Shown here piece by piece: positions 1 to 39,727 of a DNA stretch of 39,727 bases (positions within the stretch are counted from its first letter, which is position 1; each line of letters opens with the position of its first letter). Source of the DNA: a virus; IMG/VR virus record IMGVR_UViG_3300046513_000137, positions 1 through 39,727 of that record; one strand, given 5' to 3'. Made by a program: the position numbers and the translations under genes. The notes beneath the pieces were generated by a model. That model was not told the origin of the DNA and ran no database searches. It saw only the letters and a program-made list of their open reading frames with translations.

Positions 1-127
1 CGCTTCGCTGATGATCGCTTCCCACTCTTCCAAGCGCTCGATTTGCTCAGGGAAATATTGGTCAACGAGCGCCAGCTCGGCTTTTGAGCAGTTGATGCAG
101 GGAAAGCAGCCGACGCGCTTTAAGCCC
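1..127. repeat. Terminal direct repeat, copy 1 (identical to 39601-39727). Either a circular-contig overlap or terminal redundancy.
   Basis: Compared base by base. Both copies start cgcttcgctgatgatcgcttcccactcttc and end gacgcgctttaagccc. The repeat lies inside a coding region. Confidence 0.97.
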
Positions 128-759
128 CATCCGTAAAGGGGGTTTGGCTCGACGCCATGACGCCGGGAGATAGCAAACACCTCGTCAACGCTAGTGACGC
201 GTAGCAGCGGTCGGAATACATAGAGCTTCCCCGGCAGGTCGGCATGTTGACCGCCGATACGCTGGAAGGGAGGCAAATGCTTCCGTGCCTCACTCTCGGC
301 CGCTCGCACGCCTTGCCACGAGATCACAGTCGCGCCGGTAGCCAGCAGCGGACGCGTCACGTTCAGGTCTATGGGCTTGATCTTCAGTTCTTCGGTGCAG
401 AACTGCGCTTTACGGCTTGGAAAGCGGCCTTTCCAGATGCAGAGATCAAGGAAAGGGTTGCCAGTCGGGTGAAGGACGGAAAGTGCGCGAGCAACTAGAC
501 GTGGAGAAACGCCGTGCTCCTCCCAGTTCTTTTCGATGAATGCGCGCTTCCCTTCGATCTGCCGAGAAAAATCCGCCTTCACCCATTCGACCTTCGGTCC
601 GCCAGTCTTCTCATGAAGCGTGTTGACGGCCTCATAGGTCGCTGGGTGCTCGTTGCCAGTGTCGGCAGCCACGGCCCGGAATGGCAAGCCACGCTCGATC
701 GCTCGGCAGTAGGTAGCCGTCGAGTCCTTGCCGCCTGAAACGGAGACGACATGGATCAT
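1..759 (-). CDS. PAPS reductase / PP-loop ATPase family protein, 5' (N-terminal) part. The gene continues across the circular junction into 39373-39600.
   Basis: It is absent from the ORF track because it runs off the window edge. My reverse translation from ATG 759-757 gives MIHVVSVSGGKDSTATYCRAIERG (SGGKDS PP-loop), then WQGVRAAESEARK, then GLKRVGCFPCINCSK. It is in frame with the ORF 39373..39633 through the 127-nt repeat. There is an ATGA overlap with the stop of 756..1091. Confidence 0.85.
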   Translation of the reverse strand, partial: MIHVVSVSGGKDSTATYCRAIERGLPFRAVAADTGNEHPATYEAVNTLHEKTGGPKVEWVKADFSRQIEGKRAFIEKNWEEHGVSPRLVARALSVLHPTGNPFLDLCIWKGRFPSRKAQFCTEELKIKPIDLNVTRPLLATGATVISWQGVRAAESEARKHLPPFQRIGGQHADLPGKLYVFRPLLRVTSVDEVFAISRRHGVEPNPLYGWGLKRVGCFPCINCSKAELALVDQYFPEQIERLEEWEAIISEA

Positions 760-1091
760 TCCTCATCCCTCACGGCTGCTGACAGTGGTCGGGCGAGGGC
801 GGAAATCGCATAGTCTAGAGCCCACTGCTCATGTGGACCTAGCATCTTCTCTTCGCCCTTGAACCGCTGAAGGAAATAGATTGCGCGGTCTGGCGTCATG
901 GAGCCAACGCAACCTTCTCGCGCCTCATCGTCTCCTGACGTGTTTGTGAGGGCGGAGGAACGGATTTCTTCAATGCGGCGCTTGATGATTTCATCTACTT
1001 CGGGGATGTGCTGTATAGGGTCAACACCTGCCGCTGCGATCGCGTAGCGGATTTCAAGACCGAAGTTGTAGGCCAGATCGTCGTCGGTCAT
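756..1091 (-). CDS. hypothetical early protein (111 aa)
   Basis: Listed in the ORF track. ATGA overlaps with both neighbours in the leftward operon. No motif recognised. Confidence 0.7.
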   Translation of the reverse strand: MTDDDLAYNFGLEIRYAIAAAGVDPIQHIPEVDEIIKRRIEEIRSSALTNTSGDDEAREGCVGSMTPDRAIYFLQRFKGEEKMLGPHEQWALDYAISALARPLSAAVRDEE

Positions 1092-1429
1092 GCCACCTCT
1101 CCATTTTCGTTGACGTATTCAGAGGCAACAAGCTTTGCCGCACTCGCGGTCCAGTCATGTCCATCTGTGCCGTAAGGAACATCGATGTATTCCCGGAGCC
1201 AACGCACGGCTTCAGCGTTGCTGACATCGGGCCAGAATGAGCGGAGGGATAGCGCCAGCGCCCAATTGAAGCCGACCTCGGAGAGAGGATCGTTAGGGCG
1301 GGTTTTGAAGCGCTCAGCCAGAATTTCCTCGATGAGGAATGGTATTCTGTCATCGAGAACCTTCTTTATGATTTCGCCGACTGTCTTTTCGACATGGCTG
1401 CGCAGTATCCTTCTCAGTATCCCGGTCAT
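1088..1429 (-). CDS. hypothetical early protein (113 aa)
   Basis: Listed in the ORF track. ATGA overlaps on both sides. Confidence 0.7.
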   Translation of the reverse strand: MTGILRRILRSHVEKTVGEIIKKVLDDRIPFLIEEILAERFKTRPNDPLSEVGFNWALALSLRSFWPDVSNAEAVRWLREYIDVPYGTDGHDWTASAAKLVASEYVNENGEVA

Positions 1430-1704
1430 TCCTTCCCTCCCTGCGGAACAGTGGTGGCGGATTGACGGGCGATCTCACTCATCGTTGCGAGCGGCGACAC
1501 CTCAGTGAATGCAGCGCGAAACTGCTCGTGCATCTCCGGGTTATCGGCCCAGATCTCACGGGCACGAACGAGGGCGGTCTTCTCCACCGTCGCCTCTGCG
1601 GCGCGCTGTGCGTGGGGGAGCTGGTAGTCCCAGCCCGCGCGGCTATAGCTCATGTCGACTAGGCATTTCTTGAACTCGTCGAGAACTGGCGTCATCTCAC
1701 CCAT
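1426..1704 (-). CDS. hypothetical early protein (92 aa)
   Basis: Listed in the ORF track. AAGGGA lies about 7 nt upstream of ATG 1704. The gene overlaps the stop of the upstream gene. Confidence 0.65.
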   Translation of the reverse strand: MGEMTPVLDEFKKCLVDMSYSRAGWDYQLPHAQRAAEATVEKTALVRAREIWADNPEMHEQFRAAFTEVSPLATMSEIARQSATTVPQGGKE

Positions 1705-1906
1705 TGGCGTTTCCCTTCAAAGCCTGAAGCATGAAAGCCTCTCGTTGTTTCCTGATCTCGCGGACACGGCCATGGCGCTTTGTTGCCTCCATCTCTGCCT
1801 GATCGAGATAGCGGAGTTCTGGGAGGGCTCTATAAAGTCTGCGCCGGCTCTGCCAGGATTGCCATTGGGCTAGGGCGCGGCGTATTAGTCTGTCGAGGCG
1901 GTTCAT
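1697..1906 (-). CDS. hypothetical early protein (69 aa)
   Basis: I chose the internal ATG at 1906 (MNRLDRL...) of ORF 1697..1957. GGAGGA lies 4-5 nt upstream, and there is an ATGA overlap with the stop of 1903..2313. Confidence 0.6.
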   Translation of the reverse strand: MNRLDRLIRRALAQWQSWQSRRRLYRALPELRYLDQAEMEATKRHGRVREIRKQREAFMLQALKGNANG

Positions 1907-2313
1907 GCAGTCCTCCGATAGGCGAGGGTGAACGGAAGGCGATCGGACAGAACCCACATGTGATACATGTCAGCCTCGTCGATCAGCTCGGAAATGGGTG
2001 GCATCACCTGAACGGCGGTGGATTCCTCGCCGCATATCTCGTTCTTGATGCGCTGCATGTCGCGCCATGGCGGCTCAAGCTGAGAAGCTGTCCGTATGGC
2101 TAGGTGGACCATCGGCCTGCCGGTTTCGTCATAAAACCTGCGGACAAGGACGGCGTATAGATTGTTGGCCGCAGCCTCTCGAACTTCCTTGCACCAGCCG
2201 CTTCCGCCTGGAATACCATCTGGCAGTTTGGTGATGCGCCATTGACCCCAATCACCTTTCAGGCCCTTACGTTCCATGGCGCGACCAGCGAGGCGCTGCT
2301 GACGATTACTCAT
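1903..2313 (-). CDS. hypothetical phage protein (136 aa)
   Basis: Listed in the ORF track. ATGA overlaps on both sides. Confidence 0.7.
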   Translation of the reverse strand: MSNRQQRLAGRAMERKGLKGDWGQWRITKLPDGIPGGSGWCKEVREAAANNLYAVLVRRFYDETGRPMVHLAIRTASQLEPPWRDMQRIKNEICGEESTAVQVMPPISELIDEADMYHMWVLSDRLPFTLAYRRTA

Positions 2314-2729
2314 GCAGCCACCTCCGTTTGCTCTGGAACGATCCCGTATTCTCGGGCGATGAAGGCAAGTGCCTCTTGGAGGAAGGCCCCGAAGGTTTGC
2401 TCGTCCATGGACCGAAATGCGACAGAGGCCGGAACCTTGATCACATAGCCGCGAAACCTCACGTCTTCCGTGAACCCGGTTTCCAATTTTACCGACTGGT
2501 GAAGGGCGTCTTCAGTTGACGCGCAGCCTGTTGCCTTGACAACTTCGCGGAGGAACGCGCGATAGAACCGCAGCCGTGAAGGAATACGCCCTGTGCTCAT
2601 TTCGACCTTTACACGCTGGCCCTGTGGGAAATCGGCAATGCGGTCTCGGTCGTACTGCATCTCGCCAACGAGCTTGTCGCCTTGGCGCACGACGTAAATT
2701 GGAGCGGTTTCGCTTGATTTCTTGCTCAT
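2310..2729 (-). CDS. hypothetical protein, possibly DUF1367-like
   Basis: ORF 2310..2735 opens with TTG, and ATG 2729 (MSKKS...) is more likely. The pattern SVAFRSMDEQTFGAFL resembles the DUF1367 'SisF..MD..eF' block. That recollection is from memory only. Confidence 0.6.
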   Translation of the reverse strand: MSKKSSETAPIYVVRQGDKLVGEMQYDRDRIADFPQGQRVKVEMSTGRIPSRLRFYRAFLREVVKATGCASTEDALHQSVKLETGFTEDVRFRGYVIKVPASVAFRSMDEQTFGAFLQEALAFIAREYGIVPEQTEVAA

Positions 2730-2731
2730 GA

Positions 2732-3400
2732 TCAACCCGCCATCAGAAGTTCAGCGGCTTCGTCGAGCGGCTGCATGTCTGGATCGTAGATCTTGCGGAG
2801 CGTCGTGATGTCGGCTCGGATCTCGTTCAGGAAGGTGATGACCTCCTTTTCAAGCTCCTCAATGATCTCAGGAACGCGATGGACACGGACGCAGAAGAAC
2901 TGCATCGCCTCGGGCATGCGTGGGTCGTAGCTGACGAAATCGCACCACGCGCGGCCAGTGCAGGCAAGTTGCCACTGGATCTGGGTCACGTAGTCGGCAG
3001 GGACCGCTCGCCCTTTGAGCGTCTTGATGTGGGTGTGCGTCTCGGGGCACTTAATCTCAAGCAGCCCGTCAGTGCCGACGAGGCCATCAGGAGAGGCGCC
3101 ACTGTCCGCGATCGACGGATGCAGCACAAAGCCGACCTGCTCGACCTTTGCGGCGCGGTTGTATTCGTATGCCGCGCGGGCCTGCGGCTCTGTTTCCGTG
3201 CCCCAAATCATAGCGGCGTTTATGAAGCGCTCTGGTGTCGTGTCGGTCAGGCGCTCGACGATTAGCTCGCCGGCATACTTGGCGCGAGAGGCAGAATAGC
3301 CGCTCTTGGTCTTGGCGATGATATCGGCCACACGGGAAGCCGTAACTTTGCCGCGCCGGATTGCGTGCCACTCTTCCGTACCCTGAACGATGTTATCCAT
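2732..3400 (-). CDS. YqaJ-type (lambda Exo-like, PD-(D/E)XK) recombination exonuclease
   Basis: Start is the internal ATG 3400 (MDNIVQGTEEWHAIRRGKVTASRV...). The blocks GASPDGLV and LLEIKCP are typical of the YqaJ domain. It lies immediately downstream of the ERF gene. Confidence 0.85.
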   Translation of the reverse strand: MDNIVQGTEEWHAIRRGKVTASRVADIIAKTKSGYSASRAKYAGELIVERLTDTTPERFINAAMIWGTETEPQARAAYEYNRAAKVEQVGFVLHPSIADSGASPDGLVGTDGLLEIKCPETHTHIKTLKGRAVPADYVTQIQWQLACTGRAWCDFVSYDPRMPEAMQFFCVRVHRVPEIIEELEKEVITFLNEIRADITTLRKIYDPDMQPLDEAAELLMAG

Positions 3401-4199
3401 TGTTCTTGCCCTCGCGCTGCTCCTTGAGGAAAGTGACGCGGCGGCGCAGAGACGACACCACATCGTTGAACTTCGCCTTGGGAATGTCGGGAACCGCTTC
3501 AATCTTCCAGTGCTGGCAGAACTGATCTATTTCCAGTTCGGCTTCGTCGATGAGGCCTCGGACAACCGATGCCTGCGCTTCCGTGATCGGCGTTACGTCA
3601 TCCTCGGTCGGAACCTTGACGCGGTTGCCATCTCGGTCGTCGCCAGTGCTGATGTTGAAGATCATGCAGAGCAGGTAGCGCCGGCCATATGTTGCCGTGC
3701 TGCCGAAAGCCTGCGTTCCGGTCTTGTTGACGCGACCCTGCGCCCCAGCCCCATCGACGGGGATTTCCCCAACGCCGCTGCGCGAATGGCCTTCCTCGTG
3801 CGACACTTCCCAGAGAATGCGCAGCTCGCCCTTGTCGTTGTATCCGTCAGGCTGGAACGAGACGGCAAAGCCGTGGTCGTGGATGATTGGCATTGCCTGC
3901 TCTTCGATCGCAGCCAGATCAGCATAGTTCGAATTGGTGTGGGTATTGCGGCTGCGCTTGATGACGACCGGCAATTCCTTCTGGCACTTCGACATGGCAG
4001 CGAAGAACGCCTTTTTGGCCTGCCGCTCGGCGTCTTCGCGAGCGCGGTCTTCCATACGCTCTTTCATGGCAAGCATCTGCTCAAGGCGGTCGATGGGTAC
4101 GGACGGGTCCATGACGATGCGCTCAATCATCGCCACCATGGGCGCGTCTGAGGCCGGGATGATCTTGTCGTGATCAATGGTCTTAACGGCTGTAGACAT
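3393..4199 (-). CDS. ERF-family single-strand annealing protein
   Basis: Start ATG 4199 (MSTAVKTID...) is preceded by AGGAGA 7 nt upstream. It carries the motif GSTATYGRRYLLCMIF (ERF 'ItYaRRY' block) and is paired with the exonuclease. Confidence 0.85.
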   Translation of the reverse strand: MSTAVKTIDHDKIIPASDAPMVAMIERIVMDPSVPIDRLEQMLAMKERMEDRAREDAERQAKKAFFAAMSKCQKELPVVIKRSRNTHTNSNYADLAAIEEQAMPIIHDHGFAVSFQPDGYNDKGELRILWEVSHEEGHSRSGVGEIPVDGAGAQGRVNKTGTQAFGSTATYGRRYLLCMIFNISTGDDRDGNRVKVPTEDDVTPITEAQASVVRGLIDEAELEIDQFCQHWKIEAVPDIPKAKFNDVVSSLRRRVTFLKEQREGKNNG

Positions 4200-4632
4200 G
4201 AGTGATCTCCTGCTGGTCGAGTGCGATTTTGCGGGACTGTTCAGCGCCATGCATGACGGCGAGGCCGAAGAGGGTGATAACGCCGATGACGACGATCGCC
4301 TTGTTGATGGCGTCGATCAGCTTGAGACGTTCGGTCTCGTGCTTGGCGTTGATGGCGATTGCCCGCTCTATTGCGGAGGAGGCTTGGTAGAGGTCAGAAC
4401 GGAAGGTCATTGCCTCACCCTCCTGTTGTTCGAGGGCGCTTTCCCAACCTTCGTTGAAGCCGATAACGTAGCTTCGCTCAGACTTGAACCGAGCCACATC
4501 GGCGCGAAGGCCTTCGCATTCCTCGATGAGCGAGCGAACCGCCTCGACAAAGTCAGGGAAGCAGGAGATTTCATCAGCCCCGAGCGCTGCATAAATCAGG
4601 TCTTCGCGGCTCGGAATTATGGTGAAGGTCAT
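4183..4632 (-). CDS. hypothetical protein with C-terminal transmembrane segment
   Basis: Listed in the ORF track. Hydrophobic stretch AIVVIGVITLFGLAVM. ATGA overlap with the upstream gene. Confidence 0.65.
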   Translation of the reverse strand: MTFTIIPSREDLIYAALGADEISCFPDFVEAVRSLIEECEGLRADVARFKSERSYVIGFNEGWESALEQQEGEAMTFRSDLYQASSAIERAIAINAKHETERLKLIDAINKAIVVIGVITLFGLAVMHGAEQSRKIALDQQEITHVYSR

Positions 4633-5051
4633 GACCGGCCCTCCGCTTTGGCGATGGCTGCGGCTACCTTCTCCGCCACCCAGTCGTCGCCTGTCATCGC
4701 GCCGTAGTCGATAGCTGCCCGAAGCGCCTCCAGCAGATCCGGAGCGGCAGCGATCAGCCGAGCGTCGGCGCAGTTGATGCCTCGGACGTCATACCGGTAG
4801 ACGCTTCCGTCCTTCTTGGCTTCATCCATTCCCACAATTGATTGTTCGCCTACTTCGAATTGCAGAAGGTCTTTTGCATCAACCATGCCGCCACGCTCCG
4901 GCTGGAAACGAGGCTGTGCGCCTCGCATTCCCCACCGGACGAAATCCATGACGTACCGCCTGCCGCTATGGGTGGTAGCAAGATAGACGTGGTTGCTGTT
5001 CGCGTTTCCAAACCACTTCCACGGTCCAGGCGTATGCTTTGCATCAGCCAT
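4629..5051 (-). CDS. hypothetical protein (140 aa)
   Basis: Start is the internal ATG 5051 (MADAKHTPGPWKW...) of ORF 4629..5102. It overlaps the stop of 5044..5244. Confidence 0.65.
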   Translation of the reverse strand: MADAKHTPGPWKWFGNANSNHVYLATTHSGRRYVMDFVRWGMRGAQPRFQPERGGMVDAKDLLQFEVGEQSIVGMDEAKKDGSVYRYDVRGINCADARLIAAAPDLLEALRAAIDYGAMTGDDWVAEKVAAAIAKAEGRS

Positions 5052-5244
5052 TTGCGTGTTCCTTCTCACGAGGAGCCGGAAGCTTCCAACCGAGCGTATC
5101 AACGAGCTTGATGAGGTGCTTGAAAGCCTGATCCTCGTGGAAGCTTCGGGATATGCCGTCGTTGTAGGCTGCTAGGAGGAGAGCATCAGCTACTGCCGTC
5201 GCCCGTTCTTTGGCTGTGAGGATGGCTGTTCGACGGTCGGTCAC
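5044..5244 (-). CDS. hypothetical protein (66 aa)
   Basis: Listed in the ORF track. GTG start with a GTGA overlap with the upstream stop. Confidence 0.55.
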   Translation of the reverse strand: MTDRRTAILTAKERATAVADALLLAAYNDGISRSFHEDQAFKHLIKLVDTLGWKLPAPREKEHANG

Positions 5245-5519
5245 TCTGCGGCCTCCCTGAAATGGCGTTGAAGACGGCTCTCGGCGTTATGTCCGGTGAA
5301 GCTCTCGACATCGGTACGGCGCATGAGGCGCTGGAACTGGAAGACCTCGCCCCCGTGCTTGTCGGCGTCATCTTGCGCTTCCTGCTCGGTCTCGTATTCG
5401 AACGGCTCGACGAGCTGGCTTGAGGTCCAGAACATCGTCTGCAGGTCGGCGTTGTATGCGAGGAACAGCGCTGTTCCGTGGGCTGGGTTCTCGACGTGGT
5501 AGCGATCGACGAGGGCCAT
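5241..5519 (-). CDS. hypothetical protein (92 aa)
   Basis: Start is the internal ATG 5519 (MALVDRYH...). There is a TGATG overlap with the stop of 5519..5863. Confidence 0.6.
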   Translation of the reverse strand: MALVDRYHVENPAHGTALFLAYNADLQTMFWTSSQLVEPFEYETEQEAQDDADKHGGEVFQFQRLMRRTDVESFTGHNAESRLQRHFREAAE

Positions 5520-5863
5520 CACGCGGCCTCCTTCCAATCGAAGGCGCGGAGAGCAAGCTCGACCTCTGCCTTGACAAGATCGCTCGGCAAGCTGCGAAGG
5601 AACTCGACGAAGCGGAGAACGTGCTCGACGGGGACGTAGCCCTTAACTTCGCAATCCTGAATATCGATCATTGCGTCGTCGGTTGCCCAAACCGCTATCT
5701 CGGCTGTTTCAGACGCCGGGAGAGGGTTTTTGTGGTCGATATGGTAGCTCGGGTAATCATAATTCTGGCAGTAGTTGCCGCGCCCGATCTGGATCGAAAT
5801 CGTCAGGCCGTTCTCGAACGTGAGATGCACGCCCTTTCCGTCCGTTATCCTGATGCTTGCCAT
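5519..5863 (-). CDS. first gene of the leftward early operon, hypothetical (114 aa)
   Basis: Start is the internal ATG 5863 (MASIRITDG...). GAGAGGA lies about 8 nt upstream. Confidence 0.65.
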   Translation of the reverse strand: MASIRITDGKGVHLTFENGLTISIQIGRGNYCQNYDYPSYHIDHKNPLPASETAEIAVWATDDAMIDIQDCEVKGYVPVEHVLRFVEFLRSLPSDLVKAEVELALRAFDWKEAA

Positions 5864-5940
5864 CTGCCTGTCCTCTCTCGATGCCGATCGACGTTTCGCG
5901 TGCTTCCTTGCGGGGCTCATTCGTCTCGGCTGGTGAGGAT

Positions 5941-5969
5941 CACTGTAACAGTTTATGCTACATAGTCAA
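5941..5969 (-). promoter_or_regulatory. Candidate leftward early promoter (PL) with embedded operator
   Basis: On the minus strand: -35 TTGACT (5969-5964), a 16-nt spacer, then -10 TACAGT (5947-5942). The imperfect inverted repeat TGTAACA-GTTTA-TGCTACA (5944-5962) fills the spacer and the -10. Confidence 0.45.
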
Positions 5970-6009
5970 CTGGGTGTCGCATCGGATGACGCAAATTATT
6001 TGACATATC

Positions 6010-6024
6010 TGCTGCAATGTAGCA
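6010..6024. promoter_or_regulatory. 15-bp near-palindrome TGCTGCAATGTAGCA (operator-like)
   Basis: 12 of 14 arm positions are self-complementary. It shares the TGTAGCA/TGCTACA half-site with 5956-5962 and 8313-8319. Confidence 0.4.
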
Positions 6025-6061
6025 AAAAGAAAAGCGCCGGAGGGATGATCCGACCGGCGCT
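6022..6061 (-). terminator. Rho-independent terminator for leftward transcription coming from the Arc-like gene side
   Basis: Stem AGCGCCGG (6033-6040) pairs with CCGGCGCT (6054-6061) around a 13-nt loop. On the minus strand the stem is followed by TTTTCTTTTTG. Confidence 0.6.
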
Positions 6062-6088
6062 TGCAGCAAGATAGAAGAACACGCTCGT

Positions 6089-6109
6089 TATAACATTACA
6101 TTTGTTATA
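6089..6109. promoter_or_regulatory. AT-rich 21-bp inverted repeat TATAACA-N7-TGTTATA
   Basis: Read directly from the sequence. The arms are perfect 7-mers. It lies in ORF-poor DNA and the half-site resembles TGTWACA. Confidence 0.35.
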
Positions 6110-6569
6110 GGCAAGCGAAATCACGCTGCAAGGTGCTGAAAAGCGCAAAATCTTGGGCCTGCTCGGATGTTCCCGCCAAGATGATGTGCTCAGAGGTGCA
6201 AAGGCAGCGGTTTTTCAAGGGCATTGCCCCGCTCCGCCGATCATTCCGGCAAATCAATCCCAACGCGGTACCGATGCCAGGCTCATCGGGCGGAATCGAA
6301 CGGGGTTGATGGCCCGCCGGAGAAACGAGTTTGCAGCTCGCCGGGAAACTGAAGCAGCTTATACCGAGCGCTAAAGAAAAGGCGCTTGCTCGTATCGGGG
6401 ATAAATGAGCCTGACCAGCTCGATAAAAAGCCTTCCCCCGGTGTTGGACCCAGTAGCGGCTGGGAAAACAAACCGAGCTTCAGATGAGGTTGGTTCCACG
6501 GATGCTAGGCGCTGGTATGGCAGTGCAGGACTGGATGTCTCTGTGTTAGAGACCATCCTAATGCCTAGG

Positions 6570-6848
6570 TTATACCTGAAGACCAGAAACAGCCTCAATC
6601 TTCTCAACGATCGACCGCCAAATTGCCTCCTGATCATCGGGTGGCGACAGTCTCACCAAATCTGCGATGTCTCGAATATACACATCCAGGATAGCGTCCG
6701 GCGGGTAGGCTCGTTCAAGCAATACAAGCAACTCGGCATTTACCGATCGGTCGTTCCTCTCCGCAACTCGGCGGATTCGCTCCTTGAGCCCATCCGGCAG
6801 ACGGATGATGATCTTGTCTAGAGATCGGCTAGGGCTTTGATCGCTCAT
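6570..6848 (-). CDS. Arc/Mnt-type ribbon-helix-helix DNA-binding protein (92 aa)
   Basis: Start is the internal ATG 6848 of ORF 6570..6980. The sequence MSDQSPSRSLDKIIIRLPDGLKERIRRVAERNDRSVNAELLVLLERAY matches the Arc-domain pattern (f.lRlP..l...l...A...grS.NaEi). Confidence 0.75.
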   Translation of the reverse strand: MSDQSPSRSLDKIIIRLPDGLKERIRRVAERNDRSVNAELLVLLERAYPPDAILDVYIRDIADLVRLSPPDDQEAIWRSIVEKIEAVSGLQV

Positions 6849-7090
6849 CGAAAATGCATAGCGGTTGCAATTAACCAAATAAATATTGGCCACTGGCCAT
6901 ACCGAAGTTGGTTCTGGCCGGGTCGGGGCTGCTTGATTACGATAGGTTGCGTGGGGAGCCGGAGGAGGATCGCCCCTCATGTCGAGAGTGCTTCAATCAA
7001 TGCAAGGAAATTTCAACATGAGAATGCATCACAATTTCGCAGTGCCTATTTTTTCAATCAATAATTGTGTGTATTTCGTTAATTTCAAAA

Positions 7091-7109
7091 CACCTCCTAG
7101 TTGGAGGTG
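7091..7109 (+). promoter_or_regulatory. Shine-Dalgarno-sequestering hairpin in front of 7116..7466
   Basis: CACCTCC (7091-7097), loop TAGTT, then GGAGGTG (7103-7109), giving a perfect 7-bp stem. GGAGGTG is the only SD and lies 6 nt before ATG 7116. Confidence 0.5.
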
Positions 7110-7115
7110 CGACAA

Positions 7116-7466
7116 ATGAATGCGGTTGTTACTCCATCTACAGGCGTGCTGTCCGACCGATTCAGGGTTCATCCCATTGTTGGGGATGCGTGGGAGCCAG
7201 TTCTTCGCGGCGGTCGCGACTATGTTTTGACCGCCCCGGTAACGTCATACGAAGGCGAGGGGGTCTATCTGGTCGATGCAGGATTGGGAATTGAACTGTT
7301 TCGGGTCACCAACGTTCTCGGGCTCGACGGCGAGCTGTTGCTGTCTCGAGAAAACAGGACGTACCGATCGCACCACATGGCGCGTGAGAAATTCAACGAC
7401 GTTGTGGTTGGGATTGTAGTGGCGGACTTGCGCGTCCGTGACGAGAGATACATCACGCGAGCATAA
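7116..7466 (+). CDS. Stand-alone S24 (LexA/CI C-terminal domain)-like protein lacking the HTH domain and both catalytic residues (116 aa)
   Basis: ATG 7116 follows the GGAGGTG SD. By eye it aligns with the CI C-terminal domain. GDAWEPVLRGGRDYVL matches CI GDSMTPTIEDGDVVFV (Ser to Ala). IELFRV matches VVVKRL (Lys to Phe). LSRENRTY matches ISSDNPRH. VVVGIVV matches IQIVGRYI. Confidence 0.7.
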   Translation: MNAVVTPSTGVLSDRFRVHPIVGDAWEPVLRGGRDYVLTAPVTSYEGEGVYLVDAGLGIELFRVTNVLGLDGELLLSRENRTYRSHHMAREKFNDVVVGIVVADLRVRDERYITRA

Positions 7467-7471
7467 GCGGC

Positions 7472-7488
7472 TGGGCGGCTAGTCCGCC
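7472..7488. terminator. Hairpin between the convergent genes 7116..7466 and cI
   Basis: GGGCGG (7472-7477), loop CTAGT, CCGCCC (7483-7488), followed by TTCTTC on the plus strand. There is only a weak U-tract. Confidence 0.4.
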
Positions 7489-7493
7489 CTTCT

Positions 7494-8225
7494 TCAGATC
7501 GTGAAGCGGCCGATATAGCGCCCGACGATCTGGATTTCGTCGAGGTTAAGCTCTCGGGTCGAATGCCTTGGGTTGTCAGATGAAATCTGAACAGTGATGA
7601 TTTCGTCGCCGGGACGCGAAGTCACTTCAAGGCGCTTCACCACCACGCCGCCAAATTCATCAGCGAGCGCATAGATCCCTGGCGGGGAAGGAACGCGATG
7701 CCTGGTGTCGACAAATACGACATCGCCATCCTCAATAGTGGGGGTCATGGAATCACCCCGTGAAGGGAAGGCGGCAACATGCGGCGCCCTCACGCCCATG
7801 CGCCCAAGCATCCAATCAGGAAGCCGCCAGTGGTCTCGCACAGCCTCACGGGCAAAGGAAATCCCGTTTCGGCTTGATACCTCCAGCGCAGCAAATCCGC
7901 CGCCGCCTAGGCCGGCAATCAAATCGATTTCCGGGATATCCTTGGAGTTGGTCTCTGGCCTCAAGTCGTCCTGATCTTCATGCTCATCTGGATCGAACGT
8001 CGCCAAGATAGGAGCGTCAGCTTTCGGGGGACGGTTGAGCATCAGCGCCTCTACGGTTGTCTCAAGCAGAGAGGCCATCTTCTCGGCTCGATCTCTCTTG
8101 AGCTGAGTGTGATCATTGGCGAGTCGATTGATGGTAGCGCGCGAAACATCCAATGCTTCAGCGAGCGCTTCCTGTGAGCCAATTTTTGATGCTTTGAGAA
8201 AAGGATCGAGCCAATTTTTTGACAT
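7494..8225 (-). CDS. cI: CI-type prophage repressor (N-terminal XRE HTH + C-terminal S24 autopeptidase)
   Basis: HTH is SQEALAEALDVSRATINRLAND. The S24 catalytic Ser is in AAFPSRGDSMTPTIEDGD and the Lys is in GGVVVKRL. It is transcribed divergently from the cro-like gene. Confidence 0.9.
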   Translation of the reverse strand: MSKNWLDPFLKASKIGSQEALAEALDVSRATINRLANDHTQLKRDRAEKMASLLETTVEALMLNRPPKADAPILATFDPDEHEDQDDLRPETNSKDIPEIDLIAGLGGGGFAALEVSSRNGISFAREAVRDHWRLPDWMLGRMGVRAPHVAAFPSRGDSMTPTIEDGDVVFVDTRHRVPSPPGIYALADEFGGVVVKRLEVTSRPGDEIITVQISSDNPRHSTRELNLDEIQIVGRYIGRFTI

Positions 8226-8282
8226 GGCGATTTATCCGCCATCTTTGGTAAACGATCTATGCCATAAAATGTTACACTGCCA

Positions 8283-8320
8283 TTGACATTGGTCGTAAAG
8301 TGTCGCAATAATTGCTACAT
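8283..8320 (+). promoter_or_regulatory. Candidate rightward early promoter (PR) with overlapping operator-like palindrome
   Basis: -35 TTGACA (8283-8288), a 17-18 nt spacer, then -10 CAATAAT (8306-8312). The perfect 11-bp palindrome GCAATAATTGC (8305-8315) and TGCTACAT (8313-8320) overlap the -10 and the start. Confidence 0.5.
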
Positions 8321-8516
8321 GACACTCGAACAGTATATTCATCAGCACACCACTGTAACAGCTTTTGCTGCTTTGCTGGGCAAGAGCCGGGCCCAAGTGC
8401 ACCGGTACATGCGCGGTGAAAATCTGAGCAAGAGCGTCATCGAAGAGATTTGCCGCGTAACTGACGGGGCTGTCGAACCAAAATCGTTCTTTGAAGTCGT
8501 GGAGAGCGCGGCATGA
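8319..8516 (+). CDS. cro: Cro-type small HTH regulator (65 aa)
   Basis: Start is the internal ATG 8319 of ORF 8283..8516. MTLEQYIHQHTTVTAFAALLGKSRAQVHRYMRGENLS has a Cro/YdaS-like HTH. It is divergent from cI. Confidence 0.8.
   Translation: MTLEQYIHQHTTVTAFAALLGKSRAQVHRYMRGENLSKSVIEEICRVTDGAVEPKSFFEVVESAA
8351..8371. promoter_or_regulatory. Second copy of the PL operator box, inside the cro-like ORF
   Basis: CACTGTAACAGCTTTTGCTGC here compared with CACTGTAACAGTTTATGCTAC at 5941-5961. 18 of 21 positions are identical and the first 11 are identical. Confidence 0.45.
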
Positions 8517-8722
8517 TCAGGAAGCGCATAACCCCTGACGAGTGGACCGAATGCGACGGCGCCTCCATGCCTGTCGCAGCCGATGCCGTAGTTGATGTGA
8601 AGTTCCGCGACAAAGTTGTCTGGCGCGGCGTTGACGCCGGTTGGTTCGACGAAGGCATCAGCAATTGGGTTCATTGCGGCACTCATCACGACATCACGCA
8701 TTTTCAGTTGGCGTCAGCATGA
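8513..8722 (+). CDS. hypothetical early protein (69 aa)
   Basis: Listed in the ORF track. ATGA overlap with the cro stop. Confidence 0.7.
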   Translation: MIRKRITPDEWTECDGASMPVAADAVVDVKFRDKVVWRGVDAGWFDEGISNWVHCGTHHDITHFQLASA

Positions 8723-8748
8723 CCCGCCACCGAAGAGGAGATCGCAGC

Positions 8749-9045
8749 ATGAAACGCGCAGCATTGGCACTATCAGCACTTCTCCTGGCTACCCCTGCAA
8801 TGGCGGATAGTAGCCTACGCATTGCGGCAATCACTGCTGCTGGCGTCGAGGTATGCGGGGCGGAAGTAGCCCCCGGCGTCCTCCGAGCCCTTGTCACTCG
8901 TGGTTCTGAAGAGGGAGGCGTATCGCTTGAACAAGCGGCCTTCATCACTCTCGGCATGAAGCTGGCATATCTGGACATCATCGCGAGAACGAACACGGCT
9001 GCTGAGTTCTGCTCTGCCAGCAAGCAGGCGAGGGTGGGTCGGTGA
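8749..9045 (+). CDS. secreted/periplasmic hypothetical protein with Sec signal peptide
   Basis: ATG 8749 has GGAGA 7 nt upstream. MKRAALALSALLLATPAMA|DS has a classical n-h-c signal with an AxA cleavage site. An alternative start at 8719 has an ATGA overlap with the upstream stop. Confidence 0.65.
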   Translation: MKRAALALSALLLATPAMADSSLRIAAITAAGVEVCGAEVAPGVLRALVTRGSEEGGVSLEQAAFITLGMKLAYLDIIARTNTAAEFCSASKQARVGR

Positions 9046-9362
9046 GCAACTTTCGCGTAGGGCAGAAGGTCGTTTGTGTCAGAAGTTGGGAGAACCTCTA
9101 CGGGCACAAGAACATCTCTGGGCCTCTTGAGGGCGAAATTTACACGATCCGGGAAATTGGTTTCATCCATCCTGACCGACCTGACATCTTGACGGTGCGG
9201 TTGGCTGAGATCGTTAACAGCGAATTGGACTCGGAAGAGTACGGCAAGTGGGAGCCTTCTTTCGCTGCCTACAGATTTCGCCCGCTCGTTGAGCGCAAGA
9301 CCGACATCTCCTGTTTCACCAAGCTTCTGAAGACGAAGAGCCTGGAGGAGTTGGCCCAATGA
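9042..9362 (+). CDS. hypothetical early protein (106 aa)
   Basis: Listed in the ORF track. GTG start overlapping the upstream stop. Confidence 0.7.
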   Translation: MSNFRVGQKVVCVRSWENLYGHKNISGPLEGEIYTIREIGFIHPDRPDILTVRLAEIVNSELDSEEYGKWEPSFAAYRFRPLVERKTDISCFTKLLKTKSLEELAQ

Positions 9363-9526
9363 CCGAGCTCCCCTCCTACCTTCTCGACGCCCTAGCCAGC
9401 TTCGACGAAGCAAGCGAACAACGAGACGATCAATCCTCCCAAGCCGATCTTTCCGCAGCATTCGAACGAATGATTGCTGCGATAGGGCAGGCGTTCGTGG
9501 AGATCGAACAGAGGGCAAACGCATGA
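9359..9526 (+). CDS. small acidic hypothetical protein (55 aa; below the ORF-track cut-off)
   Basis: My translation is MTELPSYLLDALASFDEASEQRDDQSSQADLSAAFERMIAAIGQAFVEIEQRANA. ATGA overlaps at both ends fill the gap between listed ORFs. Confidence 0.5.
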   Translation: MTELPSYLLDALASFDEASEQRDDQSSQADLSAAFERMIAAIGQAFVEIEQRANA

Positions 9527-9705
9527 GCACTACCGGATACACGATACTGATCCTAATAGCTGCAGTCGCCTTCTGGTCTGCGTGGCGCCAAGTCAAGGCT
9601 GCCTCAGAATACGACCGGCAGGAAGAGCTTGATTACGCCTGCATGTGCGCCCTTGAGGGCGACCTCACAAATTTCAAACCTGAACGTCAGTCTTCCTCCC
9701 ACTGA
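9523..9705 (+). CDS. small membrane protein (60 aa)
   Basis: Listed in the ORF track. N-terminal transmembrane stretch GYTILILIAAVAFWSAW. ATGA overlap with the upstream gene. Confidence 0.55.
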   Translation: MSTTGYTILILIAAVAFWSAWRQVKAASEYDRQEELDYACMCALEGDLTNFKPERQSSSH

Positions 9706-9715
9706 TCGTTCGGAA

Positions 9716-9956
9716 GCTGGTGCCGGTTTTTGGTCTCCTCTCGGACCGGCACCAGCGACATTCTCGGCAGAGACCACTCTGCGATTAAACGGACAGCGAT
9801 CGAACCAAGGGACGAGAAACTTTCCCCTTCTGGTTCGATCGCACCCTCAGAGCCTAGAGGCGGCGGCGGAAAGGCTCTGTGGATTTCAATGACTGGTTCC
9901 CGGCGGCGGGGGCCTGAGCGGAGAGGTGAAGACGCCATTGGCGTGGCTGCTTCACC
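9716..9956 (+). other. ORF-free block of four strong GC-rich hairpins
   Basis: Stems are 9716-9727/9745-9756 (12 bp perfect), 9796-9807/9831-9842 (12 bp perfect plus 4 more), 9848-9854/9873-9879 (7 bp), and 9925-9931/9950-9956 (7 bp plus inner 5 bp). Confidence 0.6.
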
Positions 9957-10090
9957 ATCTCCCACAATCTGAGTGCCTTTATCTCTCTGCATCTCACCGG
10001 CTCCTTCGAACGAGTCAAAGATGACAGAGAGGCTAGGGAATGTACGGCAATTGGTTTTCCAAAAACGGAAAGAATGTTTCCGAGGATAAG

Positions 10091-10459
10091 ATGACAAGCA
10101 CGGCGTTGATTGAAGCAAAAGGGTGGGCTGAACACTTGATGAACCTAGAGTTCTCAGGTCGCGGCGACCGTGAAAAATCCGCCCGCTATAGGCTCTCGAA
10201 GAAAACAGGAGTGCCGGAAAGCTATCTGTTTCGTCTACAGTACAAGACGAGGGAGATGAAAGACGTGGCTGGCGAAGTCTATAGGCGGCTTCGGCTGTAC
10301 TACGTCGAAGCCTGCCTCGCGAACGAGGAAGCAGCGGATCGGTACAGGTCCGAACGTCTAGGAAACACCGAAAATGAAACGACTGACCAAAAGCCTGCTC
10401 CGGCGGGGGTGGGAATGGCTGCGCCTAAAGCTGGCAAAGCTTCTTCAAAGAAAGCGTGA
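10091..10459 (+). CDS. hypothetical protein (122 aa), possibly DNA-binding
   Basis: Start is the internal ATG 10091 (MTSTALIEAKGW...) after GAGGA. It has a basic/low-complexity C-terminus. Function not recognised. Confidence 0.6.
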   Translation: MTSTALIEAKGWAEHLMNLEFSGRGDREKSARYRLSKKTGVPESYLFRLQYKTREMKDVAGEVYRRLRLYYVEACLANEEAADRYRSERLGNTENETTDQKPAPAGVGMAAPKAGKASSKKA

Positions 10460-10462
10460 GTG

Positions 10463-10669
10463 ATGGCGAAGATTGTTACCGAGAAATACGTCTGTGACCG
10501 GTGTGGTGGCCCGCTTGTCAAGGAATGCGGGCTCATCATCGAAGACGTTTCAATGTCGATATCTGGATACGACCCAAGAGGTTCGGGCGGGGCAACCAAG
10601 CGAGGCTTGGAGTTTTGCTACTCGTGTTCTGACCAGCTCAACAAATGGCTTCAGAACAAAGATTTCTAA
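10463..10669 (+). CDS. small zinc-ribbon protein (CxxC ... CxxC)
   Basis: MAKIVTEKYVCDRCGGPL ... EFCYSCSDQL contains two CxxC pairs. Confidence 0.65.
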   Translation: MAKIVTEKYVCDRCGGPLVKECGLIIEDVSMSISGYDPRGSGGATKRGLEFCYSCSDQLNKWLQNKDF

Positions 10670-10718
10670 CCAGTCCCCCACGGCTGCATCCCTTCCTCCA
10701 AGGAGCAAGCCGAAACTA

Positions 10719-10750
10719 CCGGATGGGTAATGCCCTCCGGGTTTTTCTTC
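10719..10750 (+). terminator. Rho-independent terminator inside the rightward operon
   Basis: CCGGATGGG (10719-10727), loop TAATG, CCCTCCGG (10733-10740). This gives 8 bp with one bulged T, followed by GTTTTTCTTC. Confidence 0.6.
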
Positions 10751-10766
10751 ACAAGAGGCAGCGGAA

Positions 10767-11528
10767 ATGACGGCCTACTACAATGAGATCGATCCATACG
10801 CAGCCCAATGGCTCCGCAATCTCATAGCAGCCGGTCACATCGCGCCAGGCGACGTAGACGAACGGAGCATCGTGGATGTCCACCCAGACGACCTTAGAAG
10901 CTATACGCAGTGCCATTTCTTCGCTGGAATCGGAGGGTGGTCCTACGCGCTTCGTCTTGCGGGATGGTCCGACGATCGACCTGTTTGGACAGGTAGCTGC
11001 CCCTGCCAGCCGTTCTCGGTCGGCAACGTTGCCCATGGCGGAGCGAAAGGCCAAGGCGATGAACGGCATCTCTGGCCGACTTTCCGAGACCTCATCGTCG
11101 AGCGATCGCCTTCAACAGTCTTTGGTGAGCAGGTTGCAGACGCGATTGGCTGGGGATGGTGGGACGAAGTTGCCCTTGACCTGGAAGCGCGCTCATACGC
11201 CTGCGCGGCGGTCATACTCCCAGCTAATGCTATCGGAGCAAGGCACAGACGCAAACGGCTCTTCTGGCTGGCCGACGCCGGCAGCGAGAGACGGAAAGGA
11301 CATCAGCCGATCGAACGCCTTTCTGTCGCAGCGCAAGCGCCACTCGCCATCGATGGCAACCCGCTTGTTGGAGCAGGGCGCGCACTGGACGGTGATTACC
11401 GCGATCTACTGCCTTGCGATGGGCTATCCGTCTCCGTGGAACGTCTTGCGGCCAAAGGATACGGCAACGCCATCGTCCCGCAGGCAGCGGCAGAAGTGAT
11501 CGGCGCCTACATGGAGATCGCAGCATGA
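10767..11528 (+). CDS. compact DNA (cytosine-5) methyltransferase
   Basis: Motif I FFAGIGGW, motif IV SCPCQPFS, motif VI-like VFGEQV, motif VIII-like GARHRRKRLFWLA, motif X GYGNAIVPQAA. See the finding on the fully open +1 frame. Confidence 0.8.
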   Translation: MTAYYNEIDPYAAQWLRNLIAAGHIAPGDVDERSIVDVHPDDLRSYTQCHFFAGIGGWSYALRLAGWSDDRPVWTGSCPCQPFSVGNVAHGGAKGQGDERHLWPTFRDLIVERSPSTVFGEQVADAIGWGWWDEVALDLEARSYACAAVILPANAIGARHRRKRLFWLADAGSERRKGHQPIERLSVAAQAPLAIDGNPLVGAGRALDGDYRDLLPCDGLSVSVERLAAKGYGNAIVPQAAAEVIGAYMEIAA

Positions 11529-11785
11529 CACAGAAGCTCCTCGAACTCTTCCGATCTGGAATGGACACCATGGACATCGCCGCCCACCTCGGCGGTGACG
11601 TCGCAGGCTGGACAGAGGCCCGCGTCTATCGCGTCCTCAACGCAGAGCGCCGAGAGGAGAGGGCACCGCCCATCACATGGGCAGACGTAAGGCCGAAGAA
11701 GCGCAAGCACGCGCCTACCGCCAAGCTTCGCAAGTCTGTGCCGTACGCTGGATCTGACGGCCGTCAGGATTGGGATCGCTTATGA
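11525..11785 (+). CDS. hypothetical small protein (86 aa), HTH-like N-terminus
   Basis: Start is the internal ATG 11525 (MTQKLLELFRSGMDTMDIAAHLG...). ATGA overlap with the methyltransferase stop. Confidence 0.6.
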   Translation: MTQKLLELFRSGMDTMDIAAHLGGDVAGWTEARVYRVLNAERREERAPPITWADVRPKKRKHAPTAKLRKSVPYAGSDGRQDWDRL

Positions 11786-12144
11786 TCCGGATCCACCTCC
11801 CGTTTCCACCAAGCGTCAATTCTGCCTATGCCAATGGCGGCAACAAGCGCGGCCGGCACAAGACGGCGGCATATCTGGCGTGGATCCAGGAAGCGTCAGC
11901 ACAGGTCAAGGCCGGCATGCGCCAGAACCTCGGCCACTACAGCCTGCACATCTGCCTTGAGCGTCCTGACAAGCGTCAGCGAGACCTCGGCAACTACGAG
12001 AAGTGCATCTCAGATTTCCTCGTCATGCACGGCGTCGTTCGTGATGACCACCTTTGCGAACGATTGACGATGACGTGGGGCGAGAACCTACCAGCTCCAT
12101 GCGTCGTGATCGTCCAGACAGCGGAAGAAGGGCTAGCAGCATGA
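11782..12144 (+). CDS. rusA: RusA-family Holliday junction resolvase
   Basis: MIRIHLPFPPSVNSAY ... RDLGNYEKCISDFLVMHGVVRDDH matches the RusA pattern (PPS.N; D.DN..K...D.L....DD). Confidence 0.85.
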   Translation: MIRIHLPFPPSVNSAYANGGNKRGRHKTAAYLAWIQEASAQVKAGMRQNLGHYSLHICLERPDKRQRDLGNYEKCISDFLVMHGVVRDDHLCERLTMTWGENLPAPCVVIVQTAEEGLAA

Positions 12145-12530
12145 AAATGTCAGAAGACGAAAGAGCCGGCTTAGAAACACTCAAGGCCAAGATGCCGGAA
12201 GACCTTGCGCTTGAGGTAGTTAAGTTCCGCCGCACCAAGAAGGCCCCGATTACGGCCCGCATCGCTCGAAGCCTGTTACGTGAGTACGAGGCCTATGGCG
12301 ACGTAGAGAAGGCTGCCGATATCCACATGATGCGCGGTTGGACCGGATTCGAAGCTGTGTGGGTCAAGAAGGCCCAAGGCTTCACTGATCAGAACCACCC
12401 GACGCCACGCCAGCCACAGACCCGCGAAGAATACATCCGCGAGGCCATACGCAAGAACAACGACGAATGGGAGGGCAACTCCCGCGCTCGTGATGTCCGT
12501 AGCGTCATTTCGCAGGCAACACGCCAATGA
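12141..12530 (+). CDS. hypothetical protein (129 aa)
   Basis: Start is the internal ATG 12141. ATGA overlap with the rusA stop. Confidence 0.65.
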   Translation: MKMSEDERAGLETLKAKMPEDLALEVVKFRRTKKAPITARIARSLLREYEAYGDVEKAADIHMMRGWTGFEAVWVKKAQGFTDQNHPTPRQPQTREEYIREAIRKNNDEWEGNSRARDVRSVISQATRQ

Positions 12531-12730
12531 TCAACCATGCCGATCGTCAACGCGCCGTCATCTACAAGGAAGGGCTCAAGCTCGTCGAGGAAGACGTATC
12601 GCTTGAGGCATTCGTCATGGGCGTCAACCGCCGCAAGTGGCCAGTTGGTGCCCGCCACTTTTGGGCCTTGTCTCAAGTCTGGGCCCCACGAAACGCAGCA
12701 ATTCCAGAGCCGAAGGAAGCAGCCCAATGA
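12527..12730 (+). CDS. hypothetical protein (67 aa)
   Basis: Listed in the ORF track. ATGA overlaps on both sides. Confidence 0.6.
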   Translation: MINHADRQRAVIYKEGLKLVEEDVSLEAFVMGVNRRKWPVGARHFWALSQVWAPRNAAIPEPKEAAQ

Positions 12731-13293
12731 ACATGAGACCAGACATTGACATCAACAAAGCGTCAGAGATGTGGAACGGCGGCTTTTCGGCAGGGGCAAT
12801 CGCGGCGGAATTCGGCGTAACTCGAAACGCCATCATCGGCATATCGCACCGCAACCGGGATATGTTCCCACACAAGCCGCTTAGAGGCAGCCGCTACACA
12901 CCGGCTGCAGAGCGCGTTCTTGCTCCCAAGCGGGAACTGACACCGGAAGAACGGGAACAACGCAACCTGCGCCAAGCTGAGCGGCGCCGGAAGGCAGCAG
13001 AGGGTAGAGCGCTCACCGACAAGCAGCGCATCGAGGCTTCGAAGGAGGAGGTGGCAGAGTTCAAGGCCGGCACGTCCCGCTTTCTGCGCATTCACCCTGA
13101 TGATGAGCCTCGGCTGGCAACAGGCAAGCTTCTTCACGAGCTGGAGCAGCATGAATGCCATTTTCCGCTCAATCACGGTGGCCCGTTCCTCTTCTGCTCC
13201 GAGGCCACAGAGGCGGGAGCATCATACTGCGAACACCACAGAGAACGGTCGATGCCTCCACTTGAGCGGCGACGACTGAAAGCAGCAGCATAG
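12727..13293 (+). CDS. GcrA-family cell-cycle-regulator-like transcription factor (188 aa)
   Basis: Start is the internal ATG 12727. The N-terminus WNGGFSAGAIAAEFGVTRNAIIGISHR matches the GcrA HTH. The C-terminus HECHFPLNHGGPFLFCSEATEAGASYCEHH matches the GcrA C-terminal Cys/His block. Confidence 0.8.
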   Translation: MNMRPDIDINKASEMWNGGFSAGAIAAEFGVTRNAIIGISHRNRDMFPHKPLRGSRYTPAAERVLAPKRELTPEEREQRNLRQAERRRKAAEGRALTDKQRIEASKEEVAEFKAGTSRFLRIHPDDEPRLATGKLLHELEQHECHFPLNHGGPFLFCSEATEAGASYCEHHRERSMPPLERRRLKAAA

Positions 13294-13304
13294 CAACGAG
13301 GGAC

Positions 13305-13916
13305 ATGACCATGGCGGCAAAATGGTTTTGCATCAGACTCAAACCCCAAGCGCAGCGACCTGCCAAGCAGGATCCGCGCATCACCAACATCGAGTTCTCT
13401 CTACGGCAGGAAGGCTTTGACCACTACATGCCTCTGGAGCGGCGTGAAATCGTGCACCACAGGACCAAGAAGCCGATCGACAAGCAATACCCGCTCATCC
13501 CAGGCTATGCCTTCGTCTGCGACGTGGACGACTGGCTGCGCCTCAACAACTGCGATTTCGTGGCCGGTGTCCTCGGTGTGAGGGGAACCCCCATGCCGAT
13601 CATGCCAACGGTCATTGACGCCGTTCGCGATGCCGAGGCCGTCATCCTCTCCGAATACGAGAGGCAGAAGGCCATGCGCCGCCAGCGGGAGAAAGAGCAG
13701 GCCGACCGTCTGCAGCACATTCCGCAGCGCCGCGCCCGTCAGATGTACCCAGCAGGAACGCCAATCGTCATCGACCGCACGCACGTCCTCCTTGGCGGCA
13801 TGAAGGGTAGGGTAGTGGACGCAACCGGCCGGCAGACCATCAAGGCAGTGATTGAAACGCTCAACGGCATGGTGAATGCAGAGCTGTCGTTGGCATTTGT
13901 GGAGAAGGTGGCGTGA
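13305..13916 (+). CDS. NusG/RfaH-family transcription elongation/antitermination factor (NGN + KOW)
   Basis: The NGN domain is marked by WFCIRLKP, YPLIPGYAFV and VAGVLGVRGTPMPI. The KOW-like C-terminus is GTPIVIDRTHVLLGGMKGRVVD. Confidence 0.75.
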   Translation: MTMAAKWFCIRLKPQAQRPAKQDPRITNIEFSLRQEGFDHYMPLERREIVHHRTKKPIDKQYPLIPGYAFVCDVDDWLRLNNCDFVAGVLGVRGTPMPIMPTVIDAVRDAEAVILSEYERQKAMRRQREKEQADRLQHIPQRRARQMYPAGTPIVIDRTHVLLGGMKGRVVDATGRQTIKAVIETLNGMVNAELSLAFVEKVA

Positions 13917-14026
13917 TGACGGACGAAGTGATTAAGCTTGTGTCTATCGGTATGCTCGGTTGGGGTCTGGGTTTCTTCTCTGGTTGCGTTTACACGGTGG
14001 TGAGAGGGTGGGCACAAAACCAATGA
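13916..14026 (+). CDS. tiny membrane peptide (36 aa)
   Basis: My translation is MTDEVIKLVSIGMLGWGLGFFSGCVYTVVRGWAQNQ. The start overlaps the NusG-like stop, and there is an ATGA overlap with the next gene. Confidence 0.4.
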   Translation: MTDEVIKLVSIGMLGWGLGFFSGCVYTVVRGWAQNQ

Positions 14027-14235
14027 TTAAAACATACGATCAAGGGTATAGAGACGGAGCTAATGAGGCACTGAAGGCGGCTTCAAAATTCCTAAAAGAA
14101 ATTTCCGATGAAGAACTTTCTAGTGCGGAGTGCCATAGAGGTGTGGACATAGATTTATTTTATTACCACTCGTATCGAGCTAGTACTTATTTGACAGCCT
14201 CAGATCTTGTTTTGGAAATAAAGCTCGAATCCTGA
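14023..14235 (+). CDS. low-GC moron, hypothetical protein (70 aa)
   Basis: Start is the internal ATG 14023 (MIKTYDQGYRDGANEALK...). My hand count gives about 39% G+C (84 of 213), against a visibly GC-rich window. Confidence 0.6.
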   Translation: MIKTYDQGYRDGANEALKAASKFLKEISDEELSSAECHRGVDIDLFYYHSYRASTYLTASDLVLEIKLES

Positions 14236-14350
14236 CTCCGTGCGTCGGAGCCGCCTGTTGATACCTGATTGTATCTATTGATCATTAACCGCAAATCAGT
14301 TAACAATTCGGCCAGTGATTTGTTGGGCTGTGCTGTAGCGGAACATCGCC

Positions 14351-14435
14351 GGGCCCCATGGGAGAGCTTCACGGCTCCCAGCTTCAGCGGAATATTCTCT
14401 GAATTTGGAAGAGGGCTTCCCCGTCAATGGGGCCC
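14351..14435 (+). other. 85-nt cloverleaf-like four-way junction in the late-operon leader (candidate structured RNA)
   Basis: Closing stem GGGCCCCAT/ATGGGGCCC (9 bp). It encloses three 5-bp hairpins: 14360-14379, 14383-14403 and 14407-14420. Confidence 0.35.
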
Positions 14436-14635
14436 TTGAACGTTTGAGGGATAAGGCCTCGCATCTTCCAAAGCCATAGGAGACGGCCTCCTTCATAGCC
14501 GTAGTTGGGTAACGGGTCTGGAAAAGTCCTTGTAGCCAGACGCCCGCAAGGGGCCGACTAGGGCATGAATTCGAGGCAATGCCTCAACGATATCGGGAAG
14601 GGCAGAAGCCTGGGTGTGGAGCGGCGTAAGGCTGC

Positions 14636-14905
14636 ATGATGGTTGTACGGGCCGAAGAAGCCGTGCAAGTGCGCTCCCAAGCCTTCCCGATCATTTCAGG
14701 AGATATCGTGGACCCCCTCGACATCCTCCCCGATCCCTTCTCCGCCCTAGACAACTGCTGCTACATGCGCAAAGCCACCATGGACGGAATAGAGGGCTAC
14801 GTTCTTCTAGACTGCGACGGAGAGGTTGAGTTCTTCACCGACAACCGCAGCAACATCTTCTTCCATGCCGCAAAGCATGAGCTGGTGATCGTCCAGCCGA
14901 ATTGA
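14636..14905 (+). CDS. hypothetical protein, start uncertain (ATG 14636 or GTG 14708)
   Basis: Listed in the ORF track. GTG 14708 is preceded by AGGAGA (14697-14702). Confidence 0.5.
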   Translation: MMVVRAEEAVQVRSQAFPIISGDIVDPLDILPDPFSALDNCCYMRKATMDGIEGYVLLDCDGEVEFFTDNRSNIFFHAAKHELVIVQPN

Positions 14906-14914
14906 GGTGCAAAG

Positions 14915-15064
14915 ATGGCTCATGACCGCCCGATAACGGAATGGAAGCCTCTATGGTTCTTCCCGTGGGTTGAGAGCCGTCGGCGCATGGCCTTCCTCGA
15001 CACCAACCCTAACGTGCCGCTCGATCTCGTCCCCACTTGGAATGAGTACCGTTGGCGCAAGTGA
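14915..15064 (+). CDS. small Trp-rich hypothetical protein (49 aa)
   Basis: My translation is MAHDRPITEWKPLWFFPWVESRRRMAFLDTNPNVPLDLVPTWNEYRWRK. A GAGGTG SD lies at 14904-14909. Confidence 0.45.
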   Translation: MAHDRPITEWKPLWFFPWVESRRRMAFLDTNPNVPLDLVPTWNEYRWRK

Positions 15065-15183
15065 CCCGCCCCATTCTCATCCTCCTCACCATAACCCTCC
15101 TAGTTATAGCAGCCGCCTCCATCATTTCATGCGCTGCTCCTCAGGTGTGCAGGTATTGCTGGGTGGCAGGAACAAGCCAATGA
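15061..15183 (+). CDS. small membrane/lipoprotein-like peptide (40 aa)
   Basis: GTG start with a GTGA overlap. Sequence is MTRPILILLTITLLVIAAASIISCAAPQVCRYCWVAGTSQ. Confidence 0.4.
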   Translation: MTRPILILLTITLLVIAAASIISCAAPQVCRYCWVAGTSQ

Positions 15184-15341
15184 AAGACATGAAGATAGCG
15201 ATCGGCGGCTTCTGCTTGTTCTGGCTCGTCGTCCTTATGTCCGTTGATTGGACTGCTACCGCGCCACACGACCAGAACGCCTCGAACAGCGCGGCATTCC
15301 TGACTGGCCTGACCATTGGCACCGCGTCAGGTGGTAGATAG
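15180..15341 (+). CDS. small membrane protein (53 aa)
   Basis: Start is the internal ATG 15180 of ORF 14970..15341. MKDMKIAIGGFCLFWLVVLMSV. ATGA overlap with the upstream gene. Confidence 0.5.
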   Translation: MKDMKIAIGGFCLFWLVVLMSVDWTATAPHDQNASNSAAFLTGLTIGTASGGR

Positions 15342-15463
15342 CGCTCATCGTAGAAAATTCTCCGCCGACCTCTCGGCTGGATAGAAATGAAATTCCACCA
15401 GCCGTAATTGGAGTGGAGCGAGATAATGAAAATCAACACCTTAGCCTTTGAGAACAAAATCTG

Positions 15464-15778
15464 ATGTTCGAGGCAGGCAAAAGCGGGAACCCAGGCGGTC
15501 GCCCAAAGCACAAGCCGTTTCAAGAAGCGCTCAGGATGGAGATGCTCGCTGCTGAACGTGGCGAGGAATGCATTGCTCCTGTCGGCTCTCTTCGCTGGAA
15601 TGCGAGGGAGCTTCTTAAGAAGGGTGATGTTCCGTCTATTCGTGAGATTGCTGATCGTCTCGATGGGAAGGTAGCTCAGGCAATCGTCGGCGGCGACGAG
15701 GATGACAATCCGGTCAACGTCGTACACCGCATCGAACGTCACATAGTCCGTGCGAACTCTTCAGATACCAACGGCTGA
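15464..15778 (+). CDS. terminase small subunit (DUF5681-like)
   Basis: The N-terminal motif GKSGNPGGRPKHK is typical of this TerS family. It lies immediately upstream of TerL and overlaps it. Confidence 0.7.
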   Translation: MFEAGKSGNPGGRPKHKPFQEALRMEMLAAERGEECIAPVGSLRWNARELLKKGDVPSIREIADRLDGKVAQAIVGGDEDDNPVNVVHRIERHIVRANSSDTNG

Positions 15779-17051
15779 GGTCTTCGAGCCTCTTCTCGCC
15801 CCATCTCGATACAAAGGCGCAAAGGGCGGTCGTGGCTCTGGCAAGTCGCATTTCTTCGGTGGCCTGATGATCGAGGACCATCTCGCGGAACGCGGGATGC
15901 TATCGGTCTGCATTCGTGAAGTGCAAAAGACGCTGGCCGATTCCTCGAAGCGATTGCTTGAGGGGAAGCTGGCTGATTTCGGCTTGGGAGAAGCGGACGG
16001 GTTCAAGGTCTTCCGCGACACGATCGAGACGCCAGGAGATGGCGCGATCATCTTTCAGGGCATGCAGGACCACACAGCGGAATCGATCAAGTCGCTCGAG
16101 GGATTCAAGCGGGCTTGGTGGGAAGAAGCGCAGACGGCCTCGGGCCGATCCCTCAACCTGCTTCGCCCAACGATCCGCGCTCCCGGCTCGGAGATCTGGT
16201 TTAGCTGGAACCCGCGCCGCAAGGTCGACCCTGTTGACCTGATGATGTGTGGGGATGAACGGCCGACTGGTTCGGTTCTCGTCACAGCCAATTGGAGAGA
16301 TAACCCCTGGCTCACTCCAGAGCTTGAGCAAGAGCGCCTCGACTGCCTTCGCATGCAGCCCGACCAATACGACCATATCTGGGAGGGCGGGTACTTGAGC
16401 GTTGCATCAGGCGCCTACTTCGCCAGACATCTCGCGGACGCCAAGAATGAGGGCCGCATAGGCAAGGTGGCTGCCGACCCGCTCATGACCATCCGGCTCA
16501 TCTGCGATATCGGCGGCACTGGCGCACGAGCCGACGCATTCACAATCTGGGCATGCCAGTTCATCGGCAAGGAGATCCGGTGGCTCGACTATTACGAGGC
16601 AGTTGGTCAACCGCTGGCCTCGCATCTCAATTGGTGCAGGTCAAAAGGCTACACGCCAGAGCGGGCTCAATTCTGGCTGCCGCACGATGGCTCAACCAAC
16701 GACAAGGTTTACGACGTTTCCTACGAAAGCGCGCTCCGTGACGCTGGATACAAGGTTACGGTCGTCCCCAATCAGGGGAAGGGCGCTGCATCTGCCCGTA
16801 TCGAAGCAGCAAGACGCCTCTTCCCAAACATGTGGTTCAACGAGGCGACGACAGAAGGCGGTCGTGCTGCTCTTGGCTGGTATCACGAGAAGAAAGACGA
16901 CGCTCGCGGCATTGGCCTTGGTCCAGAGCACGATTGGGCCTCGCACGGCGCTGACTCCTTCGGGCTTGGCTGTGTCGTCTACGAAGAACCTCACGCTCCA
17001 CGGAAGAAAGACCCGCGCGGCCATGCCGGCGCAGGCGCCTGGATGGGATAG
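15750..17051 (+). CDS. terL: terminase large subunit (PBSX/Terminase_3-like)
   Basis: Walker A motif KGAKGGRGSGKSH. A 433-aa ORF positioned before the portal gene. Confidence 0.9.
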   Translation: MRTLQIPTAEVFEPLLAPSRYKGAKGGRGSGKSHFFGGLMIEDHLAERGMLSVCIREVQKTLADSSKRLLEGKLADFGLGEADGFKVFRDTIETPGDGAIIFQGMQDHTAESIKSLEGFKRAWWEEAQTASGRSLNLLRPTIRAPGSEIWFSWNPRRKVDPVDLMMCGDERPTGSVLVTANWRDNPWLTPELEQERLDCLRMQPDQYDHIWEGGYLSVASGAYFARHLADAKNEGRIGKVAADPLMTIRLICDIGGTGARADAFTIWACQFIGKEIRWLDYYEAVGQPLASHLNWCRSKGYTPERAQFWLPHDGSTNDKVYDVSYESALRDAGYKVTVVPNQGKGAASARIEAARRLFPNMWFNEATTEGGRAALGWYHEKKDDARGIGLGPEHDWASHGADSFGLGCVVYEEPHAPRKKDPRGHAGAGAWMG

Positions 17052-17055
17052 CTGA

Positions 17056-19062
17056 ATGGCTGAAGAGAAGAAAGACGATCTGCTCGCAGAGGGCAGGACG
17101 GCGTTCGAGCGCTGCCAGGACGCAGAGTCCGACAACCGGCAGACCGCGCTCGACGACATCCGCTTCTCTCGCCTCGGTGAACAGTGGCCGCGTGACATCG
17201 AGAAGCAGCGCAGGGACGAGTTCCGCCCGTGCTTGACCATCAACAAGATGCCGGCATTCATCCGCCAGGTCGTCAACGATAGCCGTCAGAACAAGCCTTC
17301 GATCAAGGTTCACCCCGTCGATAGCAACGCGGACCCGAAGACGGCCGAAGTCATCAACGGGCTGATCCGCAACATCGAATACACGTCAAACGCTGATGTG
17401 GCCTATGATACCGCGATCGAGCAGAGCGTTTCCGGTGGCTTTGGCTATTGGCGCGTCGGCATGGATTATGCCTATGAAGACACGTTTGAAATGGATCTAT
17501 CCATCGAGCGCGTTGCAAACCAGTTCTCGGTCTATGGCGATCCTGACAGCATGTCAGCCGATTCCGCTGACTGGAACGTGGCGTTCGTCGTCGAACCGAT
17601 GCGCAAGGCCGAGTTCGAAGCCAAATATGGCAATAAGAAGAACGCAGAAGGTGCAGACGTTAACGTAGACTTCGAAAGCGATGCATGGGCAAACGCCGGC
17701 ATCTGGATCGAAGACGAAACGGTCATGGTTGCCGAGTGGTGGAAGCGTGAGCCGATCGAAAAGGAGATCGTCAAGCTTTCCAACGGCCATGTGTATGCTG
17801 CCGAGGATGTGGAGAAGGACATCGACCTGCAGGCGATGCTTGATGCAGGCGTGCTTCAGGTCGTCGGTACGCGCAAGACGCGCTCCCACAAGGTGACGCA
17901 AATCATCATGTCGGGCGCCGATATCCTTGAGAAGAACGACTGGCCAGGCTGCTACATCCCGATCATCCCGGTTTACGGTGATGAGATCGTGGTTGAGGGC
18001 AAGCGTTACTTCCGAAGCCTGATCCACAGCGCCAAGGATGCGGCGCGGATGTTCAACTACTGGCGCACGACGAGCACGGAGCTTGTCGCTCTAGCTCCTC
18101 GGGTGCCTTGGATCGGCCGCAAGGGGACGTTTGACAGCGATGTGGATCGTTGGGCAACAGCGAACACAACCAGCCACGCTTATCTGGAATACGACGGCGA
18201 AGCACCACAGCGTCAGCCTCTCGACGTTGGTCCAGCCGCAGGAGCCCTACAGGAGGCGCTGAACGCCTCGGACGACATGAAGGCCATCATCGGCATTTAT
18301 GACGCGTCCTTGGGTGCCAGATCGAACGAGACGAGCGGCCGCGCCATCATGGCACGCCAGCGTGAAGGGGATGTCGCGACATTCCACTTCATCGACAACT
18401 TGGCCCGCGCAATCCGCCACACCGGCAGAATCCTGATCGACCTCATTCCGAAGGTCTACAGCGACGAGCGCGTTATTCGTGTCCTCGGTGAGGATGGCTC
18501 TCCTCGCTCGGTGCAGGTCAACAGCGGGCAGCCTCAGCCGGTCATGGGTTCGGATGGCAAACCGCAGGAAGATGAGCAGGGCCAAGCCATCATGGCGATG
18601 CATGACCTCACGGTCGGCAAGTATGACCTGACTGTCACGACCGGCCCGAGCTTCACCACACGTCGCGAGGAAGCCGCTATGCAGATGACGGAGTTCGTTC
18701 GTGCCTTCCCGGCCGCTGCTCCTGTCATTGGCGATCTTCTGGCTATGAACCTCGATTGGCCTGGAGCCGACGAGATTGCCGAGCGGCTGAAGTCGATCAA
18801 TCCTGCACTGCAGAACAAGGGCCTTCCACCTGAAGTCCAGCAGATGATCCAGCAGGGACAGCAGGCCATTCAGGAACTTACGCAGAAGGTTCAGGCTCTT
18901 GAGGCTGACAAGTCGGTTGATCAATTCAACGCTGAAACCCAGCGCATGAAGGTCGTAGGCGACCTCAAGAACGATCAGGCGACGACCGCCATCAGTGCGG
19001 CTTCGCACCTCGTGAAGCTCGATCAGCCGCAACCGGCACAGAATCCCACGCGCCAAGGGTAA
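17056..19062 (+). CDS. portal protein
   Basis: A 668-aa ORF directly after TerL and before the scaffold and capsid genes. The call rests on size and position, plus the family resemblance of the CLTINKMPAFIRQVVNDSRQNKPSIKV block. Confidence 0.8.
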   Translation: MAEEKKDDLLAEGRTAFERCQDAESDNRQTALDDIRFSRLGEQWPRDIEKQRRDEFRPCLTINKMPAFIRQVVNDSRQNKPSIKVHPVDSNADPKTAEVINGLIRNIEYTSNADVAYDTAIEQSVSGGFGYWRVGMDYAYEDTFEMDLSIERVANQFSVYGDPDSMSADSADWNVAFVVEPMRKAEFEAKYGNKKNAEGADVNVDFESDAWANAGIWIEDETVMVAEWWKREPIEKEIVKLSNGHVYAAEDVEKDIDLQAMLDAGVLQVVGTRKTRSHKVTQIIMSGADILEKNDWPGCYIPIIPVYGDEIVVEGKRYFRSLIHSAKDAARMFNYWRTTSTELVALAPRVPWIGRKGTFDSDVDRWATANTTSHAYLEYDGEAPQRQPLDVGPAAGALQEALNASDDMKAIIGIYDASLGARSNETSGRAIMARQREGDVATFHFIDNLARAIRHTGRILIDLIPKVYSDERVIRVLGEDGSPRSVQVNSGQPQPVMGSDGKPQEDEQGQAIMAMHDLTVGKYDLTVTTGPSFTTRREEAAMQMTEFVRAFPAAAPVIGDLLAMNLDWPGADEIAERLKSINPALQNKGLPPEVQQMIQQGQQAIQELTQKVQALEADKSVDQFNAETQRMKVVGDLKNDQATTAISAASHLVKLDQPQPAQNPTRQG

Positions 19063-19109
19063 GCGGCGCTCTTTTCCTCCCACCAAACCTGAAAACGGAG
19101 TGGACCTCG

Positions 19110-20021
19110 ATGCAAGAGGCTTTGACGGCTGTTGCCGATGCACAGGCTATGCCTGCAGGCGGAGAGCAGCAGCAGAATGCAGCGAATGCTAGTGAAACCC
19201 CAGAGGTCGAACTGGAGAATGACAACGAGGTCGTAGACGGCGAAGAAGGCGAAGGCGAAGGCGACGAACAGCCGGAACTAGAGCTTGCCGACGTTGAATA
19301 CGAAGGAAAGGCGTACAAACTGCCTCCGGAGCTGAAAGACGCTCTCCTCCGGACCGCAGATTATACCCGCAAGACGCAGGAAGTCGCGGAACAGCGCAAG
19401 ACGGTCGAAGCCAAAATGGCCGAAGCCCAAGCCGCCTACCAGACCTCCCAGGAAGTGATCGAGGGTCGGGCGTTGATCCACCACATCGATTCACAGCTCA
19501 AGCAGTATGTGGACCTCACTCCACAGCAATGGCAGCAGTTGGAGAACGAAGACCCCATGGCGGCAATGTCGCACTGGCGTCAGTTCCAGCAGCTCCAGCA
19601 ACAGCGCGGTCAGGTCGCTCAATACCTCGACAAGACGCAGAACGACTTGTCCGAAAAGGCGAAACAGGCAACTGCAGATCGCCTCCGGGAAACACGCGCG
19701 TTTGCGGAAAAGGAACTCAAGGGCTGGACGCCCGATCTGGATAACAAGATCACCGAGTTTGCAACGAAGGATCTCGGCTTCTCCGTCGACAGCCTTCGCG
19801 AACAGTACACCCCGCAGGTGTATCGCACGCTCTATCTTGCCCACATCGGCCACCTCGCTCTCCAGAAGCAAACAGCCGCCCCCAAGGCCACTGCCCCGGC
19901 TGCTCAACCCCTCAACAAAGTGACAGCACGAGCAAACCCGCCTCCAACGGGCCTCGATGATCGCCTGCCGCAAGATGAGTGGCTGAAACGCCGTCAAGCG
20001 CAGCTCGCCAAGCGGGGCTGA
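19110..20021 (+). CDS. scaffolding protein
   Basis: Acidic N-terminus (EVVDGEEGEGEGDEQPELE) and long Q/E/K-rich helical sequence. It sits between the portal and capsid genes. Confidence 0.7.
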   Translation: MQEALTAVADAQAMPAGGEQQQNAANASETPEVELENDNEVVDGEEGEGEGDEQPELELADVEYEGKAYKLPPELKDALLRTADYTRKTQEVAEQRKTVEAKMAEAQAAYQTSQEVIEGRALIHHIDSQLKQYVDLTPQQWQQLENEDPMAAMSHWRQFQQLQQQRGQVAQYLDKTQNDLSEKAKQATADRLRETRAFAEKELKGWTPDLDNKITEFATKDLGFSVDSLREQYTPQVYRTLYLAHIGHLALQKQTAAPKATAPAAQPLNKVTARANPPPTGLDDRLPQDEWLKRRQAQLAKRG

Positions 20022-20053
20022 TCCCAACCTCTCCCTGAAGGACAGAAAGCCTC

Positions 20054-21244
20054 ATGGCCAATTCTATACTCACACCCACTGCGGTGACGCGCGAAGCGCT
20101 CCGCATCCTCCACCAGAAGCTCAACTTCGTCGGCTCGATCAACCGCCAGTACGATGACAGCTTCGCAAAGTCGGGCGCCAAGATCGGCGATACCCTGAAG
20201 ATCCGTATGCCTAACCGCTACACGGTTCGCACGGGTAAGACGATCGCCACGCAGGACACGCAGGAAGAAAGCCAGAACCTCACTGTGGCGACACAGAAGG
20301 GTGTGGACACCAACTTCTCGTCTGCAGACCTGACGCTCTCGCTCGACGACTTCTCCAAGCGCATTCTGGAGCCGGCCATGGCCGTCTTGGCTGCGAACAT
20401 CGAATACGACGCGATGTCGATGTTCAAGGATGTCTACAACGCGATCTGGACGCCGGCTTCCACGCTTGCATACAACGACGTGCTTTCGGGCCGCGTTCTC
20501 ATGCAGCGCGGTCTTGCCCCGCTGAATGACCGCAGTGCAAACCTGAACTCGCTGGACATGTCCACCTTGGTGAAGGACACCAAGACGCTGTTCAACGACC
20601 AGGCGCAGCTCTCCAAGCAGTACAAGGAAGGCTACATGGGTCGCGCCGCTGGCTACGACTTCATGGAAAACACCTTGTGGCCTGGGTTCACGCGTGGCGG
20701 CGCTGATGCCAACTACGTCGTCAACACCTCGACCGGCATCACCTCCGGTTCCGCAACGATTGCCGTCACGGCTGGTACTGGTACGCTCGTGAAGGGCGAC
20801 ATCATCACCATCGTCGGCGTCAACTCGGTTCACCCGGAAACCAAGGTGGACAACGGCGTCCTGCAGCAGTTCGTCATCACGACGGATTATGTAGGCGGCG
20901 CGGGCAACATCACCGTTTCCCCGACCCCGGTCACGTCAGGCGCCAAGCAGAACGTCGTCATCAACTCTGCCGGCGCGAGCAAGGCCGTTGTTGTCGCTGG
21001 TACTGCATCCGGTCAGGATACGACCTCGCTGCTCTACCAGGAAGACGCCTTCACCTTCGCCACGGCCGATCTGGTCATGCCGAACGGTGTGGATTTCGCA
21101 CGTCGCGAAGTTCAGGACGGCATCTCGATGCGTATCGTCCGTCAGTACGACATCAACAACGACAACCTGCCCTGCCGAATAGACGTTTTATATGGATATA
21201 AGACGCTGCGGCCTGAGTGGGCGACCCGTCTCCACTTCAACTAA
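20054..21244 (+). CDS. major capsid protein (P22-coat-type family)
   Basis: The N-terminus MANSILTPTAVTREALRILHQKLNFVGSINRQYDDSFAKSGAKIGDTLKIRMPNRY matches the family pattern as I remember it. Strongly G/C-ending codons suggest high expression. Confidence 0.85.
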   Translation: MANSILTPTAVTREALRILHQKLNFVGSINRQYDDSFAKSGAKIGDTLKIRMPNRYTVRTGKTIATQDTQEESQNLTVATQKGVDTNFSSADLTLSLDDFSKRILEPAMAVLAANIEYDAMSMFKDVYNAIWTPASTLAYNDVLSGRVLMQRGLAPLNDRSANLNSLDMSTLVKDTKTLFNDQAQLSKQYKEGYMGRAAGYDFMENTLWPGFTRGGADANYVVNTSTGITSGSATIAVTAGTGTLVKGDIITIVGVNSVHPETKVDNGVLQQFVITTDYVGGAGNITVSPTPVTSGAKQNVVINSAGASKAVVVAGTASGQDTTSLLYQEDAFTFATADLVMPNGVDFARREVQDGISMRIVRQYDINNDNLPCRIDVLYGYKTLRPEWATRLHFN

Positions 21245-21262
21245 GGGTCTCCAGAAAGGATA

Positions 21263-21502
21263 ATGGACATGCCAGTTGAATATCTCGGCGCCGGTTCCCC
21301 AGACGGAACCCAACTAGGCCGCAACACCACAACCGACAAAATCGGTTTCTACGGCACTACCCCGATTGTGCAGCGGGCTTCTTCTGCACAGGCATCCAGC
21401 TTGATTGCTGCCACCACGTCGCTCACTGCGAACATGGCTGCGGCGATTCAGGAAATCATGGCCACGATGACCGCTCTTGGTCTGTGGAAGGGTTCAGCCT
21501 GA
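21263..21502 (+). CDS. small hypothetical head-module protein (79 aa)
   Basis: Listed in the ORF track. It lies directly downstream of the capsid gene. Confidence 0.6.
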   Translation: MDMPVEYLGAGSPDGTQLGRNTTTDKIGFYGTTPIVQRASSAQASSLIAATTSLTANMAAAIQEIMATMTALGLWKGSA

Positions 21503-21504
21503 TC

Positions 21505-22194
21505 ATGAAGGTAGTCATCGGGGTTCCGACCCTTACGAAGCCCCATGACGCCACGCTGAATGCAATCGAAGAAGCAATCCCGGCGCTCGACCGTGCCGGG
21601 ATTGTTCACAGTCTGGTGGCTGAAATAGGCTGCCCGTACATCAGTTGCGCCCGCGCGATCCTTATGCGCAAGGCATTCGAGGCCGACGCTGACGCAATCG
21701 TTTTTCTCGATCACGATGTTTCGTTTCGACCCGAAGACCTCGTGAAGCTGATCAAGGCCCCCGGCGACGTTGTTGCCGGAACCTATCGCTTCAAGAAGGT
21801 TGAAGAAGAATACATGGGAGCGCTGGTTGATGTGGAAGATCACCGTCCGATCGTCCGCGAAGACGGTTGCATCAAGGCTGATCGTGTCCCGGCTGGCTTC
21901 CTGAAGATCACGCGCGCTGCAGTCGAAAAGTTCAAGCGCTGCTTTCCTCACCTCATTTTCAAGGACCGCGACGGCTTTGAGTCCGTGGATCTGTTCAACC
22001 ATGGAGCTCACGATGGGCTCTGGTATGGCGAGGATTATGCCTTCTGCCGGAATTGGGTCTCCATCGGCGGGGAAATCTGGCTCGTTCCTGATCTGAACAT
22101 CGATCACCACCACGGCGAAGTCGCCTATCGCGGCAATTTCCACGAATTCATGCTGCGCCAGCCTGGAGGCTCGAATGAGCATCAGCAACTATAG
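21505..22194 (+). CDS. GT-A-type glycosyltransferase embedded in the head module
   Basis: Start is the internal ATG 21505 (MKVVIGVPT...). DxD-like motif AIVFLDHDVSF. WYGEDYAFCRNW resembles the GT2-like 'ED..fc' block. Confidence 0.65.
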   Translation: MKVVIGVPTLTKPHDATLNAIEEAIPALDRAGIVHSLVAEIGCPYISCARAILMRKAFEADADAIVFLDHDVSFRPEDLVKLIKAPGDVVAGTYRFKKVEEEYMGALVDVEDHRPIVREDGCIKADRVPAGFLKITRAAVEKFKRCFPHLIFKDRDGFESVDLFNHGAHDGLWYGEDYAFCRNWVSIGGEIWLVPDLNIDHHHGEVAYRGNFHEFMLRQPGGSNEHQQL

Positions 22195-22819
22195 TGAACT
22201 GAAGGCAGCAGTCGTCGACTGGATGGCGCGCACCGACCTGACCGGCAACGCGGCCGACTTCATCACGCTTGCCGAAGCCCGTTTGAACCGCCTGCTTGGC
22301 CCTGTAGGGACGACGGCGAACCTTACAGGCGTCATTGGCAACCAAACGCTCAATATCGCGTCTCTATCCGTTCAGGAGCCCCAGAACCTCTACGTGTCTG
22401 AGGGTGTGTCTGACTACTTCGTCGTTCCCCGCGCTCTCGGTACCTACTCCACAACCACGGTCCAAGGTCGCCCAACCATGTGGGCTATCGAAGGCGATAC
22501 GATCACATTCGATCGGCCAATGCTCTCGGCCTACGCCTTCCGATTTGTCTATCTCGGCCGGTTTGCACTCTCGGACTCGGCGCCAACCAACGAATTTCTG
22601 ACCAACCATCCGGATCTGTATCTTGCTGCGGCGATGGTCTGGGGCTGCGGCTATGTCAAGGACCAGTCCGGCGGCGTGTGGAAGCAGATGCTTGACGAGT
22701 TCACCGCCGAAGTGGCGCACGACAACGCCCGCAAGAAGCGCTCGCAGCTCACCGTTGACCCAGGCCTTGGGACGATCGGCCGCTATCGCTACAACAGCAC
22801 GGTTGATTCATCGCTATGA
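22175..22819 (+). CDS. putative head-tail adaptor / head-completion protein
   Basis: The call is based on position. The N-terminus ISNYSELKAAVVDWMARTDLTGNAADFITLAEARLN resembles a conserved podovirus adaptor-family N-terminus, recalled from memory. Confidence 0.5.
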   Translation: MSISNYSELKAAVVDWMARTDLTGNAADFITLAEARLNRLLGPVGTTANLTGVIGNQTLNIASLSVQEPQNLYVSEGVSDYFVVPRALGTYSTTTVQGRPTMWAIEGDTITFDRPMLSAYAFRFVYLGRFALSDSAPTNEFLTNHPDLYLAAAMVWGCGYVKDQSGGVWKQMLDEFTAEVAHDNARKKRSQLTVDPGLGTIGRYRYNSTVDSSL

Positions 22820-24273
22820 TGATCCCGTTTCCCGCATTTGAGCCGGATAAATCGCCATTCGAAGGTACGAGCAGCGCCAACGTCGTCAATGCTCTTCCAG
22901 TCGCCAATGGCTGGGGGCCGATGCCCGGGCTCTCCGTCATCACCTCCGCATTGCCTGGAGAGTGCCGGGGCGGCGTCTACGTGCGCACGGCAGCTGGAAA
23001 CTATGTCGTGATCGCCGGCACTGCGTCACGGCTCTATAAGCTGAACACAACAGATTACACATGGACAGACATATCAGGCCCGAGCGCGCCGTATAACGTG
23101 CCGCTACAGGATGCTTGGACCTTCACCCGCTTTGGCGACAAGTTGGTGGCGCACAACATCACTGACGCCATTCAGGTCTATGATATCGAGGCGGCTGGCA
23201 ACTTCGCAGATCTCGCCGGAAGTCCTCCGAAGGCGAAATATTCGTGGGTCGCGGGTGATTTCCTCGTCCTTGGCTATCTCGAAGGCACAAATGGCCAGAA
23301 GACGGTTCGCTGGTCAGGTGTCAACAACATCGAGTTCTGGACGATCAAGGAGCGCGGCGCAGACTTTCAGGAGTTGCCCGAAGGTGACGAGGTGATGGGC
23401 GGCTTTGCCGAGCAGGGCGGCTTTACCGTCATCCAGCGTGCCGCCATGCAGTTTTTCCCGTTCGCTCCAAGCTCTGGCTTCACCTTCACGCGAACCGTGC
23501 TCAATCCGAAGCAGGGGACGCTTGCGCCTCGGTCCATCGTCTCCATTGGCCCCGGCCGGTTCTTCTATCTCTCGGAAGACGGCTTCTTCGGCGGCGTCGA
23601 TCGCCAGCCAATTGGGGCTGAGAGAGTGGATCGCTGGTTCCTCGAACAGGTTGACCAAACTTATCTGGGCGACGTGCAGGGATCGGCAGACCCATTCGAG
23701 AAGATTGTATGGTGGAAATACCGCGCCCTGAACGGCAACTTCTACCGCCTCGGCTATGACTGGCAGCTAGACCGCTGGTGCACGACTGATATCGCGGTTG
23801 GCGAGATGATGGCGCTGGCGACCCCTGGCGTGACGTGGGACGGCCTATCGCTGCTTTATTCGCAGATCGACGACGTGACGGAGCCATTCGACAGCCGGTT
23901 GTTCACTGGTGGACGGCCGACCTTCGCAACCTTCACCACCGACAACAAGCTTGCGTGGTTCACCGGCCCAAACCTTCAGGCGACGATAGACACGGCAGAT
24001 GTCGAGATAGACAGCACTGTCCGCACGTTCGTCAACGAAGCGCGGGTGATAACGGACGCTCCAAGAGACCAGTTCACGCTTGCGGATGGGACCAGCGGCT
24101 ATCACGGGGATTCGGTCACGTGGTCCAGCGCCAATTCTGCCAATCGTGCTGGCCTCGTGCCATTCCGGTCTGATGGAAGACTGCACAAGTTTCGTCTGAT
24201 CGTCGCGGAAGGTGCCGTCTGGTCAATCGCTAGCGCAGTCAATGCCCACGGCACGGCGAGCGGAGAGCAGTAA
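22816..24273 (+). CDS. putative tail (nozzle/tubular) protein, beta-propeller-like
   Basis: A 485-aa ORF with an ATGA overlap. Assigned by position and the N-terminal motif FPAFEPDKSPFEGTSSANVVNALPVANGWGPMPG. Confidence 0.5.
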   Translation: MMIPFPAFEPDKSPFEGTSSANVVNALPVANGWGPMPGLSVITSALPGECRGGVYVRTAAGNYVVIAGTASRLYKLNTTDYTWTDISGPSAPYNVPLQDAWTFTRFGDKLVAHNITDAIQVYDIEAAGNFADLAGSPPKAKYSWVAGDFLVLGYLEGTNGQKTVRWSGVNNIEFWTIKERGADFQELPEGDEVMGGFAEQGGFTVIQRAAMQFFPFAPSSGFTFTRTVLNPKQGTLAPRSIVSIGPGRFFYLSEDGFFGGVDRQPIGAERVDRWFLEQVDQTYLGDVQGSADPFEKIVWWKYRALNGNFYRLGYDWQLDRWCTTDIAVGEMMALATPGVTWDGLSLLYSQIDDVTEPFDSRLFTGGRPTFATFTTDNKLAWFTGPNLQATIDTADVEIDSTVRTFVNEARVITDAPRDQFTLADGTSGYHGDSVTWSSANSANRAGLVPFRSDGRLHKFRLIVAEGAVWSIASAVNAHGTASGEQ

Positions 24274-24621
24274 ATGGCGGTTCTCGGCACATTCGTCGGC
24301 AACGTTTCGCAGCCGGTTTCTCTCAATCTGGCCGGAACGTCACTGACCGATCTGGTTACGGCGGCTGACGATTCCATAACTGCGGCCTCCATCTCATTCG
24401 CGAACGACTCGGGTGGTTCGGTCAACTGCTACGTCTATTGGTATCAGGCGAGAACCGCGACGGACTTCATGGTCTGGGTCGGGGCTGTTGCCTCTAAGAC
24501 GACGGTGACAGTTTCTGACATCCCCATCCGTTTGGCCGAAGGCGACAAGATCAAGGTCATAGGCGCAGCGAGCGTCAGGGCCACGTCGATCAATATGCTC
24601 AACTACGCTCTCAGCCGATGA
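24274..24621 (+). CDS. hypothetical virion-module protein (115 aa)
   Basis: Listed in the ORF track and contiguous with its neighbours. Confidence 0.6.
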   Translation: MAVLGTFVGNVSQPVSLNLAGTSLTDLVTAADDSITAASISFANDSGGSVNCYVYWYQARTATDFMVWVGAVASKTTVTVSDIPIRLAEGDKIKVIGAASVRATSINMLNYALSR

Positions 24622-25019
24622 AGATAGGCATAGCGAATGCTGCCGAGGTCGATCAGGTCTGGCCTCTCTTCTCCGCACGCCTTCAGGAAGCCTGCGACAG
24701 GACCGGGGGTGATATTTCGTCAGGCGAACTTTGGCAGATGTGCCGGTCAGGTCAGGCCTTTTGCGTTGTTGTCTTTGACGAGCAGCCGCGCGCGATCCTG
24801 ATCATGCAGTTCCAGAAGTGGACGGCAAAGACGGTCATGCGCTGCCTCGGCATCGTTGGCGATGGTGTCAACGACTGGCTCCCAGCGGCAAGGGATTTCA
24901 TCGCGAACATGGCGAGAGAAGGCGGCGCGACAAGCTTCGTGGCCGAAGGACGAGACGGTTGGGCGAAACTTTTCCCCGACGCGAAGAAACTGCGCACCAC
25001 TTACGAGGTCCAGATATGA
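24618..25019 (+). CDS. hypothetical virion-module protein (133 aa)
   Basis: Listed in the ORF track. ATGA overlaps on both sides. Confidence 0.6.
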   Translation: MKIGIANAAEVDQVWPLFSARLQEACDRTGGDISSGELWQMCRSGQAFCVVVFDEQPRAILIMQFQKWTAKTVMRCLGIVGDGVNDWLPAARDFIANMAREGGATSFVAEGRDGWAKLFPDAKKLRTTYEVQI

Positions 25020-25975
25020 CCGGTTCCAGCAAACAGACAACACAGACGACAAATTCCGCACCGTGGACCGGCGCACAGCCGGCGCTCAACACGGCGCTGT
25101 CTGGGGCTCAGAACCTCTATAACAGCGGCGTTGGGTCTCAGGTTTATACAGGCTCGACCGTTGTTCCATGGGACATCAACACTCAGCACGCCATGGGCGA
25201 CATTGCCCAGAATGCCGCCAAAAACACATATGGCGGCGGTCTTTCCGGGCAGTACCAGAAAATCATAAGCAACGGTGGCCGAACCGGTGGGCAGCAGAAC
25301 GCCGCGAACATCTATGCCGCTATCGGCAATGGTGATGGCTTAACGCCAGAACAACGGAATGCCATCAAGAACACCCAGAGCATAGCTAACGCGTCGTGGT
25401 CCGTTTCTCCCGAGCTTCAGAAGGTCATCGACCAGACGAACGCCGACGCCAACACCAACGTCAGCTTGGCTAACTCCGCTGGCGGTCGATACGGCTCCGG
25501 GTCTGGCAACGCGGCGATTGCGGATGCGGTCAGCAAGAACACCAACAATCTGCTGTATTCGGACCTTAACAACTTCCAGACCCGCAAGGACGCTGCGAAC
25601 TCCAGCCTCTACAACATGGGCCAGGGTGGCTTGGCCAACCGCATGAACGCCTTCAACGCGCTTGGTGCGCTCGACCAGCAGGCATTCGGCAACCTCGGCG
25701 CGGCCTATACCGGCATGCAGGCCCCGGCGCAGGCGCTTATGCAGGTAGGGGCGATGAACGAGGATCTGGCCACGCGGAACCTGAATGACAGGCTGCGGAT
25801 CTTCGACGCCCAGCAAAACAAGCCATGGGAGAATTTGTCGAGGCTCAATGCCATCGCGTCTGGTGCAGGGCAGCTTGGCGGCACGTCCACGCAGTCGGCC
25901 CCCGGTCAAAATCCGTTCCTCACTGCACTTGGGTATGGCGCGACAGGTGCCGGTCTTCTCGGGAGTTTCTTCTAA
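25016..25975 (+). CDS. putative internal virion / ejection protein (319 aa, N/Q/G-rich)
   Basis: Start is the internal ATG 25016 (MTGSSKQTTQTTNSAPW...) with an ATGA overlap. The composition and position are typical of podovirus internal proteins. Confidence 0.55.
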   Translation: MTGSSKQTTQTTNSAPWTGAQPALNTALSGAQNLYNSGVGSQVYTGSTVVPWDINTQHAMGDIAQNAAKNTYGGGLSGQYQKIISNGGRTGGQQNAANIYAAIGNGDGLTPEQRNAIKNTQSIANASWSVSPELQKVIDQTNADANTNVSLANSAGGRYGSGSGNAAIADAVSKNTNNLLYSDLNNFQTRKDAANSSLYNMGQGGLANRMNAFNALGALDQQAFGNLGAAYTGMQAPAQALMQVGAMNEDLATRNLNDRLRIFDAQQNKPWENLSRLNAIASGAGQLGGTSTQSAPGQNPFLTALGYGATGAGLLGSFF

Positions 25976-27022
25976 ATGGCTCTCTTCCCCACACTCGGCA
26001 ATCAGGTCGCTCCTTGGTTCGCAGGCAACGACCAGCCTTTCAACAACTCCAACACGCTCCTTAGCGTCGGGCTCGGACTGCTTAGCGGCAAGACCGCACA
26101 GGATCAGGTTGGGCAAGCGGCGTCGAACTTCGCCAACGAGCGACAGGCAGGGCGAACCTATAATCGCACCCTCCAGTTTCTTCGGCAGAACAACCCTGAT
26201 CTGGCGCAGGCTGTCGAGAGCGGCGCCATGGGCCCTGCTGATGCATACAAGCTCTATCATCAGGAAAAGTTGCAAGCGCAAAAGCCTGTAAAGAATTTCT
26301 CTTTCCAGACCCTTCCTGATGGCACATATGGGAACTACGACAACGAAACGGGTGTTTTCAGCCCTCTTGGCAAGGCCGAGAAGGCTGGCGGAATGGATGA
26401 CTACTCCAACCGTGCCAATGCAGCCAAGAGCCTGGGGCTAGCTCCTGATGATCCGCGCTATCAGGCGTTCGTCCTCACCGGGAAGATGCCGCGCGAAGAC
26501 GCTCAACCGCTCACGACGACCGACAAGAAGGCCATTCTTGAGGCCGACGACTCCATCTCAACGAACAAGTCAGCTATTGGCCTCCTCGATCAAGCGCTAG
26601 CCATCAACGACAAGGCTAATTCGGGCTGGTTCACCGGCACGCGTGCGACGATCGGCAACAACCTGCCGGATTGGGCGGTTCCTGATGCGATTTCGTCTCC
26701 GGAAAGCTCCGCAGCAACGACGGAATACGACAATCTGGTGCAGCAGGGCGCCTTGAGCCAGTTGAAAACCATCTTCGGCGGCAACCCGACAGAAGGCGAA
26801 CGCGCCATCCTGCTCGAACTGCAGGCGTCATCTAACAAGCCGCCTCCAATCCGCGCGAAGATCCTGCAGCGGGCGAAGGAACTGGCAAACAACCGGCTCA
26901 TGCTCAACCAGCAGCGCGCTGACCAGCTTCGCGGCGGTGACTTCTACAAGCCGCAGGGCGGGATGAGCGGTCAGGGCGGGCCTTCCGTCGATGACCTTCT
27001 CAAGCAATACGGTGGTCAGTAA
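25976..27022 (+). CDS. putative internal virion / ejection protein (348 aa)
   Basis: Listed in the ORF track and contiguous with the flanking internal-protein genes. Confidence 0.55.
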   Translation: MALFPTLGNQVAPWFAGNDQPFNNSNTLLSVGLGLLSGKTAQDQVGQAASNFANERQAGRTYNRTLQFLRQNNPDLAQAVESGAMGPADAYKLYHQEKLQAQKPVKNFSFQTLPDGTYGNYDNETGVFSPLGKAEKAGGMDDYSNRANAAKSLGLAPDDPRYQAFVLTGKMPREDAQPLTTTDKKAILEADDSISTNKSAIGLLDQALAINDKANSGWFTGTRATIGNNLPDWAVPDAISSPESSAATTEYDNLVQQGALSQLKTIFGGNPTEGERAILLELQASSNKPPPIRAKILQRAKELANNRLMLNQQRADQLRGGDFYKPQGGMSGQGGPSVDDLLKQYGGQ

Positions 27023-29412
27023 TGGCTATGCTCTCGGCCCAGCCGAACGCAAAGGGGCTCCTTTCGGCAGGCAATATCGACCTGTCAAAGCGGCCTGTCG
27101 TCAAGAATCCTGATGGCTCGATCAGCACAGTGCGTTCCATGTCGTTCAATGAGGACGGCAGAGAAATCCTCGTCCCCACGGTTTCCCCTGACGGGAAGCT
27201 GCTCAACGAGGATCAGGCTATCGATCTCTATCATCGCACCGGTCAGCACCTCGGCATGTTCGACAATCCTGACGATGCGACCGCATACGCTCAGACCCTT
27301 CATAGCCAGCAAGAGCAGATGTATGCACAGCCGCAGGAGGCGCCGAAGATGGACCGAATGCAGCAGCTTTCCACCGCACTCGTTAATGCCGACAAGGCAG
27401 GCGACGTAGAGGCGGCAAAAACGCTTGCTGCGGAGATCATCCGCATGCGTGGCGAGCAGGGGAAGGCAGAACCTTCGAAGCCAACGCCATCAGGCCGTCA
27501 CCTCACCTACGAGGAAGGTCTCGCCGCGATGGATGCCGAAGGGGCAAACGGCGCTGTTGGCACTGGCATGATGGGAGCCATCGAAGGCATCCCGGTTGCT
27601 GGCCCATATCTCAAGAGCGGCCTGCAAAAGGCTTCGGCTGGTCTGTCGTCTCTGTTCGACGGCGAGAGCTACGACACAAACCTAAAGCAAGCGCAGGCTA
27701 TCACGGACGAGGCGCAGCGCGCTCATCCTGGCATCAATACGACGGGTCAAATAGCCGGGGCTGTCGGTAGCATGATCCCGCTCGGAGCGACCGGAACAGG
27801 TGCACGCCTCCTCGGCTTGGCAGGCCCTACCTTCCGCGGCCGACTTGCTATGTCGGCTCTCTCTGGCGGCGGTATTTCCGCAGCCGATACCGCGGCTCGG
27901 GGTGGAGACGTTCGGGACGTGATCGGTAGCGGCGAGATTGGCCTCGGCATTGGCGCTGCCGTTCCTGTCCTCGGCGCAGGCATCAGCGCAGGCCTCCGCG
28001 GCATTGGAAACACCGTCTACCCGCTCGCGAACTCCATCATCAATCCCGCGGCAGAAGCTGGTCGGCGCGTCGGTACTGCTGTGGCTCGTGATGCCGCGGC
28101 AAACCCCACGGGGGTTCTTTCCGCGGCTGATGAGGCAGTAGCCCGTCAAGCCAATGTTCCTCTGGTCAACGCTGACCGCGGCGGGGAGGTCACGCGTGCG
28201 CTTGCTCGTTCGGTTGCGAACCAGTCCCCCGAAGCTCGCGCCATCATCAGCAATACGGCGGATGACCGCTTTGCGGGACAGTCTGGCCGTGCCATCAACT
28301 TCGTTCGTCGCCTGACAGGTGGCAACGCGGACGATATCGCCCACCAGGAGGCCATTCGTCAGCAGGCGCGAGCAGTCAACACGCCAGCGTATCAGGCCGC
28401 TAACTCGGCTCCTGAAGCGCAATCGATCTATACACCGACGCTCCAGCAGTTGATGCAGTCCCCGTCGTTCCGTTCTGCTGTCAATCAGGTTCCGCGGCGG
28501 TCGGCTGACCGCGGCGCCGTCCAAGGCTTCAGGGAGATAGGAAACCCGTTCTCGGTCAATAGCCGCGGCGACTATGTTCTTCGCCAAAGGGCAGACGGAA
28601 CGTTGGTAACGCCTTCCCTGCAGTTCTGGGATCAGGTCAAGCGCAACCTCGACTCCTCTATCAGCAAGGTCCGCGGGGATCGAACGCGGACGGCTGATCT
28701 TGAGGCTCTTCGTGGTCGTCTGATCGAGGAACTGGACAATGCCGTCCCGGCCTACCAGACCGCGCGCCGCGGCGCTGCTGGGTTCTTTGATGCAGAAGAC
28801 GCACTGGACGCTGGCAGGAACTTCTTGAACACGCCCCGCTCGATCCCAGAGGCTACCAGAGCTATCCGCGGCTTTTCTCCAGCAGAACGCCGCGCGTTTG
28901 AGACTGGATACGCATCAGAACTGATCGACAAGCTCAAGGTTCCCGGTGACCGGACGAACGTCATTAACTCCGTATTCGGCAACCAGGCATCTCGCGAGCA
29001 AATCCAACTTGTCTTTGGTCCTGATCGTGCACGGCAGCTTGAGGCCTATGTGCGTGTTGAGAACCTTGCCGACCGGCTCCGCGGGGCGATGGGCAACTCA
29101 ACGACTGCTCGCCAGCTTGTGGAAATGGGCCTTGGTGCCGGCGGCGGTGCTTATCTGACCGGTGATTGGAAAGGAGCAATCGCAGGTGCCGCCGCGGCCC
29201 GCGGAGCGCGTTACATCGGCCAGCGGGCTGACGCACAGGTTATGGAGCGCATGGCTCAACTGTTGACCACGGACAATCCGGCAAATCTTCGCCTAGCGGT
29301 GCAACAGGCAGCAAGAAACCCTGGGTACATGCGGGCGCTCCAGTCGCTAGAAACGGCGATTGGCGCACCGGCACGCGGCGCAGGGCCTGCTATTTCGTCG
29401 CAGCGTCAGTGA
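27022..29412 (+). CDS. large internal virion / DNA-ejection protein (796 aa)
   Basis: It is the largest ORF in the window. The N-terminal block GNIDLSKRPVVKNPDGSISTVRSMSF..REILVPTVSPDG is a conserved phage virion-protein domain as I remember it. It also has Gly/Ala-rich membrane-like segments. Confidence 0.6.
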   Translation: MAMLSAQPNAKGLLSAGNIDLSKRPVVKNPDGSISTVRSMSFNEDGREILVPTVSPDGKLLNEDQAIDLYHRTGQHLGMFDNPDDATAYAQTLHSQQEQMYAQPQEAPKMDRMQQLSTALVNADKAGDVEAAKTLAAEIIRMRGEQGKAEPSKPTPSGRHLTYEEGLAAMDAEGANGAVGTGMMGAIEGIPVAGPYLKSGLQKASAGLSSLFDGESYDTNLKQAQAITDEAQRAHPGINTTGQIAGAVGSMIPLGATGTGARLLGLAGPTFRGRLAMSALSGGGISAADTAARGGDVRDVIGSGEIGLGIGAAVPVLGAGISAGLRGIGNTVYPLANSIINPAAEAGRRVGTAVARDAAANPTGVLSAADEAVARQANVPLVNADRGGEVTRALARSVANQSPEARAIISNTADDRFAGQSGRAINFVRRLTGGNADDIAHQEAIRQQARAVNTPAYQAANSAPEAQSIYTPTLQQLMQSPSFRSAVNQVPRRSADRGAVQGFREIGNPFSVNSRGDYVLRQRADGTLVTPSLQFWDQVKRNLDSSISKVRGDRTRTADLEALRGRLIEELDNAVPAYQTARRGAAGFFDAEDALDAGRNFLNTPRSIPEATRAIRGFSPAERRAFETGYASELIDKLKVPGDRTNVINSVFGNQASREQIQLVFGPDRARQLEAYVRVENLADRLRGAMGNSTTARQLVEMGLGAGGGAYLTGDWKGAIAGAAAARGARYIGQRADAQVMERMAQLLTTDNPANLRLAVQQAARNPGYMRALQSLETAIGAPARGAGPAISSQRQ

Positions 29413-29546
29413 AGCAGGGAGAGGGTCCACGCACCCATGTCGTGGGCGTAGTTGGCCTTCAACCACCATCCTATCGGGATCAGCACTGCTGCGGCGATAA
29501 AATAGCTGATTACGGCAATCGCGTCCGGCTTAGGCGTCTCGTTCAA
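29407..29546 (-). CDS. antisense-oriented small membrane peptide (46 aa) in the only gap of the late operon
   Basis: My translation from TTG 29546 is (M)NETPKPDAIAVISYFIAAAVLIPIGWWLKANYAHDMGAWTLSLLH. GAGGA lies 8 nt upstream. Hand-counted third-position G+C is about 76%. Confidence 0.45.
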
Positions 29547-29622
29547 GTCTGAAATCCTCGGTTGGGTTCGCCGCCCACGCGCACGATAGACGAAGTTTCC
29601 CTAACATCCAAGTGAGGTTCAC

Positions 29623-30885
29623 ATGGCATCTCGCCAGCGTGAGTTCTATAGCCGCGCCTATGGTCAAGCCAGGGCGGCAGGGCTTCCAGATGCTCAAGCA
29701 CGCCTTGCCGCATCCCAAGCCGCTCTAGAGACGAATTTCGGCCAGAACTCCGTAGGTAACAACTATTTCGGCATCAAGGCCGGCAGCTCATGGAACGGGC
29801 CTTCTGTCACTGCCGGAACATGGGAAGACTACGGCAACGGGCCAGTCAGAGAGCGTGCCGCTTTCCGGTCCTATGAAGACCCGACCGACTCCTTCCGGGA
29901 CTGGCAATCGACATTAGGCAAACGCTGGGGCGGGGCTCTCGCTGCTCCGACGCTGTCTGATGCTGTTGAGGGCCTGAACTACGGTCGCCCTGGCGGCTAT
30001 GCCACGGATCGAAACTACGGCTCGAAAATCCGTTCCATTGATGCCCGTTATGGCCCATCGAGCATGGAAGTCGGTTTCGACGCTCCCACGCCAACGTCCC
30101 GGCCTCCTGACCTTGAAGGCATCCTCTCGGCCTCCGAGCCCGTCAGCCCGCAGGAATACGCCGCCTACAGCTCTCCGCTTACCTCCGTCCAACGCGCTCC
30201 CTTGAAGGACGTAAACATGCGCCTCCAGCAGCCCACTATGCAAACCGTCCCTGAATTGAGCTATGGCCGGTTCGCGACGACACCCTTCGACGAAGCCCGA
30301 TTTGCAGCCGCGCCCGGAGCAACCGGCAAGAACGCCCTCCGTCGCGGCCTTCTCGACCAGCAGCTAGACGCCGGCATTCTCCCATCTCTTGACAATCCGG
30401 CCTATGCGGCCATGGCACAGCCCGATTACGTGGACCCCACGGTAACGAGCGCCTACGCAGAACCGGCATCGATCAAGACGGCAGCCGTTCAAGCCCCTCC
30501 AGCCTTCGACGCGCAGCCGGGGCTAACGGGTGGCCTCCTGTCCCCGCAAGAGCAGCGGGCCGTTGCAGCGCAGCGCGCCTATCTCGATCAGCAGCCGTTC
30601 AACAAGGCCCCGTCGCAGTTCGGCAGCAAGGCCAAGCAGGCGGCGGGCAGCATCCTCGGGGCGGTCCTAGGCGGTCTCACGCTCGGGCCGGTTGGTGCGC
30701 TCGGCGGCGGACTGCTCGGCAATGTCGTCACGCGCCCCGGTGGACTGCTTGGCAGCCAGTTCCCCGACAAGCCAAAGTCTCAAAGCCGTGGCGACGGCAG
30801 CCTGACGGACTACGGCCGCTCTGTCGCAAATCAATCCAGTCAATTCTCAAGGGCTATGGCCTCTGGTGGAAAGGGTCTCTACTGA
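29623..30885 (+). CDS. virion-associated peptidoglycan hydrolase (FlgJ-type glucosaminidase domain)
   Basis: ALETNFGQNSVGNNYFGIKAG ... FRSYEDPTDSFRDW ... GGYATDRNYGSKI matches the glucosaminidase (PF01832-type) pattern. The C-terminus is Gly-rich and hydrophobic. Confidence 0.75.
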   Translation: MASRQREFYSRAYGQARAAGLPDAQARLAASQAALETNFGQNSVGNNYFGIKAGSSWNGPSVTAGTWEDYGNGPVRERAAFRSYEDPTDSFRDWQSTLGKRWGGALAAPTLSDAVEGLNYGRPGGYATDRNYGSKIRSIDARYGPSSMEVGFDAPTPTSRPPDLEGILSASEPVSPQEYAAYSSPLTSVQRAPLKDVNMRLQQPTMQTVPELSYGRFATTPFDEARFAAAPGATGKNALRRGLLDQQLDAGILPSLDNPAYAAMAQPDYVDPTVTSAYAEPASIKTAAVQAPPAFDAQPGLTGGLLSPQEQRAVAAQRAYLDQQPFNKAPSQFGSKAKQAAGSILGAVLGGLTLGPVGALGGGLLGNVVTRPGGLLGSQFPDKPKSQSRGDGSLTDYGRSVANQSSQFSRAMASGGKGLY

Positions 30886-31952
30886 TGGTGTCTCCTAAGA
30901 CGAAATTCCTTGAATGGGACCCAACCGCCAGCAACAACACCGATATTGCCGGCATATCAATTCTCGGCACGGCGGCTGTTGACAATTTCGACGATGCTTT
31001 GCGAACTGTCATGGCGCAGCTTCGCTCAGGCGTCGATGGGGAAGTTGTCTATGCGGCGAAGTCAAGCGGCTACACTGCTGTTGCCAACGACAACAACGCT
31101 ATCCTACGCTTCACGGCCTCGGCAACGCTCTCGCTAACTGCCGCCGCCACTCTAGCCACGAACTGGCATATCACGGTCATGGCGCAGGGCGGGGATGTCA
31201 CCATTGATCCAAACGCTTCGGAGACGATTAATGGGGCGACCACGCTCCTAGTTCGGGATGGCCAGGCTGCCTTCATCGTATGCAATGGCACGGCATTCTT
31301 TGCCACGGTCGTCAGCACGGCGATCTTCGGCATCAAGGGTGCAGACATCGCCTCAGCGGCCACGACCGATCTCAGTACCGCTACCGGCGATTACGTCAAC
31401 ATCACCGGCACGACGACCATCACGAGCTTCGGGACGGCGCCGGCTGGGACGAGGCGCGCGCTAAAGTTCGCGAACAATCTGACCCTGACGAATAACGCAA
31501 ACATCGTCCTGCGGAATGGTGCGACGATGGAAACCTTCCCCGGCGCGATCATGGAGTTTGTGTCCGAAGGCGGTGGGGTCTGGCGGCAGGTCTGCAACAC
31601 GCCGTCGCGAAATAGCTGGACGCCGACCGTATCCTCGTCTTCTGGAACGATAACGACGGCATCTGCATCCGGTTATTACTACAAAACATCGAACATCATC
31701 ACCATCGTGGTAGTCATCAACATCACCACCAATGGGACTGGTGCACAGTCTGTCGTCATCTCTCTCCCGATCGCCAACAACGCCAGCTTCGGCGGCATTG
31801 TAACAGGCCGAGAAACGAATATCGGTGGCAAGACGGTTACGGGTTACGTCGCTGCTGGCAGTTCTTCTATGGCTATCACCAACTACGACAACACGTACCC
31901 CGGCTCAAGCGGTGCCGTTATTCGTCTTACCGGCCAATACGTAGCTGATTAA
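30885..31952 (+). CDS. tail fibre / receptor-binding protein
   Basis: The N-terminus WDPTASNNTDIAGISILGTAAVDNFDDALRTVMAQLR resembles the conserved tail-fibre N-terminus of alphaproteobacterial phages. The C-terminus is T/S/G-rich and beta-like. Confidence 0.6.
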   Translation: MVSPKTKFLEWDPTASNNTDIAGISILGTAAVDNFDDALRTVMAQLRSGVDGEVVYAAKSSGYTAVANDNNAILRFTASATLSLTAAATLATNWHITVMAQGGDVTIDPNASETINGATTLLVRDGQAAFIVCNGTAFFATVVSTAIFGIKGADIASAATTDLSTATGDYVNITGTTTITSFGTAPAGTRRALKFANNLTLTNNANIVLRNGATMETFPGAIMEFVSEGGGVWRQVCNTPSRNSWTPTVSSSSGTITTASASGYYYKTSNIITIVVVINITTNGTGAQSVVISLPIANNASFGGIVTGRETNIGGKTVTGYVAAGSSSMAITNYDNTYPGSSGAVIRLTGQYVAD

Positions 31953-31959
31953 GGGGGAA

Positions 31960-32979
31960 ATGATGGACGCGCGCGATCAGACGATTGACACGACCAAATA
32001 TGTGTTCGGAGCCGAGTATACCTATGCTTGGCTCCACTACCTTAGAACATCAACCTTTGGCTCTCCGCGTAATGTCGTCTTCACTGGCGATAGCGTGACG
32101 GCCAATGCCATGATCACAGACGCCCTGTATTATAGGGAAACTATGTTCCGGCAGATGGCCGCACGAGACGGTATGGGCGACATGTTTGCGTGTGTGAACC
32201 ACGGCCATCCTGGGGACACCACCAAAGATTGGTTCGATACCCATATTGCGGACGATCTTTCCTCAAACCCGATCATGCTTGTTACCCAATGGGGTGCCAA
32301 CGATCCGGCTGGGAAAGCTGGCCCTCCAGCAGTTTCGCCGCTGAGCGACAAGCAGTCGAAATATTATTTGCGGGGATGCCTGGAGCGGGCCAGAACCGTA
32401 AGCATGGGTGGCAAGCCAGTTCAGGACATGACGATTGTCCTCATGATGCCGAATTCGATGTCCGACACGCCTTATGGCCGAGATGCTGAGCGGGTCGCAG
32501 AGATCAGCGGGTTCTACATGGAGGCTGCCAGAGATTACGACTGCTGTTTCATCGATACCTACGGCTACGCTCGCGATGTTCGGTGGGCATCGGGCTCAGC
32601 GTTCGACAACTACTTCGGCAACTACGTGTCTATCCACCCGCTGGAAGATATGCAGTTCCTATACATGACGCTTCTCTACGAGGCCGTCATGCCACGTGCG
32701 CTTCTGACGACGGTCAGCCGCAATTGGAACGTCAATATCTCTGGGAATACCCTGAAGGTCGCGGCTGGAACCCCCCTCACGTCTTACCAGTACGGGGACA
32801 GCAAGTACCGCTGTAACTCCGATGTAAGCTGGGCTTACAAGGATGGATGGGTGGAGACGAAGCGAACCGCTGACGGGTTCGGGGCGCAATTCAATTATGG
32901 CCTCGCTGGCAGCAACGGGTGCGCTCGACGCAACTGGAACCACGTATCGAGTTCTTGGCTTTCTTGGGTCACCTTATGA
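31960..32979 (+). CDS. SGNH/GDSL-family esterase (339 aa)
   Basis: Block I VVFTGDSVT, block II HGHPGDTT, block III WGANDP. No signal peptide is evident. Codons end in T more often than in the core structural genes. Confidence 0.7.
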   Translation: MMDARDQTIDTTKYVFGAEYTYAWLHYLRTSTFGSPRNVVFTGDSVTANAMITDALYYRETMFRQMAARDGMGDMFACVNHGHPGDTTKDWFDTHIADDLSSNPIMLVTQWGANDPAGKAGPPAVSPLSDKQSKYYLRGCLERARTVSMGGKPVQDMTIVLMMPNSMSDTPYGRDAERVAEISGFYMEAARDYDCCFIDTYGYARDVRWASGSAFDNYFGNYVSIHPLEDMQFLYMTLLYEAVMPRALLTTVSRNWNVNISGNTLKVAAGTPLTSYQYGDSKYRCNSDVSWAYKDGWVETKRTADGFGAQFNYGLAGSNGCARRNWNHVSSSWLSWVTL

Positions 32980-33197
32980 GGATAGCAATGGAAAACGTGT
33001 TTTATACGCAGTGCCTATCGATCGCTAACGAGTACATCGCACGCTTGTCTGCCGCTGGGAACGATATCACTTCAAGCGTTGCCGAGACTGCCGCAAAGCA
33101 GGCTGCTGAAAATCAGGATCTGATCGACAACCCCAACGACTTGAAGACAACGTGGACGGTTGAGAATTACGTTCGCGAGGCCGCTGGCTTGAACTGA
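32976..33197 (+). CDS. hypothetical protein (73 aa)
   Basis: Start is the internal ATG 32976, with an ATGA overlap with the SGNH stop. Confidence 0.5.
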   Translation: MRIAMENVFYTQCLSIANEYIARLSAAGNDITSSVAETAAKQAAENQDLIDNPNDLKTTWTVENYVREAAGLN

Positions 33198-33223
33198 GCA
33201 AGCCAACATATTATCGGTTGCAC

Positions 33224-34336
33224 ATGGAAAAAAGTAGCCGTTTCGAGTTCATCCATCTGCTTCGCGGCTTCGCGCCGCTGCTCGTCGTATGGGCTCACCT
33301 TGCGGACTGGTGGCCTAACCGGAATGGAATCCATTGGGTAGGTCAGGACATCTGGCTGGAATGGGTCGTCAGACCTCTGCAGCTCTCCCAATTCGGCGGC
33401 CATCTCGGCGTTGTTGTCTTCTTTCTCATCAGTGGGTTTGTGATAACTCACGTATCGCTGAGAGAGACCAGAGAGGCTTTCGCCGCTCGACGCGTCTATC
33501 GGCTGGCTCCGGTACTGTTCATTGCAACCGTCCTAACTGTACTCGCGGCAAGGTTCACCAACTGGATGGGCTCGCCTCCGATGATCGGAGTAGGTGCCAC
33601 GTCTTCGGTCGACGTTCTCCTGAATGTGACGCTACTTTCGTGGTTCGTGGGAACCCCATGGGTTTTGAGCGTGACGTGGACGCTCCTGATCGAGGTCGTT
33701 TTTTACTGCATCGTACTGGTGGTAATCCCGATCAGCGGGAAGGCCCCTGTACGAGCGACGGTTGTCATGCTGCTGCTGTCGATAGCGGTTATCGTCCCCG
33801 TCCAACTCCTGAGCGATGACTCGGCTCAATATCTGGATAGGATCATCTATCTTCCGTTCCTGATCTGCGGGCGGTGTCTGTATTTTATGCGGGACAGGTT
33901 CTCGTGGCGATGGGTTTCCCTTGCAGGTATAAGCCTACTTCTCTTCGGAGCATTCCATGTGATGCGCTTCGGGGATGGTCTATGGGCTTCCAAATACCCG
34001 CCTGTTGCCACCTACGGGATCGCCTTGGCGATGTTCATTGGCTGCATGTACGCGCCACTAAACAGGACTCCGCAGCCGTTCCGCTGGCTGGGTGACATCA
34101 GTTATTCACTATACCTGCTTCACCTTCCGGTAGGCGCGACTATCCTCGCCGTGGCTACGAAGTTTGGACTTCCATTCGCCCCGGCGTTCATCTTAGCAAT
34201 CGGTGTCAGTTGCCTAGTGTCTACGGCCTCATACAAGCTGGTAGAGGTTCCATTCCAAAGCCTCGGTAGGCGACGGGCGCGACCGGGGCAAATCGGGCTC
34301 AACCTCTACGCCGAGATGCGAAAGCCGAAGGCGTAA
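33224..34336 (+). CDS. acyltransferase family 3 (OafA/YrhL-type) integral membrane O-acyltransferase
   Basis: FEFIHLLRGFAPLLVVWAHL is followed by about 10 hydrophobic segments, then ISYSLYLLHLPV. This pattern is typical of the AT3 family. ATG 33224 is preferred over TTG 33218. Confidence 0.85.
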   Translation: MEKSSRFEFIHLLRGFAPLLVVWAHLADWWPNRNGIHWVGQDIWLEWVVRPLQLSQFGGHLGVVVFFLISGFVITHVSLRETREAFAARRVYRLAPVLFIATVLTVLAARFTNWMGSPPMIGVGATSSVDVLLNVTLLSWFVGTPWVLSVTWTLLIEVVFYCIVLVVIPISGKAPVRATVVMLLLSIAVIVPVQLLSDDSAQYLDRIIYLPFLICGRCLYFMRDRFSWRWVSLAGISLLLFGAFHVMRFGDGLWASKYPPVATYGIALAMFIGCMYAPLNRTPQPFRWLGDISYSLYLLHLPVGATILAVATKFGLPFAPAFILAIGVSCLVSTASYKLVEVPFQSLGRRRARPGQIGLNLYAEMRKPKA

Positions 34337-34360
34337 CGGCCATCACATAGACTAACAGCA

Positions 34361-34385
34361 AGGCTCGCTTCGGCGGGCCTTTTTC
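34361..34385 (+). terminator. Rho-independent terminator after the acyltransferase gene
   Basis: AGGCTCGC, loop TTCG, GCGGGCCT (8 bp including one G-U pair, UUCG loop), followed by TTTTT. Confidence 0.65.
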
Positions 34386-34408
34386 ACACCCACAATCTGG
34401 AGCTTTCA

Positions 34409-35152
34409 ATGGATCGCGCGATCTTCTTCGCCGCGTTGCGCCGTCGCGCATCCGGTGTTTTTGGCACGTCTCTCACTCAAGGGCAGGTAGACGGCATCAA
34501 CGGCATTCTCGATGCCTTCGCCACCCACGGTGACGGACGAGACAAGACGCTCGCCTATGCCCTCGCTACGGCATACCACGAAACCGGCGCCCGCATGGTC
34601 CCCGTCAGAGAGGGCTTTGCCAAGGATGACGCCAGCGCCCGCCGCATCGTCGCCAAACGCGCCTACGGCCAGCCTGCGGGCAAATACGGCCATGTCTATT
34701 ATGGTCGCGGCCAAGTCCAGTTGACGTGGTTGAAGAACTACGACACGTCGTCGAAGGACGCTGGCTATGACCTCGTAGCCTATCCCGACAAGATGCTCGA
34801 TCCGGTCATCTCGGCGCGGGTGATGATCAAGGGGCTGCTGGACGGCCGATGGAACGGCGCAGGGAAGGGGATTGCCACTTATCTCCCCACAAACGGCCCT
34901 GACGACCTCAAGAACGCGCGCCGCACAGTCAACGTGACCGACAAGTGGGAGCTGATCGGCGGCTACTACACGGCTTTCCTGTCGGCCATCAAGGAAGCGG
35001 GAGGCGTGCCGGTCAATGCACCAACCCCGCAGCCTGTTCCTGTTCCCCAGCAAAAGCCCGTCACCATCGAGCCGCAACCCGTTTCAGGCGGAGACTGGCT
35101 CGCAGTTCTCACCAAGGCAATCGCTGCCATCTTCACAAGGAAAACGACATGA
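34409..35152 (+). CDS. endolysin (GH19/chitinase-like lysozyme family)
   Basis: LAYALATAYHETG ... HVYYGRGQVQLTWLKNY matches the phage GH19-type lysin blocks. It is followed by small membrane-protein genes. Confidence 0.8.
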   Translation: MDRAIFFAALRRRASGVFGTSLTQGQVDGINGILDAFATHGDGRDKTLAYALATAYHETGARMVPVREGFAKDDASARRIVAKRAYGQPAGKYGHVYYGRGQVQLTWLKNYDTSSKDAGYDLVAYPDKMLDPVISARVMIKGLLDGRWNGAGKGIATYLPTNGPDDLKNARRTVNVTDKWELIGGYYTAFLSAIKEAGGVPVNAPTPQPVPVPQQKPVTIEPQPVSGGDWLAVLTKAIAAIFTRKTT

Positions 35153-35340
35153 TCGCAGTCTTAGCAAGAATCGCCGCCCGTTACGTGGCAGGCTTCCTCA
35201 TCGCCAAGGGCTTCCTCGACGCTGGAACCGGCAACATGCTCGCCACAGACCCGGATGTTCTGACGCTCGTTGGTCTTGGCATCGGCGTGCTGACCGAGCT
35301 TGCCTACACGGTAGCAAGAAAAATGGGCTGGGAAAAATGA
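35149..35340 (+). CDS. holin-like small membrane protein (63 aa, two hydrophobic segments)
   Basis: Start is the internal ATG 35149 with an ATGA overlap with the endolysin stop. MIAVLARIAARYVAGFLIAKGF ... VLTLVGLGIGVLTELAY. Confidence 0.6.
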   Translation: MIAVLARIAARYVAGFLIAKGFLDAGTGNMLATDPDVLTLVGLGIGVLTELAYTVARKMGWEK

Positions 35341-35711
35341 TCTGGTCGCTCATCCTCGGGCTGTTCAAAGGGCCACTCGGTCGCATTCTCGACACCGTGG
35401 ATCGCAAGGTGGACAGCGAAACTGAACGGCAGAGGATCAAGACGGAAGCCGTGCAGACCTACGTCAACGCACAGGCACAGGTACTCACCGGTCGCGGTTG
35501 GTGGTTCCCGATCCTCTTCCTCGTCCCGGCTGGCTTCTGGTTCGGCGCTGTGTGCGTCTATTCCGTGCTCTGGTGCAGAGGGTGCGCCTATCCGCAGGAA
35601 TGGACCATCGCCGCGCTCCCGCCTCCCTTGTCCGACTGGATGGGGGCAATTGTCGGCTCTCTCTTCATCGGGAAAGCAGGCGAGCAGATCCTCGCCAAGT
35701 GGCGCAAATAG
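35337..35711 (+). CDS. lysis-cassette membrane protein (124 aa; holin/antiholin or spanin-like)
   Basis: Start is the internal ATG 35337 with an ATGA overlap. Several hydrophobic segments (WWFPILFLVPAGFWFGAVCVYSVLW). Confidence 0.55.
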   Translation: MIWSLILGLFKGPLGRILDTVDRKVDSETERQRIKTEAVQTYVNAQAQVLTGRGWWFPILFLVPAGFWFGAVCVYSVLWCRGCAYPQEWTIAALPPPLSDWMGAIVGSLFIGKAGEQILAKWRK

Positions 35712-35875
35712 CAAGCGGCTCGACATCGCGCGCCAACGTGATGCCGAGCCTGACCGCATGATTCGGTGAAGGAATCACGAGGCTGCCGGACGTTACCGGC
35801 GAATGTGTTCCTAATTCATTAAATGGCATTCGCATCAAAGGGGCACGGGAATTGACGCCAACGGACGAAGGTACG

Positions 35876-36199
35876 ATGCATCGAGAAATCGGCATGCTAA
35901 CGGCGAAAGTCGATATGATCCTTGAGGGGGTTCGAAGGTCGGAAGAGAAATCCGACGCGAGCCGTGCTTCAATGCACAGGCGTATGGACGAGATCGTCGA
36001 TCGCGTGAGCAAGGTGGAGCTCACCACGGCGGCGGTTCAGGAAGATGTTTCCGAGATGAAGCCCATTACTGATGATGTGAAGATGTGGCGGCAGCGTGGG
36101 ATAGGTGCATTGGCCATCGTTGGCATTGGGGCCTCGGCACTGACCTTCATTGCAACGAAGTTTGGCGCGTACCTCGTGACATGGGCGGCTGGGCGGTAG
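35876..36199 (+). CDS. DUF1515-like coiled-coil protein with C-terminal membrane anchor (i-spanin-like)
   Basis: MHREIGMLTAKVDMILEGVRRSEEKSD ... GIGALAIVGIGASALTFIATKFGAYLV. ATG 35876 is preferred over TTG 35852. Confidence 0.55.
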   Translation: MHREIGMLTAKVDMILEGVRRSEEKSDASRASMHRRMDEIVDRVSKVELTTAAVQEDVSEMKPITDDVKMWRQRGIGALAIVGIGASALTFIATKFGAYLVTWAAGR

Positions 36200-36377
36200 T
36201 TTCGTCACCTCCCGAACGAATTAGAAGAATCTCATAAAGCGTCTTGACTCTCCGGTTTGAATCCTCACCTGATTCGGCCAGAGGTGAGATATGTCCGAAT
36301 ACGTAGGTGAACACATCAGCATCCGCGACTGCATCGTCTGCGTCGAGAAGCGGCCTAAGACAAAGCGCGGGCAACGG

Positions 36378-36674
36378 TCACTTGACGCCGGGGCTTAAGC
36401 CGTTGTGTGCGAGGAGCCTATCATAATACTCCTCGACCCTCCGCATAGCCTCCCGGCCTTCGGGTTCGAACCCCTGATGTGACAGCAATCGTTTCGGCAC
36501 TCTTGGCCCATGCGCGGACCACAGCCATTTCCCTTTCATCGGGCCGTGCGGCTGCTTCTGGATTCTCCCGATCACAATCTCCCCGTCATACCCTGACCAA
36601 TCGGAATCGGTCGGCACGTCGTTCTCGTCGATCTTGGTTCGGCGCCATTTGTATTTGGGTTGATACTGCGCCAT
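36378..36674 (-). CDS. hypothetical protein (98 aa) on the far side of attP
   Basis: Start is the internal ATG 36674 (MAQYQPKYKWRR...) of ORF 36378..36905. The upstream 77 codons run through the tRNA-like and arm-repeat DNA, so I discounted them. Confidence 0.5.
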   Translation of the reverse strand: MAQYQPKYKWRRTKIDENDVPTDSDWSGYDGEIVIGRIQKQPHGPMKGKWLWSAHGPRVPKRLLSHQGFEPEGREAMRRVEEYYDRLLAHNGLSPGVK

Positions 36675-36692
36675 GAAAATCAGCCCTAAACC

Positions 36693-36894
36693 GTTGTGCA
36701 AAACGAGGGATTTTGCATCGTATTTCATCGGTTTTCGCGATGACGTTGTGCAAAAATAATCAATAGAAACAATGGACCGAAAGAATTTTAAGTCCCTTGC
36801 GTCTACCAGTTTCGCCACGCTCGCATTCAATGATCCCAATAACTTAGCGAATCTGATTTGGGAAGCTTTGCACAACGCCTTTTTTGTTGTGCAA
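36693..36894. mobile_element. Candidate attP: core flanked by four arm-type repeats GTTGTGCAAA
   Basis: Copies lie at 36693-36702 (+), 36745-36754 (+) and 36885-36894 (+), with an inverted copy TTTGCACAAC at 36867-36876. They flank the tRNA-like core and lie directly downstream of the int stop. Confidence 0.55.
36786..36824 (-). other. tRNA-Leu(UAA) 5'-half look-alike (acceptor 5' strand, D-arm, anticodon stem 5' strand and loop). Putative attP core.
   Basis: The minus strand reads GCGAGCG TG GCGAAACTGGTAGACGC A AGGGA CTTAAAA. The D-arm is of class-II Leu type and the anticodon is TAA. No matching 3' anticodon-stem strand, variable arm or T-arm follows. Confidence 0.55.
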
Positions 36895-36901
36895 ACCGTG
36901 T

Positions 36902-38083
36902 TCATTTATCGTTCTTGCCTTTGAAGACTTTGAGGCGCCCGAGCTCCTTCTCGACGTGGCGCGTATAGTGCTCTCCCATGCGTCTTGAGCGATCCCCGAG
37001 AGCATCTGCTACAATCCCGGTATCGAAGCCTTGGCGCCTGATGGCTGCCGCGTAAGTGACGCGCAGGCCATGAAGCGTGCAGCCTTCCCGGATTAGTCCA
37101 TCCGCCTTCAGTTCGGACAGATAATCGCTCACAGCCCCCTGCATGCCTTTCTCATTTTTCCACGGCAGACCATCACTATTGAGGCAGATCGTTGTTGCCT
37201 TAACAGCCGCGTCGGCACGGATGGCTTCCAAAGCGTCGAGGTGAAGCCGCGTCTCGGGAGAGCACGGGAACCAACTCGCCTCATTGTTCTTCCGGAGGAT
37301 GACGGAGAAGGCTTTCCCGGTCTTGGCGTCTGGGATGTAGTTCCGCCAGGTGAGGGCGGCGCAAGTCTGGCCTCGGAACCCTTGGTAACGGGCGAGGATC
37401 AGCGGCGTCAAAATAGCGTCGGAAGCAAGCCAGATCGCGGTCTGCACTTCCTCGTCTGTCCATTCGTGGTTGGCGTTCGGGTCGGCCGTGTGAAGCTTCT
37501 CGACCCCGCCTGCCGGGTTCTGGATCATCTTCCCGACTTTGACGGCTTCCTTGAACATCGTCGACAGATGGCTGACGAGCTTGTCGGCAAACCTTCCCCA
37601 CTTGTCTTTCGCGGCCTTGTTCCGCATCCCGTAAATGCTCGGCTGCGTGATGATGGATACCGGGAAATTGTAAACGGGGCCGGCCGTCTCGTGTTTGGCC
37701 GCCTCTAGGTACGTGAAGGACTTCTCATAGTCCTCTTTGCTGGCTTCCGACAGCTTATCCCACCGGGGGCATTCTTCCTTAAACCACTTTATGATAGCGC
37801 CGAGAGTTCCCTCGTCATATGAAGGGCTCCGGTCGCGAGTCTCTGCCTGAAGGTGCTTCACGCGGAAATCATGACTTGCGATCAGGCGATCGAGCTGGTC
37901 GCGCGTTCCTTCGAAGCCCTTGATAAGGGTTTCACCAGTCGACCGGTAGGAAACATACCATTTCCCCCGGGACTGGCGAATGTTCAGGCCTTTAAGCGGC
38001 ACCTTTACCACCACTGAAGAAATCCTCGAACTTGACCACCGAGGACTGTTTAACATTCGGGTCGAGAGATGCCATCCATTCAT
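36902..38083 (-). CDS. int: tyrosine-recombinase integrase
   Basis: Catalytic blocks are LHGLRVTYAAAI (H-x-x-R) and MGEHYTRHV (Tyr). The true start is probably downstream of 38083, for example GTG 38014 after GAGGA. Confidence 0.9.
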   Translation of the reverse strand: MNGWHLSTRMLNSPRWSSSRISSVVVKVPLKGLNIRQSRGKWYVSYRSTGETLIKGFEGTRDQLDRLIASHDFRVKHLQAETRDRSPSYDEGTLGAIIKWFKEECPRWDKLSEASKEDYEKSFTYLEAAKHETAGPVYNFPVSIITQPSIYGMRNKAAKDKWGRFADKLVSHLSTMFKEAVKVGKMIQNPAGGVEKLHTADPNANHEWTDEEVQTAIWLASDAILTPLILARYQGFRGQTCAALTWRNYIPDAKTGKAFSVILRKNNEASWFPCSPETRLHLDALEAIRADAAVKATTICLNSDGLPWKNEKGMQGAVSDYLSELKADGLIREGCTLHGLRVTYAAAIRRQGFDTGIVADALGDRSRRMGEHYTRHVEKELGRLKVFKGKNDK

Positions 38084-38246
38084 CGAGTCTTTGGCGAAGA
38101 TATCGATGGCCCCATGTGGATTGGGTGTATTTCAGTGGCCTGACAGGGCAAACCTCCTTGAAAAGATCGACTGACAGGCCACAGTATGCGGCCGCCATCT
38201 TCTGGTTCATCGCTGCCGGCCAATATGGGAGCATATTCTCCGTCAT
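37992..38246 (-). CDS. excisionase-like small DNA-binding protein
   Basis: Start ATG 38246 (MTENMLPYWPAAMNQKMAAAYCGLSVDLFKEV...) has an ATGA overlap. Its position directly upstream of int and overlapping it, together with the pattern, fits HTH_17/Xis-type proteins. Confidence 0.5.
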   Translation of the reverse strand: MTENMLPYWPAAMNQKMAAAYCGLSVDLFKEVCPVRPLKYTQSTWGHRYLRQRLDEWMASLDPNVKQSSVVKFEDFFSGGKGAA

Positions 38247-38635
38247 CGTCCGTCGATCCTCCATTGATTAATAACCGCCGTCGCGAAAGGCGCTGCATCG
38301 TCGCCCATGTCCGAGAATAGGCCCCAGATGACGAGGCAGAGCGTGTGCGGGTCGCGTCCGCGCCAGAAGGTGTGCTCACCGATCTGGTGTTGCCGGTGGT
38401 GCTCTTCCTGGCAGATCGGGAGCGCCCAGCGGTCAGGAGCCTTCCGACCTTTGCCCCGGCCATAGTGGCCATGCTGGGGTGAGGCCATCGACAGGTGCGC
38501 CGCTTCGACGCCATACCGGCCTGTCAGCACGCATGGGAGGTCATGGAGGAACGACAAGTAGTCCTTGCTCTTGGCTGGCTTCTTCTTCGGGAACGGATCA
38601 GGCGCGGCGCTCGCGGCGATTCGGAAAGCGGTCAT
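38243..38635 (-). CDS. DUF968/HNH-like Cys/His-rich protein (130 aa)
   Basis: Start is the internal ATG 38635. LPCVLTG ... AAHL ... DRWALPICQEEHHRQHQIGEHTFW resembles the DUF968 'LPC..C...HH...kpsD...iPLC..HH...H' pattern, recalled from memory. Confidence 0.5.
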   Translation of the reverse strand: MTAFRIAASAAPDPFPKKKPAKSKDYLSFLHDLPCVLTGRYGVEAAHLSMASPQHGHYGRGKGRKAPDRWALPICQEEHHRQHQIGEHTFWRGRDPHTLCLVIWGLFSDMGDDAAPFATAVINQWRIDGR

Positions 38636-38952
38636 TCGGCGCCTCCATCCCGGCAATTCTCCGGAGTTTCGCCATTTGGACCCGATGCGTTCACGGTGGT
38701 TACGTTACGGTAGAAGAAATCGTCTGCGGCTACCGTCGCGTGACCAAGCGTGCTGGCAAGATGAAGGATGTTCTCGGAAGACGACTTGCCGGAATAGACC
38801 GTGAATAGATGAGCAGCGGCCGTCATCAGCATCATGATCGCATCTGCCGGATCGGTCCCGGCTTGCTGGCAGATAGCCTTTGCAGCAGCTTCTATAGCCA
38901 GAACGCGGCCCTGCGGATCATTTGGAGGCTTCCCCGTAATCTCAATCTGCAT
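38632..38952 (-). CDS. hypothetical protein (106 aa)
   Basis: Start is the internal ATG 38952 (MQIEITGKPPNDPQ...) of ORF 38632..39198. Confidence 0.55.
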   Translation of the reverse strand: MQIEITGKPPNDPQGRVLAIEAAAKAICQQAGTDPADAIMMLMTAAAHLFTVYSGKSSSENILHLASTLGHATVAADDFFYRNVTTVNASGPNGETPENCRDGGAE

Positions 38953-39376
38953 TGGACGCCTCCTTGCGGTATTCGGATAGGGCGGTACGGGCGGTATGTT
39001 GCCGCCAAACAGTCTGATTGCGGTAATAGTCGAACGCGGCCTTGAAGAAGGACTTCGACCCGTCTTTGTGCTCTTCCATGATAGATTGGAAGCCGTAGCC
39101 TGCCTTGGAAATGTCCTCCAGCGCCGTCGCCAGCTTTTCGCATGTGGCTTCTGCGATCTCGGCTCGCATGCGTTGCTGATCTTTGAGGCCAACCGCACCG
39201 TTGAACTTCCTCGTCATAGTGAGGAGTTCCGCTTCCGCCTTCTCGGCTCTGGAGCGGAGGGATTCGATGGTTTCGTCTCGGCGCTTCGATTCCGCTATGT
39301 ATGCTTCATCGCTTATTTCGCTCTCCAGCCACATTTCTCGGAAAACAAAGAGCGGGATTTTGGTGATATCGGTCAT
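38942..39376 (-). CDS. hypothetical coiled-coil protein (144 aa)
   Basis: Listed in the ORF track. ATGA overlap with the stop of the PAPS-reductase-like gene. Confidence 0.65.
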   Translation of the reverse strand: MTDITKIPLFVFREMWLESEISDEAYIAESKRRDETIESLRSRAEKAEAELLTMTRKFNGAVGLKDQQRMRAEIAEATCEKLATALEDISKAGYGFQSIMEEHKDGSKSFFKAAFDYYRNQTVWRQHTARTALSEYRKEASNAD

Positions 39377-39727
39377 TCACACGCTCCCCATTGATTGCAG
39401 ACGGTCGAGAAGTCACGGGCCAGCAGCGAGTATTGTCTGCCGCCCCGGTCTGTCTTGGCCCACTCGACCATGCGGCGGACGCCAAATTGCTCCAGAGAAA
39501 AGCTGTCGATTGCCCGACCGACCCGCTCCAATGCGGCCCATTCCGACTGCATTACAGGATCGTTCACGAGATTGAAGAAGGTGGCGTGGCCCATCTTGCA
39601 CGCTTCGCTGATGATCGCTTCCCACTCTTCCAAGCGCTCGATTTGCTCAGGGAAATATTGGTCAACGAGCGCCAGCTCGGCTTTTGAGCAGTTGATGCAG
39701 GGAAAGCAGCCGACGCGCTTTAAGCCC
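39373..39727 (-). CDS. PAPS reductase family protein, 3' (C-terminal) part. Nt 39601-39727 duplicate nt 1-127.
   Basis: ORF 39373..39633 (…EEWEAIISEACKMGHATFFNL…) is in frame with 1..759 across the repeat. The joined gene is 987 nt (328 aa). Confidence 0.8.
   Translation of the reverse strand, partial: GLKRVGCFPCINCSKAELALVDQYFPEQIERLEEWEAIISEACKMGHATFFNLVNDPVMQSEWAALERVGRAIDSFSLEQFGVRRMVEWAKTDRGGRQYSLLARDFSTVCNQWGACE
39601..39727. repeat. Terminal direct repeat, copy 2 (identical to 1-127)
   Basis: Compared base by base with nt 1-127. Confidence 0.97.

What the first reader, a model, noticed from the sequence alone, without database searches (positions are those of the whole stretch)
6570..7493. 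HTH-less CI C-terminal-domain (S24) paralog with both catalytic residues replaced, paired with a divergent Arc/Mnt-type repressor beside cI: candidate new anti-repressor / secondary-immunity switch
**What the sequence shows**
- 7116..7466 encodes a 116-aa protein. By eye it aligns end to end with the S24 autopeptidase domain of the adjacent CI repressor (7494..8225).
- It has no DNA-binding domain.
- Both catalytic positions differ. CI has GDSMTPTIEDGDVVFV and VVVKRL. The small protein has GDAWEPVLRGGRDYVL (Ser to Ala) and IELFRV (Lys to Phe).
- Later blocks also correspond: LSRENRTY to ISSDNPRH, and VVVGIVV to IQIVGRYI.

**Context**
- The gene is convergent with cI, with a 27-bp gap that holds a hairpin.
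- It is transcribed divergently from an RHH Arc/Mnt-type gene (6570..6848) across a 267-bp AT-rich region.
- Its only SD is locked in a perfect 7-bp hairpin.

**Interpretation**
- The topology recalls P22 immI (mnt / arc-ant), but the ant position is taken by a protease-dead CI-CTD-only protein.
- One plausible mechanism is a decoy that heterodimerises with the CI C-terminal domain. That could poison repressor oligomerisation, giving RecA-independent induction. Alternatively it could shield CI from cleavage.
- I do not know of a described anti-repressor of this kind.
Basis: partly seen in the sequence, partly recalled or inferred. Interest (0 to 1): 0.82.

Follow-up and report, generated by a model that had tools for sequence, protein, structure and literature searches.

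The report
Dead LexA-like domain protein beside cI
A P22-like rhizobial prophage carries, tail-to-tail with its cI repressor gene, a small conserved protein with the fold of the repressor's self-cleaving domain. It lacks the DNA-binding domain, the cleavage site and both catalytic residues, and is probably an undescribed kind of repressor modulator, most likely an anti-repressor.

Summary
Window 7116-7466 encodes a real 116-aa protein under purifying selection (dN/dS about 0.07-0.24).

- **Fold:** it has the LexA/CI C-terminal (S24) fold (AlphaFold pLDDT 90.8). The top 46 PDB fold matches are all S24/S26 proteins.
- **What is missing:** there is no HTH and no cleavage-site region. Ala and Phe replace the Ser/Lys dyad.
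- **Age:** it is not a recent copy of the neighbouring cI. It belongs to an old family (319 clusters at 50% identity). Among 124 aligned members the Ser position is free and the Lys position is Tyr/Phe.
- **Position:** in rhizobial prophages the gene sits tail-to-tail with an intact cI in 50 of 56 viral contigs. It travels with the CI C-terminal-domain type. It lies between the CI operators OL (5944-5993) and cI, so it is inside the immunity region.
- **Arc pairing:** the Arc gene next door recurs but is not universal.
- **Other contexts:** relatives follow AntA/ANT antirepressor genes, or are fused to ORF6N or Rha domains.

My best reading is a CI C-terminal-domain mimic acting as an anti-repressor (confidence about 0.42, untested). 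No paper describing such a protein was found.

The parts
7116..7466 (+). Gene for a 116-aa protein with an S24 (LexA/CI C-terminal domain) fold. It has no HTH and no Ala-Gly cleavage region. Ala25 and Phe62 stand where the catalytic Ser and Lys would be.
7494..8225 (-). cI repressor: HTH_3 plus Peptidase_S24 with an intact GDSM...K197 dyad and an Ala-Gly linker. Convergent with the small gene.
7467..7493 (.). 27-bp gap between the two stop codons. It holds the hairpin GGGCGG(7473-7478)-CTAGT-CCGCCC(7484-7489), followed by TTCTTC on the + strand.
   Evidence: Stability is not above shuffles (z -0.25 on +, -1.2 on -). In many relatives the two genes overlap by 4-11 bp instead.
6570..6848 (-). 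Arc/Mnt-type ribbon-helix-helix protein, 92 aa from the conserved MSDQ start. Divergent from the small gene.
6849..7115 (.). Divergent control region. Promoter-like sites: + strand 7036-7065 (TTCGCA-18-AATAAT) and - strand 7088-7061 (TTGAAA-16-AATTAT). A 17-nt inverted pair lies at 6865-6881 and 7072-7088. No CI operator is present.
   Evidence: The motif TTAACCAAATA near the Arc start is kept in 8 of 9 Arc-bearing loci; the second copy occurs only in the window type.
7091..7109 (+). Hairpin CACCTCC-TAGTT-GGAGGTG that contains the SD.
   Evidence: z -2.5. Not conserved.
8258..8319 (.). OR: two CI operators of the type TGTNNCA-N5-TGNNACA (8258-8276, 8301-8319). They overlap PR (8283-8312, TTGACA-18-AATAAT) and the cro start.
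5942..5993 (.). OL/PL: two CI operators (5944-5962, 5975-5993) overlapping a leftward promoter (5969-5942, TTGACT-16-TACAGT). That promoter serves gene 5519-5920.
8319..8516 (+). cro-like HTH gene (65 aa from the ATG at 8319).
5995..6565 (-). Conserved non-coding element downstream of the Arc gene. It ends in a - strand intrinsic terminator (6054-6036 plus a T run) just before PL, closing the leftward unit of the immunity region.

Best explanation
**What it is**
- The 116-aa protein is a pseudo-peptidase: the bare S24 core of a LexA/CI-type repressor.
- It has no DNA-binding domain, no cleavage loop and no Ser/Lys dyad.
- It is a fixed resident of the immunity region of P22-like and other rhizobial prophages. 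It is encoded tail-to-tail with a cleavable CI, between OL and cI.

**Most likely mechanism (inferred, not shown)**
- It docks onto the C-terminal oligomerisation/cleavage domain of S24-type repressors as a domain mimic. This is the way SinI acts on SinR.
- Docking weakens CI dimerisation or cooperative operator binding.
- It would therefore act as an anti-repressor giving a RecA-independent route to derepression.
- In this phage its promoter is not under CI operators. It shares a divergent control region with an Arc/Mnt-type repressor, which is the likely off-switch in the lysogen.
- Convergent transcription into cI may add interference in cis.
- In satellite-like integrative elements the same protein would act in trans on a resident prophage repressor.

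**Shown:** fold, loss of the dyad, selection, synteny, operator map.
**Inferred:** binding partner, direction of the effect, control by the RHH protein.
For: **Fold and homology**
- AlphaFold pLDDT is 90.8.
- The top 46 Foldseek PDB hits are LexA, lambda CI, 186 CI, UmuD' and signal peptidase.
- The family HMM hits the adjacent CI at 5.8e-11.
- 80 of 124 relatives match Pfam S24.

**Catalytically dead family-wide**
- The Ser column reads A25/N22/S21/G18/T13 and the Lys column reads Y69/F21.
- No member has both S and K.
- Control: 104 of 110 true CI ORFs show S and K in the same columns.

**Real gene**
- dN/dS is 0.07-0.24.
- A purine-rich SD-like sequence precedes the start in most homologues listed.

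**Linkage to cI**
- An intact-dyad CI lies convergently downstream in 50 of 56 IMG/VR loci and in 9-10 of 21 genome loci.
- The nearest small-protein relative has the same CI C-terminal-domain type in 42 of 45 pairs, while the CI N-terminal domain swaps freely. Examples against the window: L032 has small 0.82, CTD 0.93, NTD 0.18; L007 has 0.59, 0.28, 0.76.

**Regulatory logic**
- The CI operators are specific to the CI N-terminal-domain type. They flank the module in all 12 same-immunity loci and are absent from the small gene's promoter region.
- Arc-domain genes lie divergently upstream in the window clade (13 loci) and in the integrase/primase elements L016, L076, L079, L081 and L087.

**Association with antirepressor-type proteins**
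- The gene lies downstream of an AntA+ANT gene in L018 and directly after a Rha+ANT gene in L086.
- It is fused to ORF6N in P0169 and to a Rha-like N-terminus in P0200.

**Precedent**
- SinI/SinR is a precedent for an HTH-less domain mimic acting as an antagonist (PMC3163267, found).
Against: - No interaction could be predicted or tested. No multimer prediction was available.
- Identity to the adjacent CI C-terminal domain is only about 20%.
- The small protein is more conserved than its presumed target. The two CI C-terminal-domain types are about 30% identical to each other, yet their partner small proteins are about 58% identical.
- Co-inheritance with the C-terminal domain is confounded by the tail-to-tail adjacency, where the gap is 35 bp or less, or the genes overlap.
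- In 11 of 21 species-representative genome loci and in several distant members no S24 repressor lies within 4-6 kb.
- One distant member sits among head and tail genes, like a moron.
- The position between OL and cI, without CI operators, is where lysogen-expressed accessory genes such as lambda rexAB sit (my own knowledge). An anti-repressor there needs another tight off-switch, and the Arc gene is adjacent in only 13 of 78 loci.
- The second copy of the candidate 17-nt operator is not conserved, even in L012.
Confidence: 0.42

Rival explanations
1. It modulates RecA-stimulated self-cleavage rather than acting as an anti-repressor. The dead S24 core would occupy activated RecA filaments, or cap the CI (or LexA) C-terminal domain or its cleavage loop. 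Either action slows CI autocleavage and raises the induction threshold. This is a shield or decoy that stabilises lysogeny.
For: - S24 C-terminal domains are what activated RecA filaments bind; the fold hits include LexA-RecA and lambda CI-RecA complexes.
- The G-D-x-M-E-P-T-L-R cleft motif is conserved although the nucleophile is lost.
- Every partner CI keeps an intact dyad.
- A host-conserved target such as RecA would explain two things: the small protein is more conserved than the CI C-terminal domains, and it also occurs in elements without an S24 repressor.
- A location inside the immunity region with no CI operator fits expression in the lysogen.
Against: - Co-inheritance with the CI C-terminal-domain type is not needed for a RecA decoy.
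- The gene is placed in operons with AntA/ANT and is fused to ORF6N or Rha domains, which points to derepression modules.
- It lacks the cleavage-site region, which contributes to recognition by RecA in LexA (my own knowledge, not tested).
Confidence: 0.2
2. It is a lysogen-expressed accessory (moron-type) protein whose target is not the phage's own repressor. Examples would be exclusion of or defence against other phages, or interference with other elements' S24 regulators. It simply occupies the variable slot between cI and OL, as rexAB does in lambda.
For: - It occupies the slot between OL and cI, has its own promoter and has no CI operator.
- The left flank is highly variable.
- Distant members lie in unrelated contexts, including a head-tail junction of a Rhodoplanes phage-plasmid and tandem copies amid structural genes in L024.
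- The window protein gives a weak PADLOC HEC-01B match (E 1.9e-4).
Against: - The PADLOC hit is absent in six other members.
- A strict tail-to-tail position with cI in 50 of 56 loci is unusual for a free moron.
- Homology to the repressor's own interaction domain would be a coincidence.
Confidence: 0.2
3. It is a UmuD'-like, ready-processed accessory subunit for a translesion polymerase, like HumD of phage P1. Such a subunit needs no catalysis.
For: - UmuD' structures are among the fold matches (TM about 0.6).
- It lacks the N-terminal arm, as UmuD' does.
Against: - LexA and CI rank above UmuD'.
- There is no match to the UmuD-like PHROG.
- None of the 10 large structural-region ORFs scanned against Pfam is a Y-family polymerase.
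- No LexA box lies upstream in any of 73 loci.
- The dyad that UmuD-like proteins retain is lost family-wide.
Confidence: 0.04
4. It is a decaying remnant of a former repressor gene with no function.
For: - Loss of the HTH and of the catalytic residues.
Against: - dN/dS is 0.07-0.24.
- The family has 319 clusters at 50% identity with conserved length and motifs.
- SD sites are conserved.
- The fold prediction is confident.
Confidence: 0.02

Closest known systems
LexA / lambda CI / UmuD autopeptidases (MEROPS S24, Pfam PF00717)
   Same: - Same beta-rich catalytic-core fold.
- Same structural motif G-D-x-M-x-P-T and the Arg that follows the Lys position.
- Clear profile-level homology.
   Different: - No Ser nucleophile, no Lys base, no Ala-Gly cleavage region and no DNA-binding domain.
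- The window protein itself is below Pfam detection.
SinI-SinR (and SlrA-SlrR) of Bacillus subtilis
   Same: - A small HTH-less protein, homologous to the repressor's oligomerisation region, forms a heterodimer and lifts repression (PMC3163267).
- This is the mechanism proposed here.
   Different: - Unrelated helical fold.
- Chromosomal developmental switch.
- The interaction is demonstrated there and only inferred here.
P22 immI (mnt / arc-ant)
   Same: - The phage is P22-like in its portal and coat.
- An Mnt-sized RHH gene is transcribed divergently from the candidate antagonist. In relatives L033-L036 the control region is only about 122 bp.
   Different: - The antagonist is not an Ant/KilAC protein.
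- There is no second RHH gene in its operon.
- The module lies inside immC between OL and cI.
- The Arc partner is absent in most loci.
Phage 186 CI C-terminal domain; SipA of Streptococcus pyogenes
   Same: - Both are non-catalytic members of the same fold clan, used for protein-protein assembly. Both appear among the fold matches.
   Different: - The 186 domain is fused to an HTH.
- SipA is a membrane-associated pilus assembly factor.
P4 epsilon and Ant-type antirepressors
   Same: - Proteins encoded by satellites or phages that inactivate a repressor by binding it.
- Relatives of the small gene sit in integrase/Cox-like/primase elements and next to AntA/ANT genes.
   Different: - No sequence or fold relation.
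- The analogy rests on gene position only; the P4 map is from my own knowledge.
lambda rexAB slot
   Same: - Position between cI and OL/PL, inside the immunity region.
   Different: - Opposite orientation (not co-transcribed with cI).
- Unrelated protein.

Membership tests
S24 peptidase family (LexA/CI/UmuD) | LexA-type catalytic-core fold and detectable homology | tested here: met
   AlphaFold pLDDT 90.8. The top 46 PDB matches are S24/S26. The family HMM hits the window CI at 5.8e-11. 80 of 124 relatives hit PF00717.
S24 peptidase family (LexA/CI/UmuD) | Ser nucleophile in the G-D-S-M motif | tested here: not met
   Ala25 in the window protein. The column is variable across the family. True CI ORFs show Ser in this column in the 104 of 110 that have both S and K.
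S24 peptidase family (LexA/CI/UmuD) | Lys general base | tested here: not met
   Phe62 in the window protein. The column reads Y69/F21, with K in 1 of 124.
S24 peptidase family (LexA/CI/UmuD) | Ala-Gly (or Cys-Gly) self-cleavage site N-terminal to the core | tested here: not met
   Only about 15 poorly structured residues precede the core, and they contain no Ala-Gly.
CI/LexA-type repressor | N-terminal DNA-binding domain | tested here: not met
   No HTH in Pfam, PHROG or NCBIfam. The 116-aa protein is almost entirely accounted for by the S24 core and its C-terminal helix.
P22 immI-type secondary immunity (Mnt / Arc-Ant) | RHH repressor gene divergent from the antagonist gene | tested here: met
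   Met in the window. It holds in 13 of 78 loci with the RHH gene adjacent, and in several integrative elements at operon distance.
P22 immI-type secondary immunity (Mnt / Arc-Ant) | Antagonist of the Ant family (AntA/ANT-KilAC) | tested here: not met
   No Pfam hit for the window protein. ANT genes are neighbours, not homologues.
P22 immI-type secondary immunity (Mnt / Arc-Ant) | RHH operator overlapping the antagonist's promoter | tested here: inconclusive
   A 17-nt inverted pair lies at 6865-6881 and 7072-7088, and 0 of 100 shuffles give two matches. The promoter-proximal copy is not conserved in L012 or the other Arc-bearing loci.
Domain-mimic anti-repressor (SinI-like) | Homology to the target repressor's oligomerisation domain | tested here: met
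   Met at superfamily level only, with about 20% identity to the adjacent CI C-terminal domain.
Domain-mimic anti-repressor (SinI-like) | Physical heterocomplex with the repressor and loss of operator binding | not testable with these tools
   No multimer prediction or experiment was available.
UmuD'-like polymerase accessory | Partner Y-family polymerase gene and SOS control | tested here: not met
   None of the 10 large structural-region ORFs scanned against Pfam is a polymerase. No LexA box in 0 of 73 upstream regions.

The most novel reading that the evidence does not exclude
Dead S24 cores would be a new, widespread class of anti-repressor. They would be HTH-less mimics of the LexA/CI C-terminal domain that bind S24-type repressors and inactivate them without RecA. 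Prophages would use them as a second, RHH-gated induction switch sitting inside the immunity region. Satellite-like integrase/primase elements would use them, alone or fused to ORF6N or Rha domains, to derepress a resident helper prophage.
Probability: 0.3. Interest if true: 0.82.

Novelty: new variant of a known kind. Interest (0 to 1): 0.62.

Why it matters
- S24 repressors (LexA, CI) are the textbook SOS-linked switches.
- A conserved, catalytically dead, DNA-binding-less copy of their C-terminal domain, wired into the immunity region of many rhizobial prophages, would add a new layer to lysis-lysogeny control. That layer would be either RecA-independent induction or tuning of the induction threshold.
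- It would also be a new pseudo-enzyme branch of a classic peptidase family.
- The same protein sits in satellite-like elements and next to, or fused with, Ant-type domains. It may therefore also be a tool for cross-talk between mobile elements.
- The family (319 clusters at 50% identity) has no dedicated Pfam or NCBIfam model and no literature that I could find.
- The hypothesis is directly testable with simple genetics in Sinorhizobium or Rhizobium lysogens.

Tried and rejected
- **Pairwise BLASTP to CI** (E 0.36), **a sequence profile against PDB** (no hit) and **Pfam or NCBIfam on the window protein** (no hit). These are too insensitive; profile and structure methods were needed.
- **The first AlphaFold run** with 32 close sequences gave pLDDT 71. 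It was replaced by the 124-sequence run.
- **SD-sequestering hairpin as a conserved riboregulator.** Rejected.
- **LexA-controlled antirepressor of the Tum/Gifsy type.** Rejected, because no GTTC-N7-GTTC box occurs in any of 73 upstream regions. The box consensus is from my own knowledge.
- **CI operators in the 267-bp region.**
  - The k-mer sharing test was uninformative (an earlier version timed out).
  - The question was settled by footprinting the same-immunity group. The operators lie at OL 5944-5993 and OR 8258-8319.
- **Rfam** gave nothing for the locus, and **ARAGORN** found no tRNA or tmRNA in the window.
- **GenBank phages** gave no homologue by tblastn. **Plasmids** gave one distant hit.
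- **Collection scans with the wide alignments** failed for lack of a conserved stretch.
- **The degenerate GDxMEPTLR DNA pattern** mostly returned true CI genes. These were reused as a control for calling the dyad.
- **A second word-indexed protein search with A3** added almost nothing.
- **Look-ups of two distant members** landed on contigs too short to inform.
- **PADLOC HEC-01B hit.** It was seen for the window protein only, so I treat it as weak.
Full report

Yes. Window 7116-7466 (+) is an ATG-started ORF of 116 aa, with a GGAGG 8 nt upstream.

It is flanked as follows:
- On the right is a convergent cI gene (7494-8225, -; Pfam HTH_3 at 4.5e-8 and Peptidase_S24 at 2.2e-12).
- On the left, across 267 bp, is a divergent ribbon-helix-helix gene (6570-6848, -; Pfam Arc at 1.7e-10).
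- The two stop codons are 27 bp apart. A GGGCGG/CCGCCC hairpin lies between them.
- A perfect 7-bp hairpin (7091-7109) contains the SD.

The window as a whole is a P22-like temperate podovirus. It has a P22 portal (5.8e-202), P22 coat, Terminase_3 and an integrase.

**2. Is it an S24 domain, and is the dyad gone?**

A pairwise comparison with CI is not significant (E 0.36, 20% identity). The window protein has no Pfam or NCBIfam hit.

Homology tests:
- The protein has 69 close homologues, all 90-180 aa, from Rhizobium, Sinorhizobium and Ensifer.
- An exhaustive profile search finds 319 clusters at 50% identity. Nearly all are 105-140 aa.
- 80 of 124 diverse members match Pfam Peptidase_S24 on their own.
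- An HMM of those 124 hits this window's CI at 5.8e-11.
- hhalign of the close family against neighbouring CI proteins gives E 3.7e-4. It aligns GDAWEP with GDSMTP and F62 with the invariant K197.
- With the deep alignment AlphaFold gives pLDDT 90.8.
- The top 46 Foldseek PDB hits are LexA, lambda CI, 186 CI, UmuD' and signal peptidases. They include the inactive homologue SipA.

Dyad columns:
- Across the family the Ser column reads A25/N22/S21/G18/T13 and the Lys column reads Y69/F21.
- No member has both S and K.
- As a control I aligned ORFs recovered by a GDxMEPTLR DNA pattern to the same HMM. 104 of 110 long CI-like ORFs show S and K in those columns. The 18 small members show A/E and F/Y.

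The core starts about 15 residues into the protein. There is no Ala-Gly cleavage region and no DNA-binding domain.

The gene is under purifying selection (dN/dS 0.07-0.24, with dS near saturation). A purine-rich SD-like sequence precedes the start in most homologues listed.

It is therefore an old pseudo-peptidase family, not a recently decayed copy of the adjacent cI.

**3. Context**

The identical protein occurs on 8 contigs with the same neighbours.

Linkage to cI:
- In IMG/VR, 50 of 56 loci carry an HTH+S24 CI convergently downstream. The genes usually overlap by 4-11 bp or are at most 35 bp apart.
- Among 21 species-representative genome loci, 7-8 have CI immediately downstream and 2 have it 0.75 kb further on.
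- 11 of the 21 have no S24 repressor within 6 kb.
- All partner CIs keep the dyad.

Co-inheritance:
- The small protein tracks the CI C-terminal-domain type. Its nearest relative has the same type in 42 of 45 pairs.
- The Mantel correlation is r = 0.61 with the C-terminal domain and r = 0.48 with the N-terminal domain.
- The CI N-terminal domain swaps independently.
- This fits co-adaptation, but the physical adjacency of the two genes confounds it.

Arc gene:
- It is the immediate divergent neighbour in only 13 of 78 loci, counting this window.
- Arc-domain genes recur divergently from the operon that holds the small gene in integrase / Cox-like / DUF1376 / Toprim-DnaB elements (L016, L076, L079, L081).
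- One also lies directly upstream of a distant member (L087).

**4. Regulatory map**

I aligned the cI-cro regions of 12 loci that share this CI N-terminal domain. This gave the operator TGTAGCA-N5-TGCTACA.

The relaxed pattern, allowing one mismatch, hits the window at 5944-5962, 5975-5993, 8258-8276 and 8301-8319. There is one further hit, at 9075-9093 outside both operator clusters, which I take to be chance. Chance expectation is 0.87 matches, and 0 of 100 shuffles reach 5.

In all 12 loci the sites form one pair left of the small gene and two or three right of cI. Loci with other N-terminal domains have 2 hits in 110 kb.

The resulting map is:
- **OL** overlaps a leftward promoter (5969-5942) that serves gene 5519-5920.
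- **OR** overlaps PR (8283-8312).
- **Between OL and cI**, inside the immunity region, lie the small gene, the Arc gene and a conserved ~570-nt non-coding element that ends in a - strand terminator.
- The 267-bp control region holds no CI operator. It has promoter-like sites in both directions and a 17-nt inverted pair (6865-6881 and 7072-7088).
- Only the Arc-proximal motif is conserved elsewhere.
- The SD hairpin is not conserved.
- No alphaproteobacterial LexA box lies upstream in any of 73 loci.

**5. Links to antirepressor-type proteins**

- In L018 the small gene lies downstream of an AntA+ANT(KilAC) gene (4.6e-29), with one ORF between.
- In L086 it follows a Rha+ANT gene.
- Longer family members are fusions: ORF6N + dead S24 (P0169) and Rha-like + dead S24 (P0200). 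Both carry the family motif and lack the dyad.
- These are four independent associations with the domain repertoire of Ant/Bro/KilA-type phage regulators.

**6. Mechanism**

Best-supported reading (confidence about 0.42):
- The protein is a CI C-terminal-domain mimic that binds S24 repressors and antagonises them. This is the SinI/SinR logic (PMC3163267).
- In this phage it is gated by the divergent Arc/Mnt-type repressor rather than by CI or LexA.
- Convergent transcription may add interference with cI.

Main rivals:
- A shield or decoy that damps RecA-stimulated cleavage (0.20).
- A lysogen-expressed accessory protein with another target (0.20).
- A UmuD'-like polymerase accessory (0.04) and a dead remnant (0.02) are unlikely.

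What argues against the favoured reading:
- There is no interaction evidence.
- Identity to the CI C-terminal domain is low.
- The small protein is more conserved than its presumed target.
- Family members occur without a nearby S24 repressor.
- The gene occupies a slot typical of lysogen-expressed genes.

**7. Known or new?**

- Databases name a few members by homology, for example "S24 family peptidase" and the PHROG 6201 "CI-like repressor" (E 0.013).
- There is no homologue in 50,697 GenBank phage records.
- Seven literature searches found no paper on an HTH-less, dyad-less S24 protein beside cI.
- I class it as a new variant of a known kind: a pseudo-enzyme branch of S24, and possibly a new anti-repressor type.

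**Verdict.** Interest 0.62.

Noticed in passing
window 5995-6565 (- strand), terminator at 6054-6036: A ~570-nt stretch has no convincing ORF but is strongly conserved across prophages with different flanking genes (window, L007, L012, L031, L034, L049, L071). It folds better than shuffles (z -3.65) and ends in a strong - strand intrinsic terminator just before PL. It has no Rfam family and may be a large structured RNA or a long regulatory 3' region of the Arc transcript.
   Followed up: partly
window 5944-5993 and 8258-8319: CI operator sets OL and OR, of the type TGTNNCA-N5-TGNNACA. They were defined by footprinting 12 same-immunity loci. PR (8283-8312) ends about 7 nt before the cro ATG at 8319, which suggests a leaderless or near-leaderless cro mRNA.
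   Followed up: partly
L016 5381-5989, L076 2145-2708, L081 4244-4810, L015 5585-5989, L022 1717-2163, L009 5512-5970: Where no cI is adjacent, a 130-200 aa protein with no Pfam hit precedes the small gene. In L009 a 16-bp gap separates the two genes; in the other five the partner's stop overlaps the small gene's start. The partners in L009, L015 and L022 begin with a twin-arginine-like RRxxL stretch. Its role is unknown.
   Followed up: partly
L016 3269-9180; also L076, L079, L081: Satellite- or P4-like integrative elements with this layout: integrase, a long Arc-domain protein (183-263 aa), then divergently HTH_17/Cox-like, an unknown gene, the dead-S24 gene, DUF1376 and a Toprim/DnaB primase-helicase.
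   Followed up: partly
L024 5962-6333 and 6330-6665: Two tandem HTH-less S24-like genes with overlapping stop and start, in an alphaproteobacterial MAG next to phage structural genes.
   Followed up: no
window 10767-11528, 12637-13293, 13305-13916, 33218-34336: The phage carries a C5 cytosine methylase, a GcrA-like cell-cycle regulator, a NusG-like protein and an acyltransferase_3 (a likely surface-modification moron).
   Followed up: no
window 7116-7463 (protein): The window protein gives a weak PADLOC match to HEC-01B (E 1.9e-4, residues 32-111). Six other family members do not reproduce it.
   Followed up: partly
window 6887-6899 (- strand): A terminator-like hairpin, TGGCCAGTGGCCA plus a T-rich tail, lies inside the leader between the leftward promoter-like site (7088-7061) and the Arc start. 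It is conserved in L012 and may attenuate Arc expression.
   Followed up: no

Follow-up and report, generated by a model that had tools for sequence, protein, structure and literature searches.

A nested +1-frame gene within a prophage C5-cytosine methyltransferase gene probably encodes a second methylase subunit

Two-subunit C5-methyltransferases and the present locus

M.EcoHK31I from E. coli (YGGCCR) is described as a naturally heterodimeric C5-methyltransferase (PMC2836561, PMC3404938). As these two sources present it, the beta chain is encoded wholly inside the alpha gene in a different frame (Lee, Kam & Shaw 1995, cited therein), motif IX lies on this nested chain, and activity requires both chains. 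The same sources describe the first ~42 residues of beta as dispensable and several Met codons as usable starts, and they assign the recognition domain to alpha. M.AquI (CYCGRG) is another C5-methyltransferase of two subunits (Karreman & de Waard 1990, cited in PMC3404938); like the enzyme proposed here, it is a natural C5 methylase made of two polypeptides that must assemble, with the split in the variable region. The pieces of M.AquI are consecutive, however, alpha holding motifs I–VIII with some of the variable region, beta the rest with motifs IX–X, whereas in the present locus motif X is kept in alpha and beta is nested, co-linear with ~80% of alpha.

The window analysed here is a stretch of 39,727 nt of viral DNA (IMG/VR record IMGVR_UViG_3300046513_000137). 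Its methylase locus shares with M.EcoHK31I a conserved second ORF contained entirely in the methylase gene and read from the same strand in another frame, an alpha chain with motifs I–VIII and X, a beta chain with motif IX and, by sequence evidence only, an own beta start with alternative ATGs; the likeness is one of layout and of motifs as described. The dispensable N-terminus of M.EcoHK31I beta resembles an unconstrained, predicted disordered leader of about 50–70 residues in the present beta. M.EcoHK31I belongs to a restriction-modification system, whereas the present gene, part of a lambdoid prophage's early region, is an orphan methylase. Recognition is placed in alpha of M.EcoHK31I, whereas here the alpha linker is unconserved and conserved WPTP units are found in beta. 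Unlike M.EcoHK31I, alpha here also has a segment resembling motifs II–III in front of motif I. This locus likely yields two polypeptides, like M.EcoHK31I, in which beta is nested in alpha and carries motif IX.

ORFs equivalent to beta are annotated as 'putative Mte8-like protein' and grouped in PHROG 1008 / 31772. The 'Mte8-like' and PHROG names are annotation labels only, and 'Mte8' itself appears in the literature as a passing mention in a phage genome paper. For Escherichia phages K1H and fTaEco03 the nested ORF is already in the databases as a CDS within the 'C-specific methylase' gene, and for Pseudomonas phage PMG1 the original GenBank record has it as the sole CDS called at the locus. 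The K1H nested ORF matches PHROG 1008 ('DNA methyltransferase') with E=1.4e-55. A literature search returned no paper explaining the 'Mte8-like' ORFs, testing their expression or linking them to the M.EcoHK31I architecture, and a search for nested ORFs in phage cytosine methylases found none. The layout is proven for M.EcoHK31I and is widespread in phages, and the present locus is a further case of this obscure known arrangement.

Two overlapping frames and their parts

An earlier note on this DNA, made from the sequence alone, had described two ORFs at the locus, and both were recovered on recomputation (Table 1). Each +1 codon consists of positions 2 and 3 of a frame-0 codon and the position 1 that follows. 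Motifs I (FxGxG), IV (PCQ), VI (ENV), VIII (RxR) and X (GNAV), which the note had read in frame 0, were all located there, on one chain.

Table 1. Features of the methylase locus (positions in the window)
Feature	Position	Strand	Remarks
Alpha gene	10767..11528	+	Frame 0, 253 aa; C5-cytosine DNA methyltransferase large (catalytic) subunit
Motif II–III-like segment at the alpha N-terminus, YYNEIDPYAAQW...GDVDERSI	10776..10874	+	Ahead of motif I; by eye
Shine-Dalgarno-like GGAG	10864..10867	+	8 nt upstream of beta ATG; formed by alpha R33–S34 (CGG AGC)
Beta gene	10876..11499	+	+1 frame, 624 bases, 207 aa, ATG start; fully nested within alpha
Beta start codon	10876..10878	+	GAT|G of alpha D37–V38
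Beta N-terminal leader	10879..11091	+	Open, sequence unconstrained; predicted disordered
Alpha motif I, FFAGIGGW	10917..10940	+	AdoMet binding; sequence read, M.HhaI alignment
Alpha motif IV, PCQPFS	11001..11018	+	Catalytic cysteine; sequence read, M.HhaI alignment
Beta conserved helix and beta-hairpin	11092..11202	+	Doubly constrained with alpha motifs VI–VIII
Helix part, SSSSDRLQQSLVSRLQ	11092–11139	+
Hairpin part, LPLTWKRAHTP	11170–11202	+
Alpha motif VI, FGEQV	11121..11135	+	ENV-type; sequence read, M.HhaI alignment
Alpha motif VIII, RHRRKRLFW	11241..11267	+	Sequence read, M.HhaI alignment
Beta-selected segment	11262..11441	+	Beta: WPTP unit, near-invariant ARDGKDISRSNAFLSQRKRHSPSMATRLLEQG block, motif IX; alpha: unconserved VIII–X linker
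Beta SGWPTPAARDGKD	11263–11301	+
Beta motif-IX equivalent, ITAIYCLAMGYPSPW	11395..11439	+	Profile matches; aligned to ShiLan gp70 motif IX
Beta CLAMGYPSPW	11410–11439	+
Alpha C-terminal block with motif X, DGLSVSVERLAAKGYGNAIVPQAAAEVIGAY	11418..11510	+	GNAIVP at 11463–11480
Downstream gene	11525..11785	+	ATG overlaps alpha stop (ATGA)

Searches were run separately with the two frames, another step raised in the note. Alpha matched Pfam PF00145 (40.4 bits where the gathering threshold is 22; E=3.3e-10, residues 75–170) and phrog_363 (E=4e-70), and beta matched phrog_1008 (E=7e-13, beta residues 6–155); no family match for beta was found in Pfam or NCBIfam. A phmmer search of the single alpha sequence against PDB gave no match, so the family profile was needed. 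In profile comparison the alpha-family profile aligns with M.HhaI residues 3–176 (E=6e-20), covering motifs I–VIII only. The HMM alignment of alpha and M.HhaI leaves a 35-residue gap at HhaI motifs II–III, and the alpha N-terminal segment was likened to HhaI 36–70 by eye only. Residues P79, C80, Q81, E121, R162, R164 and N234 of alpha are invariant in alignment A2, in which G233, N234 and A235 of motif X are conserved. Between motifs VIII and X, frame 0 has no conserved variable (target-recognition) region and no motif IX. In long relatives the alpha C-terminal block RPVEPGTFPLAHGAP looks loosely motif-IX-like by eye, so a strict need for beta might not hold. From 11414 onward, as had been noticed earlier, no stop interrupts the third forward frame either (ORF 11414..11785); the downstream gene has no PHROG match.

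Beta has 238 relatives in the protein database, and 6,872 or more cluster representatives belong to its family at E<=1e-30. The +1 motifs LTWK..TP, GWPTP..D and LMG.P..W, which the note had recognized, are real and family-wide, and the nucleotides shared by DLE and TWK and by LFWLADA and GWPTP were verified. The number of WPTP..D units per beta relative ranges from none to six. On one relative (P0094) there is a weak, precomputed match to PF27050 (Phage_P22_Y8K6), which probably concerns its C-terminal extension. The AF2 model of beta alone is of low confidence (mean pLDDT 59.5, pTM 0.25): residues 1–51 have pLDDT <50 and are predicted to be disordered, and a helix (74–93) and two strands (101–107 and 113–119) are modelled with pLDDT ~80–84. 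Foldseek of this low-confidence model against PDB gave nothing at E<=0.001, and the beta profile found no relative among PDB sequences. Tryptic peptides specific to beta include DISRSNAFLSQR, HSPSMATR and LLEQGAHWTVITAIYCLAMGYPSPWNVLRPK; as separate products alpha would be about 28 kDa and beta about 23 kDa.

The putative beta start is conserved in the aligned homologues. Of 152 homologues, 116 have an ATG aligned with it and 151 have one between −29 and +4 codons, with clusters at −8, −6, 0 and +4 codons. Among the 116 that possess the beta ATG, 69 also show a Shine-Dalgarno-like motif, and alpha R33 is the rare codon AGG in 49/152. Alpha D37, which contributes to the ATG, is GAT in 115 homologues and GAC in 22, in contrast to D42, which is GAC in 120 and GAT in 19. 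Within the leader the alpha wobble positions are free (relative codon entropy ~0.9).

For the C-terminal half of beta, profile comparison demonstrates homology to the in-frame variable region and motif IX of a single-chain phage methylase, gp70 of Mycobacterium phage ShiLan (JN020143, 46343–47512). The profile of this half matches gp70 residues 238–351, a region of in-frame LLPTP repeats plus motif IX, with a score of 28.9 bits where 1000 shuffles never exceeded 9.8, and beta matches the motif IX region of gp70 with E=0.004. Like the present locus, single-chain actinophage C5-methyltransferases such as gp70 have motifs I–VIII, repeated (L/W)PTP..D units, an (E/R)W(L/M)MG.P..W motif IX and a GN.V motif X; unlike it, gp70 has its repeats and motif IX in the reading frame of the catalytic domain, as one chain, and its +1 frame retains just a stretch resembling the N-terminal half of beta. 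The split and fused methylase forms look inter-convertible by indel. In hhalign the beta profile gave a single alignment with M.HhaI, at HhaI 268–291 (motif IX), which is not significant (probability 0.3%); beta ITAIYCLAMGYPSPW may be set beside HhaI motif IX, LHPRECARVMGYPDSY. The MGYP..W motif IX of beta is placed 8 codons before motif X of alpha, which is the canonical order, as had been pointed out in the note.

Openness of and selection on both frames

The window's stop-free +1 run of 213 codons compares with an average of 113 over 5000 synonymous-codon shuffles (P=0.015), which taken singly is modest evidence for the frame. Evidence across the family is overwhelming at the sequence level. 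It was gathered from 158 homologues of >=220 codons (45–72% identical, GC 51–68%), which are phylogenetically related, so that the counts are not independent events. As expected under the dual coding that the note had offered as one explanation, the +1 frame stays open in ~97% of them: the run has a median of 89% of the gene and reaches >=80% in 96.8%, versus a median of 21% for the +2 frame, which is full of stops. The shuffle test gave P<=0.05 in 135/158. Stops in the +1 frame number 20 against 100 expected in codons 37–108, and 45 against 439 expected from codon 108 onward. Reciprocally, no frame-0 stops occur in linkers of up to 274 codons, against ~290 expected from beta codon shuffles, and motif X is reached in ~94% of loci; the openness of frame 0 across the linkers argues that alpha is read through. 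Five more distant methylase genes, those of a JGI viral contig and of phages of Mycobacterium, Paenibacillus, Rhodobacter and Salmonella (epsilon15), have a comparable +1 ORF with beta-like sequence. Shuffle P was 0.09 for the Rhodobacter phage and <=0.007 for each of the other four; the Paenibacillus phage gene has a GC content of 47%.

Purifying selection on both frames is evident from the alignments. Codon choice in alpha is free in codons 1–80, and synonymous sites are strongly constrained in codons 108–171, where beta is conserved; whether synonymous variation is suppressed was a check proposed in the note. Several alpha codons are frozen, namely V123 as GTT in 151/152, L132 as CTC in 96/96, E140 as GAA in 139/147 and G147 as GGG in 111/114, and V123, with GTT nearly throughout, is thus held in place by the beta frame as well. 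In the segment 11262–11441 the balance of conservation switches to beta, with identity among close relatives of 0.62–0.97 for beta versus 0.29–0.50 for alpha, and beta 97% identical where alpha is 47%. Nucleotide diversity in this segment is 0.42/0.18/0.15 at alpha codon positions 1/2/3. Alpha position 1 is thus the most diverse, and the variable site is position 3 of beta. Outside the segment alpha position 3 is the most variable, and alpha-type periodicity is back in codons 226–245. Since alpha and beta share nucleotides, apparent co-variation between them would be artefactual.

The higher third-position G+C of the +1 frame that the note had counted in 11281–11460 was obtained again on recount (47/60 = 78%, versus 31/59 = 53% in frame 0); the values are 68% versus 60% in 11100–11280 and 65% versus 62% in 10876–11100. 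The better +1 coding signature in 11281–11460 arises because this segment evolves under +1-frame selection. On these comparative data the nested +1 ORF is a real gene.

Explanations weighed and their meaning

It is highly probable that the gene gives rise to a two-subunit alpha/beta methylase. The locus would be one transcription unit producing two same-strand polypeptides, with beta initiated within alpha from a Shine-Dalgarno site and ATG of its own. Beta would be ordered as a leader, a helix/hairpin module, a WPTP..D unit and motif IX (LAMGYPSPW); it would bind alpha and supply the small domain absent there, that is, the variable/target-recognition region and motif IX, and is probably the partner that provides DNA recognition. 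The active enzyme would be an alpha/beta heterodimer, a make-up that experiments have established for M.EcoHK31I. As a lambdoid prophage enzyme it probably methylates phage DNA, which would protect that DNA against host restriction. Translation of beta, formation of the heterodimer, the need for beta and this biological role are what we infer.

That beta is real and separately translated, yet unrelated to completion of the methylase (a regulator, anti-defence factor or DNA-binding accessory), is unlikely. Such a role would fit the lack of a Pfam family, PDB relative or confident fold match for beta, and the N-terminal half (helix plus LTWK..TP hairpin) has no M.HhaI counterpart; even ShiLan gp70, with its repeats and motif IX joined in frame to alpha, keeps this half in +1. 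It is opposed by the homology of the C-terminal half to a single-chain variable region and motif IX, by the MGYP..W signature falling exactly at the place of motif IX, by the lack of a conserved region between VIII and X in alpha, and by the M.EcoHK31I precedent, which favours a methylase role. A double programmed frameshift, in which ribosomes would read frame 0 through motif VIII, +1 for WPTP and motif IX, and frame 0 again for motif X, would yield a single-chain methylase with or without an unshifted product. The 0, +1, 0 pattern of conserved frames in the window's subfamily does match the canonical order I–VIII / variable / IX / X, and single-chain relatives with the same motif order exist, such as ShiLan gp70. 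This reading, also offered in the note, is nevertheless decidedly improbable: the window gene has no X_XXY_YYZ heptamer or homopolymer, and among 152 homologues a slippery site is conserved at neither transition. Both frames are moreover open beyond the segments a shifted ribosome would use. The +1 frame is open from alpha codon 37, not just downstream of a shift site, with a conserved ATG and Shine-Dalgarno motif ~130 codons upstream of the shift that would be needed, and frame 0 is open through linkers that a shifted ribosome would leave unread. In most homologues the +1 constraint starts at codon 108 and overlaps alpha motifs VI–VIII, and one chain cannot hold both readings. We know of no precedent for two programmed frameshifts within one gene.

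Two further readings would dispense with a functional pair of genes. If the +1 frame were open and conserved merely as a by-product of a G+C-rich gene and a conserved alpha, no beta would be made; the open run of the window is only moderately unusual, and off-frame translations of conserved genes retain some similarity. Nevertheless, shuffling under which alpha's protein sequence and codon usage are preserved fails to reproduce the openness, even for the Paenibacillus phage of 47% GC, and stops abound in the +2 frame. Across 11262–11441 conservation is much higher in beta than in alpha, with periodicity in the beta frame, which a by-product could not bring about; the by-product reading is thereby refuted as far as sequence evidence goes and retains next to no probability. 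The pseudogene or assembly error suggested in the note, two compensating indels in a single-chain methylase, is scarcely credible. A few relatives from metagenomes (L042, L097) and the gene-caller product P0114 do swap frames part-way in an indel-like manner; against this, the two-frame layout, both frames open end to end, is conserved in about 150 loci from isolates, prophages and metagenomes, including the finished genomes of phages K1H, epsilon15 and Jacopo, and purifying selection acts in both frames. A scrambled gene is refuted by these comparative data.

In dsDNA phages and bacteria it is rare for a long gene to lie completely within another on the same strand, and such cases are often doubted. 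The overlap at this locus is 207 codons within 253, and in relatives it is up to ~400; the comparative case for selection in both frames is unusually clear, and the two products apparently belong to one enzyme. The single-enzyme case of M.EcoHK31I from 1995 is extended to the family of at least 6,872 cluster representatives (E<=1e-30). Gene callers usually give one of the two genes, leaving methylase subunits missed or labelled 'hypothetical'. Predicting the specificity of phage methylases would require reading the +1 frame, and 'silent' recoding of such methylase genes would harm the partner subunit. The pair also offers a tractable system for the co-evolution of two proteins on shared nucleotides.

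The case is evenly balanced for a wider proposal, that of a large, phylum-spanning clade of phage and prophage C5 methylases with an obligate alpha/beta make-up and the recognition subunit in the +1 frame of the catalytic gene. If true, a 200–400-codon overlap would have been kept in thousands of lineages, and few same-strand overlapping gene pairs of dsDNA viruses would be longer or more widespread. Single indels may inter-convert the split and fused forms, and the number of WPTP..D units may set or multiply sequence specificity.

Two overlapping reading frames in the methyltransferase gene

The frame-0 product of the methyltransferase gene is termed alpha, with codons numbered from 10767, and the product of the nested +1-frame ORF is termed beta. 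On re-reading the sequence, all peptide strings quoted in the earlier note were found where it had placed them, its two motif pairs do share nucleotides, and the third forward frame is likewise open from 11414 in the window ORF listing. Its hand counts of third-position G+C were closely reproduced, at 47/60 (+1) and 31/59 (frame 0) in 11281–11460, 68 % and 60 % in 11100–11280, and 65 % and 62 % in 10876–11100. The +1 stop-free run of 213 codons (P = 0.015; 5000 synonymous shuffles of the window gene alone) is, by itself, only moderately unusual once the amino-acid sequence and codon usage of alpha are allowed for.

Coordinates of the two methyltransferase ORFs and of other early-region genes in the window
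Feature	Position	Strand	Remarks
Alpha ORF	10767–11528	+	253 codons, frame 0
Beta ORF	10876–11499	+	207 codons, ATG start, +1 frame, nested in alpha ORF
CI-like repressor	7494–8225	-	
RusA-like resolvase	11770–12144		
Replication O-like ORF	12054–12530		Listed start overlaps RusA by ~90 nt
Antiterminator	13305–13916		
Large terminase	15750–17051		

Constraint on the +1 frame among homologues

A total of 160 alpha-homologue loci (45–72 % identical) were fetched from viral contigs and bacterial genomes, with hosts including Rhizobium, Paraburkholderia, Pseudomonas, Xenorhabdus and Morganella; openness was assessed in 158 genes with a length of 220 codons or more (GC 51–68 %). The +1 frame stays open in these homologues, a check the earlier note had proposed: its longest open run has a median of 89 % of the gene and reaches at least 80 % in 96.8 % of genes, while the median for the +2 frame is just 21 %. 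In 135 of the 158 the run exceeds 95 % of shuffles preserving the alpha protein and codon usage. Stops in the +1 frame number 20 against 100 expected in alpha codons 37–108, and 45 against 439 from codon 108 onward. Upstream of the beta start (10767–10874, alpha codons 1–36; 152 homologues) they are commoner than synonymous shuffles predict (302 observed, 226 expected), which may reflect selection to end upstream out-of-frame translation, or chance.

Suppression of synonymous variation, which the earlier note had also suggested looking for, is evident. Codon choice is free in alpha codons 1–80, and where beta is conserved the codons of conserved alpha residues are near-invariant: V123 is GTT in 151/152 and L132 CTC in 96/96, with L134 (CTT, 87/89), E140 (GAA, 139/147), G147 (GGG, 111/114) and V156 (GTC, 104/105) similarly frozen. 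Within the window's own subfamily, identity to the window over 11262–11441 is 0.62–0.97 for beta and 0.29–0.50 for alpha, and over alpha codons 181–195 it is 97 % for beta versus 47 % for alpha. Nucleotide diversity at alpha codon positions 1/2/3 is 0.11/0.07/0.45 in codons 1–36, 0.42/0.18/0.15 in codons 166–225 and 0.30/0.23/0.46 in codons 226–245; thus the most variable site shifts to the third position of beta and then back. This pattern points to protein-coding selection in the +1 frame and would not be produced by RNA structure or composition. The contrast in third-position G+C noted earlier arises because selection switches to the +1 frame in that stretch.

The alignments show a conserved start for beta. 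The window ATG is formed by GAT|G of alpha D37-V38. In 116/152 homologues the alignment places an ATG exactly there, and 151/152 have one between -29 and +4 codons of it. D37 is encoded by GAT in 115 cases versus GAC in 22, whereas the neighbouring D42 is GAC in 120 versus GAT in 19. Alpha R33-S34 is often (A/C)GG AGC, placing GGAG 8 nt 5′ of the beta ATG (10864–10867 in the window); this upstream motif occurs in 69 of the 116 homologues with the conserved ATG.

An origin of the +1 frame as a mere by-product is refuted, at the level of sequence, by openness, frozen wobble positions, the frame switch, the frame's own start and gene-caller output. Dual coding, one option offered in the earlier note, is borne out by the conserved beta start and by selection which, on the comparative evidence, is shown to act on both frames; judged from these alignments, the feature is real dual coding.

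The order of conserved frames, 0 / +1 / 0, could suggest a single chain made by double frameshifting, and programmed frameshifting had been among the earlier proposals. However, the +1 frame is already open at alpha codon 37, where its start is conserved, ~130 codons ahead of any required shift, and beta constraint starts at codon 108 in most homologues, overlapping alpha motifs VI–VIII. Frame 0 is also open across the whole linker, with 0 stops against ~290 expected when beta codons are shuffled synonymously and a median per-gene chance of zero stops of 0.095. A caveat is that these genes were delimited by their frame-0 ORF, although motif X is reached in ~94 % of all 162 loci. Both frames are thus kept open beyond need, and slippery heptamers or homopolymers are conserved at neither transition and absent from the window gene. 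A double frameshift is therefore very improbable, and two separately initiated polypeptides would be the economical reading.

A +1-frame X_XXY_YYZ heptamer is present at alignment column 98 (~window codon 95, near 11050) in 71 of 152 genes, the window not among them, and is probably a consequence of conserved alpha DERH codons. In viral contig locus L042 frame 0 enters the beta C-terminus and motif X is in the third frame, in Xenorhabdus genome locus L097 the frames swap near the end, and the called protein P0114 reads alpha, then beta, then alpha. These are probably indel errors or pseudogenes; natural fusions are possible.

Domain content of alpha and beta

Alpha matches PF00145 (40.4 bits, cut-off 22) and phrog_363 (E=4e-70), and motifs I, IV, VI, VIII and X are all legible in it. 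The M.HhaI sequence used for comparison was confirmed by alignment over residues 3–177 and 178–327. A profile of the alpha family (31 relatives) matches M.HhaI residues 3–176, i.e. motifs I–VIII (E=6e-20), with a gap of 35 residues separating motifs I and IV at HhaI motifs II–III; no counterpart of the M.HhaI small domain (variable region and motif IX) was matched anywhere in alpha. By eye only, alpha residues 4–36 (10776–10874), YYNEIDPYAAQW...GDVDERSI, resemble HhaI motifs II–III, YSNEWDKYAQEVY...GDITQV, and look like these motifs shifted ahead of motif I, which suggests a circular-permutation-like order in this alpha family.

The window beta is a short version with a single WPTP unit (none to six across loci), a near-invariant block ARDGKDISRSNAFLSQRKRHSPSMATRLLEQG and the C-terminal end ITAIYCLAMGYPSPW. 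In long relatives (350–400 codons) the +1 frame is protein-like, ...SSASAALQSSLVSRLQARTASLGSTLYKLTWKERATPAGRSISALRASARRTSG..GWPTPxARDWKD followed by more LAGWPTPTA units, and the frame-0 sequence that links motif VIII to the C-terminal block is unconserved, G/R/E/H-rich and still open. The AF2 model of the window beta is weak overall (pLDDT 59.5, pTM 0.25), with residues 1–51 disordered, helices at 52–65 and 74–93, a hairpin at 101–119 and C-terminal helices at 160–196; confidence rises to ~80–85 in helix 74–93, in the hairpin and through most of the C-terminal helical stretch. Foldseek with this weak model returned no match.

The C-terminal motif of beta resembles M.HhaI motif IX, LHPRECARVMGYPDSY, on which the sole, non-significant hhalign alignment of the beta profile falls. 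Mycobacterium phage ShiLan gp70 (L169:1309-2478) is a single-chain C5 methylase carrying, in frame 0, motifs I–VIII, three LLPTP..DG.GG units, RLAPAFSEWMMGWPAGWVT and IIGNGVVPQQ. A beta C-half profile built from proteobacterial sequences only scores 28.9 bits on gp70 residues 238–351 (maximum 9.8 in 1000 composition-preserving shuffles), and pairwise BLAST gives co-linear alignments of 120–170 residues. Profile and alignments therefore show, at the level of sequence similarity, that the C-half of beta is homologous to the in-frame variable region and motif IX by which motifs VIII and X are separated in single-chain enzymes.

In this fused form, whose frame 0 holds the LLPTP repeats and both motifs IX and X, the +1 frame has a ~155-codon open stretch resembling the beta N-half, DTSSWKMWPD...SETWPPSGMTRSG...LLPTP, that ends at the point where the repeats begin in frame 0. 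In OwlsT2W (L165:1024-1737), a sister phage, alpha and beta are split. A single indel looks enough to convert split and fused forms into each other, and even ‘single-chain’ enzymes may have the beta N-half as a separate, conserved nested product.

Relation to known enzymes, and breadth

M.EcoHK31I is described as naturally heterodimeric, with the beta reading frame lying wholly within the gene for alpha: its alpha carries motifs I–VIII along with X, plus the predicted recognition domain, its beta carries motif IX, and activity needs association of both chains. Its beta can do without its first 42 residues, and starts can be made at Met codon 17 or 26 (PMC2836561; PMC3404938). Judged by this published description, the window gene is alike in architecture, including the loose beta N-terminus and clustered ATGs, and the locus is most probably an alpha/beta C5-cytosine methyltransferase of this type. 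Three features differ from M.EcoHK31I: beta, not alpha, holds the conserved variable region, the N-terminal alpha motifs follow a different order, and the methylase is an orphan encoded among the early genes of a lambdoid prophage. M.AquI, in contrast, is split into consecutive pieces (PMC3404938). Beta would be translated as its own polypeptide and would form a heterodimer with alpha, in which it would be needed; the role of the methylase may be anti-restriction.

The surrounding lambdoid temperate-phage early region spans 7494–17051, and the closest alpha relatives are in Rhizobium and related Hyphomicrobiales genomes. Out-of-frame HNH endonuclease genes hidden in insertions have been reported from actinophage methylase genes, with the question raised of how they are translated (2025; PMC11855218); the gene class is the same but the overlap is of another kind, and it invites comparison with the nested beta frame.

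Of the 238 close beta relatives in the protein database, almost none has a name or a Pfam domain. Beta matches phrog_1008, and longer relatives also phrog_31772, both labelled ‘DNA methyltransferase’. Both CDSs are annotated in Escherichia phages K1H and fTaEco03 (‘putative Mte8-like protein’ nested in ‘C-specific methylase’) and in Paenibacillus phage Jacopo (both as methyltransferases); the original GenBank entry for Pseudomonas phage PMG1 has the nested ORF as the sole annotated CDS at the locus. A literature search for an explanation of the Mte8-like/nested-methylase labels found no paper.

A +1 nested ORF with beta-like sequence is also found in more distant methylase lineages with a canonical N-terminus: JGI viral contig L164, whose beta is P0094 (shuffle P 0.007), OwlsT2W gp71 (0.002), Jacopo (GC 47 %; <1/3000), Rhodobacter phage RcMcDreamy gp22 (0.09) and Salmonella phage epsilon15 gp41 (0.001). 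At L164:2501-3463 the beta ATG is merely 4 nt past the alpha ATG, and beta extends 226 nt beyond the alpha stop, with a weak precomputed Pfam match of the C-terminal extension to PF27050 (Phage_P22_Y8K6). With a beta profile, 23,634 cluster representatives were recovered at E<=1e-3, of which 6,872 reach E<=1e-30. The searchable literature yielded no description of how widespread the nested architecture is. The M.EcoHK31I-type architecture itself is already known, though obscure, and the window gene is probably a further case. Given its occurrence across distant methylase lineages, the nested architecture is, by these matches, old and widespread, and there is perhaps an even chance that this nested alpha/beta design is shared by thousands of phage methylases.
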